From the NCBI RefSeq assembly GCF_037042905.1, contig NC_087252.1, positions 2,358,001 to 2,422,000 on the forward strand: a stretch of 64,000 bases of DNA. Reading direction: 5' to 3'. The stretch is from Lytechinus pictus. Lineage: Eukaryota. The position numbers were made by a program, and so were the translations under genes. The notes beneath the pieces are model-generated. The model made no database searches. It saw only the letters and a program-made list of their open reading frames with translations, and was not told the origin of the DNA. Shown piece by piece: positions 1 to 64,000 of the stretch (the first letter of the stretch is position 1; every line of letters starts with the position of its first letter).

Positions 1-786
1 TTGCTGATGCATGTTTGCTGGGCTTTTTTTTAAAACCCCATTTTGTGCTATTTCAACGCAACTTTGCGTAAAATTCACAAAACATTTGGTATCCGTTTAT
101 CCAACCAACATGTATGTTCCCATTTTTGCCAATATTGCATGGGTAAACCTTTTTTAGAGTGTAGCGATTCCTTCGATCGATTAGAATGATCACTTTTCAC
201 CTCCTTGGTGTGTCGCACAGTGATCAGCCATACCGAAACCATCATATCGCCAAGGAAGATTCTCTGGAAAAAAAGAAGAGAGAAAAAAGTCATTTGTAAT
301 GTATAAAAAGCGAAATTTAGAAAATGAGCTTTTCAGTAGAAGTCAGAGGCGGTGGAACGTCAGGCTCATACACTTAAAGTTGAGGAGCACCTATCGTTTG
401 GCAGACAAAATGTGCTCCTTCACATTCCGGGCCCGATGGTCCGCTGCCTCTGGAAGAAGTAATTCTCGTTTTCCATACTGTCAAAATTTTGAAGTTGTAA
501 AGTAAACTATAAAACAAACTACAATAGTTTCTTTGTCACAAATTTTCTTTTTTGAGAACCACTTGGAAGTTTCACCAAGATTGTATAGCGTGCACCTCTC
601 CTGCGACTCAAATCGTGATATTTATTTCTCCTTACCTCTTAAGCTCTCGCTAAGTTTCTTCTTCATTAATTGGGTTATTCATTGTTGATCAATTTTGATA
701 AGTTACATATTTTCAAGCTTTGGATGGACTCTTTAAATGTCATTGGGTATTTTACACTGTTTATAGGACGCAGAAACCATGGGGAT

Positions 787-1013
787 CACTAGTGTATCTA
801 CGGGGGGAGGGTGGCAGTTTGCCCCCCCCCCTGCCGCGTCACAACCCATGCAAATAACGTATTCCTTCCACCCCCCCCCCCCCCCGACGAGCTTGAATAC
901 CTTTTTGCCCCCTCTGACGAGCTTAAAGACCTTTTTTTTTTTTGCTTGTCAAGTTTTTTGACGGACGGTTTTGCCCCCCCCCCCCCCCGTGTAAAATCCT
1001 TGGTACGCTACTG
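787..1013 (-). mobile_element. hAT-like MITE (CAGTGGCGTACC family)
   Basis: Same family as 19721-19993 and 23045-23326; 8-bp flanks ATGGGGAT / CTGGGGAT. Confidence 0.8.
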
Positions 1014-2409
1014 CTGGGGATCGTTATATTAAATGACTTGTTTGGGCGTTTTATTACACAGTTACCATGGCTACAGTGCTTCTCAGCCTATCAAAATCGA
1101 GATAAGTTGCCAAATCTGACCAAATGTCAGACGAAAATGTTGATGAAACGCACCCCTGATGAGAAAGCAAAATACTGCAAAAGGCTTCAAAACGACCAAA
1201 TTGATCAACCAAATCAAGTATCCTTCCCTGCATGTGCTCTAAAAAAATATTGTGTAATAATGCGCCATGAGGGTAATTATGTTTCCAACCAACATTGGGC
1301 ATTTTTATTTATCGATTGTGATGAAAATTTTGCCCATTCTAAAGCAATTGCTGCCTATTCTTTAACCTTACTGGACAATATGCTTCCCCATTGGGTAAAA
1401 TACCGCCCCAAATTCGCTGGACACAATATTTTTACAGTGTGCGGTAATAATTTTCTTGGTTTTTGTATTTCGGTGGCGTTATATTCAGATAAAGCAGTGC
1501 AGGAAGTTGGGAAATACAATATGTGTATACAGATTTCGGGGAGAAACAATGCATCTTGCTGTTAGCTGTGTTTTACAATGGGGGGAAAAAACACTTAATG
1601 ATCAAGACTGCATACGAAAAATGTCTCCCTCTTGCGACAAATAAGCATGCAATCGATCTCATTCTTACAGGCGTTTCTGAAGAAAAAAAAAGTTCGGTAT
1701 CCATGTGTATGATTCACTTGAAATTTGAATATGAATATTTTGTTTCATGCATGTATCTTGTTTTAATTTGTTTACATTCTGTTTGTTTTGTTTATAGTTT
1801 AGCCAGGTCTTCTCCGAAAGGTAATCTGCTTAGTCACGGTCTTCCCTTCTTGGGCTGGTAACAGGATGATGATGCGACCATCGGATGACCAACACTGTAC
1901 ATCTGTTCTGTGTTCTGTTTTCTTCAACTGTTTTTTTTTTCTTCAACAATGGTGGTACTCGATCCCTTCAGAAGTTTTCCTTTTTTGTAGAGCTTCGTTC
2001 CTTTTCCTTTACGAAGTTAATGTTACGATTGGGCTTGGTGGCAATGGATTATTCGTTGACTTGGACCCTGATCGATGTGGTATATCGATGTCTTTCATTA
2101 TGTCAATCGGTACTCCTAGTTTAGACAGGCAAATGTCAGACACAACAGTATCGATATTTTCACCATTTATTTCATTTTCCCCTAGAATCCTAATACATAC
2201 AGGAATATTGTGCTAAAAGGTTAACCGTTCGATAAAGCATTACGATTTTGGATTTTCGCGATGTGCTGATGTTTTGTTTAGATGCTAAATCTCTCTATTC
2301 TTGGAATCTATTTATATTGCAGATTGTAGAAGAAGCTCTGCATTTTCTCCAAGCGCCCAATTATATTTTTTATCAACAGCTCTACTGACAGCGGAATCAA
2401 GAATCTTAA

Positions 2410-2995
2410 AAGAGAATGAAACTCTCGGAGCAAGTTAGCTTTTGTGAAAGCAGAAAAATCAAAGAATAAGATCAACAAAAGTTTGAGTAAAATAGGACTA
2501 GCAATAGAAGGGTTATGAGCATTTGAATGTCGAGATCACTAATGCTATGGAGATCCTCCCATTGGCAATGCGACCAAGATCTATGATGTCACAGATGAAC
2601 AACTCTCCCCTTTTGGACACTGAAAATATACCCCAAAACATCTCTTTTTGCTCATTCTAATCATATGACACACTATTCATCAATGATATAATGTTGTGAA
2701 ACCTCTGTACTTGTCCTCTCATAAAAAGAGAACACCTCACCTTGTGATAGACTCTATAAAAGTGAGAATATAAGTGAAATAAGTACTAAAGTAATGAGGG
2801 AGTTGTACGTGTGTGACATCACAGATCTTGGTCGCATTGCCAATGGGAAGATCTACATGGCATTAGTGATCTCAATATTCAAATGCTCATAACTTTCTTA
2901 TTATTCATTCAATCTTCCTCAAACTTTCAACAATATGTTTCTTTGATTTTTCTCTTTGATATGGATTCAGCTGGTTTCAAGGGTTTCATTCTCCT
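2410..2995. mobile_element. TTAA-flanked MITE with long internal inverted repeats (Kolobok-like)
   Basis: TTAA|AAGAGAATGAAAC ... GTTTCATTCTCCT|TTAA; inner IR ATTGGCAATGCGACCAAGATCT / AGATCTTGGTCGCATTGCCAAT. Confidence 0.8.
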
Positions 2996-2999
2996 TTAA

Positions 3000-3729
3000 G
3001 GCCTTGTCCCACTCTGGCAGACAGACACAAAACGTATTCATTAAGAACACAGCGGACGAGTAAAATTTCGGGATGGCTCCATTCGTTTTCAACTGCTTCA
3101 GAAATGGACAAAATAATTAGCCCCAAAAAAATGCAAAAAACATAACAGAAAAGAGCGGACGTGGGTAATGATTATATTTTAAATGATTATGTCTTTTAAA
3201 TGGATGTTCATCTGAAACCTAGCGGATGAAAATGGATAGAAGTGGATGACAGCTACGAAGGGGTTACCGGGGGTTTTGAATACTTTATTTACGAGATATA
3301 ATATACACGCTTACATCCTCTCGATTTCCGTGCAACTAATTATGTATAGACGTTCCAAGTACCTTATCTTTCCTCCCTCTTTCAGTTGTCAGCTGCAGTG
3401 GATGTGAGTTGTAAGGATGCCCAGAGTATGCAGAGAGGATACAACGGACGTTTAACGCATAATAACGGACATGGAACGTTTGTCGGTCGTGCGTGTTACG
3501 GATTTACTTCGTACACGGCGGAAAGTTCATCCGTTCTAAAAGTTTTGTGCAGCTCAAAACCCTTTGCGCGGATGAAATCACAGTGGACGGATACTCGATG
3601 GATAGAGCGTATGAACCACGTATGCAATGTGTACACGACGGACGCATTGCGTTTTCTAACGGATGGCACGATATTTTTCTATTCTGCATTCTCTTTGCAT
3701 CCGTAACCGTAAGTGCAGTGTCCGGGCCT
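3000..3729. mobile_element. Probable TIR element inserted at the same TTAA site
   Basis: Weak TIRs GGCCTTGTCCCACT / AGTGTCCGGGCCT; removing it with 2410-2995 restores the ORF1-like frame. Confidence 0.55.
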
Positions 3730-4400
3730 TTAAGCAACTCTTCATCCCGTAGGAGTTCTTTAATTACTTGGCATGATACAGCTGCCGTTTGTCTCGTGTT
3801 CATCGAGCCTGAAGAGGGGGATGGTCCAGCCATTGTGAAGAATAACAAAGCCTAAGCTTAACAAGATGTTGGAATGCGGTTAAGTAGGCCTTTGCTCTCA
3901 ACTAATATTGTTTAGAACAAGAAATAGTGAATAATGGATATTACGAGCAGTATTCAAATTAAAATGTAGGAAAGTGCGATAAACTGGAAGTTTGTATAGA
4001 CAACAAGAAGATTTCAGGGTCGCTGGAACATTACCGTATTATAAGCTTGGTACTCCCTTCACACACACAGAAGGTGTCAAATCAATATGATTTTCCCTGG
4101 CTTATACTCCAATGATAAATTAAAATTGTTAAATTGTTTATTAAAGTCAATCTGATATAGGTGATACTCACAGTCTGTGTACTGTAAATCAAGTCCAAGA
4201 CTCAGTCGAAAAAGAGGTAAACTTTCAACAAATTATTACCATTGAGGCTAATATTTATGATTATCAGTATAATTTATTTCATTTTTGTTCTATTTTATTT
4301 CATGTTTTTATTTATTTTATTTCATTTAATTGATTTATTTTTTTTATTATTTTTTTCTTGGGGGGGGGGGGTTACTTCTATTAGGATTTGTTTATTATAG

Positions 4401-6330
4401 TAAAGCGGATAAGCCGAACAATTGTGCAAATTATGACTAAAGCATGAAACTTTCACAAGTATTAGTATATGCCGTAAGATTAATTTTAAAGATGGGAGGT
4501 AAATTAATAAATGCCATTTTCGGGCGTTGCCATGGCAACGTATTGATTACCCAAAATGACATACATTCCCATGTAAATGGTAAATAAACATGATAAAGAT
4601 GACCAAAATTATAATTTTCAGGCTCCCAATTGAATACATATAAAATTTAGAAATATTCAAGATCACCAAGATAGTTCAAATTGGTCCGTTGCCATGGCAA
4701 CGGCTTGTTTTTCCCCAGAAAAATAAAAATGTTGCCTCATTTGAACAAAAAATACAGAAAGTGTTCTGCAGGAGTTCTTTATAAAGATAAAAAAATTATG
4801 TTGCCTTGGTAATGCTTGAATTAAATCTAAAAAGAAACAATTTTGGAAAGAGCCCGTTGCCATGGCAACAGCTTATTTCCCTCAGGGTCCAAGTCAACGA
4901 ATAATCCATTGCCACCAAGCCCAATCTCTCTCTCTTAGGTGATCCCTCCACTGTTTTGGAGATTCTCAGAAACGAATATATCAATTCCAGTCCGATAAGT
5001 TAGGGATTCAACATCAGGTTGGAGCGGTGGTCATGAATTTTATGTAGAAAAAAGAGAGATTTGAGGAGCAGACTATTATTTACTTCGGAAGGGAGACCAG
5101 GTTGATGGGTTAATAGGGTAGCACTCGTAGCAATCGTAACATTAACTTCGTAAAGGAAAAGGAACGAAATTCTGCAAAAAAGGAAAACTTCTGAAGGGAT
5201 CGAGTACCACCATCGTTGAAAATCAAAACTGGTACTAAATGATCCGTTGCTATGGCAACAGGCCATTTGGAACATTGATATTTATCGAATTCAAGTATTA
5301 CCAAGGCAACATCAATGTTTATCATTCTAATTGGTTCATGCAGACCACTCACTGTAATATATTCCTCTAAATGAATTGAGTAGGTCAAACATGCATGTAC
5401 ATTAAGTTCATGTTCATTGTATTTTTCACCTGTCCGTTACCTTGTCATCCATGTTTTTTTTCAATTAGTTGTTATCTGGTTGCCATGGCAATGGCTTAAG
5501 ATGTTTTATTTTTAAATTTAGTAACAAACATATCTCGATCAGTACCTTAAAATTAGGGAAAATGGAATGATGATCATACATGTATTCTAAAGTTTTATCA
5601 GTATTTTTACCTTTCTAGAGGGAAATAAGCTGTTGCCATAGCAACGGGCCAATTGCAACATTTTTTTTTTTAATAATTTAATTCAAGCATTACCAAGGCA
5701 ACATAATTTTCTTCTTTATAAAGAACTCCTCTAGAACACCTTCTGTATTATTTGTTCAAATAAGGGGGTCAAAACTTAAGCATACAGATTAAGTCAATTC
5801 CAATCGTATTTTCCACCTGTCCATTGTCTTGTCAACCATGTTTTTTGTGTAAATTAGAAGTTATTTGGTTGCCATGGCAATAGCCTGAAATGTAATTTAT
5901 ACATTTAGCAACCAAAATATCTTTGTTTAGCACTGTAAAATTAGGGGAAATTAAAGATAAATCATATTCTACAACGATTTTTTAATCAAATTTTTTATTT
6001 TTCTGGGGAAAAACAAGCCGTTGCCATGGCAACGGATCAATTGGAACTATCTTGGTGATCTTGAATATTTCTAAATTCCATATGTATTCAATTGGGACCC
6101 TGAAAATTATAATTTTGGTCATCTATATCATGTTTATTTACCATTTACATGGGAACGTGTGTTATTTTGATAAATTAATCCGTTGCCTTGGCAACGGCCG
6201 AAAATGGCATTTATTAATTTACCTCCCATCTTTAAAATAAATCTTATGGCATATACTTATACTTTTGAACGTTTCATGCTTTAGTCAAAATTTGCACAAT
6301 TATTGTGATTTTTTGAGCTTATCCGCTCTA
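4401..6330. mobile_element. 1.9-kb DNA element with about 330-bp inverted termini and repeated GTTGCCATGGCAAC palindromes
   Basis: TAAAGCGGATAAGC ... GCTTATCCGCTCTA; 4420-4725 is the reverse complement of about 5990-6300; internal direct repeats. Confidence 0.85.
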
Positions 6331-6631
6331 TCTTTATGGTATTTGTAGTTCTATTTTGCTGTTGTTTTTAATAGTCCGTGAATTGATGCTTTTTGTCGAT
6401 GCCATTTCATGCAAAACCCCGATGAATTCGTCTTTTTTTTCATTGGGCCTTGAATATAATAGTGAATCGGTTGACGAACCTTTTTTTTTTGTTGGTTCGC
6501 TTGTGGATCATGTAAACATCAAACATTTGTTTTTGTGTTAACTTGATAGCAAAAAATCAACAACTTGTTATTGTGCTTCAATTATCAATTTTGCAAATTG
6601 TTACGTTTTGCTTGATCTTCATTCAATCTGT

Positions 6632-6888
6632 CATTCCCGCACACAATGTGTGCACATCCTCCACTCCCTAGGGAGTATTACAGTCTGTCGCCGATGAGGC
6701 GCACACAGTATATTGGACAAGCTACAATGACTTTCACATCCTACCGGGTACCCATTTAGCACCTGGGTCGAGAGTGGCAAAGTGTGGATTAACGCCTTGC
6801 CAAAGGACGCCAGACCGCGGTGGGATTCGAACACACGACCCTCTGTTTACATGGCGAGAGTAAGAACCACTACACCACGGCACCTCCA
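6632..6888 (-). mobile_element. tRNA-derived SINE with AAATGGGTACC core
   Basis: Minus strand: A box GTGGTGTAGTGG, B box GTTCGAATCC, core CTCGACCCAGGTGCTAAATGGGTACC shared with other copies. Confidence 0.8.
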
Positions 6889-6899
6889 CAATAATCCAT

Positions 6900-7125
6900 A
6901 TACCAGTTGGTCAAATCGGACTAAGTGTTGATTGTGCAAAATGAATGAAAATAAAATGGGTAGACCAACTAGCTATGATACGAAAAGGCAATAGATGAAC
7001 TGGTGATTAGACGAATTGATGATTAGACCAAATGGTTGATAGACGAAACATTAATGGCTGAGAGTACATGAAGGTAGACCATGTGATGAGTGGACGAGTT
7101 GGAAATAGACAAATTGGCAATTGAC
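6900..7125 (+). repeat. Dispersed repeat made of roughly 20-bp TAGAC(C/G)AA-type subunits; second copy at about 12780-12955
   Basis: Shared blocks AACTGGTGATTAGACGAA..TGATGATTAGACCAA..TGAAGGTAGACCATG. Confidence 0.7.
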
Positions 7126-7394
7126 CCTTACTACCTACTTGGCGCTTTTGGGAAAGGTGTATGATAAACCTCGATTGTATTGCTTTTAACGATACTAATC
7201 AAAATGAATATCATTATTTGTAAAGCACTTATGAAAAATCATGTCTCTAAGCGCTTAAAGAAAGCAATTCCTATATACAACTTCAAGCGTTTTAGATTAT
7301 ACTCTAGCATGTCTAATGTGAATACCTCACATTTTGTCACCTTCGAGAGTTTTAATTTATCTCTTCAATCTCGTTAGGATTGATATGCCACTAC

Positions 7395-7612
7395 AGGGAG
7401 GCGCGATAGCTCAGTAGGGAGGCGCGATAGCTCAGTCGGTAGAGCGGGGGTTTCGGATTCCGGTGACCCGGGTTCGATTCCCACGTGGTGCGCTAGTGCC
7501 CTTTGGTAAGGCATTTATCCTCATTACCAGGTCCCTCGGAGAGGACCTTAAGCCGTCGGTCCTCTGGTTGCTTGCTCACAGGCATTCGTGCTTTCTTAGC
7601 AGTCAGGTAAAA
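7395..7612 (+). mobile_element. tRNA-derived SINE with tandemly duplicated 21-bp 5' end
   Basis: AGGGAGGCGCGATAGCTCAGT x2, A box TAGCTCAGTCGG, B box GGTTCGATTCC, non-tRNA body. Confidence 0.8.
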
Positions 7613-8009
7613 ACCTCGGTATAACATAGACATGAAGGGGAAAAAAGGTTTTTATCAAAAGGACAAACACAATTGTGATTTGGGCTACACAAACAAACGC
7701 TTCACGCATGGATATTTGCAACATGCAACTTTATTATTAGCATGATGTTGATTGCATGGTACTAGTTCAAGGCCCTCATATCTCAAAGGCTTGCACTCAA
7801 TCATTCATTTGGAAAGCCCATTTTATTGACTTTTCAAGTGATGAGCCAATAATTTTTTAAGTGACAAAACATGCCTAAGGCAAAATATCCGAAAGTTGAG
7901 AGAAAGTAAACATTCTGACATTTTCCAAACGAAATTGCAATTTTGAGATATCATTTTGAGGGATTTTCACATATTATTCGGAAGATCATTGCACATTGCA
8001 CCCTTTCTT

Positions 8010-8196
8010 TCAGCAAGGAATTCATCCACAGTGTGCTGCACTCGACCCAGGTGAGGTAAATGGGTACCGGCAGGAAGTAATTCCTCAAAAAAGCTGTGTG
8101 CACCGAATAGGTAGCCTAGCTTAGCCGGGTAATAATATAGCAGGGCCCGCTGGGAGAACAGTTTTCGGAACTGAAGTGGCTACCCTGGGTAAATGT
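8010..8196 (+). mobile_element. 5'-truncated SINE (AAATGGGTACC core)
   Basis: Matches 33929-34216 in reverse complement (GGGCCCGCTGGGAGAACAGTTTTCGGAAC). Confidence 0.75.
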
Positions 8197-8382
8197 ACCT
8201 TTATCATTTTTTTTCCTATTTTTCTTTGGTTGGGGCATTTTCAGGATCAAGTGTCCCCAAGACCCCGATATATCTAACCTACATCCAAAGGAGTTTACAC
8301 GCCCCAAACCTTGATTCCTACAATACAAGTATTGTTGAAGTAATCGCTACAAGAATCATACTGCATAATGCGATTACTTTAA

Positions 8383-9178
8383 AGGAAGGTCCATGCTGGA
8401 TATATTTATAACTCAATAAAGAGTAAAATTCACAAAGCAAAATGCTGAAAATTTGATCAAAATCGGATAACAAATAACGAAGTTGTTGAATTTTAAAGAT
8501 TTGCATTACTCCTGTAAAACAGTTCTAGGCATGTCTTCATTAATATTCATTAGTTGGGCTGATGATGTCATATCCCCACTTGTTCTTTTGTATTTTATCA
8601 TATGAAATTAGGTTTATTCAAAATTTGTCTACCAAGAACTAAAACAATTTGATTGACAACTGATTAAGTACATTAGTTATTTAATGCCGCAACTTATCAG
8701 GGGCCGCGGAACCGGGGGGGGGGGGGGGCTGGGGGGGCTTCAGCCCCCCCCCCCATTTTTTTTTCCAAAACCGTGTACAAAAACGTAAAATTTACCATAT
8801 GATTGTGATTTTTAGCATGGTCAGCCCCCCCCCCCCACTTTTGGCTCAGCCCCCCCCCCCACTTTGAAAACCGTTCCGCGGCCCCTGCTTATATCATCAA
8901 AATTGAGACACGTGATTTACACCTTTATGAAAAAATGAAACAATTTTGATTTCATGTAATAACATATGAAAAGGGAAAGTGGGGATGTGACATCATCAGC
9001 CCACCTAATGAATATTCATGACGATGTGTATATAACTATTTTCACAAAATATTGATAAACTTTAAAATTCAATAACTTCATTATTTGTTATCCGATTTTG
9101 ATGAAATTTTCAGCATTTTGCTCTGTGAATTTTACTCTATTTATTTAGATATAAATATGTTCAGCTCGGACCATCCCT
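8383..9178. mobile_element. TTAA-flanked long-TIR MITE (Kolobok-like), about 400 bp upstream of the TRPC ATG
   Basis: TTAA|AGGAAGGTCC ... GGACCATCCCT|TTAA; about 200-bp inverted arms. Confidence 0.8.
8698..8887. mobile_element. MITE nested in 8383-9178
   Basis: CAGGGGCCGCGGAAC ... GTTCCGCGGCCCCTG with 5-bp duplication CTTAT. Confidence 0.85.
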
Positions 9179-9582
9179 TTAAGCTTAGGTGCATACTCTA
9201 ATACCATGGATATGGTAGAACGCCATCTCTCTGCCGAACTCGATGTTCAAAGTACCGCTAGGCATTCTCTGCATCGATGAGGTTTGCTGGTTTGTTGCAG
9301 CGCTTGAGTGCATTCACCAACGAGCCCAACATGAGATCAGACCGTCCTTCCTATTCATCTCTTCGATGGATCGTCGGTGAACCTATAATAGTTGGAATGC
9401 TCCCATTGTTCCTGAAACTGGTAACATCTCTATCTGTATAATTTTCCACATTCATACTATTTTTGGTAATTCCCCATGCTAGACAGTGTGGTTTTGTAGC
9501 TTTAATTATTCGGGTGATCCTCTAATAAGCGATGATGTGTAGTTGTTGACTGGACATCTAGTCTTACGAAGGATGATAGACT

Positions 9583-9802
9583 ATGGATGACATGAAAGAA
9601 GGAACCGAACTTGTTGAACAACCGGCTGGCGGCACCGAACAACTCAGCGGTAAGGATGCGTTTTTCCAGGCAGCGGAGAACGGTGATGTGGCAACTCTGA
9701 AGGTGCTGTTGGCGAATCGTAATGAACTTGGATTTGACGTCAACGATCGGAATGAATCTGGATATACAGCAATGCAGATTGCTATCATGGAAGGTTACGT
9801 AG
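9583..9802 (+). CDS. TRPC: TRPC coding exon 1 (start, ankyrin repeat)
   Basis: MDDMKE...FFQAAENGDVATLKVLL...DVNDRNESGYTAMQIAIMEGYV; donor G|GTAAGA at 9803, phase 1. Confidence 0.9.
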
Positions 9803-9811
9803 GTAAGAATT

Positions 9812-10435
9812 AGGGTTTCACAAATATTCAAGTTTGAATCAGAGTCGCACTTAAATGCCTAGTTGCGGCGATCTAAAAAGCACGACTTATACCGTGTTTA
9901 CACTAAATCGGCTTTTGAATCGGCTTTTTCATAGCGTGTAAACGCGAGTAACTTGCATCGGCTCGCGGTTCAGAACCGGCAATTTGCACCACCAAAGTAG
10001 TAGGTTCAGAACCGCCAGCCGATGCAGAATCGGCTTTTTTACTACGTGTAAACAGAAAGCCGATTCTGCATCGGCAATGTGTGCGCATTTAATTTACTTT
10101 ACCATTGTGACGTAATTGTAAGCGCACTGATCCAGCGTTGTCTTTATTATGACGTATATTGTTGGTGTGCGTATCATTTCATGATTTTGCATCGGCTCGC
10201 GGTTCTGAACCGCGAGCTGTAACAACGTGTAAACGCAAACCAAAAGCCAATTCTGCATCGGGCTATTGGTTCTGAACCAAAAGCTGATCAAGTGTAAACA
10301 CGGTATATTGGCCAGATTATGCCAAGAGGGCGCGCATTACGGCGCATTGATCAATAAGACTGCGCGTTGCATCATGTACATGACGGCATTTTAGTGCGTC
10401 TCTGAGTCATACTTATATCTTTGTGAAACACCCCC
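9812..10435. mobile_element. GGGGGTGTTTCACAAA-family MITE just inside intron 1
   Basis: GGGTTTCACAAATAT ... ATCTTTGTGAAACACCCCC; homologous to 37916-38570. Confidence 0.75.
9890..10305. mobile_element. TACCGTGTTTACACT-family MITE nested in 9812-10435
   Basis: TACCGTGTTTACACT ... AGTGTAAACACGGTA; internal GGTTC(A/T)GAACC palindromes. Confidence 0.85.
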
Positions 10436-11284
10436 AGAATTTCTAAGATTAGTATGGTTGTTTCACAAAGAGGAGAATGTGACTTGGGGTGGAGATACAC
10501 ATACATCGAAAAAGGACTGAGGTCGCCGTCGGGGGCGGTTTCACCCCCCCCCCCTCTTTTATTTAACCTAACTGACGCCGGCTCGGACCGAGTCCACCTC
10601 TGGATGTACTTTGAAAGCGGCTACAAGCCGGCTTCAGTCCTGTAAATGATAAGTGTATAACCCCTTGTGGACTCAGGTATAACTTATAGCTAATGAACAG
10701 TGCAAGAAAATAAAATATTGACAAGAAGATTACGGTAACGTGAAAAGGCGATGTGAAGCCGACTTAAGTTTAGACACACTATTCCAGGCTTCAGACCATG
10801 TATATCAGGGGGTATAGTGGTCTCGAGTCGGCTTCAAATTGCAGGTGTGAAGGCGGCTCCAACTGAAAGCCGGCGTCGGAAGCGGCTTCAAACCTGACGC
10901 ATCAGGGGCCTTTGTGACTCATCATACAATTGACTTTGAATTTGCCATTGATTGTACAAACGAATATATTTCTGCAGATATTTATTAAATATGCCAAAAT
11001 TTTCGCTAACATATTCTACCAACTGTTTAAGGAGAGTTCAAGGCAAAAACCTAATTTCATGCAGTTTTTTGCACAATATATTACTTAAGCAATATAAAAC
11101 TATTGACCTATTGTAACTTCACTTTACATTCTCGTAGTTCAATCAGATTCGCTTACATCAGGAGAAGTTGTGTAGAAATTAACAGGTGGAAAACTGCGGT
11201 TGTTAACATCATATAATTAGCAGCATGTTACCATGTTATTTTTCTTATTTATTCATTTATCTATCTATTTATTTATTTTATTTG

Positions 11285-11316
<32 letters not shown>

Positions 11317-14300
11317 ATCCACATATGAATAGTGCAAAACACTATGTTAAGAGTGCTCGACTACATAGGAGCAATAAACAAACAAGTAGAAATTTACCTG
11401 AAGAGTGGAAGCAGCGTTCTTGCTGTTCCTACGAAACAGCTCTGTCGTGCATGAAGTTACACTAATTTCTACTTGTTTGTTTATGTATGTATAAATATAT
11501 ATATACATATATAATGCATGTATATATATTTATTTTTATTAATCTGTGTATTCATATTTCATACAGTTCTTTTGGTATCTTCCATGGGTCGGTTTTGAGT
11601 GGGGTTCATTGCCATATGGAGTCTGCAAGCCCGGACTCATATTTTACACTCTAACCATTTATTCTTGGTCTCAAATGAAGACTAGACGCCAAACTATCAG
11701 TACAGTACATCAAGTCTAACTACCCTGCATTATGCACAAAGGGTCTGTGCCTGCAGACTAGCAGCAGGGAAGAGAGAGAGAGAGAGAGGAGGGGGTTTGG
11801 GTTAGTGTATTCTGAACAATGTCCCCTTCAAATATTATAAATATTATAAAATAATTTTTTTTTGAATGTGTTGCTGCCGTCTTATTTAATTCGCTCTCTT
11901 GTGATATACAAAAATGCACGTCCCTTTGTGAATTAAAAAAAACCCTGTAAATCATTAAGATTCTGGCTGCCAAGCATGTAATTACACTGAATAACTTGAT
12001 GTAATGATTCCATCATGATACTTGTTGATTCACTCTATATGTATAATGTATCCTGTTTTACTTAATTTGTTGTTACATACTTAAAATTGCTATGATCATG
12101 ATGATGTTGAGTTATTTGTTAAACTGCAGGGCGCCTTTGGGAAAACAGTTTTGCATAACTGTACAGGCCTACCATGCGGTATAAAATAAAGAAAACAAAT
12201 AAATAAATAAACAAACAAATGAATAAATACATAAATATACAGTTTCCACAAATTTCTCCAAAAAGTGTGCATGAAAGTTAATGAAATTCTTCAACATTAC
12301 TTTAGAAAATGGCAAAGCTTTCCCGTAACTAGCTACGGACCACTTTTTCAGGTTTCTTCGATTTTTTTTACACTGCTTGTCTCCCCTGTAAGAAACCTGC
12401 TTACGAGCATGTGATTTTCGTAATTTATCGTGAGTGAGGGATGACTAAGATGTACAGGGTTTCCACAGCTAACAGATCCCTAAGCGCGAATCCTAAATTT
12501 CTCCGAAATTTAGTGGCATATCCTGGAATCTTGAAATTGGTTTTGACCAAACTTTGTTGCAAGCCTGAAATGTGCCCTATGGCCAGAATCTAGGGCGTAT
12601 ATGGGAATAAGGACAAATTGATTATTCGAGCGCAAATTGATTTCGAGCAACAACAAAAATTAGCTACATAATGAAGCAAATGATTACATAAATATCACAT
12701 AAATTTGAAATTATTCCATTCAAATAGCATGTACTCCTTGATTATTTGGGTAAAATTAATGAAAATAAAACGAGTATTACACCAACTGCTTATGAGACGA
12801 AATGGTCATACTAGATCAACTGGTGATTAGACGAAGTGATGATTAGACCAAGTGGTTATAGGAGCAAATGGTTGTTAAACGAAATGTTGATGGACGGAAT
12901 TGCATTAAACTAAATGAAGGTAGACCATGAGGTGAGTAGACGAATTGGCAGTGTTACCATTTGGTGTCACTTTTTCGAAATGAAAAAAAAAGTACTAGTA
13001 TTGCCTATTAATAAAATGATATATATAAAACCCAACTTTATAAGGTTCTAATCCTGGTTGAATAATAAAAAAAAATTATGTTTCTCAATATCAAAATACC
13101 TTTCTGCTTTCAAACTTGGTTGTTTATCATTCGTCTTTACTTTGTTGATGAAAAAACGAGAATAATGATAATAAAAAAGAAAATTATGAATACGTGATTG
13201 CATAGATTACGGTGGAATGAATTGAAGTTATGTGTTTATGAGCGCGATATAGGTGTAAAGGTAACCAGCATTTCTTTGACATAAAACGTTGAATGATTCA
13301 GTCATTTTTTAGACCAACATTTTTATTAAACCCTTTTTCACGGGTATTGATAAATGAATTTTGAATGATAATTTTCCAGCCCCTACACTCTACAAAGTAA
13401 AATCTTAACTCAACAATTAAAAGGTTGGGGAGAGACAACATATTATCAAAAATGTTATATCCGACCTGACACAAACTTTAAGCTGAATCCAACAAGTTAA
13501 GTATTGGTCGAACCATTTAAAGTTGTAAATGCAGCATCTAGAAAAGGCTGACACTCCTCCAATCTTTCAATTATTAATTTTTTAGAGTGTAGCATCGACA
13601 AACCGTTTTATTGCTTCAGTCCCATTATCATGACCCCTTCTTATTACATAATATTATCACTTTGCTAGATCATTAACTCATTAATTGTTTAGATATTCCC
13701 TCCATAAATGTTTATGAGAGTTTCATTATTATGCATAATCATTACAACCACTAGCACATTATGAAAATATAAAATGGAATGCTCTAAAAGGCGCAGAGTG
13801 GGATGTAATAAATGAGAAGGTATTAACAATGAAAATAATATCGGCAAGTTATCAACAGAAATGACGGGCTTTGATACGTGATACCACATCGGAGTGAATA
13901 GACCAGTTCGTAGTTACTTCATGGACTATTTTGGTCAAATTACCTTTGATTTATTTCATTATTATAGGCAGATTTCAAAGCAAAATATTACGTAATCATG
14001 CCTTATACATTATACTATTATGCATATTATAGCATGTACAATGTACCTGACAAACTGAAATACCAGTCGTTCGTGGACGCATTGTTTTTTTGTGGATGTA
14101 AAAGATAAACACAGTTCAAAATAATATATGAATAATCAAGACATCAAAGTACGCACTTATCTCATTAAATTTTAAACAACCATGTGCCACTTTGGTACCA
14201 ATGAACTTCCTCTGATCATGCGCAAATCTTGTGATCATACGCAGAGTGGACACTGGAACTATGCACTGGCTTATTGACACTCCAACCTCAATTGAAAGCA

Positions 14301-14459
14301 AATGAAAATGAATTATAATGATTCAAAACCGAAATTCGAGATTGTATATTTGTTTATATATACACGTTTATTTTTAGGACGTATCCTTCAGCATTGATAT
14401 GAATGATTGAATATCACAGCAGTAATAAAGGATTACTTTTATGATATTGGGTTTTCTTA

Positions 14460-14912
14460 GGGCCTTTTCACACGTGGATCTTGAATCATCATTGTATTGA
14501 TGATTGCAATTCGTATGTACAATCATCGGACCTTTCACACGCTCACTCGAAAAATGTGATTTGAATTGAATTCCCGAGCGAATGTGGATATGCCCTTGAT
14601 GACTTGTCAATCAAAGCACTGCATCGACGATGAGAGCATGGCAATTGTATTATCTCCGGAAGTGCTTGAAAGGACACGCAATCTCCGCCCCCAAAAGATG
14701 TTTTGGCGGTCAATCCTTTAACACTTAAAATTCGTACCGTAATTTGAGTGAAACTTAACTGGAATTCACCTCCGGAGTAGAATTTGAATTCGTGATTGTG
14801 ATTAGCGTTTGTGATTCCAGTTTCGTTTCACATGTGCTAAAATTCGTCATTAGCCTTATTTTTCACTGGAATCATCTTTCAAATTACGATTTTTTTTTCC
14901 GTGTGAAAGGAC
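14460..14912. mobile_element. GGGCCTTTTCACACG-family MITE; shorter copies at about 24206-24378 (-) and 27270-27456 (+)
   Basis: GGCCTTTTCACACG ... CGTGTGAAAGGAC; shared AGCCTTATTTTTCACTGGAATCATC block. Confidence 0.7.
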
Positions 14913-17060
14913 GGTTAGGATATTGCAATAAATAATTATCCCATGTACAATAATTTTGTAAACTCTAACCATAAAGGTAAATAATTGGAGAGTTTTTCTT
15001 CAGATTGATTATTTGTTTATTGATTGGTTTAGTCATATGCTTGTTTACTTATTATACAGTATATACATATTTCTTTGGAAGTAAATAAAATTGGGTATAC
15101 TAGGATATTGAAGACCGACTGAATTCAAAACCCTTCTCACACCTAATCTTCTCTGCGTATAATACCTTGATGCGTTTAACATTAAGGTATTGTACACCTT
15201 TCGGAACAAACACGTCTCTCATGAACGCCCCGAAAACCTGTTTTTCCTTTGTTACGTATTTGCGAATAGTACCACGAGGACAAGGTCAAATTCTTTTTTT
15301 TTTTAAAGATATTTCCGAGTGAGGATAGACTGAGGCCACCGTCTTTCCAGTCCGTTCCTTTTATTTATCAACTGGCCAGTGATTTGTAAAAAACACCTTT
15401 TTTCAAACAAAACTGTTTTATTTTGGTACCGCCGATTATTGAAATCAATAGAGGTATTTTTCTCTCTAGCACTTTAACATGTATATTGGCCCATTTTCCC
15501 AATTATCACCAATCCCTATCGCTGTTATCATGATTTCCGTCTATATTAGTTTCTAATGTGATCATGATATGCAGTGATGGTGTATAAATACATGTATGAT
15601 ATGGCCCTAACATACTAAAAGAATATTCTACAACATGTCAGCTCGTTACATGATCATTTTACAAGAAATGATGTAAAGGATACATTGAGAAAGCCTAAAT
15701 TTAGGACAGATACGTACAAACACAGCCCTTTTACAGTATAGAACCAACTTGAAAGTTCTATTTATATGTCATCTACTTTTTATCTTTTTAGTTTTAAATA
15801 CAATCTAAAATCTATGGTATCTGCAGATGAGGTGTAAAATAATTCCAAGGATATATAATTATGCATATGTAAATCTAATTTTTTGTACATGGTACAATGT
15901 CTATATATCATTTTTCAGCGGTCTCTTGATCAATCAAAGTGTAGTGAAAAAAATGAAATATTAAATAGAAATCGTTGATCAGTGTTGACTGGTAATCCTT
16001 CTCCCACTTTTGATATTTGGTAATTTCTCTTTCAATCTAATTCATTGTTAGGTTATGTTCTACCTTCAAAATCTAAATTCACAAATTTGATTCAAATTGT
16101 CAAAGTTGATTATCAAATGAACATAAGTCCCAAGGATACCAATGATTTTCTTATAACATGTTTGCATACATGTTGTGCCTGTACAAATTATATACTACTA
16201 TTATGCATTATATCTTGTTTGTCCCTTGCCTATTATTATCAATAATTATATTTGTTGCTCTTTTTTGCTAACAGGGCCACATGGAAGACCATCAAGTTGG
16301 TGATATGTGCCACCCTGTGAAAATATCACAAATAAATACGTGAATAGATAAATGAATGAACAAATGAATACATGAATAAACAAATAAATAAATCATTATT
16401 TCTGCTGTTGATATGACCAAAGTAGGTCCATGATATTACTCTGTCAAATAACTATTTTTGTTTTATTATCGTTATCACCATTCTTGGTATGTACAACTAG
16501 GAGTTTAGAAATTAGAGGTAGGCTTCATATTGCCGCCAGCTTTTGATCACACACTACCATGATATAAGTCATGACTATTAGATAACTCTAACTTTAAATC
16601 AGCCAAGGGGAGGGGGTGGAATCGTCTTCTCTAATTTGATCATTCTAAAGGTTTGACGTCATGGAAGCATTTCATTCACTTAAAGAAACACTTGCTGTCG
16701 TGGAAGCGTCGTGGTGTAGCGGTTCTGACTCTCGCCTTGTAATCTGAGGAACGCGTGTTCGAATCCCTGGCCTAGCGTCAATCCCCAATTTTCCATTCTC
16801 CACCCATGTGTTAAATGGGTACCTGGTAGGATGCGAAAGCCTATGTAGTATGCCTAGCAATAGAGTCTTGGAACTCTTGTTGGAATGCTCCCTAGGGAGT
16901 ATAGAAGTGCATACATCAGAAGCGGATCTAGAGGGGGGGTTGGGGGGGTTGCAACCCCCCCCCAAAAAAAAATCCGGGGACCATTTTTTTTAATCTTATC
17001 TTTTTTTCTAAACTTGTAATTTTATTTTATTCTATTTCTATGTATTTATTTCATTTATTA

Positions 17061-17092
<32 letters not shown>

Positions 17093-17478
17093 TCTTTTTG
17101 GGGGAGGGGGGGGGGGGGTGGGCGAACAAATGTCACATCCCAGAGTCATAGTTCAGGGATTTGTACAGAAACATCCAAGGCGTCTCTTCTGCCAGTCCAT
17201 CATATTTGACTGAGATTTGCCAGTGAGTATCAGTGACAAGCTGTTCATAATAAAAGTATTAGGCTAACAGTGCTTATTCCAAGGTCCCCAATTCTTTGTA
17301 TCTGTGTTGTTAACTGGCCTTACATTGCAGGAAAATGCAACTTAATTTTACAAATTTTCATGGGGGTTAATTTGGCAACGACCTCTATACCAAAAAGAGT
17401 GGTGTTTTAGATGCAAGAAAACGCCATTTTCACACACAGATTTTCAAAAATTTTCCCTACTGTGGGAGGGGGGACACC

Positions 17479-18848
17479 CCGGGGGGGGGGGGGGGCACTC
17501 AGTATATAATGCATAGTGGGTATGTGCCGCGGAGGGGACCCCCATTTTTACACTCAAATTTCCGTTCCGAGGCATAGCATTTTTGTCTTATTGAGAAAAA
17601 GAACAAAGATTGCCGCTCCAAAGCATAGCATTTTCTTCTTCTCGAGAAAAAAGAAAAAAAAAATCCGCTCCAGGGCTTCGCATATTTTCCGGTACGCCGT
17701 TCCGGTCGCAATTTTGGTGAAAAGCGGCCGCAGCTCGCTGTCCGACCATCGCCTCTGTGCTAGCGCGCCCGTCAGTCGTGCCGCCGGGCTAGCTGCATGC
17801 ACGTTCCATAGGGATGCATACGCACTCGCACGCAGGCGACCCGTTCCAAGGACCCCCGTTTTCACAAACATTTGTAGTTCCAGAGGCGTCGATCCTGGGG
17901 GGGCAGGGGGGGGGCGATCGCCCCACCAATGAAAATATTGGGGGGGCAAACATACCATTTTGCCCCCCCCCCAATAATTCCGGATACACCAAAAAAAAAA
18001 AAGATTGTAATGTTCAGCAAGCGAGATTGAGATACACAACTCGTTCTTTATTTAAAATCGTGCTCAAAATGTCCGCTTTTCAGATTGGAATATAAAAAAT
18101 TTTAGCTCGCGCTTCGCGCTCGCATCATTTCTGTAGCAAAAACCCATATTTTCATGATGAAATAGGTGAATGTAAATGTCCCATTTTCAGTTTTAAGCTT
18201 AAAAAGAACTCCTGCTCCGATTGGCAATCATATTTTCTTGGATATATATCTTGTTCTTTATCAAAAACTTCCATTAAACTGTCATTTTTTTTCAGATCGA
18301 AATATCAAAATTTTCAGCTCGCGCTTCGAGCTCGCATCTATTCTTATTTTATATACCAATCTTAATCATTAGTACCAAATATGCTTAGAATATCAAGCTT
18401 TCAGGTCAGAATATAAAGAAATTTCAGCTCACTCTCGGCACTCGTACTATCTGTGTAGTGAGATATGTATCCTCCTCATGAGTTACAAACAGCCCGAAAC
18501 AAGCACGCTTTTCCTGTCAGTATGCTAAAAAAAATCAGCTCGCGCTTCGCGCTCGCATTAATTTGTTGGTGAGATACGTGTCTTTGTCTCATGAGTCATA
18601 TATATGTGTGTGTGTGTGTGTGTGCGTGTGTGTGTGTGGGGTGTGGATGGGTGTCTTATACGATCAAGCGCCTTTGAAACGTTAATGATTTTGCCCCCCC
18701 AATCTGAAAAATGGATCGACGCCCCTGGTAGTTCCGAAGCCCGTTCCGAGGACCCTCCTTTTTACAATTCGCCCGCTCCAAGGCCCCCGTTTTTTGTCTC
18801 GCCCGCGGCACACCCCTACCACTTTTTTGGTCGAGTGCCCCCCCTCCC
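17479..18848. mobile_element. poly-G/poly-C-ended MITE nested in 16917-18945
   Basis: CCG(n)CACTC ... GAGTGCCCCCCTCCC; internal GGACCCCC...TTTT repeats on both sides of the next insertion; ends approximate. Confidence 0.65.
17881..18727. mobile_element. CAGGGGCGTCGATCC-type element, innermost of the nest
   Basis: CAGAGGCGTCGATCC ... GGATCGACGCCCCTG, GTAGTTC duplicated; repeated TCAGCTCGCGCTTCGCGCTCGCAT motif. Confidence 0.85.
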
Positions 18849-19336
18849 ACACCCTCCCCCCTCGCTCGCTCCTTGGACTCGGTCGCTACGCTCCCTCGCA
18901 TACCACCCCAACCCCCCCCTTTATAAAAAGCTGGATCCGCCCCTGTACATTGTATGCGGGCATGCCAGGATCCGATGACCGGGGTAATAATATATCTGTA
19001 CAGCGCTTAGAGACGTCTTTATACGACGCTATATAAATGCGGAATATTAAGAGTTTTTGCAGGCAAATGTTGGCAGTGGTGGGGATAGGGATGAAAGCCA
19101 GACGGCATTTTTTAGGGTGCCGCAGCCCCTGCGCTTCCTGTTCGTTATCACAGATTCATCGTAAATACTGACATGGCGCCACTCCTCAAAAACTTTATTG
19201 TTTTTGTTTGATAGAGCTAAGTGTATTGCATACGCCGGAGATATGTCAGATTCATTTTGGAATGGGGCACGCTTAAGTATATACCTTTCAAGTAATACAT
19301 CATTCAAATTTAAGGCCCTTAACCTTTTCAACACGT

Positions 19337-19355
19337 AATATATATATATATATCT

Positions 19356-19397
<42 letters not shown>

Positions 19398-19427
19398 ATA
19401 CATACACATATATATATATATATATAT
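19337..19427. repeat. (TA)n microsatellite
   Basis: Direct reading. Confidence 0.95.
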
Positions 19428-19720
19428 TATGAGATGAGACCGCTACAAACGGTATATACATTAAGCAACAGGAATTAAGTTTGACTTTGAATGCATGGAC
19501 CTTTTCACACGATAGTTTCCTCTGCTCTGCTACTTAATTGGAGTTGCTATCATCGCTAAGTCCTTGAGCATGCTCCGTGATAAATCTATGTGATTTTCTC
19601 ACATGAATTTTTTTAATACTCCTGCTCATGAGTGAAAACAAACCAGAGAGATAGAGCGAGATGCACACATAGATAGAGTGAAAGAGAGAGAGAGGGGGAG
19701 GGGGGACAGGGAGAGATAGA

Positions 19721-19993
19721 CACTACCGTACCTACGTGGGGGGGGGGGTGCAGGGGGGGCAGTCTGCCCCCCTGACGAGCCACAACCCATGCAAAGGACG
19801 TATCCCTGCCCCCTGACGAGCTTGAAAGACCTTTTTTGCCCCCCCCCCCCCTTGACGAGCTTGAAGACTTTTTTTTTTTGCTTGTCAAATTTTTTTCTGG
19901 TACAAAATCCTTTATTTGTGATTGAAGACCTTTTATTTGGCGGACGGTTTTGCCCCCCCCCCCCCCCTGTGGAAAATCCTAGGTACGCCACTG
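19721..19993 (-). mobile_element. hAT-like MITE (CAGTGGCGTACC family)
   Basis: TIRs CACTACCGTACCTA / TAGGTACGCCACTG; flanks GAGATAGA / GAGAGAGA. Confidence 0.8.
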
Positions 19994-21607
19994 GAGAGAG
20001 AGAAAGGGACATGTGCATATATATGCACATGTACATGTAGAGAGAGAGGAAGGCGATGAGCGGTGTTCCTATTTTCAATAATATATTTTACTGCACATTA
20101 CAAAGGCAGTGATGTCTGTTTATGAGTTCAGTGGTTCTTGTATACCACTATGTAATATTTTCCCCTTTTTATTAAAAAAACACCTTTTTTATACTGTGCT
20201 ATAATGCTTATATATAGAACACAATAATACGAATTTTCTACGGGCCCCTGCCTTCCATTCTTTCCCTGTGTGTGTCTCGCCGTTCAACTATCAGACGATT
20301 GACAATGATGCACTATGATGAAGGCATGCGTTATAGATTTTTCTATTATTGATATGTTTGCATTTGTTATGTGCACCCAAAGTATCATTGACAAAATTTG
20401 TCAGGTTTTTAAGTGCGTTTAGGTGAATCGAGCAAAGCAAATCACACCAAAAAAACACATAGGTATAGTTTGAGATATATTTTCTACCCTTCTCCCAAAA
20501 GTTTTCAAACGCTTTTTAAAATAATGTCGCTCTCTGGAAACATATTTTCCCTTCTATATTATAAATTCGAAATACAGAATAGAAAATATCCCACCGATCG
20601 CCCCATGGGTCTGCATTACGGTATTTAGAACTCATGATCTACTCGGCTACCATAATATCTGTCAGTTTTTAAGTTGTGTTATTGTTATTTCTTTTATTTT
20701 TTGTGGGGGGTTCTGTAGCCACTTCGGTTAATTTGAGTTCAATTAAGTTTATTTGTCATTTCACTTTTTCTGTTTAATTATTTTATATGATAAACGCTAC
20801 GATTCGCCGCCGCCATCGTCGTCAACTTCCATTCCTCCCTATATTTTTATATACGATGGTTTTGGGAAGTTAGGTGTTACACACTCTCTCACGAGTCGGT
20901 AGTTTACCATTTTCGATTATTGCTTATTAGAGTGGAAGTCTAGCAAACAAACACTCTATTCAAGGATCTCGCATCAGATTGGGATTTTGTTAAATGTTTC
21001 GGTTTTTAATGTTTAAAGATGCAGGGTCTATTACAGGGAAATCAATTGAAAGTTGAAGGGAAGGACTAAAATGAAACGTGTGGATTCGTACGAAAGAGCT
21101 CTGTCCTCGTACCATTATGGAGCAAGGTTAGTCGATGGGTAAATACTGTGCGTTATTTGGATCTTGCGTAACATGAAATGGTTTTATTTTTTTTTTTTAA
21201 TATCCCTTTCTAAACAGATGTTTAAACGTGTCATTTACTTGATGGTGATGGAGAGATTTTCTTTCCCGTCGACTTATAACCCATCATATATCGACTTGGC
21301 GAGATTTTGTTATTTTCCAAAGTCCACTTGTTAAAGTTGATTGTCGACATGGCATGCATGGCGAGATACGTTATCATGCAAGTCGAATTGTGAATGTTAT
21401 TCTAATATCATCGCTTTTGTCGAAAAACATGACAAGGTGAGCTACGTATAGGCCGATATATCTTGCTTAGCTGCCTTTCATGATACGATGATTGTAAACA
21501 TTAGTCATGAGAAGGTAAATTATTCCTTTTCACCATGTTTACCTCATTTTAACCACTTTCCTCATTCCCACACGTTAGAAACCACTTGGGTTATATATAT
21601 ACTATAT

Positions 21608-21868
21608 AGCTCGGTTGACACTTTCACGCATCGTGGATCCCGCATAGTTTGCGCATGGGCACGCACTCATGCGGGCCAATGCGCGAACTATGCGTGCCAG
21701 CTTGCGGATAGGTACACGATGCGCAAACATGTCGTGAACGTGTCGGGACATTAATGCGTGAACTGATATAGCCAAGTCGTGCCATAAAGTGTCCCGCACT
21801 GGCACGCATCAATGCGGGGCAATGCTGGCACCACAATCATGACAATGTGTGCAAGTGTCAACTGGGCA
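21608..21868. mobile_element. MITE with CG-rich core
   Basis: AGCTCGGTTGACACTTTCACGCAT ... ATGTGTGCAAGTGTCAACTGGGCA. Confidence 0.65.
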
Positions 21869-21991
21869 TATTTAAAGTGAATATATATTAGTGTGATAAT
21901 GTGATTAATTCCCCTGTCCTTTTCATGAGGGACCTATTAAAATGACTTATCAAAATACCACCATATGACATTACAATTTCAGGGGCGTCGC

Positions 21992-22572
21992 ACGGGGGGG
22001 GGGGGGGGGGGCCACTTCCATTGACGAGTGGATACCATGCGCGACCACGGGGTCTCGAAAAGCACCCTAAACACGTATTTTCCATGTTCTGAAAATGCAC
22101 CCCTTAACAAGTATTGGCGTCTGAAACCCTACCCTTAACAAGTATTGGAAACAAAACAATACTCTTATTGGCAAGTATTCCCTGAAATGAACCCGTAAAC
22201 AAGTATATTTTATTGTTGTGTCACGGTCCGTCAGTCGTCGTTTTTACCTAATTTACACACCATTTGGTTTAGTAAGGTCCCACCTTCCTCACCTCGCGCA
22301 AATCGGGACTCTAAACACGTAGTGTTGGGGCAAAAAGGACATCCTTTATACAACATTTTAATTTTGTTTTATCATCCCCGCAAATGTGACCCTAAACACG
22401 TAGCTTTCCTAGCGAAATAGATACCCTTTTTTCATTATTTTTTGTGTTTTTGACACCCTTATCACGTTACGTACGTAACGTGCCCTATCTTGAAAAAGAC
22501 ATCATTTTTACGTGTTTTCTTGGTCGCGCATGGTATCCACTCGTCAATGTAAGTGCCCCCCCCCCCCCCCGG
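21992..22572. mobile_element. MITE with about 55-bp TIRs, inserted in the end of a CAGGGGCGTCGATCC element
   Basis: G(n)CCACTTCCATTGACGAGTGGATACCATGCGCGACCA / TGGTCGCGCATGGTATCCACTCGTCAATGTAAGTGC(n); GGGGCGTCG on both flanks. Confidence 0.8.
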
Positions 22573-23044
22573 GGGGCGTCGATCCATGGTTCGAAAAAGG
22601 GAGGAAGGCAAAAGAGGGAAAAAAGTTCAATATTTTCTGCGCGCGGATCGCGTCGAATATTTATTTGACAGTTTTGCATGTTAACTTTGCCGGGTTTAAT
22701 TATAGTGGTTTCCAATGATTTTATATGCATTACAAATTATTATCACTTTCTCATGCTGTCAAAATTATTGGGGAGATTTAAGTTATTTTTTTCCGCCATA
22801 ACTAAATCTTTGGATACATTTTATTCTCTGATTTGATATCATAATTGAGATATATTTTCATTATAATGTTCTGAATATTTGATACATCAATTACACATCA
22901 TTCATATTCTAGTGATCTTTTTTTCTAGTGATCTATATTTCTAGTGATCTATCAAGATGTTGATCGATTAAGTAAGGGTAAATTCTTCACTATTGAATTC
23001 TAGTTTGTACTGACATTTCTTCAAAAGCAGAATGGGGTTCTCTT

Positions 23045-23326
23045 CAGTGGCGTACCTAAGATTTTCCACAGGGAAGGCAAAACCGTCCGCCAAAAAAATT
23101 GACAAGCAAAAAAAAAAAAAAAAAGGTCTTCAATCACAAATAAAGGATTTTTTTACCAGAAAAAAAATGTGACAAGCAAAAAAAAAAAAAAAAAGGTCTT
23201 CAAGCTCGTCAGGGGGGCAAAAAAGGTATTTCAAGCTCATCAGGGGGGCAGGGATACGTACTTTGCATGGGTTGTGGCTCGTCAGGGGGGCAGACTGCCC
23301 CCCCCCCCCTCGTAGGTACGCTAGTG
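23045..23326 (+). mobile_element. hAT-like MITE (CAGTGGCGTACC family)
   Basis: CAGTGGCGTACCTA...TAGGTACGCTAGTG with perfect 8-bp TSD GTTCTCTT. Confidence 0.88.
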
Positions 23327-23527
23327 GTTCTCTTATTTGTTGATCAAGATATCTTACCTTGCTAGCAGGCATTTCATTAAAGTTACTGATTTCTAAGAAC
23401 CATTATTGTATTTTGTTTGGGTACCATAGGTTGAGGGACAGATGTAGATGACTCTTTCATAGTAGTATAATGGTATTGTTACAATCCAGCGCAAGACTTC
23501 CCAGATGAAAAGACACTCTCTCCATAA

Positions 23528-23693
23528 TACCTCAGTCACATTTGCTCTACGGCGGCCATAGGGTCAGTCGAAAACAGCCGTTTTGTTTATTCTTATTCAA
23601 ACCACCTACATGGAGCTGGTACAAAAATGTTAAAAAGGCTGTTTTCCTCTCGCCGTACGGCCACCGCGCCGTAGAACAAATGTGACTGAGGTA
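23528..23693. mobile_element. Harbinger/Tourist-like MITE
   Basis: TACCTCAGTCACATTTGCTCTACGG ... CCGTAGAACAAATGTGACTGAGGTA; same family as 44414-44588. Confidence 0.85.
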
Positions 23694-24382
23694 TATTGTT
23701 CAGTGAAGAAATCTAAACTATATTTGATCCAACGACCTTACAATGGTTAGAAGCACTGGCATTACAATGTGGCATTGATAGGGGGGGGGTCTGAAAGTAG
23801 TGCAACCACAAATATGGACCCCCCCCCCCCCCCGTTTGTGACTAAACGTGTTCAAACGCTTGCTTGTATGATAAACAAAATGCACAGGCAAATGAATCAA
23901 CCTGCTAAAACAATATTTGCAAAAATTGTATTATTTTTCAACCAACTACAAAGTGGATGCTATTTTATGCCAGTTGACATAATAATAATAACGCGCCTCG
24001 GAATAGAATATTTCTAGATAGATGGCGCTATATAAATGCCTCTTATAATAATTATTATCATTATTATTATTAATATGACTATTTTTGTCCAAGGAGTGTA
24101 TGGATTTACTTCTGTTTGTTCACCGGCAATTCTATACTGCAGTGTTTAGTTTCTACAAATGCCGTTATCGGCAATAATACGTCAACTTCATTCAAGAACT
24201 AACCGCCCTTTCACACGGTAAAAAAAATGTATTTTGAATGACGATTCCAGTGAATAATTAGGCTAATGACAAATTTTTAGCACGTGTGAAACCAACCTCC
24301 AAACTAGAACATGATTAGAATCACAAACGCCTGCTATCATCACTAATGATGATTCAAGATTCACGTGTGACAAGGACCTTAA

Positions 24383-25630
24383 CCCTAAAAGGACCGGGCT
24401 ATTTGAGATGTATTGAGGACTGGGGGGGGGGGGGGCAAGATGGTCCCCCATCTGATCTCGGCCGCCGTTCGCGCGAACGCGCCGAAATTTGGCACGCACA
24501 TTCTTCAACACATAAACTACAAGCCAGTATTAAAAAAATATCTGAAAATAATCATTTTGTATTATTATTAATAAAATATGCAAATTTATTAATGAAAAAT
24601 ATTATTTGCATATTTAACACCCTATTTCACTTCAAATTTTCTCTTTTTTTTTGCAGATGTCATCTTTGTAATCTAATGTAAAGGTTTCCACGAAAAAAAA
24701 AATGCGAAAGCCAATATTTCCTTATGTATTTCTTGGTTTTTAGAATTTCTTATGTATTTCCTTGTTTTTTCATCTCTTGTTTTTCATTGTTTTTATCAAT
24801 GGAAATTATTACAGACCATTTAACAACTAAATTAAACCCTAAATTAATTAAGCAGACCAATTAGAACGAAAAATAATCACCATTTTATGAATTTCACCTC
24901 CCGGAGACTTTGTACACAAAATATAAAAATGAGCCATTTTCGGCATGACATTGCCTCGTAAAAAGTCATGTGACGTCGTGATGGCATACCCGTTTGTCGT
25001 GATTTTGGTCTCTAAAGTTGCGCAAGACTTCAAAAAAAAGTCAAAAGGTTCCAAGAAAGCAATCAAGGCGCCCCGGCCGAGCGGTGGCAAGAAAAGGCAC
25101 AGGAAAAGGGAATCTACATCTACAAGGTCCTCAAGCAGGTTCACCCCGATATTGATGAATTAAAATATAGTAGTGACAGGTCATCAGGACATGTCATCAG
25201 AGGTCATGCAAAGGTCACGACGCGCACGTCAAAATTTCGAAATTCCCCAAATCAACCGTGGTCAAATTTGAGTACGTTTCAGACCATTTTGAGCATGTCA
25301 AGAATTTGTGGAATAAACCACATACTATAACAGACCAACCTACACCATACCAAACACCACTCCACACCAGAACACACCCTCACACCACACATCTATAAAT
25401 GTTTGTTATGTAATGAAAAATGTGTCATATGAATGATATGAAGACAGAAGAAACTAATGAATCAAATCAAATTGTGCTATTACACACATCGGTGTTGGAA
25501 GAACACAATACATTGGTCTCAATGTGGCAAAGTCTCTGTAAACTTTGTAAACCTTTTGCGTTTCGGAAATATCGCGCGAAGCGTCGAGGAGGGGGTGGGG
25601 CAATGCCCCCCCCCCCCAGTCCTTTTAGGG
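24383..25630. mobile_element. piggyBac-like non-autonomous element carrying the H2B fragment
   Basis: TTAA|CCCTAAAAGGAC ... GTCCTTTTAGGG|TTAA. Confidence 0.85.
25044..25150 (+). pseudogene. H2B: Histone H2B N-terminal fragment with frameshifting deletion
   Basis: KGSKKAIKAPRPSGGKKRHRKR then, in another frame, GIYIYKVLKQVHPD, the diagnostic H2B sequence; the KESY segment is missing. Confidence 0.9.
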
Positions 25631-28423
25631 TTAATGACATCTTCTGCACATCTTTTTACTAGAAAGATGATGATATGGTATCGAAGGCTTACGTGCTTGA
25701 TATATCAGGCATGATGAATGATGAACAAAAGTGCTAACTAATTAAGAAAAAGGATTAGTTATGCATCAAACAAACATAACCAATAAAAAATACTTGTTTA
25801 GACATGTAATGAACAAAGGATGATACCAGTTTATGAATAATTATATATGAAATTTCATATAAAATAGTTAAAAAACTTTTTTTTCATGTCGCTTTTCTGT
25901 CAGCTCTAATTGCCAAATAATATATAATGTTAAAGTGTTAACAAACGAATGCATGCTAGTGGGACTTGATAATAAATTCAGTTTAACTCATATCCCACTA
26001 GATCCCGTCACGCCCTTTGCACTCAATGCTTTGCATATTTCGAGCTAATAAGAACCATGATAAACTAAACTCACTGCCTTTTAACGTTATAACCATTATA
26101 TTCAGTTCAATTATACGGACAAAGCTTGGAAATGAAAAACACAAATTTTCCCTTTTTTCGGAGGGGGGGGGGGGCAAAGTTTTCCAGGATCCATTCAGAA
26201 AAGCGGAGTGTTTATGAGAGAGGCTAACGCGTGTTCTCTGATGCGAATTGAACCGAAAATCAGTAGAGATGGAAACGTTGCGGAAACCCATTCCACTTTG
26301 CGTGATTAAAGCAATTTATACAGGTAATATCTGTTCGTCATTATCATTATTAGGTTGAAAACAGCACCCTTTGTGTACAACCATCACGCTTCATTTACAC
26401 GTACTAACGACTGACCTGCCCCCATTTAATAATAATTGTAATTTTGTTCCCCTTTTTATTTTTACTTCTATCTCGTATATTACGAATTATAAGATGAAAG
26501 TCAGATTGAGGTGTACAATAAATGCGAGCAACATTGTACCCGTTGTTATACAACCGTTATCTTACGTTTATGTATACCGACCTATATATCATGAACCCCC
26601 CGTTAAAATATTTTTTTTTCACTTCTATCTCATTAATCATGGTTTATAGGTGAGGTATCAGATAATAATTACACTACCGTCAGTTTCGTTGGTGTAAACA
26701 AATGAATCGTATATTTTAAAGATGCCCCTTTAGGAATATTTTGGCTCTTTATTTTTTCAATTTCACTTTTTTCTCAATCTCATTTGTCAAGGTGTATCGG
26801 TTTGGTGTCAGCTCCTGGTGTACAGATGAATGTGACCTAGGTGATACCCGTAATATACAACGACCATGCCTCATTTACACAAACTGATGAACTAATATAA
26901 TAAACCTGCAGTGGCCGAATAAAAAAGCCCCCCCCCCCTCCCCCCAAAAAAAAAAAAAAATAAAAAAAAATGAGGGGGCCTAATAAGGCGTATCTAGTAA
27001 AATTTACAATTCAATTGTGAGAACACACTCTGAACACTCCTACAGCCGAGATGTACATGTAAAACTGTATTCATGCTATTAATATTGAGTATTTCACAGT
27101 GTGAATAATTTACTGACATAGACCGCTATGTGAACACACTGGAGAGGAATCCACTGTGAAGACATTGTGAAACACCGTGTTCTGTGAAAAAGAAAAGTCA
27201 TGCGTGACGTTATACAAATAGCTTCATGAAATCCTCCTCATATTCGGAGATAAATGACCAAGTTACCAAGGGCCTTTTCACAGGTGAATCTTGAATCTTC
27301 ATTGAATGATGATTGCTGTTGTAATCGTGACTGTGATTACAGTTCGTGATTCTTATCATGTTTTAGTTTTGTTTCACACGTGCAAAATATTCGTCATAAG
27401 CCTTATTTTTCTCTGGAATCATCATTGAAATTACGATTTTTTTTTACCGTGTAAAAGTTAGCCTACAAAGTCACGCGAAATAGCGCACATATCAGCAATA
27501 AATCAAATTAGAAAAAAAAATGTAATTGAAAGACTGATGGGAGATTGCAGAACAGAGAAGACTTTAAAAAGAGACAGTTAAAATGCGTAATATATTGTTG
27601 ATACGAATGATCATTCTTGCATAACATTGTATGCAATGAATCCCATTTAATGCGTGTACTTGAGTAGGATTCTATTCAAAACCGGACGTTATATACCTAT
27701 CTGTCCTAAGCACTCATACATGTCATATTCAATGTAACAGCCTACCATTTTTATTTGTTTATTTATTTATTTTTATTTATTTTAATTTTATTTATGTATT
27801 TATTTATCTATTCATATATCTATCTATTTATTATTTATTTATTTATTTATTTATATTTCTACCTATTTCTTATGTATTTATTTATATATTTGTTTATTTA
27901 CTAATTTTTCTTTTCCTTATTAATATTGTTATCATCATCACTATCATCACCACTATCATTATCATTATTATTACTATTGATGATAGACTTTATATTCGTA
28001 CAATGCAGTAATACCCTTCTTCTGAAGTACAGTAGGTCATTGTTACCCTTGCAATAAATCCATGGCAAGTAAATAAGAAAATTGTTTTAATCATGTTCCC
28101 AGACTGTCATCAATGCTTTGAGTGTCAAGTGTGCTGAAGAATTGCATCGCTACAGTTACATATTCGAGTCACACTTTGCTACCCATCGTTAAACAACTTT
28201 GAACCTATTTCCAAGGGATATTTTTTTTCAAAGGACACGAATGAGAAAATGGCAAAGTCTGTTCTTTGCAGTTTATGCGTCAAATGTACGCCAAATGAGG
28301 CCAATAAGTGGGCTTAAAGGTTTGTAATTTCACAAGACATACACGGGAGTCGTTTTACGTTCGCCATTGTTTTGTTTATCTTTCAAATTGATAAAATGTA
28401 TGTTATGATTGTTTTTCCTGCAG

Positions 28424-28539
28424 TTATCCTCAATGAATTATTACTAATTGATGCGCACGTTGGTGACGCCCTCTTGCGGGCGGCAGAGACGGAGTTCGAA
28501 CACGCTGTCAAGTGCATCCTCGATTATGCGACGAAAAAG
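28424..28539 (+). CDS. TRPC: TRPC coding exon 2 (ankyrin)
   Basis: Acceptor ttttcctgcag; VILNELLLIDAHVGDALLRAAETEFEHAVKCILDYATKK; donor GTCAGT; phase 1 in, 0 out. Confidence 0.9.
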
Positions 28540-28783
28540 GTCAGTCTTTTTGCTGCATAATGGTCTCCTCCCTACTACCCCTCCCCCACATATCAGGGTC
28601 GGGTTTCGAACGTAGGGCGGGGGCTGAGCCGATAGCGTGTGGGAGGCCTGACCATGTAACAAATCACAATAACTTATATTCTTACACTGTAAAAACGCTG
28701 TTTAAAATTTTATTGTTTAATTTTTTTTAAACGAGTTGTCTAAAAAAGATTAAACAACTTGTTGTTAGAGTGGCAGGCTTTAA

Positions 28784-29406
28784 CCCTAATAATACTGGGG
28801 GCTGATTCAGCCCACCCCCCCTGGAAATTTTTCGCAAAATTTTTGACCGCGTCCCTCGCTTACTTTTTACTTTCAAGTCTCGCACAACTTTTGAGACCTA
28901 AATTGCGACCCCCGGGTACGCAGTTTCTAAATTACGCAACTTTTCATAAGTGTATGCAGACGCAAAATTGCTCAAAAACGTGAATTCGTGTACAAATCCA
29001 ATGCAAATAGTGTTTTTAGTCGAAATTCATAAATGTATCATTTATTTTTTCTTTTTACTGAAAAAAATCTATTAATTTCATTTTGTCTATGGTCATAATA
29101 AAGTCCCCAGCAATTTCCATTGAAAAAAAACAATAAAAAACAAAAAGTCAAAAAAACTAAGAGATACATAGGAAATTTAAAAAACAATAAAATACGTAAA
29201 CAAATGAATGTGATGTTGAAACTTTTTCGAAGTACAACAATTCTTGTAAAGAGACTGTGAACCAAAAAATAGAATTTTAGGGGCATCATTTACTTAATTA
29301 GAGCAACGCACGATCGATGGCCGAGATCATAAGGGGGGGGCTGAATGAGCCCCCCCCCCCCCCCCCCCGTCTTCTTATGCGTCGAAATAGCCCAGTCTAT
29401 TTAGGG
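28784..29406. mobile_element. Related piggyBac-like MITE (no H2B), opposite orientation
   Basis: TTAA|CCCTAATAATACTGGG ... CCCAGTCTATTTTAGGG|TTAA; internal similarity to 24383-25630. Confidence 0.8.
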
Positions 29407-30716
29407 TTAAACAACGTGCTATTTTATTTTTACTGTTAAATGCTTTTTGTTTGTATAGTGTATTGAAGAATCGGTGTGTTTGTGTGTGTGTGGGGGGGGG
29501 GGTGAAGCCTCCCTATCCCTTGCTCCTTTTCATCTTAATATTTTATATATATGTTCATAACCAATATATGCATCACGCTTTCAACCTTTTCGTTCATTCC
29601 TCCTTTAAACAACTAGTTTTCTTTGAATGCCAATAATCAATCAAGTATTAATCTTTTTGGTGCTCATACTTCTCCAAATACTTTTACAAGCAGTCTTTGT
29701 AATTACTTACCAATAAGCTTATTTTCTGCAAGGCCCTCCTTTTTCAAAACACGAAATGCATGCCATGTGAATATTATTCATGCTTCAATGAGACAATTGT
29801 ATTCTGTAATACCTCACGTTCCAGTTCTGAATGCAGATTACAACTGGATGTTTTATTATTTTGCTTAAGTATCGCGCGTCGCAACTCACTGTTTGATTAA
29901 AAGAGATGCAACGGTGAATAAAAGGTGATTATCAAAAAAAATTGTTTAAAAAAGCATATTTTTGTCGTTTGTGGTGATCTTCCAAGGTCGCATGTATTCG
30001 ATATTATTGTCTACGCTCTTTGCTTTGGAAGAGAAATATCATGGATTTGAAGTCGAATAATCGTGTTAGTTCTGGAGGTTGCACATGTAGCATCAATGCT
30101 TCACCCAGAAACATGATAAGAGTTTTCCCTTTTTAAAGTAGCAAGACAATGTGACATGATTGATGAATCGCTAGCAATGAGCAGATCATTTTCAAGGACA
30201 TTTTCTTCATAAACACCAATATTTCAATCACTTTTAAATTCAGGAAATAACCATCAATACCTCTATGGTATGTGGTATGATTGCAATCTGAACTCTAGCA
30301 ATAACGAAAAATTTATGCAGCCCGTGTGGATGCCCTCGCCCCTCCAACTTCCTCACCATATCGGTTACCAATCGAATTAAAAAAAGTAATGGTTAGTTTC
30401 TCACAGTATGCTTCTTCTGCCCCAGAGTATAAACGTATTTTGTTGATGACATTTCATCCTCCCCAACGTTTAAGATCTTCTGATTCCAAATTTGCTCGCT
30501 GTTCCAAAGGCTAAGAAATCGTTGAAAATAGAAAATAGATATTTACTTTGTACATTCTGGGCCTTCCCTGTGAAATCGATTGCCACATCATATTCTGATA
30601 TTCCTCATTTCAATGTTTCAAAATTGCTCTCAGCATTCATCTGTTTGAGATTGCCGTCCGATAGTTTTCATTCATCGTTTATTTTTTAGTATCCAATGTA
30701 TCCTTATATGTATACT

Positions 30717-30845
30717 ATAATAATAATATAGGGTATTTATATTGCGCACATATCCACCTTGTAATTAGGTGCTCAAGGCGCTCCTATATTACCCGGCTAA
30801 GCTAGGCGTTCATAGCGCACACAGCTTTTTAAGGAATTACTTCCT
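30717..30845 (-). repeat. Retroposon 3'-tail fragment; near-identical copy at about 33213-33320
   Basis: (TAA)n-TATAGGGTATTTATATTGCGCACATATCCACCTTGT...TATTACCCGGCTAAGCTAGGCGTTCATAGC in both. Confidence 0.7.
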
Positions 30846-32095
30846 TATTATCACTGTTTCGCCGTTTCAAGTCAAGTTATAGGTCGCATTCAAAGTTCAA
30901 AATCCATGATTTCGAATTCAGGGTAAAGTTCCATAAATAACAAAGTTTATTTTCAACAAATAGGAATACCTCTACATTAATATCAATATCACAACAATAG
31001 TCTCATGAAGAGCAATGTATGATTTCCGAATCAGTACGTTTCTGATACAATACAATTATTTTTTCTACTATGCACTATGTGACAATGAGGGGTTGTTTAT
31101 GTATCACAACTAAGTGACTATCATGGTCATGTTTTATACGAAGAAACTACTTTTCTTCTTTATCGGAGCGAGAAAAAAAACAAATCAAAACAAAGCTAAA
31201 AATTAATAATGCAGCACCTGTGAACAATGTCTTCCATTCCCGGTGGGGCATCGTTGCCCATGAATGCCTAGGTTAAAGGTCTTTCTGAATGTAATTTTGT
31301 TTTTTGCACAATGTACGATATATAGAGTAAACATGCTGGTTCGATTTACTTAAAAGAAATTAATTTATTTTTCTTTTTGTCAGAATTCAAGAGAGATTCG
31401 GTAATTAATTTGATATTTCTAGAAAAGACTATACAAAACTACAAAAAAGTATTATGAATCAAAAGGCTTGAAAACGAAGAATTAATTATAAATGTTATTG
31501 ATTTGTTTTGATTTTAATGAAATTGATACCTCTGATTAGGAAAAAAATCCAACTAGTAAAATGTACTTTAAAATACGCAGTACATGGCAGATTTAAAGAA
31601 AAAGATAGCTTGAGCAATTAACATGATTAATGCGGCATTGCTACCTTATTGAACTCAATACGATATTTCAGGGGAGTGGTCTGAACTTAGAAGCTGAAAA
31701 GAAGTACAAAATTAAAGTAACTACTCTCTATTTTTTTCGTAGAAGACAAGTAAAACAAAAACGATAATCCCCAAATGGAAGGGGGGTAGCCTCCTTTGCC
31801 CCTTTTTGATCCGCAGCTGAGGCGTGTGAAAACTAGTTATTAGCGTAGAGCTATTGTCGTAAATAGTCTGCAGGCACAGACCCGGACTGAAACCTTTCTT
31901 TTATCAACAAGTGTGTCTTAGCACAGGACCACCACAAATAAACTTGTTGTTTCTGTACGCTAGGAAATGACAGGGACTCTAGGCTACATATTCAGGCCTT
32001 TTTCATTGAGTGTAGTATTTGCACAGCAAAGTTAGTCTTTTCTACATCGATAAACTGTTATGTACTTCTCTCCTTCTGATATGTTGCCATGACAG

Positions 32096-32209
32096 CCGGA
32101 AGAGGACAGGGATCGCATCATCAATTGCCACTGTGAGGGCAGTGACTTTCATCCACTCCTAACTCCAATAATGAGAGCAGCTCAAAAAAATAATTACTCA
32201 ATAGTGAAA
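32096..32209 (+). CDS. TRPC: TRPC coding exon 3
   Basis: PEEDRDRIINCHCEGSDFHPLLTPIMRAAQKNNYSIVK (cf. TRPC FTPDITPIILAAHxNNYEIIK); cag / gtaagt; not in ORF track. Confidence 0.9.
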
Positions 32210-32645
32210 GTAAGTTAAATCGCGTTTATTGCGTGTACCTTTACTTTTTTTACCAACACATATATCCTTTTTACTTCTTAAATAAAAACTATACATGAAC
32301 CTGTACTGTTTAAATTAGAAATTTTCTTCAGTTATTGATCGCAAATCAATGCCTCTTGAAGGCAATCCTTTTTACTCGCCTACATGATCTTGCGGCAAAC
32401 TTTATGATCATACATAAACTTTTGGCGATATAGACCAAACTAGTATTTAAGTCATTATCAAATATTATACACACGGTAAAGTTGAAGGTTAGGCTATAGC
32501 TAGGCGTAAGAGCAAGTTTCTAATCATAAATGATTTCCGAACAAATCGCCTATTGAAGCATGATGCTGGATTTTAACATTTATGTAGTCTGTAAACTAAC
32601 TAGGCTTACTGTTATTGAAATCATTATTTTTCCATGACTATACAG

Positions 32646-32861
32646 AGACTTCTCGATGTCGGTGCTCGTATCCCCGAGTCCAAGTTCGATGACGGCGGCG
32701 GTTCTGGCGCAGGGACGATCGACAGCCTTCTTCAGTCAATTGGTCTGGTTGAAAAATACAGCGCCCTTGCCACCCCTGCGTATGTGACTCAAGCCTACAG
32801 CGACCCCATCGACAAAGCTTTCCAGCTGTCGAAGACGCTCGAGAAAATCAGTTATGTCGAG
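32646..32861 (+). CDS. TRPC: TRPC coding exon 4
   Basis: RLLDVGARIPE...DSLLQS...YSALATPAYV...DPIDKAFQLSKTLEKISYVE; cag / gtgagt. Confidence 0.92.
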
Positions 32862-32994
32862 GTGAGTGTGTGCGTGCGCGCGGATGTGGGGTATGGGAGT
32901 TTGTGTTTGTGTGGTCATGGTGGTGGTGGTGGGTGGATGTGAGTGTGTGTATGAGACATGAAGTGTGCGCCAACGTAAGTTATATATCCATGAT

Positions 32995-33147
32995 TACCAT
33001 GTTTACACTTAATCGGCTTTTGGTTCAGAACCAAAAGCCGATGCAGAATCGGCTTTTGGTTTATCTCGCACTGCGTTTACACACTGTTACAGCTCGCGGT
33101 TCAGAACCGCGAGCCGATGCAAAAGCCGATTAAGTGTAAACACGGTA
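32995..33147. mobile_element. Short copy of the TACCGTGTTTACACT family
   Basis: TACCATGTTTACACTTAATCGGCTTTTG ... CAAAAGCCGATTAAGTGTAAACACGGTA. Confidence 0.85.
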
Positions 33148-33769
33148 TACGTGTAAGATTGCATGTCTGAGTGCGCGCGCCAGGCCAGGGTGGATGTGTC
33201 CGGGGATGTCTATAATAATAATAATAATAATAATATAGGGTATTTATATTGCGCACATATCCACCTTGTTAGGTGCTCAAGGCGCTGCTATATTACCCGG
33301 CTAAGCTAGGCGTTCATAGCACTCCCACTCCCAAGGTTGGGAGTGAGGGTGTGTTGGTAAGTTACATTGTCCTTTTGCACGATCAAGAACATAACAGGAA
33401 TAGCTGACGCACGTGTTCTTGTTTTCGTGCAACAACAATATCAACAGGAAAACTTCTCAGTATTCATTCTCTACAGATGGTATTTTAAGAAGAAGAAAAA
33501 CTTGGCCCTGGGAAGCGGGGGTGTTCAGCACCCCCACGTTTTTCCAAGGGGAGAGAGAGAGAGAAGGGGGGGGGGGGGAGAAGAGCAAGAATAATAAATT
33601 GGGAAAAAAAATATATAAGGCGAAATGACGTACATTCGGTAACAACCAAATTCATCCTCTGTTTGTTTCTAACAATAAAAAATAATAATGATAACGTATG
33701 ATTATGTGTAGTTTTCTACATCAAAAAGGATGACGTTCTTGCTTTTTTCCTTACTCAATAACAAACTAG

Positions 33770-33859
33770 GTGGAACATAAATTAGTCTTTCAAGAGATGG
33801 GAAGAAAAATGGAACAACTCGCTGCCGATCTCATTGCCGAAGCAAGGAATACGGACGAG
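33770..33859 (+). CDS. TRPC: TRPC coding exon 5
   Basis: VEHKLVFQEMGRKMEQLAADLIAEARNTDE; tag / gtacaa. Confidence 0.88.
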
Positions 33860-33928
33860 GTACAAATAAAAAAAATAACTAACTTAATATATAATCATGA
33901 TAACACACATACTGTAAGAGAAGATCCA

Positions 33929-34216
33929 GATAATAATAATAATAGCGGTATATTTACCCAGGGCAGCCACTTCCGTTCCGAAAACTGTTCTCCCAGCGGG
34001 CCCTGCTATTATTACCCGGCTTTAACTGGGCTGCCTAGGCGCTCGAGCATTCAAGGATTTAATCCTGCCGGGTACCCATTTACCTCACCTGGGTCGAGTG
34101 CAGCACAGTGTGGATAAATTTCTTGCTGAAGGAAAACACGCCATGGCTAGGATTCGAACACACGACCCTCTGTTTGATAGGCAAGAGTCAGAACCACTAG
34201 ACAAAGACGCGCCCAC
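33929..34216 (-). mobile_element. tRNA-derived SINE with (TTA)n tail
   Basis: Minus strand: head with GTGTTCGAATCC B box, AAATGGGTACC core, simple-repeat tail. Confidence 0.8.
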
Positions 34217-34890
34217 TCAAAATAAAGTAACTCCTAAGGGAAAACTGTTTAAGCAGACCGATACGGCAAATTATTTCATCATAAACTAACTTCTGTGTCA
34301 AAAAAAAAATTCACCTCGTTATCATGCATGTAATGGATATGAAACAACGTTTCTCTTGAAAATTTGTGTTCAAAATAGTTTTTTTGAAAAGTTGGTACTT
34401 GAAAAAGAGGGCAAGGGTATATTTGCATTACTATAAATTGTATAGTAGCTACGAGGAGATAACATCAGCAGGATTATGAAAAATATCATGGATGTTTGTA
34501 TTTATAATTCGTCTTTTATGCGGTTTTTCTGAGAGAAAAAACAGAACTCATATTTTCATATTATGTCTTATGTTTTTTTTTTCGCATTTCATGTCCGATA
34601 CTTTGGCCATTGATAAAAGTTATCCAAAGTATCTAATACTGAATCATGGTAATAATCATTTTTAATCTTTCACGAACGGATTTATTTGAAATTCAGATGA
34701 CAAATAATAGATAAAGGAGTGGAGATTATTACGGTTTGCTAACACGATACAGTATAAGTAGCTACGTGTATTGCAACGCGACACAATCGGATCCTTGCGA
34801 CATTGATCAATTGAAAGAAAATATCAATCGATGAAATTTATTCTAATTCTATAATAACAACACTTATGATTTGTCATTTTTATAATCTAG

Positions 34891-35004
34891 ATCCTCACTA
34901 TATTGAAATATTCTGAGAAGGCTCCAGACAGGGCGAAAAAGAAAACTGCCAGTACCACTGTCCTACCTAAGATTTCCCGTGCAATCAAATATAAACAAAA
35001 AAGG
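34891..35004 (+). CDS. TRPC: TRPC coding exon 6
   Basis: ILTILKYSEK...LPKISRAIKYKQKR; tag / gtaagt; not in ORF track. Confidence 0.9.
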
Positions 35005-35427
35005 GTAAGTTGAATCAAAGAATGCCTACCTATTTTTGTTTTCCTCTTTTTTTCGGTAAAATGAAGGTCACACCGACCTGCAGGGTTTTTCATATAGCTA
35101 CTATCTTTATGCAACAAGTTGTTTATATGTTACGAGCGAATTTAGGAAGTATTAGTGATCAATTCTCGTGGTAAATCATATATATCGAATATTCATTGAT
35201 GTTTCTTTGGCGCCCATAAGAGGATCGCTAGTCGTTCGTAAAGTCGCTCGTGTTACTTACGAACAGCTTTAGGAAACACCCACTCGGTAGGTATGACCCT
35301 AACAGCGATGCTTGGGCTTATTTCGAGAGAAAAAAACCCTGGTGACTCTAATGCAGAAATTTGCGGTTTCAAGATACTGGATTTGAGATCAAGAAAAAAT
35401 TGGGATATTTTTTTAAACCAAGAAGAA

Positions 35428-35682
35428 CGCTTTAAAAGAATATTGGGTAAAATCTTACCCAGCACCAGGGTAATTATGTGTCCAACCAATTTGGGGCAGT
35501 ATTTTACCCAATGCGGGAAACATATTGTTCAGTATGGTTAAACAAATAAGCAGCAATTTCTTTAAAATGAGCAAAATATTCATCGCACTGGATAAATAAA
35601 AATGCCCAAAATAAATGCCCAATGTTGGTTGGACACATAATTACCCTCATGGAGCATTTTTACCCAATATTCTTTTGTGTGT
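35428..35682. repeat. Dispersed TIR-like repeat; homologous (inverted) to about 1235-1441
   Basis: ATGCCCAATGTTGGTTGGACACATAATTACCCTCATGG is the reverse complement of 1265-1302. Confidence 0.7.
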
Positions 35683-36022
35683 GAAGTTGGACATTGTGTT
35701 TAGTCTTATCCCTTACTTAAGTTCTTGTGCCACGTCAGCATCTCGACTGCTAGAAGCAATTACAAATTCAAACAAAATTGAAACAAAATTTTTGTTTAAA
35801 TATATAAATAGCCTAAATTTACTTTGGAGATCAGCGTATCATTTTTCATTTTATAATTACTTCAAGTTCAACGCAATCCTGGTCATGATTGAAGTCAACC
35901 ATCCCACAAAACAGAATTATCTGAAATTCAGACAACAAAATTAATAGTACCCATAGAGGTGTGAGTTATCATTGTCTCATTGAACAATTCTCTGTTCCTT
36001 TCTCACCTCTTTGCCACACCAG

Positions 36023-36210
36023 TTCGTGGCAGAGCCCAACTGCCAACAGGCGACATCAACTCAATTCCGTCGTCAGTTGGTTGATATAGGAGACTGGTCG
36101 GCATTCATGCAACTACTCCTCCTTCTAGGGGTTATATTATGTTACCCTCTCCTGAGCATATTGTACAAGATGGGAGTGAAAGGCAGCTTCAGGAAGTTTA
36201 TACGTACACC
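36023..36210 (+). CDS. TRPC: TRPC coding exon 7 (pre-S1)
   Basis: FVAEPNCQQ...CYPLLSILY...FIRTP; cag / gtaagt, phase 2 out. Confidence 0.93.
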
Positions 36211-36410
36211 GTAAGTTTTTTTTAACAAGAAACCCCATCCCCTCTCCCCGACAAGATGCTTGTTTTCAAGCTTTCTGTGTATCCATGTACGGTCTTTTAT
36301 TTTTTGGTTGTTGTTTTTCATTCATATTTTTTTAACACTAAAGTAATTCGATTAATTTGAAATATTAATAATCAACACCTCAGTTTGAGTAACTTTATTA
36401 TTATGACTAA

Positions 36411-36993
36411 AGGTCAAGTTCACCACAAAAAACTGTTGATTTGTACTAATAGAGAAAAATCTGACAAGCATAATGCTGAAAAAAAATCAACAAAACCGGA
36501 TGTAAATTATTAAAAAAATTATGACATTTTGAAGTTTCGCTTATTTTTCACAAAAATATGAACAAGTCAGTGACTTGCAAATGAGAGTCGATGATATCCC
36601 TCATTCACTATTTCATTTGTTTCTTATCGTTTGAATTATACAATATTTCAATTTTTACAAATGTGGCAATGGGGACCAACTTGACTTAACCATAAAATGT
36701 TCTAACGATGGTAATTCCATATGTTCAGAGAGGAATACAATTTTCTCTCACATGACAATGAGGGGGAAAATCATATTTTTCATACAAAAAAAAAGAAAAA
36801 GTGAGTGGATGACGTCATCAGTCACCCTATTTGCATACAGACCAGGATTTGCATATAACTGCTGTGAAATTACGCGGAATTTCGGACTTTCTTATTTTCC
36901 ATCCGATTTTGATAAATATTTTTGTGTGATGCTTGTTAGATTTTTCTCTTTTTATACGACTGAAACATCTTTTTATTGGAACGGACTTGTCCT
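36411..36993. mobile_element. Decayed Kolobok-like MITE
   Basis: AGGTCAAGTTC ... GGACTTGTCCT with CTAA/TTAG flanks; subterminal similarity to 8383-9178. Confidence 0.65.
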
Positions 36994-37207
36994 TTAGTTA
37001 TTCTTCTCATCAATTTGATCTATTTATATTTTGTCGTTTCATTTTTTGTTGAATTCTTCCTATTTCCCTCTCTGATAATAAAAAATTCTCGTTCATATTC
37101 TTTTAAGATTTGCATATTTGCTATCAGTTTATTACCGTGTATAAGCATGCATAGTAATACAGAAGAAGTAAAAGTAGTTCCGTATTATTAGTATCAGTAA
37201 TACTATT

Positions 37208-37245
37208 GGTAGTAATTGTAGTAGTAGTAGTAGTAGTAGAAGTAT

Positions 37246-37278
<33 letters not shown>

Positions 37279-37324
37279 CAGCAGCAGCAGCAGTAGAAGT
37301 ATTAGTAGTAGTACTAGCAGTAGC

Positions 37325-37359
<35 letters not shown>

Positions 37360-37393
37360 AAGTAGTAGTAGTAGTAGTAGTAGTGCAGTAGTA
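37208..37393. repeat. (GTA)n / (GCA)n microsatellite
   Basis: Direct reading. Confidence 0.97.
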
Positions 37394-37448
37394 ATTGTTA
37401 TTGTAATTTGTAATTTAATTCCCCTTCTTATAATCCTTTATACTACAG

Positions 37449-37585
37449 GTATGTCAAGTTTATGATGCAACTGGGATCTGACATTGCTCTACTAGCCATT
37501 ATCACAGCCAAAACCTTCATTGATGGCCCCCAAGATATCTCACTTGAAATATTTGAAATCGGTTTACTTGTTGCATTTGCGTTGG
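37449..37585 (+). CDS. TRPC: TRPC coding exon 8 (S1-S2)
   Basis: (P)YVKFMMQLGSDIALLAII...FEIGLLVAFALG; cag / gtgagt; not in ORF track. Confidence 0.9.
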
Positions 37586-37915
37586 GTGAGTATGATCAAT
37601 AAACACTAGCTCCCCCCCCCCCCCCCCTCCTCCACGGCCCCATATAGGTCTTAAAAATTGTGGGGTGTTTTGAACCAAATTGTGAAATCATACCTTAAAG
37701 AACGGAGGTTGCTTATGAAATAAGGGGCCTGAGAGGGAAAGAAACGAGTTGGATGGCCCTCCGCAACGCAATAAAAACTCAACACCACTGTCAATATGAT
37801 TTTGTTTTTTTTATCAACAACCTAATGTTGTAAAACATATATATATATAATTTCATGACTTCATAATTGGAATTTTCTTTATCGCTACTGACTCTCATTG
37901 TTGTCTGTTACATTT

Positions 37916-38570
37916 GGGGGTGTTTCACAAAGACGTTTGACTTAGAGTTGCACTTATATGCCGACGCGCACACGATATGTAACGTGCAATCTGATTGATG
38001 GTTACGCGGTAGAGCGCCTCCTCTTTGCATGGTCTGACCAATGAGGTCATGTATTCTACACCGTACGCAACTGGGAATTTTTAGTGCGACTCTAAAGGCC
38101 ACCGCACACCTTACGACCCGACTGATCTACGTCTGGCTTGCAACTGACTGAGTAGAGATGAATCACAAGGCAGTCATAACCCTCGACACCGCACACCTTG
38201 CGATCCGACTACCATGCTGTCTGCGACTCACTAATGCGCTTTTTGCGCTTTTTGCTTTTTCCATAGCAACTGAGAAAATGCGCTTACTACTGTGTATGCG
38301 CGTTATTTATCATATATGCATCGTGCAACTTTGCTGTCAGATTGGCTGGAAGTTGGATTGAGCTTGCAATCCAGTCATAAGGATTCGACATGTCAAATCC
38401 TTACGATTTTCCTTGCGACTTGAGTACTCTGACCGGTCCGCGACTCTCAAGCTGACAAGAGCTGTGACGTCACATCTCCCCTCACTCAGTCGCAAGCCAG
38501 TCGTAGACCAGTCGGGTCGTAAGGTGTGCGGTGGCCTTAAGTCATACTCAAATCTTTGTGAAACACCCCC
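37916..38570. mobile_element. GGGGGTGTTTCACAAA-family MITE ending 10 nt before TRPC exon 9
   Basis: GGGGGTGTTTCACAAAGA ... TCTTTGTGAAACACCCCC. Confidence 0.88.
38096..38537. mobile_element. Harbinger-like MITE nested in 37916-38570
   Basis: TAA|AGGCCACCGCACACCTTACGACCCGACT ... AGTCGGGTCGTAAGGTGTGCGGTGGCCT|TAA. Confidence 0.9.
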
Positions 38571-38580
38571 TTGTCTCCAG

Positions 38581-38717
38581 GTATCGCATATAAGACTTTA
38601 TCGTACCTGGTTGTGGACGGACCAAAGTTCTTCTTCAACTTCACCCACTACCGCGATCTCCTCATCGTCTCGCTCCTCATGTTCGAGTGTATACTGGAAG
38701 CTCTCAAAGTCTACGAG
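38581..38717 (+). CDS. TRPC: TRPC coding exon 9 (S2-S3)
   Basis: GIAYKTLSYLVVDGPKFFFNFTHYRDLLIVSLLMFECILEALKVYE; cag / gtatgc. Confidence 0.88.
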
Positions 38718-39104
38718 GTATGCATTCAAATAGGTTATAGGTCATGGGTCATCAGATCATAGGTCACTCAAATACAGGGGTTTGATTTGTTGAAATCATT
38801 ACTGGATCAATATGTGATTGATATGAAACTTGACAGGAATAGATAAGACTGTAGTGCTCTATCGGGTTCACAATAGTTTGCTGCGTTCATGAGTTTTTTT
38901 TTTTTTTAAAGATTGTAATGATGATAATAGTAGTTTTGATAGCAATAATAAAGATATAACATTGACAAAAATATTAATTGTAATAATATTGTTATTAATA
39001 ATGAAAATAATAATATTAAAGATAATTACAAAGTAAGAATTATCTTTATCATTGCCATTGCCGTCATTATCATATTGTATTTGTTGCTTTTACGTCACCA
39101 ACAG

Positions 39105-39436
39105 ATTCAAATGGAAGCCGAGATAAAACCGTTTGTCGAACGGGAGCAGAATGAGGTAGCTGTCCTTTCGAAGCCCATCTTAGCTCTGGTGAGCGTCCTC
39201 GCTTTCCTCCGCATCTTGCCTTACCTGACCGCCAACGACCTCGTTGGTGCATTCCAGATCTCGCTTGGAGACATGATCGTCAACACCTCCCATTTCTACG
39301 TCATCCTCGTGGGCGTCTTCGTCGCGTTCTCAAGCGGGATGACATTCATCTATAGCAACACGGTCCAGGGGTCGCGGGAACTCAGCTGCGAATTCCGCCG
39401 TGGTGATTGCTCCGATCTCAAAGTCCATTTCAACAG
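39105..39436 (+). CDS. TRPC: TRPC coding exon 10 (S4-S5)
   Basis: ...LAFLRILPYLTANDLVGAFQISLGDMIVN...VAFSSGMTFIYS...; cag / gtgggt, phase 2 out. Confidence 0.93.
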
Positions 39437-40129
39437 GTGGGTTGATGGTGGGAGCTATTATGCACCATTTTCACGATAGCTCTTTACAGTACCTTCAGGG
39501 GCGCTGCCACCAGGACCATGGGGGCATGGCGGTGTGACGATCCCACTATGATTTCTCAATAGTATATATAGAGTACACATAATGCATTTTGCAAGAGAGA
39601 CGGACTGGTACCTACATGTACTTAGTTTAAGAATTTACCTCATCAACTGCCTTATCAAAATCATTCACATCAGAAACTGAAGCATAACTGCACCGTGGTG
39701 TGTATGGTGTCTATGGGTGAGTGTATTTTTCAGGATATTTCTTGACCAATAATTAGTCGAAGGTGACATACTTTACACATGAAATTGAAAGTTTCGATTC
39801 CCGGCTTGTCAATTATGTCATTGAGTAACTAAAGCCAATTCTTTGAAATATTGAAGTTGGTCTTTTATCTTTCATCAAATGATTTTTGTTTTTACAAAAG
39901 TTTGAACGCGTTCAAGAAAATCACTAACATTTGTATGGTTCATTTCGTCAGCATTCAAGTAATTGTAATAATGATGATAATTATACAGGTGTACTACAAG
40001 TATGTGCGACATTACACCATCAAATATTCTTGTTCTCGCTTTTACACAATCCATTTAATCGAGCTATAATGTTTTCCCTTCTTTATTAATGTTCAACAAA
40101 TTCAAACGCCCCCTTTATTTTATTTACAG

Positions 40130-40325
40130 CATTGTTGATGCAACTATCACACTGTTTTGGTCATTGTTTGGTCTTATTGGCATCGATATCCTCAATCTAC
40201 CAGCCAATCAACAGGTCCAACAGATCGCTGGTGTCGTCATGTATGTTTTATTCCATCTCTTAGCCGTGCTCGTATTACTCAATGCACTGATTGCTGTAAT
40301 GAGTAACGTCTACAACGCTGTCGAG
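40130..40325 (+). CDS. TRPC: TRPC coding exon 11 (pore helix, S6)
   Basis: TLFWSLFGLI...VLVLLNALIAVMSNVYNAVE; cag / gtaagc. Confidence 0.96.
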
Positions 40326-41356
40326 GTAAGCCATGCATGTTGGAAAATAGGATGACACGACATTTGATTCAGACCTTATTTCGTCTAAGATACATGTATA
40401 GGGTTAGGGTTGCAATAGGGTTTTATGTTAGGTTTAGGATAGGGTATAGTGTTAAATCCTGGGTTGAAGTTGGTCATTCCGTTGATGTGTGGAATTTACA
40501 GCAGAGCAATTGTCGCCGGAGCAAATTTCATGGAACCGGAAATAGATTACTAACCACCCCCACAGTAGGGATATGGTATATATGTCCTAGTTGTCCATTG
40601 CCTAAAATACAAATCCCAAGTTTATCCACGATCTACTTAAGATGTGGACAGAGTCTGGTTTTGGAAGTCATCATTTGCAGAAAATGATCCGGTTTTTTTT
40701 TCATATGCCATTGTTTATGTATATTATCATCATTATATTGGATCCCATTATCCATTGTCTAAAATGCAAAGTGTTTAAAATCCACGATCTACTTCAGATG
40801 TGGACAGAGTTTGGTTCGTCAATCGTTGCATGCAGAAAAGAATAGGATTTTACTTTGTTACCAATGTTTATGTATTAATATGATTATGTTGGACCCCATG
40901 GCGGAACAGAGCTGTTAATATGCTAGAAACTCTGAAAATTTGTGTCCTACAGTGCATTGATCACTTTTATTCAAAGCTTTATGCAACGACCTGTCCTCAA
41001 GCAGACATCAAATCTAGTAGATGGTTCTGTAGGTGTAGCGTCCACATCCAAAACCACGTTTTGTATGTAGATTCTGTGTCTGCTTCGAGAAACGCATATA
41101 TCTGTATAGACAGAAGTGTTTTATTTTTCGCTTGTCATTTTTTTCCGGCAAAAAAAATCACATTAATTTTTTAGTAAAACCCCTTTCTTTTTGCTTGTCG
41201 AACGTTTTGTTAAATTTATTTTTACTTTTTCTTCCTAACAAGTAACAATCTTTATTAATCGTTCTCAGGCCTCGGGTTTTTTTTTTTTTTGTTTCAATGT
41301 GCACAACTGTGCTCACAGTTATCCATGCCAATATTCATTTTCTTTAAATTTTGCAG

Positions 41357-41539
41357 GAAAACGCGGACGTAGAGTGGAAGTACTCGCGCACTGCATTATG
41401 GATGTCTTTTATGGATGATATGTTTACTGTTCCCCCTCCCTTCAATCTTCTACCGGATATGGGAGATTTCTTTCACCACTGCACCTTGTGTTGTAACACT
41501 AAGAATGGCAATGATACGGAAATACAACATACAGAAGAC
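41357..41539 (+). CDS. TRPC: TRPC coding exon 12 (TRP box)
   Basis: ENADVEWKYSRTALWMSFM...TVPPPFNLLP; cag / gtaata. Confidence 0.95.
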
Positions 41540-42091
41540 GTAATAAGGATATTCATTATTATGTAACATACTTATGCACATCCACGGATGAATTCATGAT
41601 ATCTTTGAGAAAATTACTTTCTATATTGTGATACCAATGAAAATGAGTGTCCCATGAAGGAGGCATTCAACATAATTAAAATAAACACATCCCCAAACTG
41701 AAAGATTACTTCAAGTATAATATTTTTAGATGACATATAGTCCTACATTTCTAATTTAGAGAGAGGGGTTAATTATTACTAAATCGTTACTGAATGTCCC
41801 CCCCCCCCCCCAAACTTCTAAATCGATCTTGAAATGATAATGCATTATTGATAAATTAATAAGGAAAAATGTATCTGTTCATGCAACGGGATAATTTTAT
41901 TTTGGGAATAAAGGTAGGATAGGGCTTCAAAATGTTTACTTGAAAAAAATAACCATACGATTGTGTATCCGAGCCTAAAATTTTGCTGTGCAAATGATAT
42001 TTAATGCGACTGGCTTTGATTTTTCCTTAAAGATATCAAAATCAATGCCATGACAACACATTCATTAATTATTTCTCAATTTAAATTCTAG

Positions 42092-42133
42092 GATCAACGC
42101 GAATATCGTTCAGTACATTATGATGACTACCAG
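42092..42133 (+). CDS. TRPC: TRPC coding exon 13 (42-nt small exon)
   Basis: tag|DQREYRSVHYDDYQ|gtgagt; supplies the YQ preceding the rib helix (cf. TRPC YQxVMxxLVxRY). Confidence 0.8.
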
Positions 42134-42159
42134 GTGAGTTACGTTGACTTTCAATATCT

Positions 42160-42290
42160 TAATAATTACAATGATAATAATAATGATAATAATGATAATA
42201 ATGATGGTGATGATAATGATAATGTAAACAATTATAATGATGATAATAATAATAATAATGTTAATAATAATACTGATTATGATAATAGCA
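42160..42290. repeat. (AAT/GAT)n low-complexity repeat
   Basis: Direct reading. Confidence 0.9.
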
Positions 42291-43181
42291 ATATTAGTGC
42301 CTACTTATATAACCAACAGGTCCACATTTCGACTGGTGCTCAGGGCGCTTCAAAAGAAAATACACATGAACAATATTTGAAATCAAATAGAAACAGAAAA
42401 ATTATTGAAGTATGAATTCCCCTGAGAACAACACGCTAACATTTTATACTAGTATTATCTTTTTAATGAGAGAGGAAGAAAATAAGTTTACAGTTGCAAA
42501 TGTTTCTGTTGGTGAGATTCGGCTAAATTGTATAGGCAGTTGATTCTATATCTTTGGTCCTATAACAGAGAAAGCATGATTCCTTATCAGCGCTATGGAG
42601 CAATAGTACATCGGATGATGAGCGGAGAATTTGTGTATCAGACTGATATGTGGGGGAGAAAGAATAAACTGACTGATGTTATTAGTAAAATAATTTAATT
42701 TTAAAGAAGCAAGGGAGCAAACAAATTCATTCAAAGAAAAATATTTTAGGGTGATATTTGAATATCCTTAAAAAGGGCGAAAGTGCGAAAAATATATATT
42801 AGACTTTTTTTGGGGCGTGCATTCCTTGGATTTCACAACCTCCAGTCTTATAAAAGGAAAATGCCGGATAACGCTTTCAAAACAGTCGTATCCATTTCAG
42901 TTCTATGTTCTGACCTTTTTGGCTATGAGGACCATACGAAAAAATGCGATTTATTGTGGATTTGTGCTGCGCACATATTTTTTTCTCAAAGCTAGATGAG
43001 AATTGAATTTGAATTTATACATAAAAACATTATAAGCATCTGCCAATATTTTTTGCTCAGTACGAAAAAAGATGCACAAAACATATATATACTTAAAAAA
43101 TAATATGAGATATGTAATAAATAGACAAAAAAAATGCCAGTCAGCATGATCTAATTATTTTGATGGCTTCAAATCTTTCAG

Positions 43182-43303
43182 AGGGTGATCAAACAATTGA
43201 TGGAACGGTATGTTGCCAGAAGACTTACCGACGAACAGAGCGCAACGGGTGGAATAGGACCTATGGACATCCGGGACCTTCGGAATGACGTAGCTGCACT
43301 CAG
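43182..43303 (+). CDS. TRPC: TRPC coding exon 14 (rib helix / coiled-coil start)
   Basis: RVIKQLMERYVARR...DIRDLRNDVAALR (cf. ELKQDISSFRFE); cag / gtcagc, phase 2 out. Confidence 0.9.
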
Positions 43304-43323
43304 GTCAGCATAATACCCTTTAA

Positions 43324-43779
43324 AGGGGAAGTTCACCCTGACAGAAAGTTCATTGTAAAAATAGAACAAGTCAAAAATATTGGAGACGGTTTGTAGAAAA
43401 AAAGACATTATTATTACAATTATTTAATTTGTGACGTCATACTTAGGCGAGTAGCTTCGTACATATCGTATGGTAAAAGAATAATCAAAATTTCTCAGAA
43501 AATTGAAAATGGTTTTTATTGTGCCTTCAGAATATCAATAAAAATACAATTTCACACCTGCTCCTAAAAAAATTACCACGAACCAGTAAAAAATGTTTGA
43601 ATTTTATATTACATAACATATGGGGCATCTTCTCGTATATAACGTCACAATCAAAAATTTAGAATTATATTAATTTACTTTGTTAATCTTTCAAGGATTT
43701 TCCTCAAACCTTCACCAATATTTGTTATCACTTTTTCTGCTGTATTTATAACAAACTTTCCGTCAGGGTGAATTCTTCT
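43324..43779. mobile_element. TTAA-flanked Kolobok-like MITE 20 nt after the exon 14 donor
   Basis: TTAA|AGGGGAAGTTCACCCTGACAGAAAGTT ... AACTTTCCGTCAGGGTGAATTCTTCT|TTAA. Confidence 0.85.
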
Positions 43780-43982
43780 TTAAGGCAGGGGCCGCGGAGA
43801 GGTTCTGAAAGCCAAAAGTGGGAAGGTTCACGCTTTTGTACACGGTTTTGAAAACCCTGTAAAGGTCACACACTAGATATTCTCCTGCGCACAATGCATT
43901 ATGGACAGGCGTATCTTTAAAAAATGGCCTAATTGATCAAATTTACTAAATTTCATTACACAAATATTTGTATTTCAAACTG

Positions 43983-44635
43983 AAACATAAAACCCTTCTG
44001 TATTTTATTTCATGATGAACATTTTTGATAAAGTAGGGTGTAAAGTTATATGTTAACAATTACTGTTTTTTGTGAATCTATTAATTCTTTCCCTTGCTCT
44101 GAAATCTGCCATCATCAGATATAATATATACATATATATGATATCATGGTAAATAGGTCTTTGATAGATACAATAAGGTAACTATTTTTCTTTCTCCAGA
44201 TTTGATGTAACAGCCAAGCTAAACATAAAACACTTACTTCTGTATTTTATTTCATGATTAACATTTTTGATAAAGTAAGGTGTAAAGTTGTATTATAACA
44301 TTTTTTGTGTGTGAATCTATTCCTTTTTTATCTTGCTCTGAAATCTGCCATCATCAGATATAGTATACATATATATGGTAACATGGTACAAAGGCCTTTG
44401 ATAGATACAATAATACCTTGGTCACATTTGCTCTACGGCGCGCCGAGGCGGCCGTATGGCAAGTCCAAAACAGGCGTTTTATTAATTTTAATTCAAACCA
44501 CCTATATGCAGCTGGTACAAAAAATGTTAAAACGGCTGTTTTCAACTCGCCGTACGGCCGCCACCGTAGAGCAAATGTGACCAAGGTGTAAGGTCACTAT
44601 TTTTCTTTCTTCAGATTTGATGTAACAGCCAAGCT
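43983..44635 (+). repeat. Tandem duplication (43983-44220 and 44221-44635) including the exon-15 acceptor
   Basis: Both copies start AAACATAAAAC..CTTCTGTATTTTATTTCATGAT and end CAG|ATTTGATGTAACAGCCAAGCT. Confidence 0.92.
44414..44588. mobile_element. Harbinger/Tourist-like MITE with TAA TSD
   Basis: TAA|TACCTTGGTCACATTTGCTCTACGG ... CCGTAGAGCAAATGTGACCAAGGTG|TAA; the empty site is visible in the duplicate at about 44174. Confidence 0.9.
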
Positions 44636-44804
44636 ATTGCAAATGGAAGAATCAATTGACAGAGGAAAGGACCAGAGTGTAGTGATCTATGGACAGAGCG
44701 AGGAGACACACAATGTTTTTGATAAAACATTGGAGATCGATGGGATGGTTTCCAAATATAGGTTCGGAATCAACGAGAGATGTAATGATGTCAAAAAATA
44801 CAAG
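44615..44804 (+). CDS. TRPC: TRPC coding exon 15
   Basis: ttttctttcttcag|A TTT GAT.. = (R)FDVTAKLLQMEESID...VKKYK; donor gttcgt. Confidence 0.82.
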
Positions 44805-45459
44805 GTTCGTATCAAATTTTCAGTCCTAGGCCTACCAATTAAAGTCCCAGTAAGAGCGACTCTAATTCAAGAAATATAAGCAATTTGGTTGGTTAAGAAT
44901 CAATTTCAACTGTTTGAGGCCTGTAAAACTGTACATGATCCGAATTTGACACGATATCTTACCAAATATGAAAGTTCCAATAAGTAAATTTGTCATTTGT
45001 TAGGTGCGACATGTTAGGAATCCTAAATGAACATTCTCTTTTTGCTGCAAGCCTTGTGATTTAATAAAATTCAAGTCGGGTTTCAAGTCACAGCCGATGA
45101 TGTCGTAATTACGATTTGGAAGTGAATTTGATTTTATTCCTAGCGGGAGGCAACGGATCATGTGAGGTGCGCCTACTTGTAGATTTGAAATATACTCGCA
45201 TCGTTGTGTTGTATGTTGCCAATTTTTTAAGATCAACTCTGATCAACTATAATCAATCAATCCTTCCATCCCGATTAAATAAGCTTTAATGTTCAAGTCA
45301 GGATCCTACTGCCAAGCAGGTCTTCCCGATGAATATATACATGTATAACTGCATAATAGTTTACAATGAATATATTCCTCAGACTATGCTTTTATTCTCA
45401 AACGCTATTCTCAGCTTTTATTCACTCTCACCATTTTAAATTCGCTTGACAATGCCCAG

Positions 45460-46002
45460 GAATTCATTCCTGCTTTCGGACAAGTCGATGCCCTAATGGG
45501 AGAACTAGTGCGTGCACTTGAAGAGACAATCAAGACTACAGCGACAGTGAGCACATCGACAAACCCAAGAAATCCTGCAACATCTACAGGCACATCAACT
45601 GATGCGAGTTACCCCACATCGTCCGCAGGCACATTGACCGACCCAAGACATTTTACAGCATATGCAAGCACCTCAACCACCTCAATAAAGTCTACAGCCT
45701 CTACGAGCACCCAAACCGACTTGTATGTGCATCCCTCCCCTGCCCCCATATCCAGCTCCAGAATTGTCTCTTCCCTCATCAGGCAATACGAGACACCGAA
45801 GACAACCCAAGAAACGGGGTTAGATCTCTTACAACGCGGAAGTCATGGATACGGGATGAGGCAGTCAAGAAGTACTTCCGGGTTGTCCGAAGCAAGCCGA
45901 GTTCATGTGCCACAGGGTGCGGGCTCTCGATCGGCTTCTTCTTCAAGGTCAAACCTACAGGGCGGGCTTGATGACCCAGACGAACCTTTTCACCAGAAAT
46001 AA
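45460..46002 (+). CDS. TRPC: TRPC terminal coding exon 16 (Ser/Thr-rich tail)
   Basis: cag|GAA TTC.. in frame with ORF 45496..46002; EFIPAFGQVDALMGELVRALEE...FHQK*. Confidence 0.8.
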   Translation, partial: EFIPAFGQVDALMGELVRALEETIKTTATVSTSTNPRNPATSTGTSTDASYPTSSAGTLTDPRHFTAYASTSTTSIKSTASTSTQTDLYVHPSPAPISSSRIVSSLIRQYETPKTTQETGLDLLQRGSHGYGMRQSRSTSGLSEASRVHVPQGAGSRSASSSRSNLQGGLDDPDEPFHQK

Positions 46003-46591
46003 TTATGAACTATTGATTTATTCATGTTTTCAAATCTGTTTGTGATTGTATTCAAAATGTTACTTGTGACAAAATTGTGAATTTTTGTGTCATCTAGGAC
46101 AATCTTAATAACATACATTTAAGGACACTTAAGCTCAAACCCGACATTGAAGGAGTCGGAGCATAACTCGTTCATGATCATTATATACCAGCCATTGGGA
46201 TCGGGATGGAAAAAGATTAGATACTAGCCATTGCCCCTTCCTTCAGAACCTCAAAACGTTTGTTACTATACAACCCATCCAGCATACGTCATTTTCTTTC
46301 ATTACGCTAAGATACCATCAAACACCTTACTTCGTTCAACTACTTGTTTCCAAACTATCTGCGAAATCCTCTGTATATTTGTCCGAAGACTTGGATTATA
46401 AACTGTACTTTCTGAAACATGTACTCAATGGATTAAAAAGATTCACATTGTGACTACCAAGACCTAATTTACCTTATTAACCAGGCAAAGTCGTGGTAGT
46501 GTATTTACCATTCTCCTGTGGTCTATTGTTGTTCTCATGATGTTACCATGGAGATATGATGTTACAGTCACATTAAAAAGATACTTATCCA

Positions 46592-46740
46592 GGGGCCTGT
46601 TGCAGAAAGAGTTTCGTTTAAACGCAAGTCAAAAAAAATAAATTGCAAGTCCCAAATGCGCGCTGTTGATTGGTTGAAAATCAAGTTACGCATGATTTTT
46701 AGAGTTGCGATTGATTGCAACTCTTTCTGCAACGGGCCCC
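46592..46740. mobile_element. Small MITE in the putative TRPC 3' UTR
   Basis: GGGGCCTGTTGCAGAAAGAGTT ... AACTCTTTCTGCAACGGGCCCC. Confidence 0.85.
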
Positions 46741-47514
46741 TGATCAATCAAAGCCATGACGTTATTTCCAGTGATATATATCATCGAGCGATTTGAACTC
46801 GGCTACGTAGGTGTACCTTTAGCATTTTAGTATATTGAAATACTTGTATCTCATTAGCATATAGGTGAAATTTCCTTTCCCAACTCGTGTTATTCGTGTC
46901 TACTATTCATGCTATTATTCACTTTGTGAGATAGATCTGTAATATGATCAAATAATGTCAATAATCAGTACTAATAATAAAAATGGTTGCTTGTCTCGGG
47001 TACATATTTGCGATGGCTTTCCCAGAGCAGGTATTCTACATTTCAGGTTGATATGAAATATATATAGGGAGAGCAGAATTAGGATAAGGTAGATTTCAAA
47101 ACCGATAGAGGGATAAGGTGATATTAAATGTATCGCTTATTCGTCATTCTTTTAAAATATATGTATATTCAATTTATATCTGATTTTAGTCTAGACCATT
47201 TCATCAGCATTATCCATGGGGATATTATTTGTAAAGGTTGTACTTTGTCACTTACCGTTTTTTCTTTGAATTCGTGCATACCATGTATTTGGGTTATCAT
47301 TCCACACGTTTGTCTACAAATCTTTATATACCTCCCTCAAATATGTATGCAATTAATAGAAACTCGCTATATGTTTCAATTCGATATGCATTTCAAATCA
47401 GTCTACTTAGAAGATGTGATGCAAATTCTATGTCAAGTAATGTGTATTCAGAATGTTAAACTTTTGATCACCCTGTTGATATATGTATGACTTTCGTAAC
47501 CTCTATAAAGATTG

Positions 47515-47520
47515 AATAAA
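47515..47520 (+). terminator. Candidate polyadenylation signal of the TRPC gene
   Basis: AATAAA followed by T-rich sequence about 1.5 kb after the stop; other AATAAA hexamers exist, so this one is uncertain. Confidence 0.3.
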
Positions 47521-48014
47521 TGCCTTTTTATCTAGAAACAAGGTTGAAGTTTATTTTGTTTTAGAAGCTTTTAGAATGACACGTCGGAATAAAAAGGGAG
47601 AGTTTAGCAAAATTTATATGTTGGTTTCGGGGATTCTAATATGCCGTGAATGTTTAACTATTGCACTCGACATGCATCTGTTTTCGAAGGTAAAATAAAC
47701 CCTTTGATTTGCTATCGTAGAGCTGACGTCAAAACCGTCACCATCGCTCACCCGTCGTACAAATTCATGGAGCTATTTACTAAAGACGGGGGTCGAGTGG
47801 TAATGTTCTTCGCGCGCTTCTAGACTTATATTCAAATTTGCTTCCCGTTTTGCGTTATCCGTGTTTTTTTATATGTTGGATAGTAATGAACGGGCAATAA
47901 CCATGATGAACCTTGCAAATAATTTTTAAAGACCTAATTGACATGACACTGGTAATTTTCAGTTGTACTTGATTATGAAAACTACAAACCAGTAAAGAAG
48001 GTGATGATAAAGCC

Positions 48015-48280
48015 GTGGTAATGATGATGATGGTGGTGGTGGTGATGATGATAGTGATGATGATAATGATGATAATGATGATGATGATGATGATGATTGA
48101 TGATGATGATGGTGGTGGTGATGATGATGATGGTGATGGTGGTGATGATGATGATGGTGGTGGTGTTGGTGATGATGATGGTGGTGATGATGATGATGAT
48201 GGTGGTGATGATGATGTTGATGATGGTGGTGGTGATGATGATGATGATGATGGTGATGATGATAATGATGGTGATAGTGA
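48015..48280. repeat. (GAT/GGT)n microsatellite
   Basis: Direct reading. Confidence 0.97.
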
Positions 48281-49117
48281 TCTCATTGATAAATAGTCGG
48301 TGGTTGTACACTTGTGTTAAAAATTCATGAGAGTGATGTTTGAAATATCGCGATTGTGACTGTGAGATCTAAGACTGGCTATAGATTATTTTCAAAGGGA
48401 AATGTGTATATAAATGTATAGGCACTGCCATGCTTAGGAAAGTCTTCACAATCGTCCCTACATACATCATGTACATGGTACATTTGACTTTTCACATCGG
48501 CCGGTCTGTTCACACGGCCAATGCTATTTGACTGCTATTGAAAACTTGAAGAGGATATATGAAGTCCGTAGTGTGCTCTCAGGAGCAAGGGATCATTCAA
48601 TTTGAATTTGACTATAAGTCGCGCCAGCGTCTCTCAACATGCCTTACATAGGTAAAGGGGGTTGGTGGAATGACAGATCTTGCAAACGATGACAAAATGA
48701 CAAAATTTGAAAATACTCGACCGACCAAGCAATCTGTTATTGCTGTAACACTAACTAACAGGGATGTCAAACTTCCGAAATACAACCATTGTGTCACCTT
48801 TTCGTTATTAAATCTGTTATACCTGTAGAGGAGGCAATATTCTCATCGATGAAGTGTTTGCTCTCCAAACACAAGCATACAAATATGATGAAAAAGGTTA
48901 CCATGGTAACAAGAAGTGGGTGATAATGGTGATGACAACCTCATGTTCAAATGTTGAAACTTTGAAATTCTTACACTTCCAAGGTATACAACACCAAGAA
49001 ACAAACGATAGCAGCACTGATCAAAGAAACGGGAAAGATGATAACGACATTCACAAAGACAACAGTATTATAAATTGTACAATTAGACATGTTCGAGATA
49101 TACCCCAATATAATTAT

Positions 49118-49312
49118 TTATAAGCGCTGCATATTATTACATCTGGTTTAGCATTTTGCATAGCTGCCAGTTAGGCTCTCCTTAGCATTTCGAGGAATTA
49201 ATCCTTCTGGGTACCCATTTACAATGTTTACCTCACCTGGGTCGAGAGTGGCAAGTGTAGATCAACGCCTTGCCAAATGACGATAGCGCTGAGGTGGGAA
49301 TTGGACTTCGGA
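49118..49312 (-). mobile_element. Decayed SINE (AAATGGGTACC core)
   Basis: GGGTACCCATTTAC..CACCTGGGTCGAGAGTGGCAA, as in 6632-6888. Confidence 0.7.
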
Positions 49313-51838
49313 CCTTTGAGAGTGATAACTTTTCCATCTTCGACATAGGTAATTATAATAACGGGGACATGTTGACCAACATGAAAGTGGTATTTAGATC
49401 GTTGTTTATCAAAGGTGGCATTCGAATATGGCATAGTTTCATAAAGCTGATCGAGGATGGTGCCAGCAATTTCTCTCGAGTTTACACTTGACACAGTACA
49501 CCTTCCCCTGCCTCTTAATTTTCTAGATAATAAAGTGTTTGAACTGCAAGAAAATCGATCGTTAATTCATTCTTAGGACCCCCTTTTCATAGATTAGTTT
49601 ATCAAACTGTCATGATGTTCCCGTTTCACCACGAATAAAAAGATGGTCATGCTGATTAATAACCTCTTTATTGATCGGTATAAGTGTTTTACGTTTACAC
49701 TTTAAGACAAGGACGCTGTAAATAAACTAGAGATTTGTCAGGTTATCAATATCTGTCACACAATGTTTATGATCACTCACCAGTAATCGAGTGGTTGTCT
49801 GTCATTTTATTTTCTCCTTAATTTTAATTGATTCATTAAAGTACGGTTATTACATCACGGTATTTGTTCCATAGAACATGAGCCTCCAAAAAAATCAAGT
49901 GGAAATATGGGAGGCCTACAAGAATGTGCCGATGAATAATTTATACATGTAAAATCGTAAAGCCAATACAAGGGCAACTTTTAACATCATCAGCTCTAGA
50001 TCAGCTGCTCGTAAAGGTAATTTTGAATAACATCAATATATTTTACTTTATTCTGCAGTCCCACACCGGTGTACTGGCAAGAAATATATTTTTATCAGAT
50101 TTGATTTACACATCTGACCGACTGTACAATCGATGTAAACTTCCTCGCTTCGCTTGCTCACAAATCTACACCTACCATCTGACCAAATCAATGTTCTACA
50201 ACATAAAATTAGATTCATATTTCGACCACATCATTTGCTCTATTTATGTAAATAAGTTCGATTTCTGACGAAGCTGCCCGTCTGAATATTGTCATAAAAA
50301 AATACTAATCAGATTTGTCTGTTCTTTATCGTCTTTCGAATAATATTGAATAAAAACTAATTTATCCCACGATATTATAACGAAAACTAGATAGAGTCAT
50401 CGCAAAATTACAGATTTATTAACATGTTTCATTTGATGGAGCATGCATGGGACCAACTAAAGCCAGACTCCTCTACTTTTCATCTTTTACTTTCAAACAA
50501 GGTGACGCAACTTTGCCGACCCGATGCAGAAATCCTTCTTAAGTAAGTGACTGATAACTTCAATTACGAATAGTCTACCATGATATCAATAATGCTAAAC
50601 CACTATTCTGCCATTAAACATTTGCCCTGACAATTGTTTGTTTGTTTTTATTTCCGTCATAAAAGATACATAAATATATATACATGTAAAGAGATACAAG
50701 AAGTAACATATACATACATAATGAAATAAATTTTAAACATTAAATTAAAAAGGAGAAAATTAGTGATTGAAACATGTTAAGGAAGTTAAAAGATAATACA
50801 AACAAAAGATCAAACTTAAGACAATAGACGGTTGGATAACCTATGTTCAGCTGCACCAATTATATGTGCGGCTGGTCTTCCATTGGGACCAAATAAAAGA
50901 GAGAGAGAGATAGTCATAGGGAGAGGAACATGAGGACTGAAAAGAAAAGACAAAAGAGGGAAATGAGGGAAGAGAGAAAAGAAAAGGTAGGTAAAAAAGA
51001 AAGAAGGAAAGAAGAGAAAAAAAATCACAATGCACCATGACAATTGCAGCAAGGATATTAATAGTTCAAGATTTCCTTAAAGATATTTGTTTTGATATCT
51101 GATCGATAAATCATTCATACATGCATGCTAAACCCTAGATGCTTGACAGTAAGGAAAATACATTGTTTGCCGAAATGCATGGCTAGCATTCATGACTGTT
51201 GGGAGATTGCTCGTATGCTGTATACTACTCGAAGACAAATTATATTACGGTAAGAAGAAAGATGGGAGGCACAAACGTTTGGAAATAGATTAATTTAGTC
51301 AATGCCATCAGTGTAGACATTATGATTACCTTGATCGATATAAAAGGGAATAGGGAACTCTCAGGTTATTTGCAGAAAAACCACAGTGACACCAGGGAAT
51401 GTTACCGCAACTACTTGTTTGAGCAGGGTGTACGACAGGAGTTTCTTGAACTGATAAGACATATCTTAAACATAATTATGACATATGACATCGTATTTTC
51501 GGAAGATGTTTTCCCATAATAAGAAGTTATCGATTTGGCAAAACCTATTCAACATGTCCGATTACTGACGAAATCAGTGTGATCTTTGTTTTAGAAAAAG
51601 ACATCTATTTTCCTAGATACTTAAAGTCAGTTATAACCAGAGCCGTCAACGTGTCTGCGGTAAGCCAGAGTATCTCAAGATTCTCTGGAAATGCTGTGAT
51701 GCCAACTGTAACTTTTCATAACCGAAGTACTCATATTTCCTTGAATTTGCAAAGTTAGCTCGGATGTACATCACTTGTATTCTCTTTCCTTGAACCGTGG
51801 AGGTAGAAAGCCACGCTTGAACATCAATATCTGTAGTA

Positions 51839-52882
51839 ATGCCGGGGAGTACTGTGGAAACATCTGGCAATCTATCAATCATGTCGGAGGAGTCTCTGGA
51901 ATTCTGGGAAGCCTTTTCGCATCCAGTCAGGCAGGTGACCATAGCTTTGTGCATGATCTTATTTTCAATCGTAACGGCTGTTATCACCTTCTTCATTCTC
52001 AGACGATGCAAGGAGATTTACGATGACGACCCCTCTATTCGACTCTTCCAGTTCGTTGCTTTAGCCAATATGATGACTGGATTGTTTCTCTCTATGGTGT
52101 TTTTGCTTTCCAACCCAAAGGGGAAATTCCCTTACATTGGCACTACATGTCAGATTGGTAAATCTTTTATCTACATATTCCACTTTCAATCAACCGCCTT
52201 TGTTACCGCAATAACGATCAACCGATTTCTTCTTGTGAAGTGGCCGCTGCAGTACTACAGAGTCGTCAGTTTCAAGAAGATAAACTTTATAATTTCCGTG
52301 ATTCTGATAGTCTCAACCTTGTATATTGTGTACCTACCTCTTCCTAGCTTCCCGTTTCTCGAGGGATTAGAAGCTGAATGTTTTCGTTCTTCTTACGGTA
52401 ATTCTCGCCAGCGAATCATAAGTCGTATCATGCTTCTGCTTTGGTCAATAAATCACGTGATCATCATAGGAACCAACGTCTTGCTTTTGAAAATCGCACG
52501 TGACGTCCGACGGTCCAACCGTGTCGCCGCGGTTATGGACGCGTTGCGTTTGGAGCCTACCGCGTTGGGACGCAAACGTCTTGTGGTCCGACGTGATGTT
52601 AACCGCAGCGCAACAAAACGTCAACATCGCGGCGTTATTCTCGTAATTTCAATAAGTACTGTATATTTTGTGTCGTCTTTGCCAGGCTTGGTAGTTCTTT
52701 CCATGATGTCTAAGGAATCAGCGACTTTATCTCCCTACGCATACATAGTTGTGTCTTTCCTCAGTTTAGTAAGCAGTGTATGGAACATCATTGCCTTCAT
52801 CCTGTTCGATACCAAATTTCGGCGCGTAATCTGCAACATGTTTAAAAGGACCACTCGCTCTGAACGAATAATGATACTGTAG
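51839..52882 (+). CDS. Intronless orphan rhodopsin-type (class A) GPCR, copy 1
   Basis: 347-aa ORF with seven hydrophobic segments, TM3 Cys, INRF in place of DRY followed by WPLQY, and a helix-8-like DTKFRR. Confidence 0.9.
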   Translation: MPGSTVETSGNLSIMSEESLEFWEAFSHPVRQVTIALCMILFSIVTAVITFFILRRCKEIYDDDPSIRLFQFVALANMMTGLFLSMVFLLSNPKGKFPYIGTTCQIGKSFIYIFHFQSTAFVTAITINRFLLVKWPLQYYRVVSFKKINFIISVILIVSTLYIVYLPLPSFPFLEGLEAECFRSSYGNSRQRIISRIMLLLWSINHVIIIGTNVLLLKIARDVRRSNRVAAVMDALRLEPTALGRKRLVVRRDVNRSATKRQHRGVILVISISTVYFVSSLPGLVVLSMMSKESATLSPYAYIVVSFLSLVSSVWNIIAFILFDTKFRRVICNMFKRTTRSERIMIL

Positions 52883-53365
52883 AAAATATTTAGAGAATGT
52901 TACAGAAAGTAATGGAAGTGAAAGATGACTTAATACTGCAATTCTATACATCATTACAAAATTAATTATTTCAATTTAATTCATTTAATATCTGTTTCAA
53001 TCCCAATTCAGCAAATGGATGGGATGTATATATGAGTGCTGTGTGTGGGGGTGTCAGAGTCAGTGTGTGTGTGTATATCAATATACAGTTTTACAATAGT
53101 GTGGTTATTTCAATCGGAAAGTGAGCTATTCGTTGAAAGCAAAAAAAACAAAAAAACAAAAACGTTCAAATCATCTGGGTACACACTTAAACTGTTGGCC
53201 AACATATTGTCCCCTGTGTTGGGTAATGCTTATTGGTCAAACTTATATATTTATATATATATATATTGTGAAAGAACTGGATGAAGAGAACAATGGTAGG
53301 CGTAGCTTAAATCAAGGTTCCCCAGAGCTATCTACCCTATGGAAAAATTGGTGATGCCGAAAAAA

Positions 53366-53437
53366 TGTCTCTGCCGGGAATCGAACCCGGGCCCCCAGCT
53401 TTGAACGCCGGTGCCTTAACCACAAAACCATAGAGAC
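53366..53437 (-). tRNA. tRNA-like gene, anticodon TCA, in left arm (probably repeat-borne or pseudo)
   Basis: Inverted copy of 53566-53637. D-loop GG retained, one acceptor-stem mismatch, T6 downstream on minus. Confidence 0.55.
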
Positions 53438-53565
53438 GGGTTTGTGGCTAGGGCGACCCCGATCCGATTGACCGTCAGATAGACAGATTTTCGACACTCT
53501 ACCAATTATAATTTCCTTTGTCTGGTGAAGGTGGGTTTTGAACAATGACAAGCCGCCACAAACCC

Positions 53566-53637
53566 GTCTCTGTGGTCTTGTAGTTAAGGCACCGGCGTTC
53601 AAAGCTGGGGGCCCGGGTTCGATTCCCGGCAGAGACA
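53566..53637 (+). tRNA. tRNA-like gene, anticodon TCA, in right arm (probably repeat-borne or pseudo)
   Basis: GTCTCTG/CAGAGAC acceptor; GTCT/AGGC D-stem; CCGGC-GTTCAAA-GCTGG anticodon arm; CCGGG-TTCGATT-CCCGG T arm; TTTTTT immediately downstream. Confidence 0.6.
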
Positions 53638-53784
53638 TTTTTTCGGCATCACCAATTTTTCCATAGGGTAGATAGCTCTGGGGAACCTTGATTTAAGCTA
53701 CGCCTACCATTGTTCTCTTCATCCAGTTCTTTCACAACATATTTAAATAAAGGAGTTGCCAAAGCTGTTGTACATGTATAGCTT

Positions 53785-53818
<34 letters not shown>

Positions 53819-55043
53819 ATCACAAAAGGTTTACTAAATGCCGTAGAAAAAATCGTAGATTTTAAAAGGAGCATAGCTCTCAAAAATGAAAGGTACAGTC
53901 ACACTCTTCGTCAGTGCCCATGATGTGACAAAAAAGAGAATTCAAAATCCGTTTCTGAAACAGTCGTGAAAACACGTCTCTTCATGGGCAAACGGATTGT
54001 GAAACTCCCTTTCAAAGAAATCAATACGCTGAAGATGGAGGAAGCGCACTGTAAAAGACGCATCTAAAGACGCGTAATATATATAGATATATTGTGGGTA
54101 ATTATTACCCAATTTGGACAGATTTTTACCAGTAGTTGTGTGGACAGTATGTTGCCCAGGGTTGGTTAAAAGTTTGGCATGCTTTGCCCAACTATTTTAA
54201 GAGTGCATTTTGTTTTATTTGCCTTCATTTGTTTACATTTATCTACTTGTTCATATATCATATACCATCATATATTCCTAAATTGAATGATACGAAAGAA
54301 ATTACGACAGCAGGTAAGGGGGTCGTAAAGTGGTTTATACTACAATGTTTGTGTTCCATACTTAAAAATAAGATCGGCCTCTTAAAATTAAAAAAAGTAG
54401 TTGTGTTATACGAGAACCGTCTTTAGTTTAAATCCGTTGATGAAGCTTTAAGTACTTTTGAAGGTTCTCTCTTTTTTTAAGATATTCATTGAAGTCATTT
54501 TCATTTCAAGGTAGGCTATCCATTTCAATCATGATATTGTCATATTTGTCATCATTTTTTTTTTTTCGGGAAATATTTGAATAAAAACAAGACATTTATC
54601 GAACATCATTAGACTAAAGATAAGGAAGACAGAATATATCTACTAAGATCTATGATAGTAGATATTCTCATTGTTACACAAACACACACACACACACGCA
54701 ATCTCTCTCTCTTCCTCTCTTTTTTTCCTTTTCTTTATCCCCCCCCCCCCCCCTCTTCCGTGCTAATTTCTGGTTAGTCAGAACTCATTGTTTTTATGTT
54801 ATTAGGCCGCATTTATTTTCCATTTTGGTTTATCATGATGGGAAGCATGTCATAATTTAATACATGCGTCCCTAACATGATAAACAACCTTCCGTGTTTT
54901 AATGTTTCTTATGATGTAGAATTCTTGTAACTTGAGCTTTTTTACTTCATGATGAATGTATTTTTATGTAAATGTTTGTAAAGGGTTATGCAATTCGGCT
55001 TTACAGCCTCTACAAATACCCTTGTTGTAATAAACCTTTTTAA

Positions 55044-55638
55044 AGGGGAATCCAGCCTTGGCCATAAAATGTTGCGTTGGGAAGGAGAAAAATAAATTTA
55101 ACAGAATGGTGAAAGTTTGAAAGAAATCAGACAAGCAATAAGAAAGTTATAGCTGCTTTAAAATTGAGATCACTAATACTATGTAGATTTCAAATTGGCA
55201 ACTGGGTAAGTAAATTATGACAACGGGCAAGGACAACTTTCCCATAGGCCTTGTACTTTATTATCAAAGATTTGTGGTTTTCTCCTAAGTACCCATTCCC
55301 CTGGGGCAGTAATCTAAATATAATCCAGGTAGTATATTGTTTTATGTCCTCATGAAAGAAACATATCATTTTAAATAAAACTTTTGGGAAAAATGACATT
55401 TTAGCCATAATATTTATTGGAGTTTATGGAAGAGTAGTCCTTGCCTTACATCACTATTACATCCCATATGTGGCCAATTTGAAGTCTCCATGGGTATAGT
55501 AATTACCAATATTTATAACTTTTAAAAATTCATAATTTTCTTGTTGTTTGTCCAATATTGTTCAAACTTTCACCTATCAACTTGTCTGATTTTTCTTTTC
55601 CTTATAAAAACAAGTTTTTATCTGGGTTGGATTCCCCT
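55044..55638. mobile_element. TTAA-flanked Kolobok-like MITE between the two GPCRs
   Basis: TTAA|AGGGGAATCCAGCC ... GGTTGGATTCCCCT|TTAA. Confidence 0.85.
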
Positions 55639-57318
55639 TTAAATGAATAAAATTATTACGGCCTGTTTCATTTAACCGAGAGGGGGTACTCACGAAGCCA
55701 AGCTCCCATCTTTCATCATGTTCATTTCTTCTCACTTTCAGATCCTTGCTCCTAGGAAATTCAAAATAAATTTGCAAACGTTTTCAAAGCAAATTTGTTG
55801 GCTGGTGCCTCATATTTCCTACAATGTTTGATCACGTTTAAAAGTAAGAGGGATATCGATCATATATTTATGTTCATGTCACACCACCAAAACCGATTCC
55901 AGTCCGATTGCAGCTATTGCGTTATACTGAATGGTGCATCCAATCGGATTGGGGTCGACTTCCCAAGGGTGACTGTTTGTAATTATTGCGTTAAGAAATT
56001 TTGGAATAAAACAGAGATGAGCTTCTGCGTTGGGAAACGTGGCAGCAATGTTTGCTTACTGATTCGCTCTCAGCTAATAATGCAAGAATACATTTTGCTT
56101 ATAATAATTCTGGAGAGAGCATCTCTCTGGTAAAACGCACACCGCATGACAGCAGCATGAAGAGATCTGCTAGTGGCTGCCACTGACAGCTGTTATGAGC
56201 TATTGAAAATCCTCTGATCTGATTGGCCGAAATTAAAGAAGTCAGTAGCAATTGTTGATAGGTTTTGCTATTAAATGCTTCTCCGACATAGCAATTCTGC
56301 TTACCTATCTGATGGATAACGTTAGTTCCGGAGTGTCTGCCTTTCAATCAACATCGCATAAAAATGCCCTGGCAATAAATATTAGTTCAGACAACGTAGC
56401 ATCGCAGCATGAACATTAAATCTCCTAAGATTTTTTTTAAATAGATCTTATGGCGAGATCTCATTTCTACAGACAAGTTGATTCTTAGAGAAGTTATTTT
56501 GTTTGCAAGGTATTAAGACAAAGCAAATGGTTGTTCGAATGCGGCAGGCTATGCAATGACATTTTCAGAAATATTGACATCACGGTAGAAAGGACATTGT
56601 TTGGCGCCTTACATTTTGATAAAAGATGAAAATAATCGTCGAAGTCATCACTATAGTCATAATAATTGATTTGATCAACAGAAAGGAGAATCGAGAATTA
56701 TCTACCTATTTGCAAAACATCGACCATCTCGCCAGCTCGGGAATCTTTATTCATCTGAATTTTCGTGACATTCGACATGTTTGAGCAAGGTCTACGGCAC
56801 GAGTTTCTTGAACATGTCAACGTATATCAGGACAAACAGTTTTATTGCAGCTACCAATCTGATATCACCTCAACACGCAAGATTTCCCCATGAATCAAGA
56901 GGGTTAAAGAAAATTGCGCATCTTTAATCATTTCTGCTCGTATACTTTTTTCTGTAACAACCGAATAGTCACAGATAATGTCATTAGCAAGGAATTTCAT
57001 CTAACGAACATCGGGAATAGTCTTTGGTCATATTGATAGTTGTTATAATGTTCCATGCATGACAAAATCCTTCGTTAATCACAGCAAAAGGTAATGGTCA
57101 TGATAAATTTATCATTATGGAAACTGGAATATAAAGAAATAGCATGAGACTGAAAGGCTTGGCTGACCTCAAAATCTTGACTGAGTGATTTGTGAGCGTT
57201 GCAATCATAATCAGGAAATCTTCAAAATGTGCAATAAAACTTGATATTCCTTTAAATGTATTAAACAAGCTCGTTTGCCCATTGCTACCTTTTTGTCTTT
57301 AATAAAAGGTTGAGAGTA

Positions 57319-58350
57319 ATGTCTTGGATTGATACGGTACCAACTGACCATCTATCAACCCTGTCCATAGAGCCTTTCGAGTTCTTGAACGCGTATCCAG
57401 TCCGGCAGGTGATTATAGGTGCGTTCATGATTGTGTGCTCCGTCATTACCGCGGTTATCACCCACATCATCCTCAAACGATGCAGGGATAATGACGAGGA
57501 TGACCGCTCTATTCGGCTCTTTCAGTTCGTTGCCTTTGCTAATATGATGGCAGGATTATCTATTTCGATAGTCTTCATGCTTTCTGATCCTGGGGGAAAA
57601 TCCCCATACACCGCCGTTGTATGTCAGATCGGTAAAACATTCATCTACGTCTTCAACTTTCAAGCAACCGCGTTTGTAACCGCAATAACGGTCAACCGAT
57701 TCCTTCATGTGAAGTGGCCCCTTCAGTACTACAGAGTCGTCAGTTTGAAAAAGATAAACTTAATAATTTCGATGATTCTTCTTATTTCAACTGTATATTG
57801 TGTCTACCTCCCTCTTCCCAGCTTTCCTTTCGTCGGGGGATTACAGCCGGAGTGCTTCGGGTCCCCTTATCTTGAATCTCACCAGCAAATCATCACTCTT
57901 GTCTTGCTGCTAATGTGGTCAATAAATCATGTGATTATCTTGGGAACTAACATTCTCCTATTAAAAATCACGCATGACGTCCGCAGATCTCGACGCATCG
58001 CCGCGGTAACTGACAAATCGCAATCAACCGCAACGGGAAGCACATTCATTGAAGCATTCCGCGGTACCAACCGGAGCACAAGAAAACGTCAACATCGCGG
58101 CGTTATTCTCGTGATCTCAATAAGCGTCATATATTTTCTGTCATGTTTGCCAAGCATAGTTGTTTTATCTATGATCGCCGCTCAGACAGCGGGTTTCTCT
58201 CCTTATGTCTATCTTGGTGTGTTTTTGCTCGGTATAGTAAGCAGTGTCTGGAACATAATAGCATTTATCCTGTTCGATACCAAATTTCGACGCGTCATCT
58301 GCGGCATGTTTAAAAGAACAACTCGCTCAGAACAACTAGTAATATTCTAG
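57319..58350 (+). CDS. Intronless orphan rhodopsin-type GPCR, copy 2 (tandem paralog)
   Basis: First ATG at 57319 (the track start 57310 is TTG). Collinear with copy 1, with identical blocks such as VKWPLQYYRVVS, YLPLPSFPF, WSINHVII and SSVWNIIAFILFDTKFRRVIC. Confidence 0.9.
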   Translation: MSWIDTVPTDHLSTLSIEPFEFLNAYPVRQVIIGAFMIVCSVITAVITHIILKRCRDNDEDDRSIRLFQFVAFANMMAGLSISIVFMLSDPGGKSPYTAVVCQIGKTFIYVFNFQATAFVTAITVNRFLHVKWPLQYYRVVSLKKINLIISMILLISTVYCVYLPLPSFPFVGGLQPECFGSPYLESHQQIITLVLLLMWSINHVIILGTNILLLKITHDVRRSRRIAAVTDKSQSTATGSTFIEAFRGTNRSTRKRQHRGVILVISISVIYFLSCLPSIVVLSMIAAQTAGFSPYVYLGVFLLGIVSSVWNIIAFILFDTKFRRVICGMFKRTTRSEQLVIF

Positions 58351-61096
58351 TAGTATACTTTAGAAAGTATAAACTTTAGAAAGTATTCAATATGAATAAC
58401 TACAAGATTAATATATTTTTGTTTCTGTCTTTTTTCTGTTTACGTTGGAAATTATTGCAATTCATACCACTCTAATTCCGTTTTTAATAGGCAGTCAGAT
58501 GTGATATTACATTCTGTACAAAACATCCGTTATATAAACTGCGGTGAACGGGATGGAATGTTTGCCTTACCTAAAAAGACAAGGTACATGATATCTTTTT
58601 TGGGGGGCAGACACTGGTAACAACTTTATTAAATTCAGTTTAACTTCTTTAGACGGACTGTCAAAGTAATGATAAACTTTTGAGAGTCCCTATTCCATCA
58701 TTATACTGTATCGGTAAAAATGAATTTATGATATTACTGATCACCATGACCATGTAACATGTAGTTTTATATATTTCTCTCTCCCTCTCTTATGATAATT
58801 TTGTCTGGGTTTTAAAGATCATGATATGGGGTTTCGAACAAACTTAGATAATATTTGAATTGAAATTGGCAACATTCGGATTGAAAAAAAAATCATGCAA
58901 ATTGTCAAATCTTTTAGAAAAGTAAATTTAGCTCATGATAAACATGATATCGACCAATGATATGCATTAATGTATTAATCTAATACATTCTATTTGGCTG
59001 GAGTAGGTTTCATCAGTGTGGCCATATCATTACTGTTCATTACAGAGCTATATATAGGATATCATACTACACCAATGTTCTTAGAACATGTACAATTAGG
59101 TCAATCAAATATCTGGGCCAAATATTTCCAACAATCAAGTTAGATTTAGATCATTAAATTCGGGTTAGATGTCATGGAATATGAGGAGTGTTTCACGATC
59201 AAATTTTTTGTGTTTTTCATTGACAACTGTAATAAGCTACTGAAATCCTTGCATCTGATTGGCTAATAACTGTACGTCAATTATGTCTGGGAAAATGATT
59301 CAAATATGAAAATGAGACAGCTCGAAGTAAATGTTAACAGTAGATGCTTAGCGATTGAAATTGGTACCGATTGCTACGATTGACTTTATTGCTTTAATAT
59401 TGTGTATAACAATCTTTTCAAAGCAAAGATCACTCGCTGACCTTAGTTTTACGGGGCCCCATAACCATTATGACCAGAATCGAGTAGTATGGTCAGATTG
59501 TCATCTCTACATAAGCCATTGTTTTAATTTCATTTTATAAGTTTGAGAAGTTGAAGAGAATTAAATTGATTAATCCCGTAGCGTTGAGTTACAATAAGTG
59601 AGTTGGTGTGTGTGTATATTTTTGCTTCATCAGCTTGGAATTGATATCTCAACCATAGCACGGTGACAATCAACACTTGCTAATGATTATTTCATCAAAA
59701 TAATGGGATTTAATGTGGTGAAGAGTTCTCCCGTCCAATGTGGAAAGATAATTAGGTAGGCCTTCATATACAATTTCGTCTTTCCCATAGCATGATTAGA
59801 GTCTTCTTGTCTTTATCGTTATTTGAACTATTGTTACATTTATTATGAATATTATTTTCGCATCCTAATTATTATCATGATTATCATCATAAATTACATC
59901 CCCAATGCATTTATTATCATTTTTGCCATTATTACTACTTTTGTGCAATATTATAATCATTAATATCACTATCATTTCCATTATAGCTATTAAACGAAAT
60001 TTATCATGCTTATCGATGCCGCAGTCGTTTCTGCATTGACCAAAACTTTTTCCGAACAATGCCCCCTCCCCCCCCCAAAAAAAAAAAAGGGTTTAGTTCA
60101 TTTCTAATAAACCTGACTGGAAAACCTTCATTTTCTTATAACTTTCTCTTCCCCCTCCCTGCTTGCCCGTCTATCTTTCTGTCTGGGTGTCTTTCTCTAT
60201 ATCTCTTTATATTTCGTTCGTTATTTCTTACACCTCCCCTCTCTTTATTTTAATACACATCAGCTCCCTCCCCAGTTCTGCTTTCTATCAAATGACATGG
60301 CATGGTAAAACATTGTATCCCACCTCTAATTGTAGGCTAACTGCCTTCAAAGCGCTTTGAACAATCACCAACCAGCAATCACAACTGAATAATACATACA
60401 ATACAAAAAAAATTAGCGCAATAATTATATTTAGATATCCTTTAATCACAATTCAGTCTGACTCATTATGCACAAGGTTATACACGTAACAAGGTGATTT
60501 TTTTTTCTAAATACACAAAATCTTCGTGATCTTTGGCAAGTAAGGTATAGATAATGCACATTAAATACAATACATGTACTACATTCAGAAAATCATAAAC
60601 TAGTGAATATGAATATAGATTTGAAGAGAATCAGGAGAAATTGCATATTGATGATTGCGCATTAAGATTACCTTTCTTGAATAAAATGAAAATGATTTTC
60701 TATTGATATGCTTTGTAACAATGAGGAATTGGAGGCTTTGGTTGATTGATTGTATGGCAAAATATGAGAGATCGAGAGGGTTAATAAAAAGAACACCTGA
60801 TAAAAAAATGCAAGATGAAATCAATTATTCGTAATTGTGATATTCTTAGCCTTCGTGTTGGTGACTCAAGAAATCGGGAAAGAGGGGTGGAGGGGGATGT
60901 AAAAGAATCATCATATTTCACTATTTCCGTTTTTTTATTAACAAACAAAAATACAAAGTGAGCAATGAAAGGTGGACGGAAGGGCTCGTGTACTCTTTTC
61001 GTACATGGGAAGTAACTTCCCCGGTTTTTTAAAAGCAAAATAGGGACAACAAGCCCCTTGAAATCCCCCCATATCCTTGCCCAGTAGCATCATCTG

Positions 61097-62800
61097 TTAC
61101 TTCATATCATTGGGACTATTAATGAGCGACTTTTCAAGCTGCTTGAATCTATGATCAAGTGATGCTCTCTTTGCTGCTTCCGCTCGAGCGAGATCCTTCA
61201 TTTTTTGACGCAACAGAGCAACGTCGCCGCCAGCTTCAACTTCCCTCTTTGACGTTTTCAGCATCAGGTGCGCCGGAAGCGTCCTAACAATACGGCGAAT
61301 CACGTGATAGTTAACCTCCTCATCGTTGACGTCACAATTCTTTCGCGCATTGTCTTTGTTGTCCTTTTCCTGGGTTTCGTTTTCGCTGCTCCCACCCCAA
61401 ATGTGACTACTGTCGTGATTGTCCGTTTTCGGAAGAGAGGAAGCTGAATGGGTCTTCGCTGTATTTTCGCGCGTTTTCTTTGGCAAGGTTGAGCTGGCGG
61501 ATTTAACGGATTTAATGCCATTTTCATGTCGATGACGTTTTGAGCGTTCTTGATTAGGATTAGCGGTACTGTCGCGGCGTGAACCGCGTCTTGACCGGCT
61601 GTGACCGTTCTCGCTTGCCTTAATCGCTCTTATCAATTTATCTCGTGTAGGTGCTGACACCAGAACCGAGTGGTCACTCTGCTGCCGAATTAACTGCGGC
61701 TTTCTGTCAGTGACGGGTGAGTTTGGAAGGCTAACACTTGCTGGGCGGTGCATTTCCGAGGAAGCTGGTGGAGGCGATCTTCCTTTCACTTTCACGTTAG
61801 GTGTAGCTTGGGGCGGTAAAGAAGCGGTTAAGACTGAGGCATCTCTCTCAGGGCTAGAGATCGAAGATAGTTTCAAGTCATTTGTTGACGGAGACTCCAC
61901 TGGAAGTTGCGAAGCAAGAGATGGAACCGCGGGAGTTTTTTTGAATGACATAGCAAAAAGGCCAAGTGCTCTTACTTTTAGAACCGGAAACCTTGTTTTA
62001 GGTTTTACCGTTTCAGCAGATCCTCCGGGGTTCGGTTTCGCATTATTCAAGGGATCGGCATCTTTGACATCACTTTTCTGTACTTCCGGTTCAAGATTAC
62101 TGGTTTTCTTACACTCCTCTCCCCTGTCTTCTTCAACCACTTCTTCAACTTTCATCTCAGATTCTAGTTTCTGTTTCCAAGCACCTGACATTAATAGTGG
62201 CATCTTAATCTTTTCTCTCCTGGATCCAAAGACCCCCCTGCTTGCCAGGTCTCGCTTTTCTTCCTCCTTTCTATCACGCTCAGCTTGCTCGCTTTCTTTA
62301 GATGCTGTTATCGTTGTTTCCTGTATATCCGTTTCAGATTTGTCCCCCTGTGGAACTTGATCTGCTGATGAGGTTTCGTCTTCAAGCCCCATCGTCTTTA
62401 GCGATTCATCAAGAGACTTTTCGACAGGAGTCCCTTGTTTGAATTCCTTGCTCTCTGGGCTCGTACTCGACTTTGGTTTAAATGAAAACACGTATTCCTC
62501 TTTCAGCCAACTGTTGTCCCCGTCCTGAGGAGGAGGAGGGATGCAATTGAGATACTTAGGTCTCTGTGCAGCTTTCACAAAACGAAGATCATTGTCCTGG
62601 TCAAACACCTGCTTCATGAAGAAACTCCGCTGGTTCCACGACATCGCCGTTTCCCGTTTCCTCTTCTCCCTGTCGATCTTCCTGAGAGTAGCAGCCAACC
62701 GCCGTTCCTCACCCGGGTTTCCCAGGGAGATGCCTATCTCCCCGTTCCGTCCACCCCTCGACTCTGAGCGGTTGCTACGTCTAGCTACCTTCTGAGCCAT
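61097..62800 (-). CDS. 567-aa uncharacterised, mostly disordered protein with N- and C-terminal helical motifs (possibly CCDC190-like)
   Basis: 1.7-kb uninterrupted ORF in AT-rich DNA. N-terminal EERRLAATLRKIDREK coil and C-terminal SLDHRFKQLEKSL. A splice acceptor (ccccctgcag on minus, 62859) lies 58 nt upstream of the ATG. The family guess is from memory only. Confidence 0.85.
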   Translation of the reverse strand: MAQKVARRSNRSESRGGRNGEIGISLGNPGEERRLAATLRKIDREKRKRETAMSWNQRSFFMKQVFDQDNDLRFVKAAQRPKYLNCIPPPPQDGDNSWLKEEYVFSFKPKSSTSPESKEFKQGTPVEKSLDESLKTMGLEDETSSADQVPQGDKSETDIQETTITASKESEQAERDRKEEEKRDLASRGVFGSRREKIKMPLLMSGAWKQKLESEMKVEEVVEEDRGEECKKTSNLEPEVQKSDVKDADPLNNAKPNPGGSAETVKPKTRFPVLKVRALGLFAMSFKKTPAVPSLASQLPVESPSTNDLKLSSISSPERDASVLTASLPPQATPNVKVKGRSPPPASSEMHRPASVSLPNSPVTDRKPQLIRQQSDHSVLVSAPTRDKLIRAIKASENGHSRSRRGSRRDSTANPNQERSKRHRHENGIKSVKSASSTLPKKTRENTAKTHSASSLPKTDNHDSSHIWGGSSENETQEKDNKDNARKNCDVNDEEVNYHVIRRIVRTLPAHLMLKTSKREVEAGGDVALLRQKMKDLARAEAAKRASLDHRFKQLEKSLINSPNDMK

Positions 62801-64000
62801 AGTCCCGGCAAGATGTATCGTGCACCTCTAATTAGTTCCTCGTGATCATGATAATATTCTGCAGGGGGGGGGATATGAAAAAAATAGAAACGATAAGACC
62901 ATTACCTTCAAAATTTCCACATTACTGGCCATTAAAATTCCTTAAAAATTCAGCATTCTTAAACAAGTTTTAATATCCATTTCCGAAAAAAAATCCACAA
63001 AAAGCATACTAATTTATAATGTCATAATTACAAAAATAAGAAAAACTTCGTTCCTTACAAAAGAAATTCCATCCGACTTCAAATGATGATGACCCAAGAG
63101 CTACCCAGAAGCATCAATTCAATAAATACTTGAACGTTGGAATATAGAGTAATAAAATAACCGACCAGCTTTACAGTGTAGCCGCATCGATGTCAATTAA
63201 GTATTATAACCCCAGTGTTGTTTGACCACACCAATAATTTCCTTAATGTCTCCAATATTGAAAAAGGGAACTCTTGGCACAAATTAATCGATAAGACTCA
63301 GAAGGTAAAGGCCACAATAAAGAATAAGATCCTCCCAAAGCGACCCGCTCCTTCGATGTAATTCCACATGTTAACTCATCCCTATACCGGGGCCATTTTA
63401 TCATCTAGTTTAACCTATTGTTGTGGCGAAAGCACCCGTTATTGCGGTCACCCAAAACCTTATAGACTCCTTTGTTCGGATACATTGATCAGTTATCGAT
63501 TGGTTTTGTGTAGTAGTGAAAAGAAAGAAAGGTAGAAGTATGCAAACTAGTATTCAGTGTTGCTGGGATATTTGGGTTTTGTTTAGAGAATGGAGATCGG
63601 AGCAATAACCCAACAGAGACATGTACATGGAAGAGTCTCGAGGGGTGTGTGGGCTTTGTCGTCTGGTCGAAATCATTTAAAAAACACACACAAATTAATA
63701 TGTCAGAAAAATTAGTTGTTAAGTAATTTCAAATTTGAATACTCTAATTATATCATTTCCATGAGTGAAATTTGCCATTCACTGGTTTATTGTGATACAA
63801 ACGTTTTCAAAGAAAATGAAGTTTACAAATGAGATGACAAAAATAAATAATTTACATGTCAGCAGAAATAATACACTTATTTCAACACAGGGTTAATGCC
63901 TTTTAATAGCAAGTTGTAAGCATGAATTAAGAATCCGGGCACATTCGATGATCCATTTATATATCTTAGTTCATTGAAAAATTTAGATCCAGTACATGGC

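Follow-up and report, generated by a model that had tools for sequence, protein, structure and literature searches.

The DNA examined here is a 64,000-nucleotide stretch of the Lytechinus pictus genome (contig NC_087252.1; hereafter the window), in which a long inverted repeat bears two tRNA-like modules with the anticodon TCA. The locus consists of two copies, both 5′-truncated, of a single, very abundant repeat that carries a tRNA-like module; they meet head-to-head, and the fold-back does not represent a fixed two-armed element. We propose, with a probability of about 0.65, that a borrowed RT and endonuclease of a Penelope-like element (PLE) wrote both copies into a TA microsatellite in a single event, and that TCA is an inherited substitution in a nondecoding passenger module.

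The inverted repeat spans 53254-53448 and 53555-53749 (195 nt per arm, 97% complementary, with 106 nt between the arms). Pairwise BLAST aligns a gapless 183-nt core, 53266-53448 against 53555-53737, with three mismatches (E 1e-91), in agreement with a preliminary description of two 183-bp arms that are near-perfect reverse complements. The mismatches lie at 53421/53582, 53426/53577 and 53431/53572, all in the 5′ part of the cloverleaf, and so within the cloverleaf as had been described. The potential for a long hairpin is likewise upheld by a predicted MFE of -389.7 kcal/mol as RNA. On the left, the locus opens with a TA-rich tract (53243-53265, pure (TA)n at 53252-53265) that is the likely target site. 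Then follows the longer truncated copy (53266-53558, minus strand, 293 bp), which comprises an upstream part, a tRNA-like module (53366-53437), a T6 run resembling a Pol III terminator (53360-53365) and a 3′ body. The apparent spacer between the arms (53449-53554, minus strand) is the upstream part of this left copy, and by itself it does not fold stably (z +1.3 to +1.4). At the head-to-head junction, the tetranucleotide GCCA (53555-53558) can be assigned equally well to the left copy's end or to the right copy's start. The shorter copy (53555-53739, plus strand, 185 bp) is a 5′-truncated, inverted copy of the same unit, with its module at 53566-53637 and a similar T6 run at 53638-53643. It is followed by a one-sided tail of family sequence (53740-53786, plus strand), supported as far as 53779 (40 nt) by contig pieces and by a variant row at 53752, and probably reaching about 53786 (47 nt), and then by a (CA)n(TA)n tract (53787-53817).

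The organization of the unit emerges from public contigs. The 24 runs listed all consist of assembled contigs; those of four runs, probably from other individuals, were aligned to 52900-54100 at 80% likeness and gave 3,446, 3,436, 35 and 791 records. The 35 contigs derive from organism C (run X15), where a relative and contamination are indistinguishable. Runs with small shares (organisms B and D and the marine metatranscriptome X20) lay outside this set and carry no weight as evidence. Over 53269-53719 the summed depth is 118,000-330,000 in run X1 and 243,000-545,000 in run X7, the corresponding values for contigs of the flank (53075-53090) being 12 and 78. The resulting ratios of repeat to flank, about 18,000 (X1) and 7,000 (X7), are not copy numbers but denote a thousands-fold excess. 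The proposal of a young, mobile-type repeat is supported. Spacer and arms are covered to about the same depth. Contigs that span the left arm and spacer (for example 53300-53558 and 53360-53558) leave the window sequence at 53558, where, among the loose ends listed (24 of 924), a total of 55 contigs (23 in X1, 25 in X7 and 7 in X10) pass into one and the same other sequence. Among the 32 long pieces listed of 7,907, four end at 53556-53558, five start at 53555-53564, and none bridges the head-to-head junction. Because pieces stop at the junction and contigs continue elsewhere at 53558, the spacer is assigned to the left copy, and the locus holds less than the whole family unit. The 472-bp fold-back, which had been taken as the unit, is not supported in that role: the family unit has a single arm, and the fold-back is a junction peculiar to this locus. 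The insertion also exceeds 472 bp, since family-like sequence in the contigs extends rightward to at least 53779.

Inverted joints also occur elsewhere in the family. Among the 15 joints listed of 81, two link the left unit to the right arm, at 53358-53698 and 53506-53622, each with only 28 letters on the short side and weak when taken singly. In five others the strand inverts inside the left unit (53323/53495, 53338/53496, 53347/53519, 53422/53466 and 53514/53548). All seven joints are represented by one contig per run and have unreadable polarity. Inverted junctions whose breakpoints vary are thus a habit of the family. Within the window there are no further family copies, the sole similarity being a 16-nt B-box match to a tRNA-Arg(TCG)-like unit at 7422-7493. 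That unit is reported by ARAGORN and falls below the Rfam gathering score; the region around it (7395-7540) contains a perfect 21-bp tandem duplication of the tRNA-Arg-like 5′ end (7395-7436) and a body lacking a T run, and it looks like an ordinary SINE head. Exact family motifs had no matches in viral contigs and none in prokaryote genomes. Three metagenome-contig loci that matched family motifs over 20-27 nt, with neither a tRNA nor other similarity to the family, were set aside as chance.

Both arms carry the same non-majority base at four mirror pairs: 53339/53664, 53443/53560, 53424/53579 and 53277/53726. The non-majority share is 0.04-2% at three of these pairs and 3.6-6.3% at 53424. 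Both mirror positions of 53339/53664 and of 53443/53560 are among the variant rows listed (40 of 120), and the other two pairs are represented by one position only. These four shared rare variants show that a single template gave rise to both arms; variants so nearly private would not be shared by insertions that had occurred independently. The three changes specific to one arm (two on the left, one on the right) are departures from the family majority.

These data bear on the possibility that the locus is a non-autonomous DNA transposon (a MITE, fold-back or Ginger2-type element) in which each TIR contains a tRNA-like gene. The locus resembles Ginger2 DNA transposons and their MITEs in its long, near-perfect inverted repeats, in its AT-rich flanks and in a right end that reads TGTNR from outside (Bao et al., 2010, PMC2836005, as far as that source was available). 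The resemblance stops at the family level, where the inverted repeat is particular to this locus and there is no family-wide fixed pair of TIRs: the family passes 53558 into other sequence, the junction goes unbridged in the listed pieces, and breakpoints vary between contigs. Moreover, the left end is not TGTNR, the four flanking bases differ (TATA versus TATT), and family sequence continues beyond the right "TIR". A MITE family would also show the four variants common to both arms as common variants, unlike the rarity found. A DNA transposon is thus very unlikely and already in large part refuted, and a Ginger-type MITE is rejected by the contig alignments. The main text of PMC2836005, in which "tRNA" has no occurrence, gives no support for tRNA genes in Ginger TIRs.

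The outer ends of the two copies differ. The left copy enters (TA)n at the point where 21 contigs of X1 and 12 of X7, which run into (TA)n behind 53732, also do, and the right copy has 40-47 nt more family sequence before (CA)n(TA)n. Depth in this tail, at row 53752, is 52,000 and 114,000; two contig pieces reach 53776 and 53779, and the alignment passed over 53780-53828 as repeat. The (TA)n context described earlier is supported, but (TA)n touches the left end only, and on the right the tail and (CA)n come first. Head-to-tail partial tandems (pLTR) are absent from the locus, and neither tandem arrays, a unit of full length nor a TSD was observed in the window and contigs, which counts against a PLE origin.

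The arrangement matches insertions of PLEs as described in the available portions of a study of endonuclease-positive PLEs (Naiad, Hydra and Neptune) and Chlamys families such as MRC1 (Craig et al., 2021, PMC8557442). There, insertions show strong 5′ truncation with an inverted truncated copy beside the 5′ end, carry a tail of 30-40 bp that is often confined to one end, and, in Naiad and Hydra families, prefer (TA)n; non-autonomous families exist in Chlamys, and PMC8969392, in the portion available, gives a matching picture of PLE insertions. At the present locus a 293-bp and a 185-bp copy of one template stand head-to-head, so that an inverted 5′-truncated copy lies beside the 5′ end. A tail is found at the right end only, its 40-47 nt reaching beyond the 30-40 bp of PMC8557442, and (TA)n is the target both here and in the 21 and 12 contigs that enter it. 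From these marks together we infer mobilization in trans by a PLE. Like Naiads, the family, in the part present at the locus, has no canonical hammerhead (PMC8557442). It is unlike the PLEs of that source in that the family copy has no RT or GIY-YIG coding sequence and in its internal tRNA-like module with T6, which the available portions do not describe. RT, GIY-YIG and transposase Pfam families are absent from all 179 open frames of at least 70 aa in the 64-kb window, and three short unit motifs, used in looking for an autonomous partner, have no exact match in the supplement of PMC8557442.

A single template is also what a different history would leave. A satellite or SINE-like repeat might have spread by other means (a LINE partner, rolling circle or unequal crossing over), with the fold-back produced later by replication template switching at a 4-base microhomology. 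The microhomology at 53555-53558 and the shared rare variants fit any single-template inverted duplication, and the window yielded no PLE partner. We nevertheless consider this history unlikely, since the left copy ends where many family copies enter (TA)n and the right copy has a longer tail, whereas a later accident is not expected to respect the family 3′ end or to recur as often as the several other inversion joints imply. The module, too, departs from a SINE head. Features of tRNA-derived SINEs, namely tRNA-related A and B boxes, high copy number and a simple-repeat 3′ flank (PMC8969392, in the portion available), are shared by the family, but its module is internal, with more than 120 bp of family sequence upstream, is complete and runs directly into T6, and its truncated copies form head-to-head pairs.

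Under the PLE reading, an endonuclease would nick (TA)n and the TA-rich 3′ end of the unit's RNA would prime reverse transcription. An early stop in synthesis, followed by a template switch or fold-back at short microhomology, would then give the inverted, shorter second copy, and the three arm differences would have arisen after insertion. The module itself could be a passenger, a promoter or a processing signal. With T6 directly behind the cloverleaf, transcription by Pol III would stop at that run, and the RNA that was copied is more likely a read-through of tandem copies. A T6 in this place is difficult to reconcile with retroposition driven by Pol III and counts against the PLE reading.

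The closest described parallel is offered by the non-LTR retrozymes of animals, which are likewise short, non-coding, high-copy units of a few hundred bases and are proposed to be moved by PLE enzymes (Cervera and de la Peña, 2020, PMC7229834; Li, Clavereau and Pollet, 2026, bioRxiv 10.64898/2026.07.22.740005; both as available in part). Unlike these elements, which have a type I hammerhead, the locus has a tRNA-like module in its place. For the portion of the unit present at the locus, no hammerhead core was found at zero or one mismatch in 53240-53830, no Rfam hammerhead row appeared at E up to 10, and among structured RNAs in general, the hammerhead included, nothing besides tRNA exceeded the Rfam gathering score. 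One could tentatively picture the module as the core of a retrozyme-like PLE parasite in which a tRNA mimic replaces the hammerhead: host RNase P or RNase Z would cut tandem transcripts into monomers, tRNA ligase would circularize these, and a PLE enzyme would copy them into (TA)n. Selection at the level of the element would then keep the mimic paired, G32 and TCA would prevent charging, and the copies might in addition be a source of very abundant, uncharged RNA that pairs with UGA. We regard this extension as distinctly unlikely. A search of published papers, few subscription journals among them, yielded no description of a tRNA-bearing, PLE-type non-autonomous family, and two element-specific motifs are absent from the 25 matching papers listed of 43.

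The tRNA-like character of the modules is itself clear. Rfam tRNA (RF00005) scores 54.8 bits at 53566-53637 (plus strand) and 46.6 bits at 53366-53437 (minus strand), against a gathering score of 29, and ARAGORN calls both as tRNAs with anticodon tca. The two 72-nt TCA cloverleaves of the preliminary description are thereby confirmed, and the anticodon loop GTTCAAA, the 4-nt variable loop, the B box and T6 reported with them are present in both. The anticodon lies at 53404-53402 on the left and 53599-53601 on the right, the B boxes at 53387 (minus strand) and 53616 (plus strand), and T6 directly behind each module. In the right module, which has G32 and A73, the cloverleaf is the predicted MFE structure (z -2.6; 1 of 200 shuffles as good). 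The left module folds less convincingly (z -1.6, matched by 12 of 200 shuffles). A14 is absent from both local copies and G18 from the right copy as well; besides the lost A14, the left copy has an A·C mismatch at A7 and an internal T4 in the D arm. An A-box pattern matches neither local module, and the B box is intact in both. The damaged A boxes speak, on sequence grounds, against both local copies being strong Pol III genes.

The family majority presents a different picture, with A14 and G18 in place (contig variant rows 53424 and 53582), a near-perfect cloverleaf and an intact A box, B box and T6. This preservation of fold and promoter could reflect either youth or selection. With A14 and G18 in the majority, many copies could be Pol III templates, which tells against the whole family being dead. 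The arm-specific changes at the locus and the shared loss of A14 fall on the A-box side of the module. The chance of three such changes within 11 nt is about 0.008, and of all three falling in the module about 0.06, both figures applying to an interval chosen after the pattern had been seen. Transcription-linked mutation, mutation at the hairpin tip or selection against expression could each produce such clustering.

The ancestry of the module was approached by hand counts against human tRNAs, not the host's own (sequences from PMC4928997 and PMC12217144, as available in part). The right copy is identical to Gly-TCC-2-1 at 48 of 72 positions with no gaps, to Arg-TCT-4-1 at 49 of 72 with two 1-nt gaps (13 of 14 in the acceptor stem), and to Glu-TTC-4-1 at 42 of 72. 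The tRNA-Glu likeness seen earlier is thus not favored as a sign of ancestry: Glu-TTC-4-1 gives the lowest count, and among Gly, Arg and Glu a Glu ancestry is least favored; the T-arm motif is common to Gly, Asp and Glu tRNAs (PMC6903752 and PMC7957983, in the portions available). Gly-TCC and Arg-TCT each differ from TCA by one change, at position 36, and the ancestor was likely a class I tRNA one step away at that position, Gly-TCC or Arg-TCT. One diverged X7 contig, a single instance, has the same anticodon loop with TCC and G32. Variants of the anticodon itself (53402-53404 and 53599-53601) do not appear among the 40 variant rows listed of 120, which is not proof of constancy, as the expected mirror rows 53277 and 53579 are also unlisted.

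The UCA anticodon is the module's only likeness to tRNA-Sec. In the available portions of Santesmasses et al. (2017, PMC5330540), tRNA-Sec has 90-101 nt, a 9/4 fold, a 6-bp D stem, a long variable arm and G73, whereas the module has 72 nt, a 7/5 fold, a 4-bp D stem, a 4-nt variable loop and A73. The module departs from tRNA-Sec in all five respects, and no Rfam tRNA-Sec row was returned, so that the exclusion of tRNA-Sec made earlier is sound. A suppressor-type prediction from a repeat has a precedent in Helenus (TRIMp3), a non-autonomous retroelement whose tRNA-like Pol III promoter inflates tRNA predictions and from which all predicted tRNA-Sup-CTA genes of two rust genera derive (Kojima, 2024, PMC10886601, as available in part). 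The family is like Helenus in drawing suppressor-type tRNA predictions from a retroelement-type, tRNA-like promoter. Their structures differ: Helenus is built of two direct LTRs with a PBS and a PPT and is flanked by TSDs of 4-5 bp, whereas the locus has inverted, unequal repeats, with no direct repeat of the unit and no purine run of at least 11 at the locus. The portion of that source available lists Helenus in six animal phyla, with echinoderms not among them.

The Helenus predictions were judged unlikely to work (PMC10886601), and this precedent weighs against the idea that the present family makes a functional UGA-reading tRNA, charged for example by tryptophanyl-tRNA synthetase and causing read-through. 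The intact A box, B box and T6 of the family majority, and the right copy's MFE cloverleaf, would be in keeping with a working gene. The module's G1-C72, C35, A36 and A73 also overlap what we take to be the identity elements of eukaryotic tRNA-Trp. G32, however, is very unusual in working tRNAs, and its presence in the local modules agrees with the poor decoding loop described earlier. The module has lost the base at position 36 by which glycyl- and arginyl-tRNA synthetases recognize their tRNAs, and it has neither the long arm nor the G73 for seryl-tRNA synthetase. Beyond the damaged A boxes of both local copies, there is the cost that opal suppressors, active in their thousands, would impose. 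Coverage of the tRNA part in the RNA-type run X10 (depth 46,000-51,000) does not exceed that of the body (84,000-137,000), although contigs cannot measure expression; the unique left flank is uncovered in that run, which says nothing on transcription. Read-through by the family is therefore highly improbable, and, judged from their sequences, the local modules are unlikely to be charged and to decode; the pair is likely not one of working suppressor tRNAs.

The surroundings of the insertion contain further repeats and genes. A degenerate inverted pair with CAC..TTAAA-type ends (53181-53205 and 54179-54205) encloses it, scored as well by 7 of 2,000 shuffles, which suggests that the insertion lies within an older, roughly 1-kb MITE-like element. 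Directly to the right of the (TA)n tract is a second, unrelated repeat (53829-54075; summed depth 1,000-54,000 in X1 and X7). Other inverted or palindromic repeats of the window lie at 4417-6304, 8377-9183, 35434-35676 and 44415-44587, the first with 313-bp inverted arms (4417-4729 and 5992-6304) of 93% identity. Ankyrin, TRP_2 and ion-transport matches on the plus strand (9580-9810, 32619-32939 and 40059-40352) are likely exons of one TRPC-like channel gene, and a 576-aa open frame (61097-62827, minus strand) has no Pfam match. Two rhodopsin-type GPCR (7tm_1) frames, at 51821-52882 and 57265-58350, are uninterrupted and 73% identical in DNA. The second has one database relative only at E up to 0.001, with 69% identity, and we read the pair as fast-evolving, lineage-specific receptors.

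The insertion lies 384 bp behind the stop of the first of these frames and upstream of its paralog, a position that invites the thought that the locus was co-opted, either to form a TFIIIC boundary separating the GPCR paralogs or to serve the upstream paralog as a 3′-UTR hairpin. Intact B boxes in both modules and the high stability of the hairpin speak for such a role. The present analysis, however, gave no support for suppressor activity, dsRNA production or a TFIIIC boundary as proposed earlier. Set against co-option, the insertion is young and one of thousands, and it may be polymorphic, as the junction is absent from the listed pieces of three runs with the same organism label. Co-option is accordingly a very remote prospect.

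For the genome of L. pictus, the family carries a warning for annotation: thousands of "SeC/suppressor TCA" calls are repeat copies. For PLEs, the locus is a direct sign of the inverted-pair step, in the near-private variants common to both arms. If the PLE reading is true, the capture of small-RNA genes, as by SINEs with LINE partners and by Helenus and Cassandra with LTR partners, would extend to parasites of PLEs, and a short, young and abundant family would be available for studying how inverted truncated PLE pairs originate. The family would gain much in importance if the module turned out to signal processing or to yield a charged RNA.
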